In this document: piece after piece, positions 1-64,000 of the stretch
How the letters are laid out: every line of letters begins with the position of its first letter
How positions within the stretch are numbered: the first letter of the stretch is position 1
From: Marsupella aquatica
Taxonomy: Eukaryota > Plantae > Marchantiophyta
Direction: 5' to 3'
NCBI GenBank assembly: GCA_973895155.1
Contig: OZ316893.1
Coordinates: 26,276,798-26,340,797, forward strand
Length of the DNA: 64,000 bases
The notes under the pieces: generated by a model
Database searches by the model: none
What the model was told of the DNA's origin: nothing
Seen by the model: the letters and a program-made list of their open reading frames with translations, nothing else
Made by a program: the position numbers and the translations under genes

Positions 1-64
1 TAGCCATTATACCATCGATCGGAACTCTGATAGATTTGATGCGGAATCTGGAAATCCATGTTAC

Positions 65-643
65 CTGCTCGATGTGGCCCTGAGGGAAATAGGCCACCAA
101 GCTATTGACGGGAGGGAGAGTGTGCTGCGGCCCAGCACAAGCGTACCACAACTCTGCGTCCATTTCCTCCTCATCTGATGAAACGAAAGAACAGAATACA
201 CTCAGTAACAAAGATTGCAGCAGCATGGAGTTCACAACCAGGCTTCAGTTGTAAACGTTCATCATCGAACTGGGAGTGACTGTAAACGATATCATTTCGC
301 GGAAATGATGGAGGCCCCAAAGCTGTGGAAAACAGAACATACTTCTACAAGACGCGAAAAGGTGGGTCGAGGAGTCACTAAGTCAAAGGAAGGGGTCGAA
401 ACCTCGTACAGAAAGAATAGGAACCACAGCAGAGCAACCCATACGATGTAGACACAAGCTTTTAAGTCATGGATGGCAAACTGGAGTAAACCAAGAAACG
501 ACCTGCATACAAGTATGAACATGGTTTGCGTACTCACCGCGGTGGAAATAGTTAGAGGTCTTAGAAGTCTTCGAAGAGCGCGTCATTGAGCGATCCCCTT
601 GTTGCATGCTCATACCGTCGCTTCCATAAGGCTGACGAAACAT
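65..643 (-). CDS. ARF: Auxin response factor (ARF) family gene, coding exons 1-2 (643..538, 174..65); continues beyond the left edge
   Basis: Exon 1 is MFRQPYGS...NYFHR with a phase-1 G|GTGAGT donor. It joins CAG|AT to exon 2, [37 protein letters not shown]|GTAAC. This matches the ARF DD1 motif ELWxACAGP...YFPQGHxEQ, with the usual intron after GHxEQ. Confidence 0.92.
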
Positions 644-2330
644 GGATGTCTTACTGCTCCTGCTAACCAATCCTCTTGCTCTGCTCTATTCAAACTAAGC
701 TCTTCTCCTCGGAACTTCTCTGCTCTGCTATGTAAGTCCGGAGCTCTTCCGTAATCGATTTAACAGAGTGCTTCCCTGTGCCTTAAGCTACCGACATGTT
801 CTGTTCTCCTTCAAAGACTAGCCGTGTTCTCCATTCCGTGAAAGACCCAGTTTGGCCAACGCCCATCAACCTGCTCCCTGGTCACGTTCCGCTTTACCTA
901 TATTTCCTATCTCACAATCAGCTTGTCTACTCGCAACGAACGGAGAGAAGCTCCGAGCAGAGTAGAGGGGGTATCTAAAACCAAGGTAACTCCGCCCTAG
1001 GAACTCTGCCCCCACCCTCGGAGTCCAGTTTACAACAATCAGCAGCCGTTCCGGAACCAAAACCCCTGTGCTCCGACACGATTGCCTTCGTCGTCCAAAA
1101 GTAGCATTGATTGGAACCGAAACCCACAGCATCGACCACTTACAAAGCAAGCAAGCAAGCCCTTCTTCGATGAGCCCGTCGACCGACCCACCAACCGATC
1201 CGATGAGAAGCTTATTACACAGCCCACCGAGGAACGAAAACGTACTCGCCCACCTCTCCCCCTGCGCGATCGTCACCTGTTCGATGCTGCAACGGCGAGT
1301 GAGTGCATCTGGACGCAAGACTCCGGCAGCAAGCACCTCGTGGAGCTCAGGAAAAGAAGCGAGTGTGGTGGAATGCGGATGCCGATAGTAGAATAGTGGC
1401 TAGATAGAAAGAAAGAAAGAAAAGAAAGAAAGGAAGTGGGGAAGGCAGCAAGCGTGGCTGCGCGGCAGGCAAGAGTTGGGAGGATATGAGAAAGAAAGAT
1501 CTAAAGCTGCTGCAGCTCCTGCAGCTGCTGAACTGGGTGATCTCTCCTCTGCTCTGCTCCTCTCAATGAATGTGCCTCCCTCGTCCTCCTCCTTCTCTGC
1601 TCCTGCCTGGCCCCGGTCAGACGGCACGAGCAAGAACAACGATCACCAGAAAAGAATGAAGCTACGCTACTAGGCTGCAGCAGCAGCAGTAGTAGCCAGG
1701 AACAGTAGAAAGGGTGACTTGTGGCAAATGAAAGAGTGGATGGAAAGGGGAAGAAACCTCCCAGCAACAGCACTTCATCACCTGTGATCACTCACTCCCT
1801 CACTCCCCACACATCGGCAAGCAAAGCAAGGCAAAAGCAGCGGACTTGGTGTGTGGGTGTGGGGCACAGACCCACTCCGTGTACCACCCCTAGGAATCAA
1901 AATATGCTGCTCCTCCTGCGGCTACTGGGTCCCCTCTCAAACACCTCACCTCAGCAGCGTGGGAGACGAAGGTATGTCGGAATCTACGGCGCTGGGGACA
2001 GAAAACAGTGCCGTCCCAAGAGACTGGTAGAAAAAGGAGACTTCTCTTCTCCTCTTTCACCTCAAGAGCAACAAGAAGAAGAAAGAAGAAGAGGCCCAAG
2101 AGAGAAGCGGAAACTGTACACTGTAGTGGAGAGCTCCTGCCTTCCTGTTTGATGGAGCTCAAAAGGGGATGAGAAAGATGGAGTTTCGGTCCTGTTTGAT
2201 GGAGCTCGGGATGAGAAAGATGGAGACTCGCTGCTGTGTGACGGAGCTCAAAGGGAGGGAGGAAAAGGGGGCGAGGGGTAGGAGGGGGGAGGAACTCGAG
2301 GAGGGAGGGGGAGGATCACGAAAGTCCACA
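644..2330 (-). promoter_or_regulatory. Putative long 5' leader of the ARF gene with multiple upstream ORFs
   Basis: The minus strand is CT/TTC-rich as expected for a UTR. Upstream ATGs lie at about 1814, 1779, 1308, 1132, 1107, 866, 834 and 797. The TSS and any leader introns were not determined. Confidence 0.5.
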
Positions 2331-2631
2331 CAAGAAGGGAATCAAGATGGGCGTCCCCACAAGGATAAGATGACGCCATCCAGGACGTATTTCGTGCTAA
2401 TTATTCTCACGCAGGAATGGGGCGCCTGCCCGGCCTGCTGCCAACCTGCCTGCCCGTCGTTGCGTTTATATTCTCACGCAGGATTTAATGGGGCTCGATC
2501 CCTCTCCCCGCTCATAAAAAAAATATTTTTGTTTCCTTATCTCGCTACTGCGTCCTCGCTACCTGCCCGCCTGCCTGCCCCGTATACTCGACCGACCCCC
2601 CTTCCGGCCTTTCCATCCCCCGGGCTGAGAT

Positions 2632-2720
2632 GCCCGTCACCCCAAACAGGACAGTTTCTGTCTACCCTCGCTGCCCGTCACCCCAAACAGGACTAGCTCT
2701 GTCTACCATCGCTGCCCGTC
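2632..2720. repeat. ~41-bp tandem duplication in the GC-rich ARF upstream region
   Basis: GCCCGTCACCCCAAACAGGAC..TCTGTCTACC.TCGCT occurs twice, and a related AAACAGGACAGCTCCTGTCT is at about 2890. Confidence 0.75.
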
Positions 2721-4619
2721 CCCGCCGTACAGGTGCGGATGAAGGCACAGCGGCCCAGACAGCCCCCCTTCCGCCCTCCTCCTGCCCGTTCGTCAATCGC
2801 CATCGCTCGACACAAGAAATTTCACAGTCTCTGTACGGAGAGGGCGGACAAAGGTCAGATCGCGCTTCATCATCGGCCAGGATCGCGCGAAACAGGACAG
2901 CTCCTGTCTGGTGCGCAGAAGGGGAACGCCCACCTGGAGCCATTTGGGTTGCTGAAATTATTTTTTCCTCCTATGGGGAAGCAGACGGGAAATAGGAGTC
3001 GGAGAGTTTGTCCGCATCTTGATGCGGGTTTACCTGTCACGGTGACCGCAGTCAAATCTGACGGCAGGTGTTGGCTTCCCGCCACGCGGTCCGATCGGCA
3101 CGGACGTCGCGTGTCGCGGTTACCCGTGCAGAGACCGAGTTGGGGGGATTAGGGGGGGGGGGGATGAGGGGTCCGCAGGCAGCCGCATTTTTCTTTAAAG
3201 CTGCAGGAGAAGGTGGAAAAAATTCGGCCCTACACGGCACGAGGTTTAAATTTAGGCACGCCGGAAAGCCGTCGATGAGGGGAAGCGCAGCGAGATGGAC
3301 GCTCCGCAGGTGCCTGTCCGGAAACAGGATTCGGCGCAGGGCAGCGAACGGGAGGCCAATGAGGAATCTCTCGCCGGGCATCTGCCCATGCCCGCGGGCG
3401 GTGGAAAATATAAAGGAGCCACTCGCGGACGGGGGGCAGACCGCAGGGGGGCTCGCGAAAGTCTCGAATTGCAGATCGTTCTGTCACATGCCGTGGCGTG
3501 GCAGGGCAGGGCAGGGATGGGTTTTTGTCTCCTCGCAGAGGGCACGGTCCCATCCCGTCCATCACATCATGTTTCTGTTCCTCATTCCGGCCCTCACTCC
3601 GTCCGCCCGTCCGTGCCTCCTTGACTCCCACGCGGCAGAGCAAGGACGTTTGTTCCAGCCCGCGGGCAGGAGGTGGGTGCCCAGGCGGGACCAAAAGTAT
3701 GGGCAGGGCAGGTGCCCAACGGTCGAGGGGGGGACGGGGGCTCTTGTAAATCGACATCGGTCGGTGTTTGAGCCCAATTGCCTCCGTTGATTTGTCGACG
3801 TATACCTCGTGTGGGCAGTCCTAAGTTGCCCTTCCGTCCATCCGAGAACACTTGGGGCTACAGGTGAATTATTATTAGAAGGGGTTTACCGAGGCTGATG
3901 AATTCCGTGGGGACAATCACGTTCGTGCAGACCTGCTAAAACCATTGATCTATACATTCATTTTGTAGCTGAAAAAAGAATATGCTTACTGTACTGGGCG
4001 AAAGGAGGAATTTACTAAAAATGTGCCAAACAAAAGTACTGTACAATAGGGCTATCAGAAAAGTATTATTACTAAAAAAACATAAGATTAGTAAAGTGAT
4101 TGTATTTAGGGAACCCTTTTATGGCACTGTATTAACACGCCCTAATGGACTTAAAGCAAAAGAGTAGAGGACAGACATTACACTCAAAAGAATAGGTAAT
4201 ATGCAAGCCACTAATATACACCACCGCAATGATATCCTGATCTAATGGTCCACATTTATCCTAAGTTTACTAGTGGTGCATGGATAGATACACTGACAAA
4301 TAAGAGTTTATACCAAAATGCTTGAAATATTCCCAAACTATGAATAGGAATTCTATCAGAGTTTCACACAAGATAACCACAATTTAGAATGTAGGAAGCT
4401 GAAATCCAGATAATTCTTGTATCCACAGTGTTGGAGGTAACTTAGCATTCTAGTAAACATGCAATCAAAACATCAACTCCAAAAATTCAGAACAAAACGA
4501 GAAAATGCACATATGTACTCTATGAACCGAGTCAAAACCTTGGCACGAGAAAAACGCAATTCATCACATAAAACAACAAAAAACTCAATAGTGAATTCGT
4601 CCTAAAACAAATCCCATTT

Positions 4620-5065
4620 AATAGTACTGTAGTGGAAACTACAGTTAATAACTTGTTGTCAACGAGACACAAGAGAAGCACACACCCACATAAAAAATCA
4701 TCAAGCACGGATGTGAATTCATTCTTCTAATTTAAAATGAAAAGCATTCCTAAAATGTGGGTGAGTACTGTAGTGGAAAACTAGAGGCAATAATTTGACA
4801 CAAGAAAACCATATAACCTACCCCATAGAAAATCAATCAGGCACGGATGCGAGTTCATTCTTAAATTAAGGAAAAGCATTTAGCGAGTGCTGTAGTGGGA
4901 AACTAGAGTCAATAAACTTGACACAAGAAACCATAAACTACCCCATAGAAAAATCAACGAACACGGATGTGGGATCAGTCTTTGAAAGAAAGAAAAAAAC
5001 ACATTTTAAGACGTGAGTGAGTACTGTAGTGGGAAACCAGAGTCAATAAGTTGTCGTCAACAAGA
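4620..5065. repeat. Degenerate tandem repeat, ~120-140-bp unit, ~3.5 copies
   Basis: AGTACTGTAGTGG(G)AAACTAGAG...GACACAAGAAA...CACGGATG recurs at about 4623, 4764, 4885 and 5020. Confidence 0.85.
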
Positions 5066-6597
5066 CGTGCTGTGCTGCTACAGTCAGTGTTTGCGCATTC
5101 CCCGGTCAGGATGGAATGCAATTCCCGTCGACGAATCGTCGCGCTCCTCGGGGGGGGCAGTACTACGGCACTGTACCACAGTACCGCTAACACTGTAGTA
5201 AACTTCCGGTCTGCTCTGGTCTGCTCTGGTCTGCCCTGGTCGCGCCTGGCCTGACCCGAATCCCCGTAGGAAAATGAGAAAACTTCCTGTGACCGTAGCC
5301 CGTAGCCCGGAGGGCAGCACTGAAGAGCACTTACTTGCCGCGGAGAGGGCTGAGTCGGGCAGGGGCAGGGGCAGGGCAGGGGCAGGCCGGACAAGAAACG
5401 TTTCACGCGTGAGAATAATGTGGCACTTTCTCTGGAAAAGCTTGAACCCAGTTTTTAGAAGACATCAATCGGTACGGTACCAACCAGAGCATGCATGCAA
5501 CTTGAGATCTCCGCTATTCTCGCTGCCCCAGTTCCCCACTGACTTCGTTTCCCCTCCTGCCCTTTTCAGGAATCGATTTTCCTCTAGTCTAGTAGACCCT
5601 TCCACCATGCCCCCTCCACCCTGCCCTGCCCCTTCCCTGCCCGCCCTGCCCTGCCCTCTCGTCTTCCTGCTGTTGCTTTAGGAGGGAGACTACTGGTGTC
5701 TTGTACCACATCAGAAATGTCGAAGAGAGAGAATTCTGGGGAACAATCAAGAAAGCGATAAGGTATTAGTCGCTCACCAAAAACAACAATTAAAAACTTG
5801 CACTCAAAATAATTCCTCCTTTTCTGATGTTGGGGTGGACCATACTGTTAGATTAGGTACTCTGATGAACATGAAATATTATTTTTTTTAATTTTGGAGA
5901 CAGTTTTTTTGCCAACGTACAGTGAGACAAGTTCAAGAGGGAGAATTTTGGGAATAAGCAAGAAAGCGAAGCAGCAGTACCTCTCAAAATAATTTTTAAA
6001 TTGCTCTCAAAACAGTTCCTCCTTAGTTTGGTGAATCATGTCAATCCTTGGATGGACCACAATGTTTGCTGAGGGACTCTGATAGACCTAGCATATGTTT
6101 TACCCAAAACAGTGAGCATTCATACAAAGAAATGATGCTACTGGAGTGTAATCAATGTTTCAGAGTTTCAATCTTGTCAAACATGATGGTTTTTAGCTTC
6201 TCTTTTTTCAGAACTGAAAATGAAATTCTCAACTTATCTAATTTAAGTTGCTTGGTTGACCCCTGCCACGGGTTTTTCATGGCCCTTATTTTATAAATAA
6301 ACTAAAAATAATTTCAAGGAAGTTGCTTGGTTGTAACATTGAGACCGTGGTGGCTCCGGGTTTGCTTTTTGTGTTCTTAAAATGAGTAAATAAACCATTA
6401 GGACATTTGTCCTCTTTTTGCCATGGTCAGGGTCACACTTGACTTTGAGCAGCACCTGGGTCTTTCCTGATCATGGTTCTATCGGACTCAAAGCATTTCC
6501 TTACACCTCAAATATTTGTTCTGAAAAGTTGGAGAAAGAAATTTCCTTAGGATGGGCTACAAAGTTTGACCAAACCAATGAAATAGGGCTTCTCATA

Positions 6598-6739
6598 TCT
6601 CAAAATTTGATTGACCTTAATACAGTAGTAAGGTTGCGGACAGACAAAATTATGGACTATCAAATTCATAGTCCATAAAGTTTTGTGTCCATAACCAGTA
6701 ACCAGGGAGTTAAGGTCTATCAAATTGTCAACTTTGAGA
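6598..6739. mobile_element. Fold-back (MITE-like) inverted repeat
   Basis: There is a perfect central stem TTATGGACTAT/ATAGTCCATAA (6650-6678). The outer arms are TTTGATTGACCTTAA/TTAAGGTCTATCAAA and TCTCAAA/TTTGAGA. Confidence 0.65.
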
Positions 6740-9700
6740 CACCATAATGTGGAACATGCTAGAGAAAAAAACCAAAGAACCTTTTACATGACCCAATGAA
6801 AAAGCTATCAGCAACTTTGAAACTACCCTCATGGACCAGGCACTTTTTTGACATCCAAGATGGTGATTGGTTGTCCAAAAGGCAAGCTGCGGTTTGAGTA
6901 AAACAAATATTCAAGCTGGTCCACATTGGTTTAGGCAATGCATCCAAGCATTTTGTCAAACACCATGCTCCATGGCCCTTCACCGGGTCTCCTGAGTTTG
7001 GGATCTCCTTCTCCTGTTGGATCTCCCTTCTCCAGTTTTTTAGAAAGAAGGGGAAACCCCACCCTAGAAGAAATGTAGCATAACTTCCGAGAGGTATGGC
7101 TGCAACTCTTACATATATTGGGGTTAAGGGGTACAAAGGTTTCAGGTCAAAGTCTCATATGTTCATGTGTATCTCAATGGCTCAACATCTGATTCCGCAA
7201 CCACAGGTTGAAAGTTTAAACGTTGTAATGTCGCTTAGTGGCTTTGCCTGTGGATGATGATAGGTACTATATGAAAACTCTATTGCATAAGGGGCAATCA
7301 AAAGCCAAAAGATGTGCCTAGAGTCTAGAGTGAGGCTCATGACTTGGGGCACAGCTAGGGTTAAATTGGAACTGGAAGTTGGCTTTCTACTAACTACCAC
7401 TGAAAGCTAGGATAAGGGCCTATGTCTCGAATGAATCCAGTAGACCTTGATTTGGGGGGCACAACTACTGTTTGGGATGAAACTATAAACCGTCAAGATT
7501 GATACTCACCATCTCTTTATGAGCAAAGCTCTAACATTCAGGGTTTTGGGCTCAACCAGTTGTGAGTCTCGGGGTTCCCCTAGAAAAATGGATGGCCAAT
7601 GAAAGTGGAATAAACCCAGAATCCAGGTCAGCTACTGAAAACAAGCCTACAGGAGCAACAGGATGCTCGTGGAATATTTTGGGGCTGGACTATGGTTGTT
7701 GGCCAAAAATTCCATGGGCCACAAGGGTTAGATGTGTGATTGATTCTTTCGTGTCAGGTGCCCTTGTGCCCGGCCCTTGTGTGGGAATGAAAAAGCGTTG
7801 TTGTGTTTGATAAAAAAACAATGGAGGCTCATTCTCTAAAAATTCCGGGTGTGGGCAACAGCATACTTCACACGCACAAGAACCACAATTTTCACATGGG
7901 CTTATTGTACTTTGACTTCGGATTTGCCACACACTTGCCTTGCCAGAAGCTTCAACTCTATCTTGCCATGTCGCTCAATAAATGAGATTCTTTCGTGTCA
8001 ATTGAAAACTCATTTAAAAAGGCAATTGCAGTGCTTCGCACGCTATGTTTAGAATTTTGCAAGTATGTCTTGGAGTGACATTGCAGGAATCATCGTGTGA
8101 AAAGCAATGTATAAAAAATAACCTACAGTGGTGGCTGTTGTAGTCATCTAAGTTAAGTAGGACTAAAATAATCTTTAGTTTTAGTCCCAACACTCGCATG
8201 TATGCGGACAAAATGCCTCCCTTTAATCAGACTCCCCATGTCCGTCCCTACTGAAATCCATAGTTTACATATCAAGTCTTATGGTAGCAGAGAAATTAAA
8301 GCCTATGGCATCACCCTATCGAAAAGGTCATGAAAGATAGACTTTGATGGTGCACTGTATTATAATTAGTGGATTACATTTTCTTGACAAAGGCTACTCT
8401 CAACAGTCACAACCCACACCTATTTGCTTACCCTTTACGATGGGTCTATGTGGTTGTCATTGACTATTGCTTACCAACCCACTTCAACTACACGTTAACT
8501 TTCTAATGTCTTGTTTTTTCTGCCTGCTATTGCAGAACGTTGGCCATTCTATATTTCCTGCATAGATAACCTATTATTTTCAGAAGAGTTTGAGTATTCC
8601 AAGATGCAAGCATTACTTAGGGTTCTTCCTTGTCTGAGTGGTTAGCCAGTTGCGCCACCTGGCTACTTAGGCTTGATTTCCCCTCCTCCCACCCCTCCTT
8701 CAAAAAGAAGCAACCATTACACAGGTTGGCACTCAATTCTGAAGTATTCTGTTTGGATTTGACCATTAAACAGAACTTGGTCCAGTTCATGTATTCTACA
8801 CTACTGCAAAACAATTCAATCCAATTATTACATGTTGAACTGACCTTACTCTCTTGTGAGGATATTTGCATTCAGACAAATTCAATCATAGCTAATTCTG
8901 TGCTCCCTGATTTAGTCCAGGAACGAGAGAGGATAAAAACATCAAAGGGTGTTGACAACAAGGAGGCAGACTACCTTAATTGAGAGAGCACCTTGTAAAG
9001 AATTTTGTCATCTGCTTGTGGAGATGTGTTTTACTTGTGGCCAAACCACCATCACTTACCACTGCTCTACATCAATTGAGCCATCATTGATGGTGACATT
9101 TTATTAACAGCGACTTAGGCCACAGTCTAGTGGGGCCCAGCTCTCCTATCCTAAGCACAATTTCGGTTGTGGGCAAACTAGCCTCTCAACTACCTCAACT
9201 TGAAGCGGCAGCCTGCAAGAAATTATGTGATAGAAAATTAAAAACCAAAAAAACACGCAACTTTTACCAGGCAGTTGCAGTCACTAAGTGGTGGCTTAGT
9301 GAGCCCTTATAAATGGAAGTTAACCTCTTCAGTCTCCATATATTCATTCAACATCTTCTCAATATGGACAATGATGCTCCCATGGACCAAGCACAAGAAC
9401 CATGCAACCAGCATAGACAGTGACACCTTTACACCTTCACTCATTGACACCCTTCTCTTTTCCAAAATGTTTTGAACAACAAATGTAGACCATCAATATC
9501 TCCCTTGAAATTCACAAAACTGGATCTTCTTGTGCTAGTTCGAAGCAAATTGGAAATATCTTAGTTTTCATGCATTATTGAGAGAACTACAAATTTCCAA
9601 AAAAACTACAATATCACCCATTTTCCAAGTTTTTCTAAATAAACCTTGACCTTCAAACAAACTTTGCCTTTCCCTCTGTATCAAACCAAATCTAGTGTCT

Positions 9701-12700
9701 CTGGGTCATATGGAACAGTTTGGGAAGATATTTGCAATGATGCTTATGGTCAAATTTCATTGAGAATTGAGAGATCAGTAGATTTTTAGAATGGACTGTC
9801 TTGTTTTCTTATCACAGTTCACTCATGGGTGTAATATGTACTATATGCCCCAAAAAGAGGTAGTTACGATAGCCCATCCAGGTAATAAAAGTTTAATTGA
9901 GCACTTGAGCAAACGTTGAGGGCATCCGGGCTTCAATTTCTCACAACAAGGACTGGTGTGTTTTAAAAGTTTCCTCTGTGTTGTGACCCTTGGGTGTCTT
10001 TGTCATTTGACTTGAGTCCCATTTTCCCCCTAAAAAGAGTCTGTCTCTTTTGACTTCTCCACTCTGGTTTCTCTGAGTCTTTACATATTTAAACATTAAA
10101 TGAACCATCACTCTTCTGAATCCAGGCCTAGATTTGTGTCATGTTCCCTGGAAAATCTGCCTATAAATGACTTGAAAAGCAACTCCAAGTACGCCTATTC
10201 TTGAAGACGTACTTTAGTTAGTTTCTTGTCCAGTGACTATGTTCAATGTAAATCGATGACTGTACAGTACTTCAAGTGAATGTCTAGTACAAGAGGACCA
10301 TTTTACTCAAAAAGGGCCCAAACAAAGTCTAGTTGCTAAGAAACCTTTTTGGCCAAGAAAAAACACTTAGCACCCTATTGGTTCAAGGGTTTCCATATGT
10401 GAGGAGGTACAATAACAGTCATCAATAAAAGAAAAAATATTCTCTAGAAAATTGTCTAAGAGACCATTAGGTGTGAACATGGATGTTTGATCTACCTTGA
10501 ACAAGGTACAGACCAGGACAATGTGAATCATATCCAAACCAAATGCGCAACAAAGACCAGCTTGGTGAAGCACACTTACACGTTACTTTCTTGGTAAGTC
10601 ATGACATTCTTGTGCAGTGCTGGAAGTGCTTCTAACCAGCAGTATGTGAGTTAGATGTTAGAGAGGTCTGAATTTAATGGCAAACCCCCCTCCCGGAGCC
10701 ACTACAATAATTTGAAACCTGCCCAAACATCAGCTGCCTTTATCCCAGACTTTTTCCCCTCCCTCTACGTTTGACTCCCCGGGCTGACTTCTTTTATTTG
10801 CAGCAGCATTTGGGGAGACTAGCAGTACTTGCCACCCTGCACCACGCAAGAAACTCATAACCGCTTGCGACCCACCAAGAAAGTATTGCAGAAGTTTGTC
10901 TCACCAACCTGTTTTGGTTTCGCACAGGGCCACCCCAAGCAAATTTCTCGCACAAATTAATTGCACATATTTTAACATTGATAATCTTCCCCTCACTAAT
11001 ACTCTGGATCAGATTGTGATAAAATTGCTTCCTATTTCCAAAAACAACTAGTAGAAATTTACCCTTTGCAATCCGGGTCTGCTTTAGTGATTTGTGCAAG
11101 CAACTCAAATCCATGCAGGAACCTTCCTTCACCAGAGGGAATAGATTAATTTGACTATCTCTTCTGAGCATATATCAAGCTCGGGGGCCTCACTCCAAGG
11201 GGGGCCCATCTCACACTTGATAGTTTTGGGTAATGATATAAATAAGGGAATAAATTGTAGAAATTTCATACTCCTAAGTTATTGAATATTTTAGAAATAT
11301 TTCTAAAATTGGTTTTATGAGTCCTTATAGTTTTTATTATTGTCAATGTTGGATTAGATACCGGGCTTGCATGCTTCAGCGTGGTTGTAAATCTTTTCCT
11401 TTGTAGTTTGGATACAATAGCCATAATGTGAATCCAGGCTAGGAGGCCACTCTACGGTGCTTGGGTACTCCAATGCAGTCATAGGATCCTTCATTTGTAG
11501 TTAGCAACATTGTATTTGACCAAGTGGTGAGGCCTCACTACTACTCTTGGGTGCTCTAATGCGACCATAAGACCCTTCATCTCTAGTTTGAATACAATAG
11601 TCACAATGAACTCAACAAAGCAGGAGGCCCTTGCGCTTTGGCACTTGCATGCTTCATTGTGGCCAGTGCCTACGGCCTTTGCTATTCATGCAATACACAT
11701 CTACCTTTTGATGTTACTATACTTGACTAACCAAAGTGTTATCAGGCTGCATAGTCAGTCTGAACTGTGTGGTAAACACTTTCACAATAATATACTCTAC
11801 GGAGTGGCCCTAGAGGTCCACCAGGAGACAATCTGAAACTTAGAGTCCACTGGGAAAGAATCTCCATCTTTTGGTCCATTAAGAAAAAAAGTTTGGTTTG
11901 GAAATCTTCATGGATTGACTCAATGAAAAAGGCAAAATATGCAATTGAGTTCACCATCAAATTCTTTGTACAGTTCACAACTCAGTTGTTTTGGTCATAT
12001 ACATCCAGTGAATTTTTTGGAATGTAAACCTCAATTGGCATGGTTACTGTAGATTGAGTTTTCACTGACAGTAAAGTAAGAATGTAAAAATGATGAGGAT
12101 AACCTTGATTGACGCCACTTGAACATAGTTGAAAGCACCAAAACAAACCTCCAAGATAATCCTTGACTCGTATTTGTCAGCTGCTGGGTGGCTTTCCATC
12201 TGCCTTAGAGCATTGTCCTGACCCTCTTTTTCTCTACCCCACATATTTGATGGTACATGCTCTTGTTTTCACCACTCCGGCGCCACTTTGCTTCATTTCC
12301 TTCTCCTGGAATATTTTTTCAGTACTTTCAACCTTGTTGGCCCACTTCGAATGGGTCTCTTGCATTCATTCATTCCTATTTTGCTCGTTTTATGGTTTCC
12401 ACTTCCAGTATGTACATACAATCTCATCCTGTGTACATTTGTGACATGTTTGTCTGTGTATGGATTTTTGATCTTGATGATTTGGTGGCATGTTTACGGC
12501 ATCTTTATGTCATGGTATTATCATGACAGTTCCCTAATAAAAACATGTTTCTCGCTGCAATGCCGCACTACCAACCAAATTGTGATGTAGGGAAACAAAT
12601 GCTGAGCATGGATAACTTTCACCCAAAGCGTATCAATAAAACGTTTCTCATTGAGCCAAACAAAGATCGCTTATGAGTACCAACGTGATACCCATGTCCA

Positions 12701-13429
12701 CAGTGATTTGTATAGTGCATTTGAAGTTTGGCCAACTTTTGAGTGTGGTTTTGGATTGTCAATCGCAACATATTCATCTCGATGCCAGCATGAGCATCTT
12801 CAACCTAACTGGAAACCCATAGTGTAAAGTGGGTCTGGACTGATCCAAGTAACTAAAATGCAAAAACTGAGTTCAACCAATACACTCGTATTCTATTGGA
12901 TGTTCAGGAAATCAGTTTTATGGTTAATGGATCTATATTGGAAAACAATACATACTTTTTGACTTTCTAGTGAATTGGTTTTTGGTTTGACAAGATAACA
13001 TTTGGAATATACAGTTGTTGACTTTCTAATGAGTGTGTTGTTGGGTTTCTAAGATTATAATCTGCGTTGATGTGAACCTGATTTCTAGTGAGTAGCTAAA
13101 TTATCCACTAAGGTTTGGGCCTGTTCCCATTGGTCATGACTCCTTGCTTACAATAAACTAGTAAAGGGTGTTTGTCAAATTGCAGTTTTGCCATAGTACC
13201 TTCTCGGCCCATGCAGGGCCTATGAGAAATATCGATGATATATCTTATTCCTGGCAGTAGTACTGTTGTAATTGAGTTATTTAATTTGAAAAACAGTTTT
13301 TACGCCAAAAGACAATGTTTACATCAAGGTGCTTAAACTGTATTTAAATTTACATCACGGTATTCTTTTCAGCTCTCACAGGCACTCTAAAACATTTTGT
13401 CTACCTCTATTCTTCCCATTCCATTGTAC

Positions 13430-14010
13430 TTTAGTTGGCCCTTGTAAATAATTTGGTCCCTTTTTCTTCTAAAGGTATGCTTGTTTTTATTGTTTGGGTG
13501 ATGAATCGTTGGACCTCTTTTGTTTTCATATCATTCTACTTTGTTTTGCCCTTTCGAATACTGGTCCTTTCTTTTCTAAAGGGACGTCTGTTCTCACTGT
13601 TTGGGTGCTGATTCTCTGGACCTCTTTTGGTTTCATTTTATTGTACTTTTTTAGGCCCTTTTGAATATTGGTCCTATTTTTCTAAGTGATGCCTATTTTG
13701 ATAGGGGTGTTTATTCTTGAGGTACATTTTTCATGATCCCAAAATTGAAATGTGTTACTTAATGGGACCCCTGAGTGACCCAGACAGTTGATAGACCTTA
13801 AATCAATTGTACCCAAAACCTCAGGGACATCATCAAGTAACACTTTAAATTTTGAGGGTCCAGCAGGGAAATACCTTGTCAATTCTCTCTTAACTTGTTT
13901 GTTTTCATTTCACTCTACTTTGTTTGGCCTCTTTCAATATTGGTCCTTTGGTTTCTAAAGCAATGTCTATTTTTATACTTTGGGTGTTTGTTCTATGGAT
14001 GTCTTTTGTT
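13430..14010. repeat. Degenerate ~115-bp T-rich tandem repeat interrupted by a MITE
   Basis: GCCCTT...TTGGTCC.TTT...TCTAAAG...TGTTTGGGTG..GGACCTCTTTTG units occur at about 13440, 13550, 13655 and 13925. Confidence 0.7.
13719..13878. mobile_element. Degenerate copy of the Mutator-like MITE family
   Basis: It has GAGGTA...TACCTT termini and shares TTGATAGACCTTAAATCAA...ACCCAAAA with the 35364-35523 copy. Its TGTTACTT/AAGTAACA inverted blocks resemble those of the 40487 copy. Confidence 0.55.
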
Positions 14011-17000
14011 ACAGACCCCCATTAGGGATCCCTTGCAAAATTCCTGGCACCAGAGCATGCCATATCAACAAGGATGACAATAAACAGGACATGATGGTTA
14101 GGTGCAGACACATAACCGCCCAAATCAGGTTTGTGACAATTTTGGGCTAACTTTTGGGTTGCCATGCTGATTCCACTAGTTTCCATACCTCAAATGGATT
14201 CATCCTCCTGCTAATTCCATGATGAATAAGCACATCAATGCAACTCTTTGACTATGAAGTGCTAAGTGACAATCAATAAATCAAACAATCAATCAAGTGC
14301 TGAGTGACAATTCTACAATGCAACTCTTTGACTATCAAGTGCTAAGTGACTATTCTACAATCACAGCAAGTGGTTAAAAATAACTGTGGTGATTTCACTG
14401 GCATTGGTTCAAAAACCAAGCAAATGACATTTCAAATACCGTTTTTGAAGCTTTTTCAAAAGATGCACTAATTTGAGCACCAAACCAAATTTATGTCATG
14501 AAAATTCATTAATTCACTAACTCAAACTAATTAAAACACTCTAATTATGCAAAGAAACAAAGTGTCCATAGAATAATATTTATTTGATTGTACTTTGTTC
14601 GCATCTTACGAATGAATTGCTAATCGGTTTTTTCTTAAGGTAAAGTACATTTTAATTCGTCGGAGAGCATCGAGCACCAGACCGGTGGAGAGTGGAGACG
14701 CTCGAAGCTGGGCAGCGGCGCCGGGGCGGGCCGGTGGCGGGGCGGGGCTCCTCGGGGTGCAGCAGCGGGCAGGCGGGGCAGTCCGAACATCGGTAACGAA
14801 AAGTGCGGGCTCGACTGCGGAATAAACAGCAACACGAGGAGAGGGAATGGCTTTCCACGCAGATGCTGTCGGCGGAGGGACGTCAGTCCCGCTGCCCCTT
14901 GTCCCCTATCCCTCCGACGTATGATTACGACTTGACGCCAGCAGACACCTCCCATTCGCCCGCTCCCCCCTTCCCGCCGTACCGGTTCCGCGGTTAACGA
15001 CCCTTCAACCCTCTGGGTATTAAATTCCCTCGTATACCAGTTTCCGACAGCCCGAAACGCGACTTGTCCTGTCTGGACCACCCCTTGTTTTGGCCTTTTC
15101 CTGCCGTACCGGACCGTCGAAACACGACGGTTTGTGTATTGTTAGGACGGGCTTGATGCCCGGGGACCGTACCGGCGTCGCGGGTATGACACTTTCAGGG
15201 CACCGCATTAAAACCGAACTCCCCCCTTTTCTTTGGTGGCGGCGCGAGTTGGTGCAGTTTATTATCCCAGCCCTTGGGTGCTGTGCCTTCTTAACCTACA
15301 GCGACGCCGCAATCCGGCCGGGGCTTGCTTGAACCCGCTGTAAACTGAAACTTTCTTGTTTGTGGTGGAAGTATCCCTCCAAGCCCGCCGTGCCCGCACT
15401 GCTTGTCGCTCAGTTCGCTATTTCCAAACCTTTTGTGCTCCGTCAGACCGTGACATCAGATGCCAAGTGGGCGTGCATTGTGAACCGTAAACAGACTATT
15501 CCCTGATTATGCAGCGACAGTTGAGTGTGGGACGGTTTGGGGATGAGGCGGTTTTTGAGGGGGAATTGATTACCGTAATTACGAGTGCCCGTCATTTGCT
15601 TATGGGCTCAGTTTCGGGTCTGACATTGCGCAATTGGACGGCAAAGTTTCAGTTGGGCGTGCAGGTTTCTGCCCACACTCATGACGCGGCATCGCGGCTG
15701 TCGGTCTGGGCCAGGGACGGTCGAGATGCGTAGCACTGCTGGCAGGGGCTTAATTAGGATACGAATAACTGTTTAATAATGCGGTAAGACGGTGGTGATT
15801 GGTGGGTTTAATACGTGGCTATTCTTAACTAGAGTTATTGCTCGTGCACAAGCTGACGTCCGGATCCCGTACGCCGTCGGGAATCGGAATATGCTGGGCG
15901 ACGGAGTAACGGGATCGAATGACGCGCCGTATTTTTAGGGGGAATACAGATACTTATACGGGAGTATGCGGTGTTGGGTGGTTTAATGACGGCAATATGA
16001 TGAGTATCTGCCTGAAACGAAGTGACTCATGTCTGGAAATTAAATGACTGATTGTTCCAACTTCCTCTCGTTGGAGAAAGGGAAGGGGAAGAGAATGAAT
16101 GGAATAAATTATCCCCATCTATCAAAGCTTTTCTCGTGTGTTTTTTGGAGCGACCATGTGTCCCAAGAACTGGTCAAGATGACATTCCCTAGCTGACAAG
16201 TCTCTTTGCTTTGAATCCAATTTTATATAAGGGACATGATGAGAGATTTATTCTTACCTATTGCTCACTTCAATTCCCCTTGTGTTGCACTTCCTTTATT
16301 TTATGGTCACTGTTTATCTATGCACCCGCACATATCTGTCCCTTAGGGGTGGTACATTCACTAAATTCATCTTCGAACGAAAGTCAATCTATGCAAAATA
16401 TCCTCATCCAATGACCACAAGTCAGATGACACCTTGCTCAAATCATTAATAACCTGGTCATTATTACCCAAATAGAGCTGAATTTTTTATAACTAGACAG
16501 AAGTAAATTTATCCGCAAAAGAGGGGCTGAGATGGAAGATGGATAGCCCGTGACTCAGAAATGGGAGTTAGTGCAAAGGGAGAGGTTCAACATGTTAAGG
16601 CTGGGATTGAGATGATGAGATCCATGGTCAGACAGATATGTTGCAATTGAGATTATGGTGGGTCCTTCACTATTAACCTGTCTGCGTTCAGCTATGCCCA
16701 TGAGTATCACAAAACAAACCCTGACTTAGCCAATTGCACTTCCCAGAGGACAAATGGGAGTTTTATTTTATGTCCCAGTAGCGCTTGGGGCCTCAAGGTT
16801 ATCTTACCCTGCATTTGGCCATCAAAGCGGCCGACTCATCTCCTATTCGATCACTTAGGGATAACTCTAATACATCTAAGGTTTTCAATTTGGGGATTTG
16901 CCCAAGAAAGTGAGTCACCGCCAGAATAAACTTCTAGGGTTTTGTTTTGGTTGGTCCTCACCAGATTAAATTGTTAGTTGAAAGCACCATTGGAGAATGT

Positions 17001-18950
17001 CAGGGGAATTGTTATAGGTCAAGCAGAGGCGTCACGAGAATAACTGCTAGTTGACGGCATCTTGGAACAAAAACTCAGGGGCATGGTAGTATTCTCTCTC
17101 ACTCAAACCAGAACCAGTGCATATTGAAAGGACAAAATCATGCCATGTACACATGTTAGGAATAAGGTCCTTCTTATCTGCTGTACCTAACTGAGAAAAC
17201 TCTTTCTACTTTTAGAGTCTAAGAACCTTGGTACTTGTTCCATTTGTTGTAGTGAAAGTTTGGGAACAACAGTGTAAAACTTCTAGGTTTTCTTGTATTG
17301 TGGAGGCAACAATGGCAGGTTTTTCTCTCAGGCACACAATCAACAATAGTTGGCTGCTTGCATTCTTTGTGCTGGCATCAGTCATCTACAGCGGCGTCAA
17401 CATAGCGATAAGGCTACATCATGTTCATTTTAACATCAGTCCCATAGTAGGTCTCAGAGCATCTCCATCAGCTTGGTGGCCAATGCTCCCCAAAAAATAA
17501 AAACAGTGGTGCATTTTCATGCAATGAGATTACAATGTTTTTATCTATATTCCACACACATCCATGAAGAGCCCCCAAATTGACCTCCATTTCTCAAATC
17601 TTGTGTTTGTACCTTCAAATGTATTACACTTGTGTGTCTATTCTGCTAGACTGGCGGTTGACAGTGTGGATTTGGAATATTTAAAGATACTGGTTATGGG
17701 TAGGAGACAGCAATAGCCAATTTTCTCTCCATCTAGTTCATTTGACAGCTTAGTAAGTGATAAGGAGCACCAGTGGAGATGCTCTTACAAGGAAGGTATT
17801 TGGAGGGGTAGGGGAGATCATTTTGCAACTGAGTTCTTGGCTTTTGGCCCTTGGTGTTAGGTACCTATTTGCATCGCTCTACATAATAACCTCCCACAAG
17901 TTGGAACGTATACATTGGAGAGTAAGTTATGTGGTTTGCATATGGTTGACCTGGTCTGGCCAACCACAGTTTTGGGAACCAACACAACAAAAGGGGGAGT
18001 GAACTCTTTCTAATTTGCCGACATAGCTGGCTACAATGAACCTGCCATCACTTCTCGTATCCACATTCATTCATTCATGACGTAATTATGGTGCCTCACC
18101 ACTAACCCTGGCCCAAAGTCCTAAATTCAAATTCAGCAGCAAATCTGTTTACCCTAGCGGACTCTAGATTGGCCGGTGTGTCAAGTTGGAGATGAATGGA
18201 CTCGCTCAACAATACCAACTCACAACTCCCAATTGGCTTCTGATGATTCATTTCCATCAAAAGTACAACCGTCAAATTTGGGTAGGAAGGGGCCACAAAA
18301 CCGACACCAGTTTAATGACCAAATGAAAGATTGTCAACTCAGGCATGTGGAGGCAAGCTAAGTTTAGCGCAAAGGCCCAATTACGGTAATCACTAATCAT
18401 CCTCAACTTGCACAATCATGTCAAATGAGCAAGACGATACTTTGAAAAAGGCATCACTAAAGCATTCAGGATCATAAATGGGACATGTTCTTACATTGCA
18501 TCAAGGCCGGGAAATTGGGAGCCAGAGATGCTCTAAATTGCGCCTAAAACCTACCCCATAGGCAACAGCTTGACTGGCAATAACAACGTAGCCTCCATCA
18601 TTGCACACATACGACTTGTTTGAAACTAAAATATCTGCACCAAAACTCCAGAAGGCCCAAACAGACTAAAACCGAACATTCCAAAACTCATAAATGGGCT
18701 GTTATTTAGGAGGGCTATTCTTAGTTACAAACTCGCTGTCTATGGAGCGCGGTTACAACTTACAAGGCTGGACTTGAACAAACCTATCCTCCTACTGAAG
18801 GAGACGAATGGTGGTTTGAATTCATGGCTGTAAGGAAACACCCCAGTAATGGGGCATTATTTTTAAGACGTCCATTACATACCAACTCCCTAAATAATGG
18901 CGGGCACCTAAGCAGAAATCCAGTAGGGTGGCGGCAGTGTCCCCACCCAC

Positions 18951-19210
18951 AAAGGGAGGGGGAGAGGCCATCTTGGCTGTCCACACCTTGTGGAATAGCG
19001 AAGATCTGGACCCTCCAATTGTGCTGGACAATTTCAAAGGGTGATGTTATTAATAGTCACTTCTAACCCCAGGTTGTTGATACTCACTCCACGAAGGGAG
19101 GGGAGAGGCCATCTTGGCTGTCCACACTAAGTGGTGGAGAAGATATATACCCTCCAATTCTGCTGTACCTTTTTTAAGGGGAGTGTTATTAATAGTCACT
19201 CCTAAACCTG
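18951..19210. repeat. Two-copy tandem duplication, ~143-bp period
   Basis: AAGGGAGGGG(G)AGAGGCCATCTTGGCTGTCCACAC...TGTTATTAATAGTCACT is present twice. Confidence 0.85.
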
Positions 19211-19269
19211 CAAGCTTTGTCTTATCTAAAATGGCTCGTTTGTTGGCTGCCTGAAACCTAATTTATGTT

Positions 19270-19433
19270 TTGTAGAGCTCAGTTGCCAGTGAGTAAGCTC
19301 ATCATTTTCAAGGTGTGATTCTTCACAACTAATCTAATTCAAGTTCCAATTTGTAGAGCTCAGTTGCCAGTGAGTAAGCTCATCATTGTCAAGGTGTGAT
19401 TCTTTCACAACTAATCTAATTCAAGTTCCAATT
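19270..19433. repeat. Near-perfect ~80-bp tandem duplication
   Basis: TTGTAGAGCTCAGTTGCCAGTGAGTAAGCTCATCATT...CTAATTCAAGTTCCAATT occurs twice. Confidence 0.9.
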
Positions 19434-22400
19434 CAAAGTCATTGTCCGGCCAAGTTTCAACAGTATTCTCTAGTGTATTTCCACATGCCCACAGATCACC
19501 ATTGAATCCGCATTTTGATGGCCCTAAAATTGATTTTCAAATTTTTTTGGGGAAATAAATGTAAAAACACAGGAGCTATAGAAAAAGTAGAGGGATCCTA
19601 TAGCTAAGTTCAATGAAAGATATTTTTGAAATGAGAACTCTGATTCTTTGTATCTGGGGGCAAACAACAGACAACTCCTTATCTTAAATTTCAAAGAATT
19701 TGCCACAGATGTTCTTCTTGGATAAAACACATATACGTTCTGAAAGTTATTGGGGGAAAGTGACCCCCCTTGCTTCCACAAGAATAGCAATTACATTGCT
19801 AATGAAATGGATGGTTATGAGGTTTCAGCTAAACTTGAAACATGGATGGTTATTTTCACTGAATCATACAATTCAGATTAACCTTCTTCACTTACAGTTG
19901 CAAGTACAGGGAAAAAGCATGAGACTGGCTGACTAGGCAAGTCTAGGATGTGCTGAAACCCACATTGTTTTTGGTATTCACAAAACTCCAAATGTGATCA
20001 AAATGAGCCCCAAAAAAGTTTCATTGGAAAGCTCATTTTGGCGCTCGATGCCCTTTCTAGCAAGCTAAAGTGGGTCTTGAGACATTGAGAGATTGTGGGA
20101 AATCTAGTTGGAAACATGATCATTCATAGTACTGGTTAGATTTTGCTTTCCAGGTGATTTCGCAATCTCTATTGTGAAAGGAGGTATCCAATCAAAATCT
20201 ACAGCTTGGATGCGGTCCATCCAGTTGCAGAAGTCCATCCAAGCATATCATCAAACCTTTGAGTTTTCTGTAAGGGGATAAACACAAGTCTGACTTGCCG
20301 TGTAATGTAAGAAAGTCAAGTTACATTAAGGGGAACAGGTGACTGAAATGTAGTTTCAATTACGAGTACACTTGAACAGGATCTTATGTACATCTTGGTC
20401 TTTGATCGCTATTATCGACAAATGAGGTTTCAACAAAAAAGAGGCTATGACTGCCCCCACATTTTATTGCCAATTCCTGTTCTTCTTTGGTTGTACTCAC
20501 CCCAGGCCGTCAAAATGCATTTGACCCAGAGAGTCAGCCATGGCCAGTGCACAAGAGTCATTCTCCTCTTGTGCCCTAAATTTCATTCCCAAAGAAGTTA
20601 GCCCTACACTGAAAACATGAGTCCCACTGTCTATTGACCAGAAAGGTGACTTAGAGGCAGCTTGCTTGTGCATCGGACCTGTAAAATGAGCCCTAATTTG
20701 GGATGTTGAACCAGAAACGGAGGTGGTGGAGGTCCTTAATGCCAATGTAGAATGCAACATATTACGTGACAAAACAAATTACATTCCTTAGTGTAATTTT
20801 TAGGATACCAAGCCCAGTCTTGACCTAGCTAGAATATCCTTATTTAAAAATGAATTATTTTTTAATGCTATATATTCTTTAGTCTGTGTACATGTTACTT
20901 ATTATAGAACTTTGGTTCAAATAAATAAATAACATATGCTGAATCTCAAGTGATGTTTACTGGATTTTGTACTTCATCTAGGAGTAGAGTACCCTCTGAC
21001 TCGGGAGTGTCGGCCTTTCTCTTGGGGGATCTTCTCTTGGGTCCTTTTTGAAAGGGGGGTCTGGTGGGGGTTTCTCCACCTGTACCACAAAGTAAAAAGC
21101 TGTAAGGATAGATAAAATTCTCAAGGATGGTTTCCCCTTTTTGTGTTGAATGCACATTTTACTGACAAGTAAAGAGCACTACGTGAGTCACGTTGCCCCA
21201 AAACAGGAACAACTGGAGTGTCAACCATCATTCCTTCCTTTTGAGCTTCCTTTTAAGGAAAACGCAATAAGGATGTAGGACCTTTTTGTGCAGTCTAATT
21301 ATGTGTCCAAAGGTTAGATTCTTGGGTGGGTGGATGTGTAGTGGTTTCTTGGGTTGGTCTTCACTTTTGGAGCCAAAATATCTTTCACGAATGATGGACA
21401 ATTAATGGATGGAAGCAGATCACAAACCCAACCTCAATTCTGCTTGCTCCCAAAGGTACTAAAAATCAAGTGGGGCTTCTCCCAGAGACAGGTAGCAATG
21501 AGAAGTGTAAGAATGAGGACCAGGTGGAGGTCTTCACTTTTGATAAGAGATCTTCACCAATCTATGTCACAAATCCACAGACATGTCTCCCCCATAATGT
21601 AGGCATTACATGTAGTTAAAGAACAAACATGACCCAAGGCGAGGGAAACATATCATTTCATGCATCTTGTAGACAGTGAACACTTTTGTTATGACGGTTT
21701 CAAAGAGGTGACTTGCACCGTCCTATAAGTCAGACCCTGTCAAACATAAAAACTGCCTTATCACCCATAAGCTAGGAAAACAGGGAACCGTAAATGAGGG
21801 CAAAACGGCACGGACTGCCATGTCCAAGGTCGGACTAATGTAACCCACCAACACTTGGGCAGATTAATTGCTTCCATTCTTGATTTTTTTGTAAAAGATG
21901 GGAGAGAGCATAAACATCAACAAGAAACATATACCAAACTGTACACTCCCTCAGAAAATCAGATTTTGAACTCAGTCCCTGGAACCTAGTCATATATAAC
22001 TGACCTCAGGAGAGTATTTTGCCTCATGCTAGTTCAAACCATCCTGCCCCTAACCTGCCACTGTTCTTTTGCCCAAACAGTATGCCTGTTCTCCCACTCA
22101 CTTCCCATCACAGACCCTTGTATTGTAAAAGTGTTTTTTTGGTGATACTTACAAATGATCAACAATTTATAGATGCAGATTTTGATGAGAGGTGGTGGTT
22201 TTTTGTGGAACATAATGAGGTCTGCAGCCATGGATTTCCCCCTATAATGACTAATAAGATGACATTGATACTCAATTTGTTTTTCAAAAGTATGAAAAAT
22301 TATTGTATATACACAATTCTACTGTATGTGAAACGAGTACTATGGGAGCTTGTGGTTTAACTCAAAATCCATGAACCCACTCATGGCAATTTGGAGCAAA

Positions 22401-25400
22401 ATCCATTAATAAACTGCTTAATTAGCTTGAGTGGAGCCCACTTAAGGAGGGGCAGTGATGAGTGGCGGAGATTGCATTCTTTGTGTGAAGAAGCCGGCCA
22501 AATGTCACGTGATACTCTCATGCCTGTATTGCCTACCAAGAGTACTTAGGTTATAGGCTTCCTTTCACTTTAGAGTTCAGTCTTTCCTTTCTAAAAGTGC
22601 AAACCTGCCAAATTTAAGAATTCATATATTTGGGGACCTTTCCCCTTTTGTATGATTACAATTGAAAGTAAAGTAGAAAATAAATTGACATGTGACGACT
22701 AAGAAATCAACTCTTTGCAGCTGCTAAGACACACAGTCCTTATTCTTAGTTTACAAAATTGACTCTTCACTATCAAATATATTGAGGAAACAAGAATGAA
22801 TTTCTCCTAACCTGGTCTTGGCGCATAGGGTTTTGATAATTTGTTCTTTAAATTGGGAGTATTATCATTCCTCAAGTGAAAACATCATCTTTCATGTTAT
22901 CACTTGAGGAATTTCTGTTTCCTCCCCACCTGTTAAGAAAATGAGTGAGTTATTTTGTATGTGAAGACCGGATGGACCACCATGTTGGACACAGTGCTCC
23001 CATGGACCACATGTTGGTGGTCTATGGGAGTTTTGGGCTTATAACTTGACGATTATGAGTCCTAAAACAACTCTTAGTTTTTCACCTGCAAGGCAACTGG
23101 AGAATAAGGAGACATAAAAAAAACAACCTAATATTCTATATTAACACAATGAAAACAAATCTAATAGAATCTACCCCTCCGCATTCCATGATGAGTAACT
23201 CAACAAAAATGGCCAAAGATTCACTGTCACTTTGATGGAAGTGTACCTTACCCCTCCTCTAGCACATCCTCAAACTAATGTTTATTGGTTTTATGAACAT
23301 CAAGTCAGTACACTTAAACTCAAATGTTGGGAAAGGTAATATATGGGGGTTTCAAAAGACTAACCTTGTAGTCCATGGGAGCATCAATTTTGAGTTCTTG
23401 CTGGAAAATGAACAAAAAAGATAATAAGTCCCGGGTTTGAAAGCTTGGAATTTGATATATTATCTATACAAGCCTGATGTCAGTGCATTGCATAGTTCTC
23501 ATTGAGAAGGTGTTGGTTGTTGTTATAGTCATCTTGTCATTTCTATCCAATTGTCATTGCATTTGTGTCATCATTTTGGTGGGTTGTCGTAGTCAACTAT
23601 CTTTTTGGATGGTTGTTGGGTTTGTGTTATAATTGGGGTAATATCTGGAAATTAGCACGGTGCCCATGCATTGCACAGTATGATAGATTGGAAATGTTAT
23701 TGTTGTCCTGACTAGACCCCTGTTCACCTGTTGGAGCTCAAGAGTCTCTTAGGTTTGCAATAAAATTACTGTCTCATTTGAAAACACACAAAATAAGCAA
23801 TCACCATAGCTTCCCATGTTTATTGGGTCTACCTTCCTCCTCCCCCCTTCACTCCCCATTTCATTTTATTCCATCCGGTTTTGTTCTTCTCTCTCCCTTT
23901 TCCCTTTTCTGCCCCTCGCCCTTCCCCCACTTTTTCCACCTTTCTCTGCCTTCCCCCCCTTTTTCCCTTTAGTTCCCTTCATTCCCTGGCCTCACCCTTC
24001 GTCAATCTCACTTCTAAAGCTCCAGTTTATTCTCCCTCCCCAAAAGATTTATACCCTACCGTAGCCTGACACAACTTTCAGATTATTCCGTCCCCAATCC
24101 CTTGTGCCCACCCATGTTAGCTGGCAACCGGCCCGTCATCCGCAAAGTTCAGTCCCTGCCTCGCACTTGTGAGCTCCTTTAGAAAGATCCGACGATCAGG
24201 GAAAATGATGCGATAAATCAGCTGGCCGAAAAACAATCCGACCTTTCTGTGTTCATAACCAACCATGCCAACCCTCTTGGCCGGATGACATATATGTTGT
24301 AGATGTGGACAATATATTACAGGAGCTAACATCTTTCATGTCTTTTCTCGTTCTTTTACCTGTTATCATTATTATTATATATATCCTTCAAATTATTATT
24401 CACGATTCAAGGATATATCAATTCACTTTATTTTAAGGAAAGAAGCCTTGCAAATCACTTGTGGATGAAATAATCACTTTGAATATACACAAAATGTGCT
24501 TGGTCTACTGGAGTCCCAAGGTTGAACGTGATGGTCCATCCGAGCATCAACTTGGACAGCAAAGCCAGAATGTTGGCCATGGCACGCATCACAGGAGAAA
24601 GGGTCTCGGTAACTGGTAACTGCACATCAAAATATGACATATGCGATGTACGACACCCCTGCATACCGTGATAATCCTAGTTTTTTCCTTTCAATCAATG
24701 AATGCAGCCACATTTTGATGTGTGATTACCAGGAGGGCAAGAGAAGACATGGTGTCACCGGCAGGAGAAGACATGGTCGTCACCATTTTGTCTTAGAGAG
24801 AAGAGCAATTAAAATTCATTCAAAAAGCCAGCATTCAACAAGGGCTGTCCTACAAAAAGGGGTCAGGAAACCAAAGGTCGAAGTGTCCAGAAGACCGGAA
24901 GGGACTGCACCAGGAGAAGAAGCAAAACCAAGGATAAGCAGCTAAACCAGCCAAATAGCCATTTAACTCTTGCCACTCAGTGTAGGGACCTGTAGCCACT
25001 GTAGTACCGTGATGGGCAGAAAATATGCCAAAAGTGGAAAGCATAGAAAAGGGATGCAAGCTAAAAGGGGCAGATTGGGGCAGAGGAAACAACAGACGAA
25101 GTAAAGAAAAAAGACTGAGGTGCATCCTTAAGACATGGTTATGTGGCAGAGCGCCACACCTTTTCTTTTGCTCTGCCTGAGCAGAGCGAAAAGCGCCCCA
25201 GCTTTTTGGTAATGTAACCGAAATTCATACATCCACACGCAAGATTCAGCGACCCGACAATCAGCTCAGAATTGCAATCGGTGGTCTCACACTCTGATGA
25301 GCGAGTCCATGAAAAGACTCAAGGCACTAGTACTCTCTCGACAACACATTACGAGAAGCATCACTTTTCACTCCAAACGACACAAGAATTTCATTCCATG

Positions 25401-25954
25401 CCAGCTGCTGAGCCAGGCTCAGCTCGAGAGCCCTCTCCTGCGTTGCCTACTTGCCTTGCCTTGCCTTGCCTGCTTGCCAGTCAGTCATCATCATCAGTCC
25501 CAGCCAGAAGACCCACCCAGCCAAGACCCACCCACCCAGCCAGCAGACGCTTGTCCCACATGACTTGACTGTGTGCTCCAGGACACCTTTATTGTGCTCT
25601 CCCTCACCTCCATTCCGCCTCCCAAAGTCATGCCTTCCTGCATTGCATTCAACTGCAAAAATAGAAACTGCCAAGGCAAGGAAGGACACCTTTATGTCCC
25701 ATGCATGGCCGAAATAAACTACTGTAGTCGTAATGAGGAACTGGGCAAAGGACAGCTTTATGTCGTCCAGAGCAAAGAACTGGGCATAAAGCAGCAGCAG
25801 TAGCAGCAGCTCCTGTAGAGTAGGAAAAAACTGTTCTGCTCCAAGACATCTTTATGTGGACAGACTCCCACGCCTCGCATGCAGAATGAATAACACCCAA
25901 TACACAAACGAACCAATCTCAGCAGCAGATTAGATGATTAGATCTCACAATATA

Positions 25955-25994
25955 TCTCTCCTCTCCTCTCCTCTCCTCTCCTCTCCTCTCCTCT
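25955..25994. repeat. (CTCTC)n microsatellite
   Basis: About 8 CTCTC units read directly from the sequence. Confidence 0.9.
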
Positions 25995-28900
25995 CGTGTC
26001 GTCGCCCAAAAGCAATCACGCCATTTGCACTCAGAAGAATGCATTTTTTAATACTATCCTGGAGAACAAGGCTCTGACTGGTCAAAGGCTATGGCGGAAG
26101 GATAAGTTATTCTGTGTGGATTGGAAACAGCGCTGGTGAGAGAGATAGATAGAGAGAGAAAGAGATTACAGCATTTTGTGAATCAAAATACAGGACCCCT
26201 TTGATCAGACTACTGTACTGGGGAGCAGCCGAGCCTAAGACCAGACCAAACCAAAGTCCAGAGGGAAACAGGGACAAGAGAGTCACGTTATAAAGATGAG
26301 AGAAAGGGGAACATACTGCCATCACAAAACTCTGCAACATGCTACAGGATCTGCTGCCATTGCTACCACTGTAGAGGACTATTGTGGAGACAATCAATCT
26401 TCTCGCCATGGAAAAACAACTGTAAAGAAATTGAGTGAATGAGCAACAGTGAAGTCATACTTTTACTTCAGTCTGACAGACAGAAGAAATTTGGGACAGG
26501 TTCCTCATTGATCGACGAGGCATTTCCCATTGGGCCATCTGTTCTCCTGCCATTGCCAAATTGGAGGGCACTGTGCCAAATTTGACCAAGTATTACCTTC
26601 TAAACATAATTATGGGGAGATGACAACGCGATGGATGCCATCATCTTGGCCTCTCGAGCTACTTTCAATTGATAGCAGACTGCGCGAGACTAGTGAAAGC
26701 CAGGCACTCAAGAAACTCTTCCCTTGCAGAGTGTTGCTACCCCACCAATTATCTGTTGCCGGTGTCAAATATGGGTTTCCCATTAGTTGTTTGCATGTGG
26801 AACCTTAATTCCTGCTTGGAGAGGACACCAAGATGACTCAGTGGGTCTGCCAAGTTGAATAATTGACTCAGCAAGGTCAGCCGAGTGGAAATTTTTCAAC
26901 TCGTCGAGTCCATCTAGAGAAAAGTGACTCAGCAAGATCAGCCAAGTGACTTTTCTTAACTCGGCAATGCCCCCAAACGATAAAAGCCCGCGGCCGAGTA
27001 CAAGCGGTCAAAATGATGTTTGGAGTTTAGCAAGGCTGCTGAGCTTCACTGATGGGGTGGACAACCTCCAGGTTATACTACTTGGATTGAAGAATTTCAT
27101 CTCCTTGGATGCCACATTATCATTTGGAGGGATGAAGGACCTGAGTGGTGCATGGGACATGGGACATGACTATGCTCGGAGTAGTGATAGTTTGGGAGGA
27201 CATTACTCACAAATGAGTGATACTATTATTGAAGCTTGCCTATCATCTTACTTTTAAGCTTTCTGTTTTGTTGAAGTGTGTGATGAGGAGAGTATTGTTG
27301 CAGTTGCTGGACCTTACTGTTGTTGATGATGAGGAGGGTCTATTGCTGTGACATTTAATGTCATAGCCATAATAAATCAGAAGCATGTAAGTCTCCAACG
27401 GTTGACATGTACACAACATTGCTGAAAACCAACATACAAACAAATTTCTCTCCCCCCCCAAAATGGGTTGATGCAGAGTCATGGCCGGAAGGGGTGCAAA
27501 GGGGGAGGGCAGGAGGTGGCTGCAGGTGTGGTCGATGGTGGCGCTGAAAGTGGAAACTGGGAATGGCCAGAGGGGAAACATTGCTGCTGCAGCCAAAAAC
27601 CAAGAGTTGGGGGAGGGGACATGGAAACACAAAGGAGAAATGGAAAAGTTTGTGTAAGTGCATACACAAAAATAAGAATGTGCAACTTTGTGCACAACTT
27701 CAGTTTGCTTTCAAAGATATTGGATCACCACCAAAACTGGCACAAGAAGTTTTTTTCTATCTGAGTCCTTGTGTTGTTGCATGTTCTATGTAGGGTTGCC
27801 TTACCTGCAGTGAATCGCGGATGATGATGGTTGTTTAAACAGCCTAACAACATAAACCGTGCATGGGTAGTCTAAGGAATTTGTCACCAAGTGCCAGCTT
27901 ACGGCCACACTCAGAAAATTTGGGCTTAGTTTTTGTAATGGATTGTGCCATAGATGGCAGGGTTGGGTTGGGTCTCTTTGGCAAACAGTCGCGGAACTTG
28001 ACTACCTTAACACTTAGCTCCGGCGTCGCTGACTCCGACGTCGAGTTCCCTTATGGTCCAGGCCCGGATAGGCCAATCGGGGAGGACTTAGCATGGGGAG
28101 ACTTGTGGGCAATGAGACGTGGCACTAGCGAAGGCAAGGCACCAAGCTGATGACACACACTAAGGACTTAGACTAGCTGAGTGCTGGTTGGGTCAAGGGG
28201 AAAGGGGCCGGGCTCAAGGTCAACCGTTCGCACCCCCGGATGGACTTTGAAGTCTGAGGGCTTGAGTGAGAGCTTCTCTTGGGCCCAAGGCTAATGGAAT
28301 TGATGCCATGGGCAACGGACGCTTGGGGCGCAAGTTATGGCCCGATCCGGGTTTAGCCGATTGGGGGCCCCAAGCGACAATGAGATCCGAGGGATTAGGC
28401 ATGAGCATTGGGTCGGCCCGATCACAACGGGCTAAGGCACTCTGCTTGCGGACGCCTAACGAGAAAGTTATGGGCGTTGCCAGTTGGTGGCGCACCGAGT
28501 TATGCGGGATAGGGTCCGGGTTGGGGTCCAAAAGTTTACGGACCAAAGTTGGTCCAGGGGTAGCAGGTCTCAAGAAGCATATATGAGGGGAGTGGTGTCT
28601 CCCTGGGGACTAAGGGCGAACCGAAGTCATGAGCCGTGGCGGTCGCGACACTAAGGGAAAATGCCAAATGGAAACGGCAACAACGTCCCAACGAGAAGTC
28701 CGTTGGGGAAATATTTGGGTGCGTTGGAAAGCTCTCGGCAAGGGCTACATCCTCCTGAGCTCTGCTAGGTCTGGGGGTGCTGGTTCTTGAGGTTTGTTGG
28801 TGTTATCTCGCCCGCTTGCCAAATCCTGACGAAACAGCAACCAAGCCGCGTTCAGTCTCTCAAGGGAGCTTGCATTGGGGAGGCAAGGCCAAGTAGGTGT

Positions 28901-29732
28901 GGAGGTTGAGTTCCAAGGGCACTTGGCCCCTAGACCATCAGTGGGGCAAGAACCGGGAGTTGCTAAAGTCGGGGCCGTTCTGGTCCCGGCGTGTTGGGAC
29001 AAGCTTGGGACAAACTTTAGGACAAGCTACGCTATTTGGGCCATGAGCATGTCCTGGGGGCAGGGCAATCAATTGGTGATGGATAGGTACGAGGGGAACC
29101 CGGGCTGCACCCAAGGAAGGAGCTGTTCTGGACGAACAGTGGACGTTGGTTCTGGTTTTGGCTTATGTTATCAGGAGGACCTATCGCTGACCTACTTACC
29201 AATGTCTGTTGAGCTTGAGTTAAGATGCTAGACTTGGGGAGATCTAGATCTTGAAGGGTTACTTATCGAGATGCTTGGTTGCTTGTGCAGACAGTGAGAA
29301 CCGTTGAATAGCGGTCGTGTTGGAGAGCAAGTGTGGCTTCGTATGGGAGGGGCCGCTGGTGGTGCAAGGGGCACTAGGTTGCTTGCTTGAGGTATTCCGT
29401 GGATGGTGTTCAGGCACCAAGGGCACTTAAGCGTGGGTGCCGGGATTGGTGAGGGTGCTGGGTGGCAAGGTCCACCACTCAAACACCTGGGTCTAATATG
29501 GATGGCAAAACATGGCTCTGATATGGAGAACAGATGGGCACAATATAGACAAAGTACTGGAGGTGGTAAAAGGCCAAGATGATGAGCCTTCCTCTGACAC
29601 AAAGAGGTGGCCTACTTTTAAACAGCTTCAAGGAAGAAGGGCTTGCTTTTATGACACTGAATGTTAGCTTCATATAACAGTACTCACAACAATGTCATAT
29701 GCATGCACAAGATACCCTAAACCCTAAAATCA

Positions 29733-30060
29733 ACTGGCTTAGGTCTCTTGGCCTAAACTCAAGAGATCCAGGTTCAATCCCCCCCCTCACAAGCAAGGGG
29801 TATTGGAGGGTATGTGTATGTGTGGGTGGGATGTAGTGGTAGTTGTACTGGTTTCTCTTCAGCCCCTGGCTGGCCCGCTTTGAGGCTCTGGTTTAACCCT
29901 CTCTCCCTCCTGGTTTGGGTCCCAGCTGTCGAATTGGCTCCCTGGGTATCATCCCCTTGTGGCTACCACAAGATAGCATGCTCCAGAGCAAAACTTCTAT
30001 CCTATGTTGGATGTGTCTGCTTTTGGCTCTCAAGGCAAGAAAATATACAGCACCAAAAAA
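29733..30060 (+). mobile_element. tRNA-derived SINE, copy 1
   Basis: It has an A-box-like TGGCTTAGG (29735) and a B-box GGTTCAATCC (29771-29780). The body is collinear with 35576-35918 and ends A-rich. Confidence 0.7.
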
Positions 30061-30148
30061 CATGGAGGGAACAATATCTAACTATGGTAATTTGCATTCC
30101 CACAAGCTTGGCTCTCCTTGATCATAGGTCAGTACTATCATAGGAAAG

Positions 30149-30520
30149 GACCTTTAACCAGGTCCCTTGAACATCTTATCGACTTACTCGACCACAAAGA
30201 TGGATTCAGGACTTGACCAGGCCCCTCAGACGGTCGTCCGTCTAAATAAAAAGAATGTATGAAGTTTGTCTCAGTTGTCATTAAGTATGCCTTTGCTACA
30301 CAAGGCTGGAGAGGATTTGAAAGAAACAACAGTTGGTAGGTTTTGTGGCGCCCTGAGTAGAGTAATGGCACACTTTGTAGCAGAGGCAGACCCGACGATG
30401 ACTGCAGCCAACTTCAGGTAGATTTTTGATGGCCAACCATCTGAGGGGCGTGGTCAAGTCCTAAATTTATATTTGCAGTCAGTTAAGTCCATAAGATGCT
30501 AGAGGGGCCTGGTTAAGTAC
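30149..30520. mobile_element. MITE with ~95-bp imperfect terminal inverted repeats
   Basis: TTAACCAGGTCCC..CATCTTATCGACTTA..AGGACTTGACCAGGCCCCTCAGACGGT is an imperfect reverse complement of ACCATCTGAGGGGCGTGGTCAAGTCCT..TAAGTCCATAAGATG..GGGGCCTGGTTAA. Confidence 0.8.
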
Positions 30521-33500
30521 TTTTGTGGTATTGTCATGCAGAATTTTATTATCGAAGCACAAAGGTAGTCTACTCTTAAGAGCCTAGGGTCTAGAGTGGA
30601 GCCTCTAGACCCTAACCCTTAATACAGACAAAAGTGATCATGAATCTCAATAAAAAAATATAAATGAGGATGGACAAAAATGATATTGATTTCCAAATAA
30701 AGACAAAACAAATGAAAGTAGACAAAAAAAACAAGGATGGGGCAAAGATTAACTGAAATAACATAGAAATTTTATTACACATGATTGTTTTTTTTTCATA
30801 TGTACAGTATTTGCTTTCAAGGAACAGTTAATCGGGCTAGTGACAAAGGAACAAGCAAGGCAAAAGTGGAGTTAAAGTGTGTAACCCCAATTCAAAGGAT
30901 CATTTTGTCATTCAGAACGCTCCTGTTTCAAACTCAGTACTGTACTCAAACTTTAAGCCGACCAAGAAATGAGAATTTTGAAACTTCTCGTGTGTCACAA
31001 CTCAGCATAGTACAGTACTCACTGCACGTTCAAGCCGGCCAAAAATTTCAGAACGAAGGAAATCCTTCACATTGCAATTACCAATCGTTTCTGAATGTAG
31101 AGTACAGTCGTGCAGGGGATTGAGAGTTTGGGTCGACAAACTCTTCCAAAAGATTGAGGTCAATATTCGGAAGGAAAATTGATGAAAATTGATGACAGCC
31201 CAAAAAGTAAAGCACACTGTGAGGCCCCAGGTCTACTGTCCAATGCAGCAACTACAGTATATATTCGAGTGCCACCTTTAACATTCATTTGCGGCTTTTG
31301 CAATGGGACATTAATAATTCTTAGACTCGAGGAGACAGGACTTCGAGAGGCCAACCAGGTTCTTGTCTCTAGCATGCACACACGGAGTAGACGGTGTTGG
31401 CCCTTTTGAGAACTTTTTGTCCATTGCAGAAATCAATCAGTCGAGATAAGACAGTGGACAGCCACAAAAAACGGTAACTTACAGCATATATCCTTTTGGA
31501 GATTTGGTATGTCAATTCCTTTAAGAGTGTTCAGTAGATACCACGATGAAAACGGCCTTAAAGTCGCCTGAAGTAAAGCTTTCGAGGATGCTTTATGACG
31601 AATTCAAAAGCAATTTGAAGGGAAGGAGGAGGGGAACCTCTGAGCCTTCTTATTACCAATTACCATCCAACAATTCTTTAGTAAGCGATGGAATGAATGC
31701 CCTTCCCCACTAGACTATATCATTCCCGAGCAGGACGGAGTGAACCGCTCAGCTCATGCAATTGACATGCAAGAGTGATTAGAGAGATCCATGGAAAGTC
31801 ATTTACGGGAGACTGACTGATGAGGCTGGCGTTTCTCATGATCTCGCGTGGTACCTTCACAAAGACAGGTGAAATTCATCAATCTATCGTTCTAAATTTT
31901 ATCCATGGAGAGTGCTTAGAAAGCTCACCGCTGTACAATCATGATCTAGCAATTCTAGCACGGATATGATCTTCGCACCGACTTGAGAGGTCAGTTTTGT
32001 CCCCATCTCTTTTTGGTGGGGCTAGCTCCCACTCAAAACGAAATTAATGTATTCCCATGATCTTTTTCTTCTCAATTGGTGATCTCGTGATGAATATATA
32101 CTTCGAGCTCATTCCTACCTACAAATTGAAGGACATGGTAAGACAGACACATTCTCGTTGAACATTTTGAAAGTGACCTTTCTCGTCCTTGTAAAAACTG
32201 TCTCATACAAAAAAACCATGTTTGTTGAACATTCTGCAAATTCTCGAGAACATTTCTGACGTGACTTCCAAACCCAGTCAAAGTACTTTTATTCTTTCTT
32301 CACTAGTACAGTGCATTTTCCCTTGATTGAAACTCCATTTTTCTTTTGTAAATCCCTCAATTCTATCTTTCTTTACTAGTGCAAAAATGTCCCCACTTTT
32401 TGGAAAGAAAGGGAAGCCCGAGTGACCAGCCTGCACAACTGGACTTGACACTTGAAAGAGGGGAAAGCAATATACTTTTTTCTTGAGTAAGTCCAGCAAT
32501 TCTATTGTAAGAAGAACTGTGGATTTTTATTCTGGTGCTGGCTCTTCTGATAGTGAGTTAGAGCATCTTGAAAGGTTACTGGTTTTGGTTACTATATATG
32601 ACAAGTACACAACCAGTCTAGTAATACCATTTTTAAAAAGTTTTTTTAGTAATATAAGTAGTCAAATGAAGCTCAGCCCCAACCCTTATTGGATAATTTT
32701 TCTCCACACTAGAAATAGGCTTCACGCCTTGGTAGATTACAATCTTGAAAACCCAGTAGAAAGTAAACTGTAGAGTGTCTCCAATTGCAACCAAAAAACC
32801 CAGTTACTTAAGGCTTTCCAATAAGAGTTGGAGATGCTTTTATGGTAATGAATTGTCTTACGTTTTCTCAGGTTCCTCTTTTCTTGTTAAGTGGCATGCC
32901 CCACTCATTAGAGATCTGCCATCTAAGTTTGCCAAAATGTTCCCATGGAATTTAGCAACCCCCATGGACAATGTTTACACACAATGTCATGCAAATGCTC
33001 ATTTCTCTGTCCTAGTTTGCCAAAACTTTCACATCCATTGGCAACCCCTGTGGACCAGACTTACTCACATTGCCACAAAGAATATTCTTAATTAGTCCAT
33101 GTAGGTTGCATGGCTTCTATCCAAGGTCCACAGATACATCATTTCCTTGAATTTTCATTTTCCTTGAATTTTCTTTTTATCAAAATTAAAAAGGCTTCTC
33201 TCCCCATCTTCTCTTCTTTTCTCTTCTTTTCTGTACTATAGTATACTATAGTATGGGTCTGTCATGAAATCGTACCAACTTGCAAGTGTGTGAATAAACT
33301 CGTGCATTACTTTGCTTCCTAACTTCATCATTCTGCTACTAACTAATTGTTGTTGATGGTGATCTTTGATCTAACTATCACACTCTCTCGTACATCATGC
33401 ATTTTTTCTTTCCTTGTTTGTGCCCTTGGAAGTCTATGCTTATCACCGTACATGATGTTTTCCCTCTACAAGAAAGGCCCTAGAAAACAGCTAGAAAATA

Positions 33501-35363
33501 CTCCAAACAGTGTCCCATGGCACTACAAAAAATACGTCATTTATTCTTAGTGCCCGGGGGTGCAAATTGGAATCAAATTGGGCACTTGCCCTTGGGGTTG
33601 GTCGCACGAAGATTATTGTTCTCCCACAAGTCTCAATTACTTTACTTGAGGTCACACCTTCTGTTGGCATGGCAAGGGATTTATGTCATTCATTCTCGTG
33701 CCATGGCATGGGCGAGCATTATTAGGAAGCCACAATTCTCTGACCTCATGTCAAGGATAATTACAGCACTTCGCCAGTGGCTGTGCTACATAGTCTCCGT
33801 CTTGTTGCGTAAATTTACATGATGATTACCCACAAGAACGTTCTCGTTTACCTATTCTACAATGCCATAAGCATTGATTAGTTGACTGATTATTTGGCAA
33901 GTTGGCATTTATTATACTCCGTATCCAGTAGAGGACAGGTGCCTGGCTGTATTGTTGTGTGGGTGAGAATGTGAGATATTGTCATATAATCATATTGTAG
34001 TGAGGACCCACCTATTTTTGTTGGCGCTCTGAAAACGGGGAAGAGAGGGCCCACTTTTTTATAGCACCTATTCCTTTGAACTTAATTGGTTTGAACAAGG
34101 AGGTTACAGGTCAGGTACTTTCCCGAGTTCCCTCCCTCCCTACACTCCCACCCCATACACAAAAAAGCTTAGAGACCATGCATTTCAGAATGTGTTTAGA
34201 GTAGGTTCTAATGACTTGGATAGAGGTTCTCTCTAAACCCTAAATAGTAATTCCTAAACTTACATCAACTTTGGCTATGACCTCTGTCTGTCGTGCCAAG
34301 ATGAGCCTTGACTAGGTTTACCATGCTTCTCAACTTTTCATAGGCGCTCTGCATAATGATACATCTATCATTTCATCTGCTATCAGTGCTTGTGGTTTGA
34401 TGTACCATGGCACTACCGTACACAATGCCATGGTCTTGTATTCAAATAGTGGGCCATGGGGCACTCTATTTGAGTTTTGACTATGTGTTTTCATTTTTTG
34501 TATTTGCAGAGCATTGTGTTCAAATATTGACGTTGTGTTTGAATATTGACATTGACATATATGATTCTTGACTTTTTTGCTATTTGTGCTCAAATTAGAA
34601 TAGTTTAGGGTCAAATATCAAACTCAGAGTCCAACTCAAACACAATGCTAATATTCAAAACAACGCCCGGGCGCTGTGTTAAAATGACATTGGGTTTGAC
34701 AAAAAATATTATTTCTTATGGAGACTTAAAAAAATCCATTTTCAAACACAAAGCCCGGGCACTGTGTTCGGGGGAAGACGGTAGGTCTCTTCTCTTTCGA
34801 AGAGCTCAAAAGGACTCTATTTGACTCTATTGCTCAGTAAAGTTTCAAAACCATGGCCAAAAACATTTGGCCCAGCGCATTCACACACCTGTCTTCAGAT
34901 GCTCAGAATAATTGCTTTGCAAATACATACAAAAATCAGGGAAGGGCTTGAAGTGAGCTTGTTGGGTAATTCGGTAAATCTCAATAAAACTATTTGTTAG
35001 GAAATAAGGTGAGATGAAGAGTGATCATTACCATCAAGCCCGAAAAATAAGATTGATGCATGAAACTCTTTTTGAGATAGTGGGGCACTGTTGTGGACTC
35101 AAGGGACTTATTCTGGTTGTGGATAAAGCACATCTCAAAACCCTTCTGGCAATTTCAGCCCCCACTGGCTCAACTCACCCAAGATCCCTGACTAAATCTA
35201 AATAAAAATACACTCACCCCTATTTGGCCACATTACAAATAACTCTAATATAACACTAAGTGTTACTCTTGCCTGCAAGACACACCTGGGCATGAATGAC
35301 ACATAAGATGCCTCATCAGTTTTTTGCCTGGCTTACACTTCTTTGCCCAACCTCTATGTTTTC

Positions 35364-35523
35364 GAGGTATACATGCGTGATGTACCCCCACAACAAAAAA
35401 TGTTACTTGGAGTGATCTAGACTATTGACAGACCTTGATAGACCTTAAATCAACATACCCAAAAGCTCATGACGTTGGTTAGGTAGAAAACTTCAGCTTT
35501 GGGGTCTATCAAGCATAAACCTC
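35364..35523. mobile_element. Degenerate copy of the Mutator-like MITE family
   Basis: It has GAGGTATA...AAGCATAAACCTC termini and an internal TTGATAGACCTTAAATCAA shared with the 13719 copy. Confidence 0.55.
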
Positions 35524-35575
35524 CTACATTTGTATGGAGCATGTGGGCATTGGGCAGAAGCAAGTTCCAAGACAA

Positions 35576-35918
35576 CATGGCTTTGGTCACAAGGGATGAG
35601 CCTGGAACCAAGAGGTCCCAGGTTCAATCCCCCCCCCACACACAAGGGTTGTGGAGGGTATGTGTGGGTAGGGTGTAATGGTGGGAATCCTGGTTTTTCC
35701 TCAGCCCCTGGCTAGATTTGGGGCCCTGGTTTAACCCTCTCTCCCTCCTAGTGTGGGTCCTGGGTATCGTCCCCCCTTGTGGCTACTCTACACTGGTGGT
35801 GCATATTCCAAAATAGAACATCTATTTTGTGTTGGATGGGTCTATTTTAGGCTTTTCAAGACACGAAAGTCTATTATCTGTTAGATGGGTCTATTTTAGG
35901 CTTTCAAGGAAAAAAAAA
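35576..35918 (+). mobile_element. tRNA-derived SINE, copy 2
   Basis: It has an A-box-like TGGCTTTGG (35578) and a B-box GGTTCAATCC (35621-35630). The body is shared with copy 1 (GGAGGGTATGTGT..CAGCCCCTGGCT..CTGGTTTAACCCTCTCTCCCTCCT), followed by a duplicated 3' unit and an A tail. Confidence 0.75.
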
Positions 35919-36042
35919 CCGAAAAAATATGGTATAGGTAATCTTTCAATGAAAAGAAACATTGCCTACATTGTCTTTCGAATCAGCCCACGAATGGCAA
36001 TGTACACAGAACCCTGCACCAGCTCCATAGCCCAGACGATCA

Positions 36043-36206
36043 ATCAGCGTTCGATTGGAGAGCTCGAGACGAGTCTCACAGAGAGAGATCGACAGAGAAA
36101 CAGAGAGAGACATCAGCGTTCGGTTGGGGAGCTCGAGACGAGTCTCATAGAGAGATACACAGAGAAACAGAGAGAGACATCGACGGAGAGAGAGAGAGAG
36201 ACATCG

Positions 36207-36254
<48 letters not shown>
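36043..36254 (+). repeat. Leader repeats: ~68-bp duplication plus (GA)n microsatellite abutting the ATG at 36255
   Basis: ATCAGCGTTCG.TTGG.GAGCTCGAGACGAGTCTCA occurs twice, followed by GACATCGACGG(AG)n twice and a long GA run. Confidence 0.9.
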
Positions 36255-36258
<4 letters not shown>

Positions 36259-36464
36259 TCCTTCGGCATGGGGAATTGCGGACAATTGCAGCTTTTGTGG
36301 GTCTGAACACGCTCTTGTGCCTCTCTGTCAGCCCCGTCTACGACTTCGTCTGCGATCTGCCCTTCTGGGAGCGCCGGAGAGAGATTCAGCGCACACAGAA
36401 AACGGAATTTGTGGCCAATTCGGAGACCCAGCTGTTCCACGGACAAGAGAAGGCGTCTCACTGA
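36255..36464 (+). CDS. 69-aa small protein with an N-terminal hydrophobic segment and a PVYDFVCxLPxWERRRE motif
   Basis: The ATG directly follows the GA tract. The motif FVGLN..L...SPVYDFVCDLPFWERRRE resembles, from memory, a conserved family of uncharacterised small plant proteins (TPVYDFVCFLPYWERRRE). Confidence 0.75.
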
Positions 36465-36498
36465 TTCTCATGTCCATATCGACCGGAGCTAGCTCGAG

Positions 36499-37053
36499 AT
36501 GAAGCTAAGGGTGGCTTGGAGGAATGTTGTGCATTATGTACGCACGGATTTGCGGGAAATTGCGTTCCCATCGTCGCTCCCTGATCCACCTTCTTCGAAA
36601 CCAAAGCCTAGGAAATTGACTGTCCGAGAGCATCTCCACGTGTGGAAAACAGGAACGAGACTTTACTTTCGAAGCTGGAGAACTGGGACACTCGATGACG
36701 ATGATGAAGGGAAGGATGAAGAATCAATTCAGTCGAAAAAGAACAATCCTGAAGAGCACTCAATTCTGGAGGAGCTTGCCCTAGCTAGTAGAGCAGGATC
36801 GGAGACTCTGCGTCCTGCTTTGCAACGGCTCTATATGACCAGAGCTTCTGCATATCGAGATGCGCTCCGCAGTTTTGTAGAAGGTTATCAAGAGGGCATT
36901 GGAGAAGGTATGAGAGCCTCTAAAGCTCTGAAGAATGATATAGAGAGAGACACTTATTCAGGAGTAGCTAACAGTGATCAATCCAATGTCACTAAGCCAA
37001 ATGTAGTGGAGACAAAAAGGGAGCAAGAGAAAGATAGAGGCATGGGATTGTAG
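36499..37053 (+). CDS. EMB2735: EMBRYO DEFECTIVE 2735-like protein (184 aa, intronless)
   Basis: The motifs DLREIAFPSSLPDPP, RKLT and ETLRPALQRLYMTRASAYRDALRSFVEGYQEG match my recollection of the Arabidopsis EMB2735 family. Confidence 0.85.
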   Translation: MKLRVAWRNVVHYVRTDLREIAFPSSLPDPPSSKPKPRKLTVREHLHVWKTGTRLYFRSWRTGTLDDDDEGKDEESIQSKKNNPEEHSILEELALASRAGSETLRPALQRLYMTRASAYRDALRSFVEGYQEGIGEGMRASKALKNDIERDTYSGVANSDQSNVTKPNVVETKREQEKDRGMGL

Positions 37054-39992
37054 GCTAACATTCAGTTTCGCTATAAGGCTGTACAGGGCTTTGAACTATA
37101 GCAGCGAAGTCTGCTGCACTTTGTCCTAGTTGCAATTGCCCCATGTCATCCTGATAAATATGATTGAAATTTCCGTTCTGGCAAGACTCAACCCAAAGTT
37201 ACATCTGTCTGCGTCATGAGCATAAGGATCCATTACCACTGAAGTACTTGAAAGCAAAATCAAGATGAATCGCTTCCTAGGGCAATGAAGCGACTTCTGG
37301 ACTCCATGGCCTGTCCTGCTTCCAACATAGGAAAGGGTCTGGCAACTGTTTCTTTGAGAGTAGTCGACAATCAAATGAGAATTCGATGATTTCCTGGTAT
37401 TGTGAATCGAGTAGTGGACTTCTTTACCATGGACATGAGATTTGACGTAAAAGGAGTTGATGCAAGATGAGCAAAATCTTGCAGCCCAATCTAGGATTAT
37501 GTTTTAGTGTCCTATGAGAAAACATATTCCTGAATTATGTACTGAAAAGAGTTTAGGTCAAGCCTAAATTTGGCGAGAGTCATTGGATGTCTCATTGAGC
37601 AATGTAAGAATCTCATGAGAATTCATACTTCAGTGAAACAGACAAATAAAGGATACCGTGTCTGTGGTCACTCAAGTACGTTTGTTTCCACTGTCAGGAA
37701 TTCGCAATTCCTCAGATATACTAGTACTTTCTGAGATCGAATCTCGGCTTTGGGTTCCTGACTTATGCATATGCCTGTTCACAATGAAAGAACGGGGCTA
37801 TTCTTGTGGAAAGGTTTTTGCCAACCTCTTCCATGGTATTTTCTATCTTGGGAGTTCTGATGGCGACTTGTCGTGTTTTGCTAGGTATTCGACTGGTTAG
37901 AATAAAAGTTTCCTATGACGATGACAAAATAGGGGATAGTACAGAGCTATGTCGCTGACTGATACCAACGATGACTCTTCGTATAAAATAAAGACGTTCT
38001 AAAAAAACCTGATAGGCTTATTGCTTGTGACTGTAAGTTCACCACTGCTCTGCCATTCTGCAGGTTTGGGTAACTTGTAATGAAGGTAGTCAATTTTGAT
38101 AGCAAGAATTGTTCAATTCCCCCATCTTAGACTGGGCCGTCTGAATCGCTGTGTATATATTCCCAATTTTTTAGTCCTGGTTGTCATTGTGGTTTGTTTG
38201 CAATTTGCTGTCAAGGGTTTAGTCTAGCAAGGCCGCGACAGGAGAAGACTCGTGGACAGGTTGGGATGATCACGATGGAAACGTCGTTGATACTTTCTTT
38301 AGTGTGGACCACAAGCTTGAACAGAAGAAATCTGATGGATGGGAGGACTGGAATGATGGCCATGTTCAGTGGACCTAAGGGGGGTTCACGGAAAGTGAAT
38401 GTTTGAGTAATGCCGCTGAATTCCTGACTGGATTTGCAGCTGTCATGATTCGTTGGAGATGAAATTTATATAAAAGGGATGGCAGTGGGCATTCACATTG
38501 CTTTCCAGTGTTCGGTACAGACTATTTTTTCCAGTTTCTCTTCGATAGAGCTTCCGTAGGAGTGATGAAGAATAGATGGAGGAAGATTATAGGACTGTTG
38601 CGATATATTTGGTGTTGATCTTCACTCATGCAAGAGCCCTCTTCGTTTGTTTACTGAAATGTTCTTAGATCAAAATCTCAGAACATAACTCTATCTCTTG
38701 AGAGTCTGCCATCTTGTCTGGAGTTGTTGGGCGATGAATCTAAGCTATCCAAAATGCTCAGATGGAAAACGTTTGCTTTATGCATTTCCCTGATGACTCC
38801 CTAGCATGATGTGCTTCAGTACCTCTTGTACCTCCTTTTAGAATGAAAATTAGGCACGTTCGACAGGCGTCAAGCCCTCCCCCAAAAGCCCTCCTCTTGA
38901 GATGATATTTTGGATGGGACTCGGGGGCTCATTTCATATCTGTTTTTGAAGGTGGCCAATGTAAAGACTTCTATGATCAGGAAATTGGGTCCGAACACAT
39001 ATAAAACAGCCCTCACTCTTATTCCTTGATCTTGTGCAAATCTAACTGTTTAGAATCCGGGATATTCTAACAAGAATTCATTCCTGAGTTGGGAGATTTC
39101 TCTGTTTGGGAGGTCTTTGGCCGGATGCTTGCACTACTAGGGCACCCTTAACAATCTGTTTTGGGGAGGTTTTAAGCAACCCTAATGATGCGGGCTGGGT
39201 CACAGGTCAAAAATATGTGGGTCCCTGGCACCTCCTGGAGATCTACCTCAGAAAGGACTAAGCCAAATAACATTTCAAAATTCAGGCTGGGAATCCCTAT
39301 TTTGGCAATGTCTTCAATTACATGGCTATCAACTACAGATCTTGGGATGGACTATGGGAAATTCATGATGATATCCTGCAAGTCTCACTGGTGCCTCCCA
39401 ACCGCCTATGATTTAGAGTCCATTTCAAGGGTAGAAGTTGCACTGCAGGCTCAACTCATGTTGTTTTGCTTTATCACGGACCCACTGCAGGTACCTCTCC
39501 ACTGGCCGGTCTTTGGAGTTTTGCTACTCCTTCGGCAGTAATTAAATTTCTTGTTTGGCTCCTTTCTTGGCTGGGCCTGCTTCTCTTCTGGTGCCTGCCT
39601 CTCCGGTTCCTTGGGCTCCATGACCTTTGGTCTTCACAAGTGCCCACCCCCATTTGTGGGCCACCCTGTTGTATGCTGGCTTTTTGAATTTCAATTGATT
39701 TTTTGGAGGGATACCCGAGAATGGCTACTGCCACTGACTTGGGTAGTCAGTGCACTGCATCTGCACCAAAAATAGGACCGTGCATGTCCATTCACACCCT
39801 TCAAGAATTGTCCCTGCCTTTAAAAAAATTGATCAAATTCAAACTTAAAGATGTTGAGTTAACCCTAGGTGTTGTGACCCATGTTAAACTGCAAACCCCT
39901 TCGTTAGGTTTGCCTGAAAGCTGGTTTTGGTCAGGGTCTCAGACTGAATTTTCCTATAGGTTATGACTAAAAAAACTGGGGAGTCTCCCACT

Positions 39993-40460
39993 GAAATTTC
40001 CCATGGGTTAAATTATCCATAGGGGATGACTGAAAAAAACTTGGGAAAAACAGGTTTGAGAGGCCCTACTGTACTCCTCCAAGATAGGAGCAAAATCCCA
40101 CCTTAAGTTGATAGTGACTCCTGATGCAATAGGTGAAACAACTTTGAAGTACTTTGTCACTAAAGATGTTCTAATTGACAATACTTACACCCTTTCATTT
40201 CATATTTATAAGAAAGACACACTTTTGTATATGGATGACAAGTTCAAGAAGGTAACCAGGGGCAAAACCGTGACATTTTTGTGAATACAATAAAACGGTA
40301 CCAGTATTGTAAATTCAAATATCTTTAATGGCAATTAATGTGCTTAGAATTTCCCATAGGTGAGATTATCCATAGGGAATGACTGAAAAAAACTTGGGAA
40401 GAATAGGTTTGAGAGGCTCTACTGTAGTCCTCTATGATAGGAGCAAAATCCCACCTTAAG
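39993..40460. repeat. Dispersed direct duplication of ~115 bp (about 39993-40107 and 40348-40460)
   Basis: AATTTCCCAT.GGT...ATTATCCATAGGG.ATGACTGAAAAAAACTTGGGAA...GATAGGAGCAAAATCCCACCTTAAG occurs twice. Confidence 0.85.
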
Positions 40461-40486
40461 GGTGATCATGATTCCAGAGGAGGTTG

Positions 40487-40667
40487 GAGGTATTTGCTTT
40501 GATCCACCCACAAAATGAAACTTGTTACTTGATCGACCCCCTGAGGTCTATCAACGGTCCAGATCTGAGATCGAAAGGTCCATCAACGATCCAGATTGGG
40601 GAAAAGTATCAGGGGGTTGATTAAGCAAACTTTTTCCAGAAGGGGGACTACTAAAAGCATATCTCTC
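40487..40667. mobile_element. Mutator-like (MULE) MITE with a 9-bp target-site duplication
   Basis: The TIRs are GAGGTATTTGCTTT / AAAGCATATCTCTC, with an inner inverted pair TTACTTGATCGACCCCCTGA / TCAGGGGGTTGATTAAGCAA. AGGAGGTTG flanks both sides (40478-40486 and 40668-40676). Confidence 0.85.
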
Positions 40668-41556
40668 AGGAGGTTGATGTTTACATCATGGGCTACTACT
40701 GAGTCTTCGTCAAAGTCTGGGTTGATTCGTTGTTTTCTGGTGCAAATGGTTGATGTCTGCATCGACAGAATCAGTACACAATTACAGCAGGGCTTGGAGC
40801 AGAGCTTTAGGTGAGAGAGCGAACCATCTGCTTCAGATGATACAGGTCTGTTGCTTTCCCCACCTTTCTTGAAGGATTCGCTTTGCATGACGAACTTGAG
40901 AGACAGCTCTTGAGCCATTCGAAAGGAATTCGGGTTGTGTTCTTCACTCGGTGAGGTTTTCAAGTGCCACCGATGGAGAAGATGTAAGGCCATTTAGGAA
41001 GAGATAATCATCTATTTCTCTGCAATTGAACCGGAGCGTTCGAGCCCCAGGAGAATGTCAAATTCTGCGGACCAGGACTGCTTCAGTGGTCGGGTTTAGG
41101 ATTTGCTCTGAAGTGGTGGCGAATTCCTCGACGGAGCAGCTTCTTTGCGATCAGATCAGAAGCAGCCCAAGCGGCAACAATTTGCTCACTTTGGGCTAGC
41201 TCCAGAGGTTCTCGAGGCCGAGAGCGACTGTGCTTACCCTTGTTGATGGTGGAGCGAAAGGAGCAAGGCAGCTGTGGATAGCTGGAAGAATAGCTCCGGG
41301 AATGATTGTGGCTCTCGAAGCATGAGAATACGAATGCCCTATACGTTACTTGATTCTGCTGTAAAGGGAATGGAGTGCTTCATCGTTTTATCGTTTCAGG
41401 GGCCTAATTGCCAACTTATCAAGTGCGGAGGCATCTTCTAAATTATTTTCACTTGGTTCTGCCCCTGTGTTCATCGATCTCACCACGTTAAGCTGGTGAA
41501 GATCTCTTCTGATGGCTGATTGCGTTCCTCCCTCAGCAAATAGGCAATTCTGAGCG

Positions 41557-41725
41557 GTGAACCCTATGCGTCATGATTTTTTACACAGGGTGAGCTTCTG
41601 GGTACTTAATTGTGTGGGTTTTAGCCCTACCAAGGGTTTCTGATAAGTGAACCCTTGTGTCATAAATTTTCACACAGGCTTATCTTCTGGATGCTGTGTT
41701 TTGTGGGTCTTAGACCTACCAAGGG
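41557..41725. repeat. ~91-bp tandem duplication upstream of the DTW ORF
   Basis: GTGAACCCT.TG.GTCAT.A.TTTT..ACACAGG....CTTCTGG...TGTGGGT.TTAG.CCTACCAAGGG occurs twice. Confidence 0.8.
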
Positions 41726-41814
41726 GGCCTCTTCTACTGCCCCCTCTGAATGCTTGTGGATAGGACAGGGCTTTGCACAATCGAATTCTACATGTTCCCC
41801 AAAATTGTCATGTA

Positions 41815-43224
41815 ATGTATAGCTTCCTGCTGATTGAGCCCTTGACTGCTTGCGAAGGGGTTTTCCCTTGGAAGCCTTCCTTCAGTGGTACAGTTTCGCG
41901 CTCCAAATTGCGTTGGCAGTCTAGCGGTATTCAGCAGCCTTTGAGTCCTACTCATCGATGCCTTCATTTTGTACCGATAAAGAACCGGTTGAGCTTTGGT
42001 GCGACACAGCAGGGACTGCTGGAGTCGGCCTGTTGTAGAAAATCTAGCCTGGTGAATTGCTCAAAGCTTGTGAGACTGCCACTTCTACATCCATCAAGCA
42101 TGTCTCAAGTACCTGTTGCTTTACGGTTCTCCAATTTGGAGGTAACTGACGACTGTGATGACCACGGACAGAGGCTACCGTCATCGCTCAATGCTGTCTG
42201 CCGCTGTGAAGCATCCAACGGAAATCCAGCAGGCTCACTTTATCTCAAAGATGGAGAACAGCGACAGATTAAACCGAAGAAGCGGGAATTCTGCAAGAGA
42301 TGTGACAAGCCAGCATCATTGTGTATTTGCCATCATGTTAAAACTGTGGTTGAAAACAAGACATCAATTGTCATCCTGCAACATCCTGAGGAGAAGAGAC
42401 ATCACTTGGGGTCTGCGCGAATCGCTCTCCTTGGGTTGCAGAATGTAGAAATCATTAATGTTCCAGAGGTAGATGAGCCTGTTTCATACAGGATACGAGA
42501 AAAGGTTCCAGGTTCCAAAAGATCCCTCACTGGAAGAGGAGGGAAGAAAGCGCAGAAGCTGAAGGAGGAACTCGAGAAGAAGAAATTACTCCCGAAGATT
42601 CAGCCGGCAGCAACATACCCGGCTGAACAGCAGCTGCGGAGTCAACAGTCGCCCAATCTAGCTAATGGGAAAGGTTCTCACCTTGAATCCAGAAGCACTA
42701 CAATTCCTGGTGGAGACCGCCAATTAGCCCAGAGCAGTTCATTTCCCCCCTCGTGGATTAACCTGCAACCAGATGTGGGCCTTTTGTTCCCGAGTGAGAA
42801 GGCGCTCGATCTTTGGCCCGCTGGTTTAGGACTAACAGAGACCTCTGATTCTGCACTCTATTTTGAATCTAAGGTTGGAGATGGAGAACGGCTCCCTAGC
42901 AATTCACCAAGCCAGTTGATAGTACTGGATGGTACTTGGTCCAAAGCTAAACGGATATATTTCGAGAATCCGTGGTTACATTCGTTGCCTCACTATCGAT
43001 TGCCAACTCTCCAAGATAGCAGATATGGACGTCTTCGGCCTGAGCCTAAACCTGGCTTCGTCTCTACCGTGGAAAGCATTGTGTTAGCCCTGCAATTGCT
43101 GGAGCCTGAGACACGGGACCTGGAATCACTTTTATCTGTTTTTGACAGCATGATGGAGGATCAATTGCGTGCCGTGACAGAAAAAAGAAGTAGCAAGGGC
43201 GCGTATCGTGAGAGCAGTTGTTGA
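41815..43224 (+). CDS. DTW-domain protein (tRNA-uridine aminocarboxypropyltransferase, TapT/DTWD2-like), intronless ORF; true start uncertain (41815 or 42100)
   Basis: It carries the N-terminal CxxCxKPxxxCIC, then ILQHPEE...LGSARIA, LLFPS, the LIVLDGTWSKAK DTW motif and VSTVESI. Confidence 0.9.
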   Translation: MYSFLLIEPLTACEGVFPWKPSFSGTVSRSKLRWQSSGIQQPLSPTHRCLHFVPIKNRLSFGATQQGLLESACCRKSSLVNCSKLVRLPLLHPSSMSQVPVALRFSNLEVTDDCDDHGQRLPSSLNAVCRCEASNGNPAGSLYLKDGEQRQIKPKKREFCKRCDKPASLCICHHVKTVVENKTSIVILQHPEEKRHHLGSARIALLGLQNVEIINVPEVDEPVSYRIREKVPGSKRSLTGRGGKKAQKLKEELEKKKLLPKIQPAATYPAEQQLRSQQSPNLANGKGSHLESRSTTIPGGDRQLAQSSSFPPSWINLQPDVGLLFPSEKALDLWPAGLGLTETSDSALYFESKVGDGERLPSNSPSQLIVLDGTWSKAKRIYFENPWLHSLPHYRLPTLQDSRYGRLRPEPKPGFVSTVESIVLALQLLEPETRDLESLLSVFDSMMEDQLRAVTEKRSSKGAYRESSC

Positions 43225-44293
43225 TGCTGACGGAACAAAGGATAGCATACATTGGGGTCATCAGGTTTTTTCTTAGTGTACAGTGCGATGAATACATGTG
43301 CCTTTCTGGCTCGACCACTGAGTCAGCTAAAGCCGGGTGACCAGATGTGATTTCACCCATTGTTTGGAAACCTTCATTTAAACTCAGATTTCCGTCCAAA
43401 TTCTTCTCTTTTATTTCTGTTTTCATTTAAGCTGAGCAGCCTGAGACGCTTGGATCTGTTTACAGGTGCGAAATCACTGCAGGTGGTGATCTCCAGTTGA
43501 CCAGTCTCAAGATAAGTAGGGTTCGTTTAGGAAAACTGTTAGGAGTAAAGTTACCCTTGACCATGAACCGTCCGCACTGAGGCCCTATCACGTGGGCTCG
43601 GACCTTGCAAACAAGACTCGGTGCGTGTTGTCAAAAAAGCAATCGTGTATGTATCCTTAGCAAGTTGCGAGCAAAACATGTCCTCTAATTGTCAATCGAG
43701 GCTTAAATTGGGGGACAATCCAAATAGATTGGGACATCATCACACTGAGAACCAGCCACTTGAACTTAATCGAGCGCAATGAAACTCTGTACAGAGATAA
43801 TTTTGCTGTAAAAGAACCACAAATGATAAGACTATGTGCAGCACATATGATGAGACAATCTGTAGACTCAAATGACAGTATTATCTATCGAGACCACGTT
43901 TCCCAGCTAAAATTGCGAGACCATCGATAAAGCTTCTGAAGGGTCCTCATGCACATTCTGTATGGCATATTGAGCGCACAATATTTTTGATTTAGGATTT
44001 TTAAAATCAGCACACTCGCTTGATTGAGGTGATCGGAACGCATATGACCTGCTGGTTTTATAAATGTTCATCCTGCTACAAAGCTGTATCGGCACACACT
44101 CATTACACAGCAGTTAGTGCAAAGCAGGTAGCCGAGCTGGCGAGAGAAATGGATAAAGCAAGATTTTAGGTGTATGAAGAATACTATCACGCTGTGTAGT
44201 TCAGAAAGTTGATCATCAGGGGAAGGACCTGAAACTTGCTTTGTTAACTATGCGTGGACGCTCAGAAAGTGTTGTGGAATTTGAAATTTGAAA

Positions 44294-44409
44294 TTTTCAG
44301 AAGTGGCACACTAGGAAGTCCCTAACTCCCAGAGTTCCCCAATCTGGGTTTGATATTTTCAGAAGTGGCACACTTGGAAGTCCCTAACTCCCAGAGTTCC
44401 CCAATCTGG
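44294..44409. repeat. ~62-bp tandem duplication
   Basis: TTTTCAGAAGTGGCACACT.GGAAGTCCCTAACTCCCAGAGTTCCCCAATCTGG occurs twice. Confidence 0.9.
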
Positions 44410-45830
44410 CAGAGATTTAGAAAAATACCTCCATAGCTATATTGAATCGAGATTGAACGTCTGCTACAACGTCATGCGTGCTCAATGGTTTCTGCACACC
44501 CATCATTGTAGGGAGATATTCTCAGCTTTGTAATACCCGTGTGAGTCACAGCTTCTTTCAAGGTTTTCATGGTAAGAAAGACGTGAACTGGCGATTTTGT
44601 TTTTCGATAAGGAACCACAACAATTCTAGTATTTCGAGCATCTTGAGCTAGTGGCGGACGGGAACGCCACCACGATTTGGAGAGGTTCCCTTCCTACAGT
44701 AGGGAGGAGGAAAATCGGTCACTTCACAAGTTATTGGGAGCAGGAGTGGCTCATGGAGACTACAGTTACAGCTGGAATGCATTCTCTCAGGGTAGACGTG
44801 GCACCCTTTCTCGGGCCCTTGGAATACCTTTCGTTCTATTCCACTGGGAGCTTCGATAAGTTGTTCTCCATACCTGTCACAAAAAGAAATTCCTTTCTGT
44901 CGAGAAGATTCAAAATATCGACTATGACAATTTGATTTTCTCTACCGTGAATTGCGGGACGGCGGTGAGGATTGTTTCTGGAAGGCAAGAGTGCCTTGTC
45001 ATCCATCATACTTACGTTGGCGACTAATCACTGATGTCCCTTATTGTTTGCAAGTACTATTGATCTAGTAATGGCATCGGCATGCCCGCACCACAGGGAT
45101 CTGCATCCGATCCATCCAACAATTCATAAATGATTAAGTAATTTTAGCTCACAAGACTAGCGTCAAGAATTCAGCTCCAAATGAGGAAGCACAAAAAAGC
45201 CATACCCAGCTCACCCACAGTTGAGGATATTGAAGTAGGGGTTGACGTCAAAAAAGGCGTCTGGGCCCTTCTGGTGCGGAATCCACAATATTTGTGTGCA
45301 TTCACAACTTTGCAAGTTTTCGTGGAACGGTGCCCTCCGAGTAGAATGTTCGCTATCATTGTCCAGATTTAGTTGCCATCTTGCAGTATCAAACCCATTG
45401 TCCTGCCACCCGGACGAAACTTGGTGCGCTGGCTGTACTACCTGTCGAGGAAGAAAGTTCTGTTGGAGTCTCCCGTCAAAGTTCTCAAATCCATTTTCCT
45501 GCCAGTCATTTCAGCCTCGAAAGATTTAGTGCCAACTCAACAGATAGGGTTTTTGCAGAAGTCGTCGTGTTCCTTGGCAAGCCTTAGGGGAGGTTTTAAT
45601 GGCAAAACAGTTGACCGTATACACGATGGTTTAAGCTACCCTGATGCTGCTGGAGTTTCCTTCTTGCGCTATCGAGGTCAATTTCCTGCCAATGACAGTA
45701 GTTTGCAAAGACTAAATACAGGCTAAGTAAATTTTACTTGGATCTGTAGCCAGAATATAGCTTCTCATGCTCCATCTCCATATGTGTGGCAGAATTTGAA
45801 TGCTGTAAAGAACGAGATGGAATAATTTAC

Positions 45831-48083
45831 CTGATTGGGTATGGTAGCCTCGAGAAGACTAACGCGACCCTCAAGACTCACAAGTTTTTCCTGTAATCCG
45901 ATGCATCAAAGGTGACTCGGGAGTTGGAACGAAGAAGAGTAATGGAACAAATCAGACTCCATTGCTCAATAACAAATATGTTACTCCCAACAAGCATTTG
46001 AGACCACCGCCAGTAAGTTACACCCAAAACGTCATGAAGATGTGACCTCTAGCGTTATGTGCAATTCAAAACGGCCCACCTGGGTACAACCAACAACCAA
46101 AACAAAATGAAAGAGTCGAATACGATTTTGACTTTCGGTAATGATTGAACTGTCATTTTTAACCAAACTCAAGTTCTGCGGTACCAGATGTACTTGGTAA
46201 TATCTACTGGATAAAGATAGTGCTGCTTGCATGCGTGTAAGGTGATAGATGGCTGAGGTATACGAGAGCAGACCTTGTGAATGTGTTTCTTCTCATGGAC
46301 TTGCTTCAAAAGCTCCTTATGCTTTCTTTTGCTCATCTGTTTGAACCAGCCCACCAATCTCCAATCTGTGAGGATGGATGTAGTTGGCTGGTCTTTGCCA
46401 GGACCATCATAAACTTAACACATTCACCTAGAGACGAAGCTTCAAGACAAAAGATCGGGTTCGGAGATTGACGAATTCGGGAAAGTGGGTGCTCGATACC
46501 TGAACATGTGATTGCTTGGGGACTAAACAACATTCCCCTAAAACATTTTAGTGAACTTTCAATTTGGAAAAGACGGCTGTGAGAACTCATCCGGATCGAC
46601 ATTAAAGTAGCACATGCTATCGACCAGATTATTCTTCAGTGCGCTGTTGCGCTAACCATCATTGGGAAGGCAAGGGCGAGCTGATTGTTAATAATGGGGG
46701 AACTAATCTGTTGAAGGATGTCTGCGAGACGCACCTGTATGACGTCGCAGAGGAAGAGCAATTTCCGTTCTGCGTATCCTCTTGCAAATAGCTGTCCATT
46801 GACATCATGACAACTCAAATCCGTCAAATTCCGATCTGTAGTATACAATCTTCTCTGCGTGAAGCTACAGGCCATGAATATCCTAGGAAACCAATTCGCG
46901 TGAGTCTTTTCGTTGTTATTGAAGCAGAGATCTCAACGCTGACTTCCAGTCTCTTACTATTAGAACTAGTGGAAAATCTCGTGGGCCGGTGGAGCTCAGA
47001 TGCATCTGTCACTATGATCAAAATTTTGCAACTTTCTGCTGATTTAAGAGAAAAAGCTGTTGTTAGGATAAACCTGCTCGCTCTCTGCAGCACAGAGAAC
47101 TTTGGGCTGTCGCAACATAATCAAACACCAGGAGAAAGAAAATTCAGCTACACTAGACTCGCATGTCCTAGATTGCCCAGTGAGTTAACTGACAAAAATC
47201 TGATTCCCAATTACACATTCTGGCTCATAGATAGCGGAGCGCCTCTGAGATCCAATCTTGCCATAGGCCGATATTGTGATAAGGAGTAATTGAATTGTTC
47301 AATCGCCATGCCAATTACGCACCTGGGCCGTCGTCAACGCGCTCCGGTAGTTCAATTCCTGCCGCAGGAACTTTAAAGTACTCTCCACAAATCTCTGCCA
47401 AAGAAATCAAATTTGTCAATTTCCTTGGATTGTTTTCAACGAAGCCCGTCCTTAGCTCAAGTGATACAGTCGTACAAAATTGAGACAGAGACGGCGTGTT
47501 CAGAGTCTTCTACAAATTGCCGGTCTTCAGGCAACCTCAGAGTGAATTCGAACATCTGACCAACGGCATCGACTTACTAAGTCGCTCTTTGCCCAGAGCT
47601 CGTAGCCGTTCGCGGACAAGAAGCGGGCTAAGTGACGAGAGAACCCTAGTAACGCATAATGCACGAGAGGTAGTATGCAGGCAGGTATTCCCTCCTTCAA
47701 GCTGCTCGATCACAAACAATCAACATTATTAGCCATTCGGAAGTCAATTCCATTTCAGCGAGACATTCTGTTCGATCTCGAGGTAATAGGTGGTCCACAG
47801 CTATAAAAGTTGTGGCAACTTATGGATGGCCCCCGGGGTCCAGGTGGACGACGACTCATTTCTCGCGTGCTTGCATTTGTTGAAATAAACCTGATGACAG
47901 TTTTCGAATTATTGAAGATGGATGCGTCTCGAGTTCATTCCAAGGCTGGGCCCGAAGTTCAGAGATTGACGAAACAATAAATCAAAGTACGCACCCTTGC
48001 ACGTCGAATGCGTGGGGATACTGAATCGATTGCAGATGTCCGCGAAGGCGCTCCAAGTTGCCTTCAAGATCCCCAGTCGTCAT
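45831..48083 (-). CDS. CEP44: Centrosomal protein CEP44 homolog, spliced. Exons 48083..47995, 47701..47578, 47394..47323, 46791..46735, 46336..46274, probably 45890..45831; further 3' exons towards ~44800 unresolved
   Basis: GT-AG joins give MTTGDLEGNLERLRGHLQSIQYPHAFDVQG-LKEGIPACILPLVHYALLGFSRHLARFLSANGYELWAKSDL-RFVESTLKFLRQELNYRSALTTAQ-LFARGYAERKLLFLCDVIQ-MSKRKHKEL. This matches the CEP44 N-terminal domain (MATGDL...AKNDLRF...GFAE.K...CD). Confidence 0.9.
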
Positions 48084-48654
48084 ATGTTTTCCACCCCCTA
48101 AACTGCACCTAGTCGTCAAGAATCGTTGCCGAGTGCGGTCCGTTTGCAGAGAATCGTACAAAGAGAGTTTGACTCATCGATTGGCGCCTAACTAAGAGCC
48201 AGAGCCTCCATTTCGATGGTGAGACGCGTGCAGCTCGGCCCGGGGTGACGCCAAGAAAAGCAAGCAGGTTCAGTAGAAGAAGGATTGGCGAGGGCGGGAA
48301 GCGTCGCGGAGAGAAGAGCAGACCTGAATGAGTTTCTCGGAGAGAGCTGATTGTTTCACAACCTCATGCATGCTTGTCAGCCCGAGTTTTACCCAACTTC
48401 CAATTCAAGCTCAAAAGCTCGTCTATCCACAAATACAGCTTGTGTTTTATATGTTTCCATTTTTGTATTAATAACATACAAGTGCCGGCACTGGCAGAGT
48501 CATCCCCTTTCGAAGGGACATCAAACTTCCACTGAGAATTGAACTAAATTGACACCCTGGCGTCAATGAGAATTGAATCCAGCTTGAACTGAATTGCAAT
48601 TGAGCAAGTATCCGATAGTGAGGATTGGACTGTACATAGCTCAACAACAAGCCA

Positions 48655-49077
48655 TCAAACACCACTCCCGACGAATGGTGCTGGCGCAGGTGCAACTGTG
48701 GCAGTCGCTTGGGACGGCGAATTACCACCTCCCCGCCGGGGAATGAACATGATCAAAGACACACCGGCGAGAGCGATGAAGGCACCGATGAGATCCCACC
48801 TGTCAGGACGATCTCCATCTATAGCCCAGCCCCACATTATGGCGAGAATAATGAAGAATCCGCCGTATGCCGCATACGTGCGGCCAAATACCTGATCCTG
48901 CAGAGTAGGAATCAGTCCATACGCGATGAGAACGAGGTTGCCAAGGATGAAGAAACTCCAATGCCAACCATCTCTTCTCCACTTCCAAACCAGCCATCCC
49001 CCTCCGATCTCGCACAATCCCGCTGCTACAAATAGCGCTACGGACACGACTACTCCTAGTGCCGTGTACTGGACCAT
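48655..49077 (-). CDS. ynfA: YnfA/UPF0060 family small membrane protein (SMR/DMT superfamily), 140 aa, intronless
   Basis: LFVAAGLCEIGGGWLVW, FGRTYAAYGGFFI and DGDRPDRWDLIGA are YnfA signatures, and there are four hydrophobic helices. Confidence 0.92.
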   Translation of the reverse strand: MVQYTALGVVVSVALFVAAGLCEIGGGWLVWKWRRDGWHWSFFILGNLVLIAYGLIPTLQDQVFGRTYAAYGGFFIILAIMWGWAIDGDRPDRWDLIGAFIALAGVSLIMFIPRRGGGNSPSQATATVAPAPAPFVGSGV

Positions 49078-49994
49078 GGATTCCAAATTCTAGTACCAAA
49101 TGGTGTATTAAAAGGTGTCGCTCATCCGGCCTAGTGCAGATTGATCGCCTCAGACAGACACCGCTTGTTGGCCCACAGGAATTCTAACTCCCTCTGTGAA
49201 TAAAGGGCCTTAGTCTTCCAGCAAGAACCACTTTCATCCAGAGAACCGAGTTTTGAAATAATTGCAAATACTACCAGCTTGGCTTGCAAGGTAATGTATG
49301 TCTACATCCAAGCCAGCTGCTCCGCAGCTTTGGAAGAAGTGCTTACATGAGACAAATCTCAGAAACTGAGAGACTGAATGCTCCACGATTTCATCAGAAG
49401 CCAGAACTTGATGGGAATTGCGAGGCTTTCGTGGTATGCTCCGTGCCTGCCCTGCTGCAAGCCTTTACTCAGACTGGAGATGGGTGAGGGACTCACGCCG
49501 GATGTCTCTCGAGAGTTGAGTACTCAAAAGAACCAATCAACCCGGTCACCGTGGGGTAGATTCTCAAACTCATCATACGAAACTTAAGTGGCGAAAAATA
49601 CAAAATCAGCCGCAAGGAATGTGATTGCTAAGTACCCACAAGCACCTCCACTGAACTATTCAATGGATTATGTGTGATCCGAAGCTCAATCAGGCAAGCT
49701 GCTGCTGCTATCGTTTGCCAATAAAGCTTTCTCAGCGTCAAGTTGGAATTGCCAAATTGCCTCTCACGAACACGCCGATAGGAAGCGCTCCTCTGTCAAA
49801 ACTCAAATCGAATCCAATACCTCAACGAAACACTATCACACAGCTCAAAGAGCTCACAAAACTAGACTTCATGCCGCGAGCGTTCCAATACTCCGAACCT
49901 CTCTATCAGATTCGAATTCACCCAACACACAACAATCCCCTGCTGCCAGCGCCTTTCAACTCAGGAGCTTATGGCAAAGTATCTCCTCCAGATG

Positions 49995-50259
49995 GGAGTT
50001 CGTAGCAGATACCCGATTGGAGAATTCCAGCACCACCAGATAGAGGAAACTAAATCATTGTGACAAACGGAAGCTAAAGAAGCTCTGAAGCTGAATCGAA
50101 ATGCTGAATTAGCAGCTCCCTGGCCCAGGAGTTCGTAGCAGACACCCGATTGGAGAATTTCCAGCACCGGATAGAGGAAACTACATGATTGTGAGAAACA
50201 GAAGCTAAAGAGGCTCTGAAGCTGAATCGAAATGCTGAATCAGCAGCTCCCCGGCCCAG
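49995..50259. repeat. ~134-bp tandem duplication upstream of the ynfA-like ORF
   Basis: GGAGTTCGTAGCAGA.ACCCGATTGGAGAATT...GCTGAATCGAAATGCTGAAT.AGCAGCTCCC.GGCCCAG occurs twice. Confidence 0.9.
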
Positions 50260-50573
50260 AAAAACTACCAGCGATCAAGCACAACTCGATCAAGCCCCAT
50301 TCAAAGCATCTTTCGGAATGTACAGATAGTAGCGGTCGCCCATTACTTTATTGCAGCCCCTGCATGCAGAGGATGAAAGCAATTTGCATTGCGAAGCTCG
50401 GAGAGGAGTGGAGAGGCGAGGCGGAGTACCGAATACGGAAATTGATTAGGTCGAGCAGGATTCCATTCGTGCGGACATTGCAGAACCATCGAGACCGAAT
50501 GATGGTTCTGTCCCCACAGTCGTGACGCAGTGAAGACGAAACGCAACGACACACACGAAAACGGAAGCATGAA

Positions 50574-51735
50574 CGAGAAATGCAAAGGAATATTCCTTAT
50601 CTAGTTTTCCCTAGACTACTTTCTGATCGTCAGATCTCTATACATTTAATGAGAAACGTCGGATTGCTTCGAATGGGGTAACTGGCTCCTGTAGTTGGGA
50701 AAACCGGGAAAAAGGGAGAAATGCTAGGAGTGCTCCTTATCTACTAGACTAATTTCTGATCGTCAGATCTCCCTAGATTTAATGAGAAACTTCTGAATTC
50801 TTTGAATGGGGTAACTGGCTAGTTGGGAAAACTGGGCAAGAAGGAGATAAGCTAGGAGAGTTCCTTATCTCTTTTCCTAGACTAGTTTTTATCGTCACCT
50901 CTCCCTAGATCTAAGGAGAGACGTTGGATTGCTTTGAATGGGGTAACTGGCTAGTTGAAACTGGGCCAAAAGGAGAAATGCAAGGAATATTCCTTATCTC
51001 CTGTAGTTTTCCTAGACTGATTTCCGATAGTCAGATCTCCCTAGATTTAATGAGAAATGTCTGATTGCTTTGAATGGGGTAACTGGCTAGTTGTGAAAAC
51101 TGGGAAACAGGGGAGAAATGCTAGGAGTGCTCCTTAATCTATTGTGGTTTGCTTAGACTAATTTCTGATCGTCAGATTTTCCTACATTTAAAGAGGAAAG
51201 TAGGATTGCTTTGAATGGGGTAACTGGCTAGTTGGGAAAACTGGGAAAAAGGGAGAAATGCTAGGAGTGCTCCTTCTCTATTGTAGTTTTCCTAGACCAG
51301 TTTGTGATCGTCAGATCTCACTAGATTTAATGAGAAACGTCTGATTGCTTCAAATGGGGTAACTGGCAGTTGGGAAAACTGGGAAACAGGGAGAAATGCT
51401 AGGAGTTCTCCTTATCTATTGTAGTTTTCCTAGACTAGTTTGTGATTGTCAGATCTCACTAATTTTAATGAGAAATGTCGGATTGCTTTGAATGGGGTGT
51501 GGCTAGTTGGGAAAACTGTGTAAAAGGGGAGAAATGCTAGGAGTGGTCCCCCAGTGGTCCTTATCTGCTATAGTTTTCCTAGACTAGTTTTTTCATGTCT
51601 AGGGAGCCTAGATTTAAGGAGAGACGTCAGACTGCTTTGAAAGGGTTTAGTGGCTAGTTGGGAAAACCGGGCCAAGAGGAGAATTGCTAGATATGTTCTT
51701 TATCTAGTTTTCTCAGACTTGGGAAACTGGCTACC
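50574..51735. repeat. Tandem array with a ~132-147-bp unit, ~8.5 copies; one more decayed unit at about 58440-58555 beyond the copia insertion
   Basis: A GAATGGGGTAACTGGCT-like anchor occurs at about 50671, 50804, 50936, 51072, 51213, 51352, 51491 and 51638. Confidence 0.92.
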
Positions 51736-51842
51736 TGCAAACCAAAAGTGGCTAGTATTGCTTAGTGGGGTGAACTTTGGCTAAAACTTGCACTAAAAAT
51801 GAGCTGTTGTACGGCTATCATGTTGGCAAATAGTGCTTAGTG

Positions 51843-52245
51843 TGTTGGGTATTTACTCTTACGTCTAGGTTAGGTATGACGTGGTTGGTACAACAATGTG
51901 GGTTGGTACAACTATGTGGTTAGGTACAACTACGTGATTAGGTACAACTATGTGGTTAGGTACAACTATGTGGTTAGGTACAACTAAGTTGCACACTATA
52001 TCATAAGAGGCATGTGTGCTTGGAGAGGTAGAACCAAGGCTCATTGTTATGGAGCCACTTGAGAGATAGGGAGAGCTTACACTGTGGAGACTCGGTATAG
52101 CCGACGGGCTTAGAGTTCAGTAAAGCTCTCTTGTGTGTTCCCGTGGACGTAGCCTCAAGGAGGTGAACCATGTATCTCTTGTGTCGACTATTGTGCGTTG
52201 GATGGTTCATGGGCTTGCCGTTACGATCGTCGTCTATGCTCAACA
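51843..52245 (+). repeat. 5' LTR (403 bp) with six 18-bp U3 repeats
   Basis: It runs TGTTGGG...CTCAACA and contains TATGTGGTTAGGTACAAC-like units at 51881-51984. Confidence 0.97.
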
Positions 52246-52247
52246 AT

Positions 52248-52259
52248 TGGTATCAGAGC
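52248..52259 (+). promoter_or_regulatory. Primer-binding site complementary to initiator tRNA-Met
   Basis: TGGTATCAGAGC lies 2 nt after the 5' LTR. Confidence 0.95.
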
Positions 52260-53399
52260 ATGCTTGGGAGGTGACGTGTGTTCGTGACGGGATTTCATGA
52301 CGGTTTTTCCAGCGTTGAGTGTTGGTGGATTTTCCAGAGTTCCATCGCATGGAACTTGGAGTTTATGGGCTCAACGGATAGATCAGGGCAAGAGCTTTCT
52401 AACGGTGTGAAGAAATCGTTGAACGGAGCTCGTGGTGCAGAGAGATCTAAGTTTTCGTCGTTCTGGATTTTGTGAAGAAAGTTGGCAATCGACTCGGAGG
52501 GAGAAGCGTCAAGTGTTTTGACTCAACGGAGAGATTGAGGCAAGACGATTGTTTTTGAGTCCGGGATTGGCTCTTTGATGCAAAGAGGAAGGCTAAGCAA
52601 AATCAATTACCTTGTTGGACTTGGTGACGACACCAAGTGCAATTGATCAACATTCGTTGTTGACAAGGTACCATTTTTTTCTCTTTGAAAAACTGATTCG
52701 AAATTGGCTATGGCAATTGAGAGAAATCTGTCATCTTTACCAATTTTTTTCTCCCTCGTTCTTTCCTCGTTTTGGGTGCTTCTTATATCGATCTTCATCG
52801 CCTCGGAGTCTAGTTTCCAAATCTGAAATCGGATCTTGATTTAGTCAAAACCCGAGTGAGATATCTTGCGTTTGGTGTCGAGGGGTACATTCTGCCGTGT
52901 GTATTTTCTGCGCGCGCGACCAGATTTCGACGACGAAGGGTGGTAGGGGGTTTTGGGGGTTCGAGGACACATGTCAGCCCCTCGATTGTTCTTCCAAAAT
53001 TCCCACAGGGCCTGTACAAGGGTCATAGAATATTCCAAAAAACCAGAGAGCTATTTTTTGACCGTCCGACAAAGATTTCATCCGCCGAACGGTAACTTTT
53101 TTGGTTATTTTTCGGCGAGGTCGTAGCCATTGAAGTTGGCAATGCAGCGCACCAATCACATCGCAATTCCGACAACGGGTTGTACTTGGTATTTCGGTTA
53201 TTCCCTGAGGTGGTCAAAACGGGGGAGTTTCCCAAGGTTTTACCCACCTCGACCGAAATTTGAATAACTTTTCCGTCAAATTTCGATTTTGATTTCGGTT
53301 TTCAGTATTGGACTCCTAGCTTTGTGGGCTACGCGGCGGTGTTGAGTTTCGAGTTTTTTGAGAAGTTGTGAAAAACAACATTTTTTGTGACTTTCTCAT

Positions 53400-54434
53400 A
53401 TGAGTGATTCGGAGGAGTTTTTCGAAGACGTGGAACTTGAAGCACGAGGGTCACCGCGGAGGTTTCAGGGGCAGAGAGAGGAGCAGGAGGAAGAGCACGT
53501 GACACCGATACCATCACCGGTGCGGCGTGTGGTGGAGGAAGCAGTACTACTACCGGAGCTCACGGTAAAGAAGAAGATGGGGACTTTCAAGCTTGGGGGA
53601 CCCAAGTATGAAGTGACAAAGTATGATGGGCGCTCTGACTACTTGCTATGGGAGAAGCAGGTGAAGGGAGTGCTTTATGCGTCAGGGATGGGCCAACTGC
53701 TGAGCCCTCGTGAAGACGATGTTGATGAGAAACAATGGGACCGCATGCAGGAGCAGGGAGTGTGGTGTGTTACACTCTATCTCATGCCTCCCATCATCAA
53801 GCAGTTGGGTGCACATAAGGATTGCATGTCCTTATTTGCGGAATTGCAGAGCAAGTATCACCGCAAGGAGTTGTCGAACCGGCTCTACACTTCCTACAAA
53901 CTGATGAGTTTCAGGATGAAGGAATCTGGTACGAAGTTGCAAGACCATGTGGATGCTTTCAACGACATGGTCGTTGACTTGGAAAACCTTGGGGAGACTT
54001 TGAATGATGAGACGAAGGCTCTGCAGCTTCTTAGTTCATTGCCTCCATCTTACCAGTCCCTATCACGAGTGTTGTTGCATCGTGATAGGGATACCATTTC
54101 ATACAATGACGTGGTAAGTTCTCTGCTTAGTGATGATCTTCAGCAGAAGATGCACATCACGTCACAGCCTTCATCATCTGGTGCTGCCCTCAATGTTAAC
54201 CGTGGGAGGAGTATGCAGCGACCAACTGGGGACCGTAGAACCCAGTTTAGATCTAAATCCAGATCTAAGTCCAAGGGTAAATCCCCTCAGAGGAGGCAGG
54301 TGACATGTTGGAAGTGCAACCAAGTTGGACACTTCAAGCGAGACTGTAAGGGAAAGGCAGCGGAAACTTCATCGGCAAATGTGGCTAGGGCTGATGGAGA
54401 AGCTGATTTACTCAATGATGAGTATGTTTTATGA
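53400..54434 (+). CDS. gag: Copia Gag (344 aa) ending at an in-frame TGA
   Basis: It has the KYDGRSDYLLW copia gag N-terminal motif, LLSSLPPSY and the CCHC knuckle CWKCNQVGHFKRDC. Confidence 0.95.
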   Translation: MSDSEEFFEDVELEARGSPRRFQGQREEQEEEHVTPIPSPVRRVVEEAVLLPELTVKKKMGTFKLGGPKYEVTKYDGRSDYLLWEKQVKGVLYASGMGQLLSPREDDVDEKQWDRMQEQGVWCVTLYLMPPIIKQLGAHKDCMSLFAELQSKYHRKELSNRLYTSYKLMSFRMKESGTKLQDHVDAFNDMVVDLENLGETLNDETKALQLLSSLPPSYQSLSRVLLHRDRDTISYNDVVSSLLSDDLQQKMHITSQPSSSGAALNVNRGRSMQRPTGDRRTQFRSKSRSKSKGKSPQRRQVTCWKCNQVGHFKRDCKGKAAETSSANVARADGEADLLNDEYVL

Positions 54435-57400
54435 AGCCGGGGGTATGCCCTGTGCACGTCATCTAGGAGAGCAGATGATGTGTGGATTCTTGATTGTGCT
54501 TGCTCTTTTCATATTTGTTACATTCGTGAGTTTTTCAGTTCTTACTCTATTTCAAACGGTTCAGTTCTGATGGGAAATGATCACTCCTGTCAAATTGAGG
54601 GAATTGGGTTTGTGAAGATTCAAATGTTTGATGGCGCTGTGCGCACAGTGTCCGGAGTCAGGTATGTACCTGGCATGCGTAAGAATCTGATTTCACTCGG
54701 TGTGTTGGATTCAAATGGTCATCAATGGAGCGTTATTGATGGTGAACTTCAAGTCAGGTCGGGAGAGACAGTGATTTTGAAGGGGAGTAGACAAAAGAAT
54801 TTGTATGTGTTACAGGGCAATACTGTATGTGGAGAGGCCAATGTAACCAAGTCTCACGAGGAGATGACTCAACTGTGGCATTCACGGCTAGGCCACATGA
54901 GTGAGAAGGGTTTGGCTATCTTACGGAAGAATGGACTCATTTCTGATTTGCAATCTTGTAAATTAGAGTTTTGTGAGCATTGCATTCTTGGAAAGCAGCA
55001 TCGTCGTGCTTTTGGTGTTGGAACTCATCGTTCCAAAGCGGTTCTTGAGTACATACATAGTGACGTGTGGGGTCCATCCCCGACTCCCTCACACTCTGGA
55101 AAGTTGTACTATGTATCATTTATTGATGATTACTCAAGATTTGTGTGGATTTATTTCATGACGCATAAGTCTGATGTCTTGTCCATTTTTAAGAAATGGA
55201 AGGCCCAGGTGGAGAATCAGACTGGAAACACGATCAAGTGTTTGGATACAAGGGTGAAGAGTTTGAGGTCAGACAACGGCGGGGAGTACACTTCAATGGA
55301 ATTTGAAGAGTACTGTTCAGAACAGGGGATAACTCGCCATCTCACCACAGTTTATACTCCGCAGCAGAATGGTGTCGCTGAGAGGCTCAATCGGACACTG
55401 TTGGAGCGGTCACGGAGTATGTTGAGCCAATCAGGTTTACCACAAGAATTTTGGGCAGAAGCTGTCAATACCGCAGCTTATTTGGTAAATCTTTCTCCTT
55501 CTAGTGCTATCAATTTCAAAACGCCGTTTGAGATGCGCTATAAGCGGCAAGCAGACTATCATGGCTTGGTAATTTTTGGAAGTGATGCATATGCTCTCAC
55601 ACCAAAGCAGAATAGGACCAAGTTGGATCCTACCTCCAGGAAATGTGTTTTTCTTGGGTACCAGAGTGGTGTGAAAGCCTATAGGCTATGGGATCCTATT
55701 GCCTGTAAGCTCGTTGTCAGTAGGGATGTTTCCTTCAATGAATCCAGATTATTGAAGGAGGGGGAGAATACTCAGGTCTCCCGTACTGACAAAAGAAAAT
55801 CTCCTATCCCGGATCTCGTTGAGGGGGAGATTGGTTATGAGGTGCATGACCGGAGAGAAGGAGTTGCTCCAATTATGGAGCTGGTTCCTGTGCCAGAGGA
55901 ACCAGAGGAGTTTGTTGATGCTGGTGAGCAGCAAGTGGATGCTGTTGAGCTTCAAATTGTACCAGCACACACAGATCAACCGGAGTCATCGGCTAGAAGA
56001 ACATCTGGTCGCACTGTACGCGCTCCATCAAGGTATGGACAGTGGGTTGATTCATCTCAACTGCAAGAGGATGATTTTACAACTGATGATGAGGGTGATG
56101 CGTTAATTTTGGAAGAAGGAGAACCTTCTTCATTTCATGAGGCAAGTGCTTCAAAGGAGAAGCAAAAGTGGACTGCAGCAATGCAAACAGAGATGCAGTC
56201 ACTAAAGGACAACAAAACTTGGGAGCTTGTTAAGCTGCCTAAGGGTCAGCAAGTGGTGGACAGCAAGTGGATTTACAAGCTGAAGGATAATTCCATAGGA
56301 GGTGGATCGAAGGTCTACAAGGCTAGATTGGTAGCAAAGGGATTCACACAAGAGAAAGGTGTGGATTACAATGAGGTCTTCTCACCAGTTGCTAAGTACT
56401 CTACAATACGACTATTGTGTGTACTTGTTGTAATGTTTGGTCTGCTCCTAGATCAGATGGATGTTGTCACAGCTTTCCTCTATGGCACATTGGAAGAGGT
56501 GATCTTCATGAGACAACCGCTAGGTTTTGTGAAGAGAGGACAGGAGGAATTGGTTTGCAGATTGCTGAAATCCTTGTATGGATTGAAGCAGTCACCAAGA
56601 CAGTGGAACAAGCGGTTTGACGATTGGATTCGGTCACAAGGTTTTCACAGAAGTGTATTTGACCCTTGTGTGTATTTGAAACCGGTGAAGAATGTTGTCT
56701 TTGGGTTCATTGTTTTAGTACTTTATGTGGATGACATGCTAATTGCAGCCAAGGATAGGTCTGAGATTGTTAAGCTCAAGGCACTGCTTAGTGCAGAGTT
56801 TAAGATGAAGGACTTAGGGCCAGCTAAGAGGATTTTGGGTATGGAGATCACTAGGGACTTGGAGGCTGGCAAGCTATGGTTGACGCAGAGCAGTTATGCG
56901 AGGAAGGTAATTGCAAGGTTCAACATGGAGAATAGCAAGCCAGTAAGTACCCCGTTGGCTCCACACTTCAAGTTATCATCAGCGTTCTGTCCTACGGATG
57001 ACACAGAGAAGGGGTTGATGTCAAAGGTTCCATATGACAAGGCAGTGGGGAGTCTCATGTATTTGATGACTTGCACTAGACCTGATCTTGCCATGGCTAT
57101 GGGCAAGGTGAGCAGGTACATGTCGAATCCAGGGAAGGTACACTGGGAAGCAGTGAAGTGGATTATCAGGTACTTGAAGGGTACCGTGGATCATGGTCTT
57201 TTATTTGATGCGAATGCAAAGAATGCTAGATCATTGATTGGCTATGTAGATTCTGACTATGGACAAGATTTGGACCGAAGGAGATCAACAACAGGATACG
57301 TGTTCACACTTGGCGGTGGATGCATAAGTTGGAGGTCTACTTTGCAGAAGTGTATTGCTCAGTCTACTACAGAAGCGGAGTATGTTGCAGCTGCGGAAGC

Positions 57401-57707
57401 AGCAAAGGAAGCGATTTGGTTGGATAGACTTATCACTGAAATGGGATTGCCACAGGGGAATGTGAAGCTCCATTGTGATAGTCAAAGTGCGCTCCACCTT
57501 GCTGTGAACCAGGTGATGGACAGCAGAGTGAAGCACATTGACGTCAGGTACCATTTTATCAGGCAGGCTGTGTCTGATAAATTGTTTGAGCTAGTCAAGA
57601 TTGATGGTAAACTCAACCCGGCTGACGCATTTACCAAAGTGATTCCTTTGGAGAGTTTCTCTAGACACCGTGACGTATTGCAGGTTTTGCAATTGCATCA
57701 CAAGTAG
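54435..57707 (+). CDS. pol: Copia Pol (protease, integrase, RT, RNase H), in the same frame as gag with no initiating ATG before the protease motif
   Basis: Motifs are WILDCACSFH (protease), LWHSRLGH...CEHC (GAG-pre-integrase), HSDVWGP, LRSDNGGEY, LYGLKQSPRQW, LYVDDML and ADAFTK. Confidence 0.95.
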   Translation, partial: SRGYALCTSSRRADDVWILDCACSFHICYIREFFSSYSISNGSVLMGNDHSCQIEGIGFVKIQMFDGAVRTVSGVRYVPGMRKNLISLGVLDSNGHQWSVIDGELQVRSGETVILKGSRQKNLYVLQGNTVCGEANVTKSHEEMTQLWHSRLGHMSEKGLAILRKNGLISDLQSCKLEFCEHCILGKQHRRAFGVGTHRSKAVLEYIHSDVWGPSPTPSHSGKLYYVSFIDDYSRFVWIYFMTHKSDVLSIFKKWKAQVENQTGNTIKCLDTRVKSLRSDNGGEYTSMEFEEYCSEQGITRHLTTVYTPQQNGVAERLNRTLLERSRSMLSQSGLPQEFWAEAVNTAAYLVNLSPSSAINFKTPFEMRYKRQADYHGLVIFGSDAYALTPKQNRTKLDPTSRKCVFLGYQSGVKAYRLWDPIACKLVVSRDVSFNESRLLKEGENTQVSRTDKRKSPIPDLVEGEIGYEVHDRREGVAPIMELVPVPEEPEEFVDAGEQQVDAVELQIVPAHTDQPESSARRTSGRTVRAPSRYGQWVDSSQLQEDDFTTDDEGDALILEEGEPSSFHEASASKEKQKWTAAMQTEMQSLKDNKTWELVKLPKGQQVVDSKWIYKLKDNSIGGGSKVYKARLVAKGFTQEKGVDYNEVFSPVAKYSTIRLLCVLVVMFGLLLDQMDVVTAFLYGTLEEVIFMRQPLGFVKRGQEELVCRLLKSLYGLKQSPRQWNKRFDDWIRSQGFHRSVFDPCVYLKPVKNVVFGFIVLVLYVDDMLIAAKDRSEIVKLKALLSAEFKMKDLGPAKRILGMEITRDLEAGKLWLTQSSYARKVIARFNMENSKPVSTPLAPHFKLSSAFCPTDDTEKGLMSKVPYDKAVGSLMYLMTCTRPDLAMAMGKVSRYMSNPGKVHWEAVKWIIRYLKGTVDHGLLFDANAKNARSLIGYVDSDYGQDLDRRRSTTGYVFTLGGGCISWRSTLQKCIAQSTTEAEYVAAAEAAKEAIWLDRLITEMGLPQGNVKLHCDSQSALHLAVNQVMDSRVKHIDVRYHFIRQAVSDKLFELVKIDGKLNPADAFTKVIPLESFSRHRDVLQVLQLHHK

Positions 57708-57887
57708 AGTTTTCTTAAACATTCATTGTAATTACTGATATATGCTCTTCCTCATTCCTATGTATTAGGCTACGGCTTAGTTCTGGTTTGCTCTAGTTAG
57801 AGAGGGAAACCGGTTTGGTTTCTGTCCAGAACTTCCCGCTGAGGGATCATATACATTGGCAGTATTACTCTCCCCTAGACCAGAGTC

Positions 57888-57897
57888 AAGGGGAAGA
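57888..57897 (+). promoter_or_regulatory. Polypurine tract
   Basis: AAGGGGAAGA lies 1 nt before the 3' LTR. Confidence 0.9.
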
Positions 57898-57898
57898 T

Positions 57899-58301
57899 TG
57901 TTGGGTATTTACTCTTACGTCTAGGTTAGGTATGACGTGGTTGGTACAACAATGTGGGTTGGTACAACTATGTGGTTAGGTACAACTACGTGATTAGGTA
58001 CAACTATGTGGTTAGGTACAACTATGTGGTTAGGTACAACTAAGTTGCACACTATATCATAAGAGGCATGTGTGCTTGGAGAGGTAGAACCAAGGCTCAT
58101 TGTTATGGAGCCACTTGAGAGATAGGGAGAGCTTACACTGTGGAGACTCGGTATAGCCGACGGGCTTAGAGTTCAGTAAAGCTCTCTTGTGTGTTCCCGT
58201 GGACGTAGCCTCAAGGAGGTGAACCATGTATCTCTTGTGTCGACTATTGTGCGTTGGATGGTTCATGGGCTTGCCGTTACGATCGTCGTCTATGCTCAAC
58301 A
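57899..58301 (+). repeat. 3' LTR (403 bp)
   Basis: It matches the 5' LTR and is followed by the TSD TAGTG. Confidence 0.97.
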
Positions 58302-60177
58302 TAGTGGGGTGAACTTTGGCTAATATTTGCACTAAAATTGAGCTGCCATAAGGCTATCTTGTTTAGGACCTGTGTTATTTTAAGGTCTTTTCTTTTTGGC
58401 CAGTGTGACAAAGGTCATCTTGTGTGAAGAAGACTATGTTAGGACAGTTCCTTATCTACTTTTCCCAGATTAGCTTTTGACAGCCAGATCTCCTAGATTT
58501 AAGGATGACCGTTAGATTTTGACTAATGGGATCTGTTGCTAGGTGGGAAACTGCCTGAAGGTAGAGAGCAAACCTAACAAGTGTTTGCCAAAAGTAGCAA
58601 GGACTTTTCAAAAAGGTGGAATCCATCTCATTTTGGCCGCCGGAAAAATAGTGTTTGGGGCACCTTGTTACTGTCTTGCATAAGGTGGGGCGGTTTTTTT
58701 AGAATTTAGGGAAAGGCACCCGCAGTGGTGACAGCCCATTGTTTAATGTAGGGAGGACTGGCAACTGGAGAGAGCCAGTCTTACTTAGGAGGGCTGGTGA
58801 CCTCATCCCTATACAAGGTTAGTTTTTGGCAAGCGAGAGTTTCAGTCAAAAAGGATCAGGTGGCAGTTCAAAATGAGCCATGAAGAAGATTTGGTGAGTT
58901 TGAAAGGAGCAGCTTAAGACACACAGGTGAGTTGAGGGGTGGCAATCATATCAGATTAAGGAGAACTTGATACAAAAACGTTCAGAAAAATGTGAAGTAA
59001 ATTCTCTGGAGGGGAATGGAACCCCTCAATGTGTCCAAGGACACATGCTCCCAGGAAGAATTCAAATACATATGGGCATGGAAGCCTTGGATTCCCCATT
59101 TCACCTGTCCTTGAGTTGTGGGTGGCAAATTTCATGCAACGATTTGAGCAAGAGGTGGCAAGTTGGTAAATGTCAGTGCGAGGAGAGCAGCGACTTGCGG
59201 CAATGAAAATGAGGAGGTGGCAAGTCAGCAAATGCGGGGGTAAATGTCAGTGCAAGGAGAGTGGCAACATTACTGTGGGCTGGTGGGCAGGAGTAGAAAC
59301 TTTACCCCCTTGCCCTTTAGGAATGATGGTTAGTTTCTACCAGATGGAAGTCCAATTTTTTCTAATTTTTGTAAAAAAAACTTCCAATTGTTCTGTTATG
59401 GTAGCCAGCAATATGTTGAGGGGAAGAATTGGCAAACAATGAAAAAAATGTTGCACATCAGTGTCATGTCATTGTCTTGCATGATGACTCTTTTCCTACA
59501 TTATAGTGCTCTTCTTCTTCCTTTGATGTAGATGGTCACCGCTTGGGCTGCTGAATGGTCAGAACTGTCTAGGTCTCCCTACTTGATAGTACTCATTTTA
59601 GTAAAACGAGAGAGAGTACAGAGAGCCTATGTTACAAGTCATGTGGGAGAGAAACAGTGACGAAGCAGGGAGACACGTCTACAGTATGTGCCTTTTCCTA
59701 GCTGACTGCAATCATTTTCCTAACCAGGCCTAATATTTGATTAGGAAAATGTAAACTGCAAAGTAGGAATATGGGAAACTGCAAACCAATGGAATCCAAT
59801 CATAATACTGAACTACATCCCAGCCAATAGGTACAAGGACAGTCACTAAGGGCATTAAGTATGTATATGGCCATGTCCTGGTTTGAGGGCATTGTGAGAT
59901 ATTGAGGGCTTTAGCTCAAGTTTGAGGAGAGATTACGGACCACAATTCCTGTGACAAGAATCTCAACTTACCTAAACATGTGAGCTAATTTTGGAAAGAA
60001 ATAAAACAGTAAAATCCCTGAAACAAGGCAATGCAATAGTGTGTAAAGAACGAAAAACATGTTAAATACCACGTCAAGATTTGCTGGCAAACTTGTATTT
60101 GGCGGAATTTGCTTTTTTTGTTTATAACTGCACAAAACATGTATTTGGAGTTACATATGCCTAGCTTGTCACTATGG

Positions 60178-60283
60178 CTGCCGGACTTAGAATTCAATAA
60201 AGTTCTTGTGTGTGTTTCATGAACATAGCCTTTGGAGAGGTGAACCATGTATATGTACACTACTTGTGTGTTTGTTGGATGTT
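60178..60283 (+). mobile_element. Decayed LTR relic related to the copia LTR
   Basis: GGACTTAGAATTCAATAAAG...TGTGTGTT..ATAGCC...GAGGTGAACCATGTAT...GTTGGATG aligns with the LTR R/U5 region GGGCTTAGAGTTCAGTAAAG...GTAGCC...GAGGTGAACCATGTAT...GTTGGATG. Confidence 0.7.
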
Positions 60284-61306
60284 GCACATGTACATGCTAT
60301 CTTTAAGTAGCAATTGGTTGCTCGACAAAAATATGAAACCAAAACTCACAAAAAACTTTGTTTGTACGTAGGCCACCTTTCCCCTTTGGACTCCTTCTCT
60401 TGGGGACCGGGGGCCTACACCATCCCCCACTTCCAACTCAGTCTTCCCTTTGTTCTTTGCACCTCTCAAAACATTGCACTCATTAAAGGTTTAAACTTGC
60501 AAACAAAAAAATCTTTGAGAAAAAGAGGACAAAAACCTCAGGAAAGGAGCAAGGAAGGTGTAGCATGCGGCCAAGTGAGCCAATGCTTGTTTTGCGTCTG
60601 TAATAAATTGAATTCCTCATTGTGACCTTCCTATATGGTTTAACCAGAGTTTTACCAGGCTTTTCAGTTTGCCACTTAGTAGGGTTACTTTTAGGTTTTA
60701 GTTTACAATTGTAAGGACTCTAGTTGGGAACTCTAGGGCTTTTTCCCTTTTGTTAGTCATGGTTTTCCCTCGTTTTGCCCCCCTTTATTGGGTCTTGTGT
60801 TACTCCCAGGTGCGCACCAGCCACTTTCTTGCGGGCAAAAATTATTAGCCAATCACTTATCGAAAAACAGCAAGCTAATGATACTCAGGCTGAAATTTTA
60901 AAAACAACTTTTAAGTACATTGTTACTAAAGATGATTAAATTTATAATATTGTCACTGTTTTGTTTTTGTATTTACAAAAATGCCAAGCTTTCTGTATAT
61001 AGTTCCCTTGGTTACCCCAGTAAACTTGTCATCCATATACTAAACCGTGACATTTTTATAAATACAAAAAAAAAACAGTGGCACCACCACCTAATGCCAG
61101 GAAATACTCTAAATTAGTCACAAAACACTCCATAACCAGACCTGTGCTAGTGTGTAAGGTAAAATAGTAACCCCCTTAGCCACCTTGGCTAATGTTTAAA
61201 AGCAAGGAACAAATGGCTTGTAGGGCACCTTTGTTTTGTTTCCACTGTGCTATGCTATATGTTCTGGTACTAGAACCCTGCCATGGCCACACTTAAACGG
61301 GGGCGA

Positions 61307-61329
61307 AGGGTTTAGGGTTTAGGGTTTAG
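61307..61329. promoter_or_regulatory. Telo-box cluster (TTTAGGG repeats) upstream of WDR74
   Basis: The sequence is AGGGTTTAGGGTTTAGGGTTTAG. Telo-boxes are typical near the TSS of plant ribosome-biogenesis genes. Confidence 0.7.
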
Positions 61330-61482
61330 CGTCGAAGTGCTTTTTTTTGACTGAGAAAAAACTTGGGAATCCAGTTATCGAGGCTGAAGGAGTGAAGGGG
61401 GAGGCAGGAACGAGAAGTCGCTCCCTGGAGAGAATTTGATTGATGGGCAGACTTTGATTGATGCGTCAATAATCTTGGAGCA

Positions 61483-63878
61483 ATGCCGCGCACGACGAAA
61501 GTAGAGCTGCCTGGGTGTCCTGCGTTCAGAGCAATCTGCTGCGATTCTTTGGGACTCATCAAAGGTGATTCTCAAGATGGAAACCTTGTGCGTGTGGGCT
61601 TTGGGGAGGATTGGTCAAAATGAAAGAATTGCCATGCTTGTCTCACTTCATTCTCGCTCCATGTGTATTGAAGAATATGTTGCCGTACTTCAGAGTTTTG
61701 CCATCTTCTTGGGTACACGGCGTCGATTGAGTTGTCGTAACAGTCTGAGGAGAATTCAATTCATTGTCATGATGGAAAACTGTAGAGCTTTTCAGACGAA
61801 TTCTGAATTGCTTTTCCAATGACTAGGGCGTAAATTTTCCAGGTGCAGGATTTAGGGTTAGGGTAAGAGTGCTTTGTGTCGCGATTGTTATACAATTATT
61901 ATTATTATTTGACTAAAAGAAGCTTTGAAAATCCAGTCATCGAGGCTGAAGGCGAGGCAGGAACGCCAAAAGTAGTCGCTCGATGGGGAGACCCAGATAT
62001 TCGCCAAGGAATACGCTGCGTCTCCATGTCCAATGATTTATCTCCTGTAAGTTTGCTCTGGGGGGACAACTATTGATAAGCTGAGGATTCATCTTCACCC
62101 CTTCAATTGAAGTATTATCGTTTTTTGGTTTGAGCGATGCCGCAATAAAATTATGCCCTTTGAGTCTTGAGACAATGATCCTGGGAAAGGCGACTAATCT
62201 ACACTGCCTTTATTTTGTTGTCCCAGAGATTGGCTGTTGCAAGGAAGACCAATAATGTGAGTATTGTTTACTTGCATTGACGACGATTTGTCCCTCTTAC
62301 TTGCCTAATGTGCTGCATGAAAGGTTATTTCTGAGATTTATGGTGAAGAGTTTTATTAGAGATGCCACCATAGTCACAATCTCTATAGATAGAGTAGAAT
62401 GCATGAACGTCGAAGGTCAATGACTCTGTGTTGTAAATAGATTGTGCAGGAGCTGACCTAAACATAACATGGTGTTACAGCGCACGAACTGATGAACCTC
62501 CCATCTTGCTTTCTGATTGTCAGGTTGAAATACTTGATCCTGCTTCAGGACAACTGCAGTCGCATCTTGTCATGCCACATGAACCAGTTGAGACGCTTGG
62601 ACGAGAAAGTAGGGATGCAAGTGATGCCGTTTGTGGCCTGCACCTCTATAGTGAAGGTAGCTCCTGGTAAGGGTCTCGCCAGGTGTGCTACTGCAAATAT
62701 CTCTGGTTGTTTCCATACATTGTCGTTGAGAATTACGTGCTAAATAGTCTTCCTATGGACTTGTTTGTGGAAAGGGGACCGGCTGTGCTGACATGCACAG
62801 AGTATGGGGACGCGGCTCTGCAGAGACTACCAAATGAGGGTCAGGTCTCACAATCTACAGAAGAGGACCAGTTGATTCTAAAATGGAATATCAGCCAGAC
62901 GGGAAGTGTCCTTTGCATGAAGGTGGATGGTCATGAACAGCATGCCGTTTTTGGAGGGTGGGTATATCAATCCCAGACAAAACTGTAATGCACATATTCG
63001 AAGATTACGCAGATCCAAAAAACGATTGCAAGTCTGCAGTGGATATTACAATGACTTTCGTCACTTTTTTCCTACTTGAAATGTAATCAGTGCGATTTAT
63101 AACAAGAGTTCTCTTTCATTTCAGAAAAGGTGTGGACGTAAACGTTTGGGACGTGGCCAAGAATTCAAAACTTTGGAGTGCCAAAACTGTAAGGGCATCT
63201 GCAGTTGGATTATCCAGTTCTGTGTAACACTTAAGAAATCTCCCCTTTACACAATTCGTTACTTCTAGGATCTCGCAGCTATTGAAGAATAAATCTGATT
63301 GTGGTGTGGCTGATTTATTGTGCACTATTCTCTTGCATTCGCAGCCTCATCGTGACAATCTTGGATTGATTTCCCCAGCATGGGTTACATCTATTACTTT
63401 TCTTAGTAAAGACGATCATCGCAAGATAGTAGTGGGAACAGGACACCATCAGGTATGACATCGCTGTAAGCTTTCCAAGCCCATTTACAACTCAATAATT
63501 TTGAACGGTAGATCTAGTAATATTCAAGCAGTGTAGTCTTCTCTGATGAAAGCTGCATGTGACAAGTTGGTGAGCTAAGAAACAGCTATTGAAAGGGTGA
63601 ATCATGCTACTTAGTACTCTACGTATTTAGTTGACTGCACGCAGAGCAAATCTGCCTGACATATGGCATGTAGTGATATCGATATTTCACGCGCTGTTAA
63701 AATCTCAAACTGTTTTTCTTTCAGGTCCGTCTTTATGATATTGGAGCCCAAAGGAGACCTGTACATGCATTTGAGTATGGGGAGTCTCCGATCAAAACTG
63801 TTACTGAGGATCCTGATGGTAATTCAGTCTATGTGGGAACTGGTGGTGGTGACTTGGCCTGTTTTGACATGAGAACGG
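61483..63878 (+). CDS. WDR74: WDR74/NSA1 60S ribosome biogenesis WD40 protein, partial. Exons 61483-61564, 61937-62046, 62227-62256, 62524-62666, 62775-62957, 63125-63188, 63345-63452, 63725-63878; continues past the window
   Basis: The spliced product reads MPRTTKVELPGCPAFRAICCDSLGLIKVIEA...KVVARWGDPD...FGGKGVDVNVWD...WSAK.P.RDNLGL..P.W...HQVRLYDIGAQRRPV...GDLACFDMRTG. All junctions are GT-AG and phase-consistent. Confidence 0.93.
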
Positions 63879-64000
63879 GTATGTGCTTGACAGCATTGAT
63901 CTGATCGTGCATTGAGAAAGGCTGCCGCAGGCTTTTTATAGCTCAATTTTAAATTGAAGCAGCTGCTACAACTTTTCCCATTAGTTGAGGTCACTGGGTA

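Follow-up and report, generated by a model that had tools for sequence, protein, structure and literature searches.

Elements in which gag and pol lie in one frame, parted by a single stop codon, have been described before. The layout is known from Tca2, VdLTRE5, Moloney murine leukaemia virus (MLV) and 10% of SIRE elements, and the descriptions of Tca2 and Tj1 present readthrough of an in-frame stop as a gag-pol strategy (PMC2194720; 10.1101/2022.12.06.519325). Tca2 (pCal), a copia element of Candida albicans, carries gag-UGA-pol in frame with a predicted structure 3' of the stop, a bulged pseudoknot behind an 8-nt purine spacer; as reported, the local junction gave no readthrough in yeast, and the mechanism of bypass was left unresolved (PMC2194720). 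In the Ty1/copia element VdLTRE5 of Verticillium dahliae, present in two copies, a UGA without the CARYYA context parts gag from pol, a layout that its description calls rare (PMC3441728). MLV is described as setting its Gag/Gag-Pol ratio with one in-frame stop (PMC2194720, PMC5580714), a UAG followed by an 8-nt spacer and a proven pseudoknot, and in Tj1, Tcry1 and Tosmo1-3 of fission yeasts, which belong to Ty3/gypsy, an in-frame TGA is kept across the clade in the conserved context GAA-TGA-CT (10.1101/2022.12.06.519325).

Plant copia elements are taken to have a single ORF, with the Gag/Pol balance reached by splicing and early termination, in part because a stop ahead of a long stretch invites nonsense-mediated decay, as described in PMC5580714. 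In the same account, EVD and other single-ORF copia elements of Arabidopsis have the same need for excess Gag, which comes from a spliced, early-terminated RNA, while Gag-Pol comes from the unspliced one. REXdb, as described in PMC6317226, treats Tork, Ale, Ivana, Angela, Ikeros and TAR as single-ORF and lists Retand with SIRE, Bianca and Chlamyvir as two-ORF plant lineages; in its listing, one stop parts GAG from PROT in 10% of SIRE, a copia lineage, and in 80% of Chlamyvir, an algal gypsy lineage. The premise of the original prediction, that plant copia elements normally encode one Gag-Pol ORF, is too strong if read as "never", given the SIRE figure. We found no paper in which the stop layout is described as general for a Tnt1-like copia clade of land plants; the main text of PMC6317226 mentions neither liverwort nor Marchantia, and the REXdb supplements may hold members of the clade.

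The window, a stretch of 64,000 nt of Marsupella aquatica DNA, contains on its forward strand an intact Ty1/copia copy of 6459 bp, whose open reading frames run gag-TGA-pol in a single frame. The LTRs (51843..52245 and 57899..58301), with TG..CA ends, are identical over 403 of 403 bp, and the target-site duplication TAGTG stands on each flank (51838..51842 and 58302..58306), just as had been claimed; the element is a young, recently inserted copy. The 5' LTR contains 5.9 copies of an 18-bp tandem repeat and, near 51996, a TATA-like box. The primer-binding site, TGGTATCAGAGC (52248..52259), presumably matches the 3' end of initiator tRNA-Met and would be of the full tRNA-Met type. The leader (52246..53399; 1154 nt) contains 8 moderate splice-donor-like sites, and 14 upstream ATGs are found between the TATA-like box and gag. 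Gag (53400..54434, stop included) starts with the ATG at 53400 and has 344 aa, with the Pfam domains Retrotran_gag_2 and zf-CCHC; it ends in an acidic tail, DLLNDEYVL (54405..54431), which is conserved, relatives ending in DLL[ND]D[DE]Y[VA]L or a close form. The TGA follows at 54432..54434 in the context TTA-TGA-AGC, and pol (54435..57707) continues in the gag frame for 1090 codons without a stop, which confirms the proposed layout. It was also correct that no ATG separates the stop from the protease motif: the first in-frame ATG is pol codon 46 (54570), 26 codons past the protease catalytic Asp codon (54492..54494; pol codon 20, WILD motif), which is invariant in 50 aligned sequences. Pol contains protease (Pol_BBD), GAG-pre-integrase, integrase, SH3 and reverse transcriptase domains, and RVT_2 comes after rve in Pfam, giving the Ty1/copia order of Gag, protease, integrase and reverse transcriptase; for RNase H, Pfam returned no row at E 0.001 in this pol. 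A polypurine tract (57884..57897) precedes the 3' LTR and, with the TG..CA LTRs, the 5-bp duplication and the primer-binding site, makes up the structural marks of Ty1/copia. Only 191 nt separate the pol stop from the 3' LTR, which, like the element's size, departs from SIRE, described as about 10 kb long with mostly overlapping or spaced ORFs and an extra 3' ORF in 74% (a trait, not a rule); for Bianca, the same paper describes a spacer that parts gag from pol and a primer of the half-tRNA-Ile type (PMC6317226). The element here has no such spacer, nor does it share the one gag-pol ORF that prevails in the Tork (Tnt1-like) lineage.

The conservation of the stop was surveyed by aligning contigs of four public runs to the junction and counting variants present at a depth of at least 3%. 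At the TGA no other letter reached 3%, so that none of the four runs held a sense codon at that level, and no variant of at least 3% was found across 54429-54436. The contigs of the four runs (472 aligned in run X1) had no indel in 54390-54550, and a frameshift masked by an indel in this one copy was rejected on that ground. The stop is kept in siblings and in runs of other species; two contigs of run X12 cover it, with 13/80 and 22/119 differences. Stop codon identity and the pol frame were seen in relatives of at least 80% DNA identity and, below that, the Gag end alone. The check on sibling copies thus favoured a family trait, and by these alignments the stop is not a private mutation but a trait of the family and clade. 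As in the gag-stop-pol type of Tca2, VdLTRE5 and Tj1, a single in-frame stop parts the genes and is conserved in the family and its relatives.

Among Gag relatives of 38-82% identity with a zinc knuckle, 28/34 end at the same place, in a Leu 20-46 residues past the knuckle, and 0/34 are fused to the protease; 5/34 end otherwise, and one gene model is longer but has no protease motif. The 38% cut was set after the matches had been seen, and 27 of the 61 matches above it were set aside for having no recognisable knuckle. Below 38% identity, 50/99 are fused and 4/99 end in Leu, and a search for longer forms gave 6 matches, all at 27-31% identity. The Gag tree placed the window's element in a clade of 32 (support 1.0), with the shared end in 28 and fusion in none. 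The named close Gag relatives are liverworts, and the clade, which covers several liverwort genera and has members in Marchantia polymorpha, is likely a liverwort clade. Unlike the fungal VdLTRE5, the element belongs to a high-copy family. The best 120 of 895 Pol matches, several of them named TNT 1-94-like, are mostly seed-plant elements and include one liverwort Pol, from Riccia fluitans (61%), whose gene model begins past the protease motif; the nearest long-form relatives are seed-plant single-ORF elements. Distant copia from one metagenome scan had 21-41% identity among the matches listed, and of their 49 loci with both knuckle and protease motif, taken as controls, 43 kept a single open frame, 2 changed frame and 4 carried a lone stop between the two motifs, its position differing among loci. 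No useful relative came out of the viral and prokaryote contigs that were scanned, a PDB sequence search gave nothing relevant, and a homologue fell in generic plant copia Gag clusters (Atlas). The knuckle-to-protease distance, 45, is near the median of 43 in fused relatives (range 20-58), so a short duplication (10 of 21 bases alike) is not needed as the origin of the junction.

In 144 fused relatives, the positions 11-14 residues before the protease Trp are hydrophobic in 66-81%, and the equivalent stretch here, GYALCT (54441..54458), is in the pol frame, on the 3' side of the stop. In the ALCT part of this stretch, natural variation falls on third positions and is silent, and 5 of the 6 variants listed in the ALCTSS codons (54447-54464) are likewise silent third-position changes. 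Judged from codon variation, the codons just past the stop are shown to be under protein-type constraint. Pol residues 1-9 have a pLDDT <50 in an AlphaFold monomer, and the model therefore does not show them to be part of the protease, the fold of which, by structure comparison, is nearest to retroviral proteases with weak E-values.

The lack of an ATG before the catalytic Asp, the conserved stop and the constraint past it were counted for readthrough, which appears to be the most economical reading of the layout. We consider it probable that the clade carries a fixed in-frame gag stop and makes Gag-Pol by occasional readthrough of the UGA. Most ribosomes would halt there and release Gag, a near-cognate tRNA would now and then decode the UGA to yield Gag-Pol, and the protease would then free the enzymes from it. 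Readthrough would stand in for the splice-plus-early-polyadenylation route of the single-ORF Arabidopsis copia elements, from which the element differs in that its unspliced RNA already ends Gag. The stop context, TGA-AGC-CGG, fits none of the leaky contexts CARYYA, UGA-CGG, +4 C, CT or CTAG and differs from that of the fission yeast elements (TTA-TGA-AG here); on sequence grounds, the putative bypass signal resembles no described context-only leaky stop among those compared. A hairpin at +19 may aid bypass in the element's own family, although not as a spacer plus pseudoknot of the MLV type, and the stimulator could equally well be a protein factor or RNA elements farther away, as reported for Tca2, whose local junction was not enough.

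Of the alternatives, a spliced pol mRNA survives best, although we regard it as unlikely. The unspliced RNA would give Gag alone, and a minor RNA spliced to an acceptor AG past the stop, which would thereby leave with the intron, would give Pol from a leader ATG or a Gag fragment, much as foamy viruses make Pol from a spliced RNA with a leader ATG. The AG directly after the stop (54435..54436), a possible 3' splice site, is invariant and follows a U-rich run with a branch-like CTCAAT about 20 nt upstream, so that TTTTATGAAG, cut before the next C, resembles a 3' splice site; however, AAG is a weak acceptor, and the AG is also accounted for as the opening dinucleotide of a Ser codon. At 52271, just past the primer-binding site and the ATG at 52260, a donor-like site (6/9 consensus letters) has the phase to join pol in frame, but of 19 upstream ATGs 6 have a phase-fitting donor at that score, so that such a fit is no rarity. 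Within Gag there is no phase-2 donor above 6/9, and the three at 6/9 would remove most of Gag. While the 14 upstream ATGs suggest that the leader is spliced or bypassed anyway, splicing does not require the gag-pol frame, which is kept across siblings. Ogre elements are described as splicing out the region between their ORFs (PMC6317226).

The original prediction had proposed a specific form of readthrough, in which an H-type pseudoknot behind a purine spacer would act as in MLV; we find this form improbable. In this copy the parts are as claimed: the predicted hairpin (54453..54484) has a 12-bp stem (54453-54464 with 54473-54484) and an 8-nt loop, AGGAGAGC, complementary to GCTCTTTT at 54502..54509, the proposed second pseudoknot arm. 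The hairpin region 54435-54490, which was picked after the fact, folds at -22.4 kcal/mol (z -2.2; 5/200 dinucleotide shuffles as stable), a stability matched in 8/2000 synonymous recodings and in 12/1417 56-nt windows of the coding region, in three clusters; a 12-bp stem with at least 7 loop pairs likewise arose in 8/2000 recodings. The folding check favoured this hairpin, whereas 54432-54520 as a whole was ordinary (z -0.6, 52/200 shuffles). Purines make up 6 of the first 8 bases after the stop, yet the stem begins 19 nt after it, behind an 18-nt spacer rather than the 8-nt one of MLV and Tca2; the UAG, short spacer and proven pseudoknot of MLV are all lacking here, and Tca2 differs further in being fungal, the element here being Tnt1-like by match names. 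Natural variants break a pair in 4/7 cases in stem 1 and in 6/10 in stem 2; the stem-2 breakers include one that makes up about 13% of sibling depth in X1 and two changes in the loop that all of the X12 depth shows. No compensatory pair in the hairpin was found among the variants listed, which are unlinked columns and form a coarse test. The loop as drawn is fully paired, with no connecting strand left. A stronger 13-bp stem inside gag (54056-54092), with no stop before it, has a loop that pairs downstream over 9 nt, indicating that such pseudoknots, drawn on paper, are not exceptional in the element, and Rfam had no match to E 1. As far as these variants tell, the 12-bp hairpin is stable in the element's own family and partly broken in relatives, and the conserved pseudoknot, its second arm included, did not hold up.

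An independent start of Pol, whether from an internal promoter close to the junction, by re-initiation or at a non-AUG codon between the stop and the protease Asp, is similarly improbable. CTG, ACG, GTG and ATT occur in frame before the Asp, but CTG 54450 and ACG 54456 vary at the third letter in relatives and GTG 54480 does likewise in X12, and the ATG that overlaps the stop leads into a frame of 11 codons rather than into pol. Tca2 is described as having a minor promoter at the junction, although its Pol followed the LTR promoter (PMC2194720). Damage, in the form of a nonsense mutation private to this copy or of a family that is non-autonomous and uses the Pol of single-ORF helpers, is very unlikely and, on the sequences compared, largely refuted. 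Stop-bearing copies do exist among single-ORF elements (the 4/49 control loci), but here the stop persists in siblings and other species' runs, the Gag end is shared over 38-82% identity with no fused form in the clade, and 1090 open pol codons follow. Selenocysteine, organelle-type editing and a changed genetic code were discounted on general grounds.

Within the preferred reading, readthrough of the UGA, we tentatively suggest as a possibility that a liverwort copia clade nested among single-ORF plant elements independently gained programmed readthrough with a novel signal, different from every leaky context and pseudoknot described, which might involve the strongly conserved acidic Gag tail, DLLDDxYxL, in the ribosome at the stop. 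According to a 2009 paper, all plant readthrough cases verified by then were viral (PMC2754532). A successful, recently active clade in which a fixed stop precedes 3.3 kb of pol needs another solution to both Gag/Pol balance and decay. Annotation pipelines will call such elements dead and report each as two genes, hiding an active family. If true, the suggestion would give programmed readthrough a nuclear example in land plants, and the clade's members in the model plant Marchantia polymorpha would make the mechanism testable.

The window contains a single complete Ty1/copia LTR retrotransposon of 6459 bp (51843-58301), with no other copy of it in the 64 kb. Its two LTRs are identical (403 bp each) and a TAGTG duplication flanks it on the left and right, in agreement with the young age proposed in the original prediction; a primer-binding site and a polypurine tract are both present. 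As also predicted, gag (ATG 53400 to TGA 54432-54434, 344 aa) and pol lie in one frame separated by that single TGA, with pol open for 1090 codons to 57707. Pfam identified, in order, Gag, zinc knuckle, protease barrel, pre-integrase, integrase, SH3 and RVT_2. An array of ~138-bp repeats (6.9 copies, 50602-51549) adjoins or encloses the element, and a 62-bp stretch at the element's left (51763-51824) is found again immediately at its right (58302-58363), 87% alike. The segment 60173-60252 shows 78% similarity to part of the LTR and is perhaps a remnant of a related one, and a host ORF of 486 uninterrupted codons with a DTW domain occupies 41764-43224.

At least 20 public sequencing runs contain all or part of the stretch, five of them with half its words or more. 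Contigs from four runs were aligned to 54390-54550 at 80% likeness, and differences of at least 3% were tabulated. Thirty were obtained, none hidden; no indel was among them, and none fell at 54429-54436, the stop and its flanks, in a comparison of contigs, which omit rare variants. A sense codon in most siblings, as expected of a private nonsense mutation, was thus not seen. This comparison is strong in run X1 (472 contigs) and thin in X7, where one contig spans the stop; one X3 contig shows no difference from the window, of which it may be the source, and two stop-covering contigs of X12 carry 13/80 and 22/119 differences from the window. Across 53300-55700, compared with X1-X5, the summed depth of the family was very high in X1 and X2, the runs with near-identical copies bore the codes of three different organisms, and differences were mostly C>T and G>A, the pattern expected for methylated repeats.

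Three protein searches combined yielded 185 Gag matches with a BLAST alignment. The first Gag search was restricted to 189-602 aa, favouring Gag-only forms; at 603-2000 aa six matches were obtained, all with 27-31% identity, and the profile search accepted any length. Sixty-one matches reached 38% identity, a cut chosen after the list was seen, and 27 of these were set aside because the zinc knuckle was unrecognisable (fragments or decayed copies). In 28 of the remaining 34, Gag terminates in Leu 20-46 residues after the knuckle, mostly as DLL[ND]D[DE]Y[VA]L; five terminate elsewhere and one, a Marchantia gene model, continues but lacks a protease motif. Fusion to the protease occurs in none of the 34. 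Below 38% (124 matches, 25 without a knuckle), the 99 others comprised 50 fused forms, 24 that continue without a recognised motif, 21 that terminate elsewhere and four ending in Leu. A FastTree tree of 152 of 219 Gag cores, from which three in four Pol-search matches and short fragments were omitted, placed the window inside a clade of 32 (support 1.0) with 28 shared ends, three other ends, the gene model and no fused form; two more stop-ended Gags, one from Riccia, lie immediately outside with lower support. The shared end does not reflect contig edges, since several clade members lie on long contigs with annotation; of 49 distant copia loci used as a control, 43 were open between knuckle and protease. 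These comparisons indicate that the stop is not private to the window copy. The closest named relatives are from Calypogeia fissa, Marchantia polymorpha and Riccia fluitans for Gag, and for Pol, among the matches listed, from Riccia fluitans (61% over 639 aa; others at most 48%), which would fit a liverwort host.

The acidic Gag tail (54405-54431) is conserved far better across the clade than the linker preceding it, although fused elements show free variation here; the tail may serve as a signal at the peptide or RNA level. A seed-plant cluster that the tree places at a distance from the liverwort clade (P0207, P0327 and P0328, with Prunus brigantina CAL8989571.1) ends in Leu at the matching place in all three members (…EFEFAL), which may be another gag stop, of independent origin, in a copia family of flowering plants.

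Translation of the codons that follow the stop is likely. Counted back from the protease Trp, positions -14 to -11 are mostly hydrophobic in 144 fused relatives (66-81%) and come after an acidic stretch. GYAL takes up these positions in the window, read in the frame of pol, and the stop lies at -17, within the acidic stretch. Five of the six variants listed in the ALCTSS codons of pol are silent third-position changes. Against translation count the three codons closest to the stop, which do accept amino-acid changes, and pol residues 1-9, which are unplaced in the monomer model; the predicted structure of residues 1-142 is confident from residue 10 onward, and retroviral proteases match it best in structure, with weak E-values. 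The last residues of Gag, EYVL, resemble GYAL, the first hydrophobic stretch of pol (54417-54458), with 10 of 21 bases in common; a short duplication could account for this but is not required.

A stem-loop and pseudoknot had been proposed downstream of the stop, and only the stem-loop was upheld. The 12-bp hairpin (54453-54464 with 54473-54484), beginning 19 nt after the stop, formed in every segment folded, its pairs having probabilities of at least about 0.9; its stability, for a region selected by eye, exceeded that of controls, being matched by 5/200 shuffles, 8/2000 synonymous recodings and 12/1417 coding windows. In a coarse test, with unlinked columns and some variants derived from decayed copies or, downstream of 54473, unrelated elements, a pair was broken by four of seven hairpin variants, the second stem (loop with 54502-54509) by six of ten, and the small G-rich hairpin, also predicted, by four of five. 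No compensatory pair was found among the listed hairpin variants, contrary to the expected conservation of pairing. The hairpin appears to be a family feature that may help readthrough, and the pseudoknot appears unsupported. A 13-bp stem inside gag (54056-54092, -23.1 kcal/mol) surpasses the hairpin and every other local fold of the coding region in stability, and its loop, too, is able to pair. The context TTA-TGA-AGC did not fit the leaky stop contexts in the available portions of the literature.

The stop is fixed, gag and pol share a frame, and a usable ATG is absent. Readthrough is the explanation that we consider probable: most ribosomes would terminate at the stop, giving Gag, and a few would decode UGA, yielding Gag-Pol; the version that relies on the pseudoknot is a small part of this assessment and in itself doubtful. 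The main rival, a spliced pol RNA with the AG directly behind the stop as acceptor, seems unlikely; a leader donor at 52271 with the ATG at 52260 would join pol in frame, but such a donor fit was found for 6 of 19 upstream ATGs. An independently started Pol fits worse and has a slim chance of being correct. The protease Asp (pol codon 20) does not vary across 50 aligned sequences, and in-frame ATGs begin at codon 46, bearing out the claim of no ATG between the stop and the protease motif, so an ATG-started Pol would be devoid of the catalytic residue. That the stop is damage also fits worse, and is very improbable. As for gag itself, the leader is 1154 nt long (52246-53399) and 14 ATGs lie between a TATA-like box and the gag start, which makes scanning look hard; ribosomes likely reach it by leader splicing, shunting or internal entry.

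In the portions available of the papers cited, a gag-UGA-pol arrangement is described for the fungal copia elements Tca2 (PMC2194720) and VdLTRE5 (PMC3441728), and an in-frame stop is used at gag-pol in MLV (PMC2194720) and in fission-yeast Tj1/Tosmo (10.1101/2022.12.06.519325). The premise that plant copia elements are single-ORF holds in part: Oberlin et al. describe plant elements as mostly so, with a splicing route demonstrated (PMC5580714), and the REXdb table lists Tork and most other copia lineages as single ORF, but gives one stop separating GAG from PROT in 10% of SIRE, as well as 80% of Chlamyvir (PMC6317226 supplementary file 5). SIRE is given as +1 by Atkins et al. (PMC5009743), and rice gypsy candidates are mentioned by Lao et al. 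(PMC2754532). We found no description of gag-stop-pol in a copia clade of liverworts or bryophytes in the literature searched, most subscription papers being outside its scope. The stop layout is real and conserved, and not an artefact. It is of a known kind, in a host group and a lineage for which the literature searched gave no description of it.
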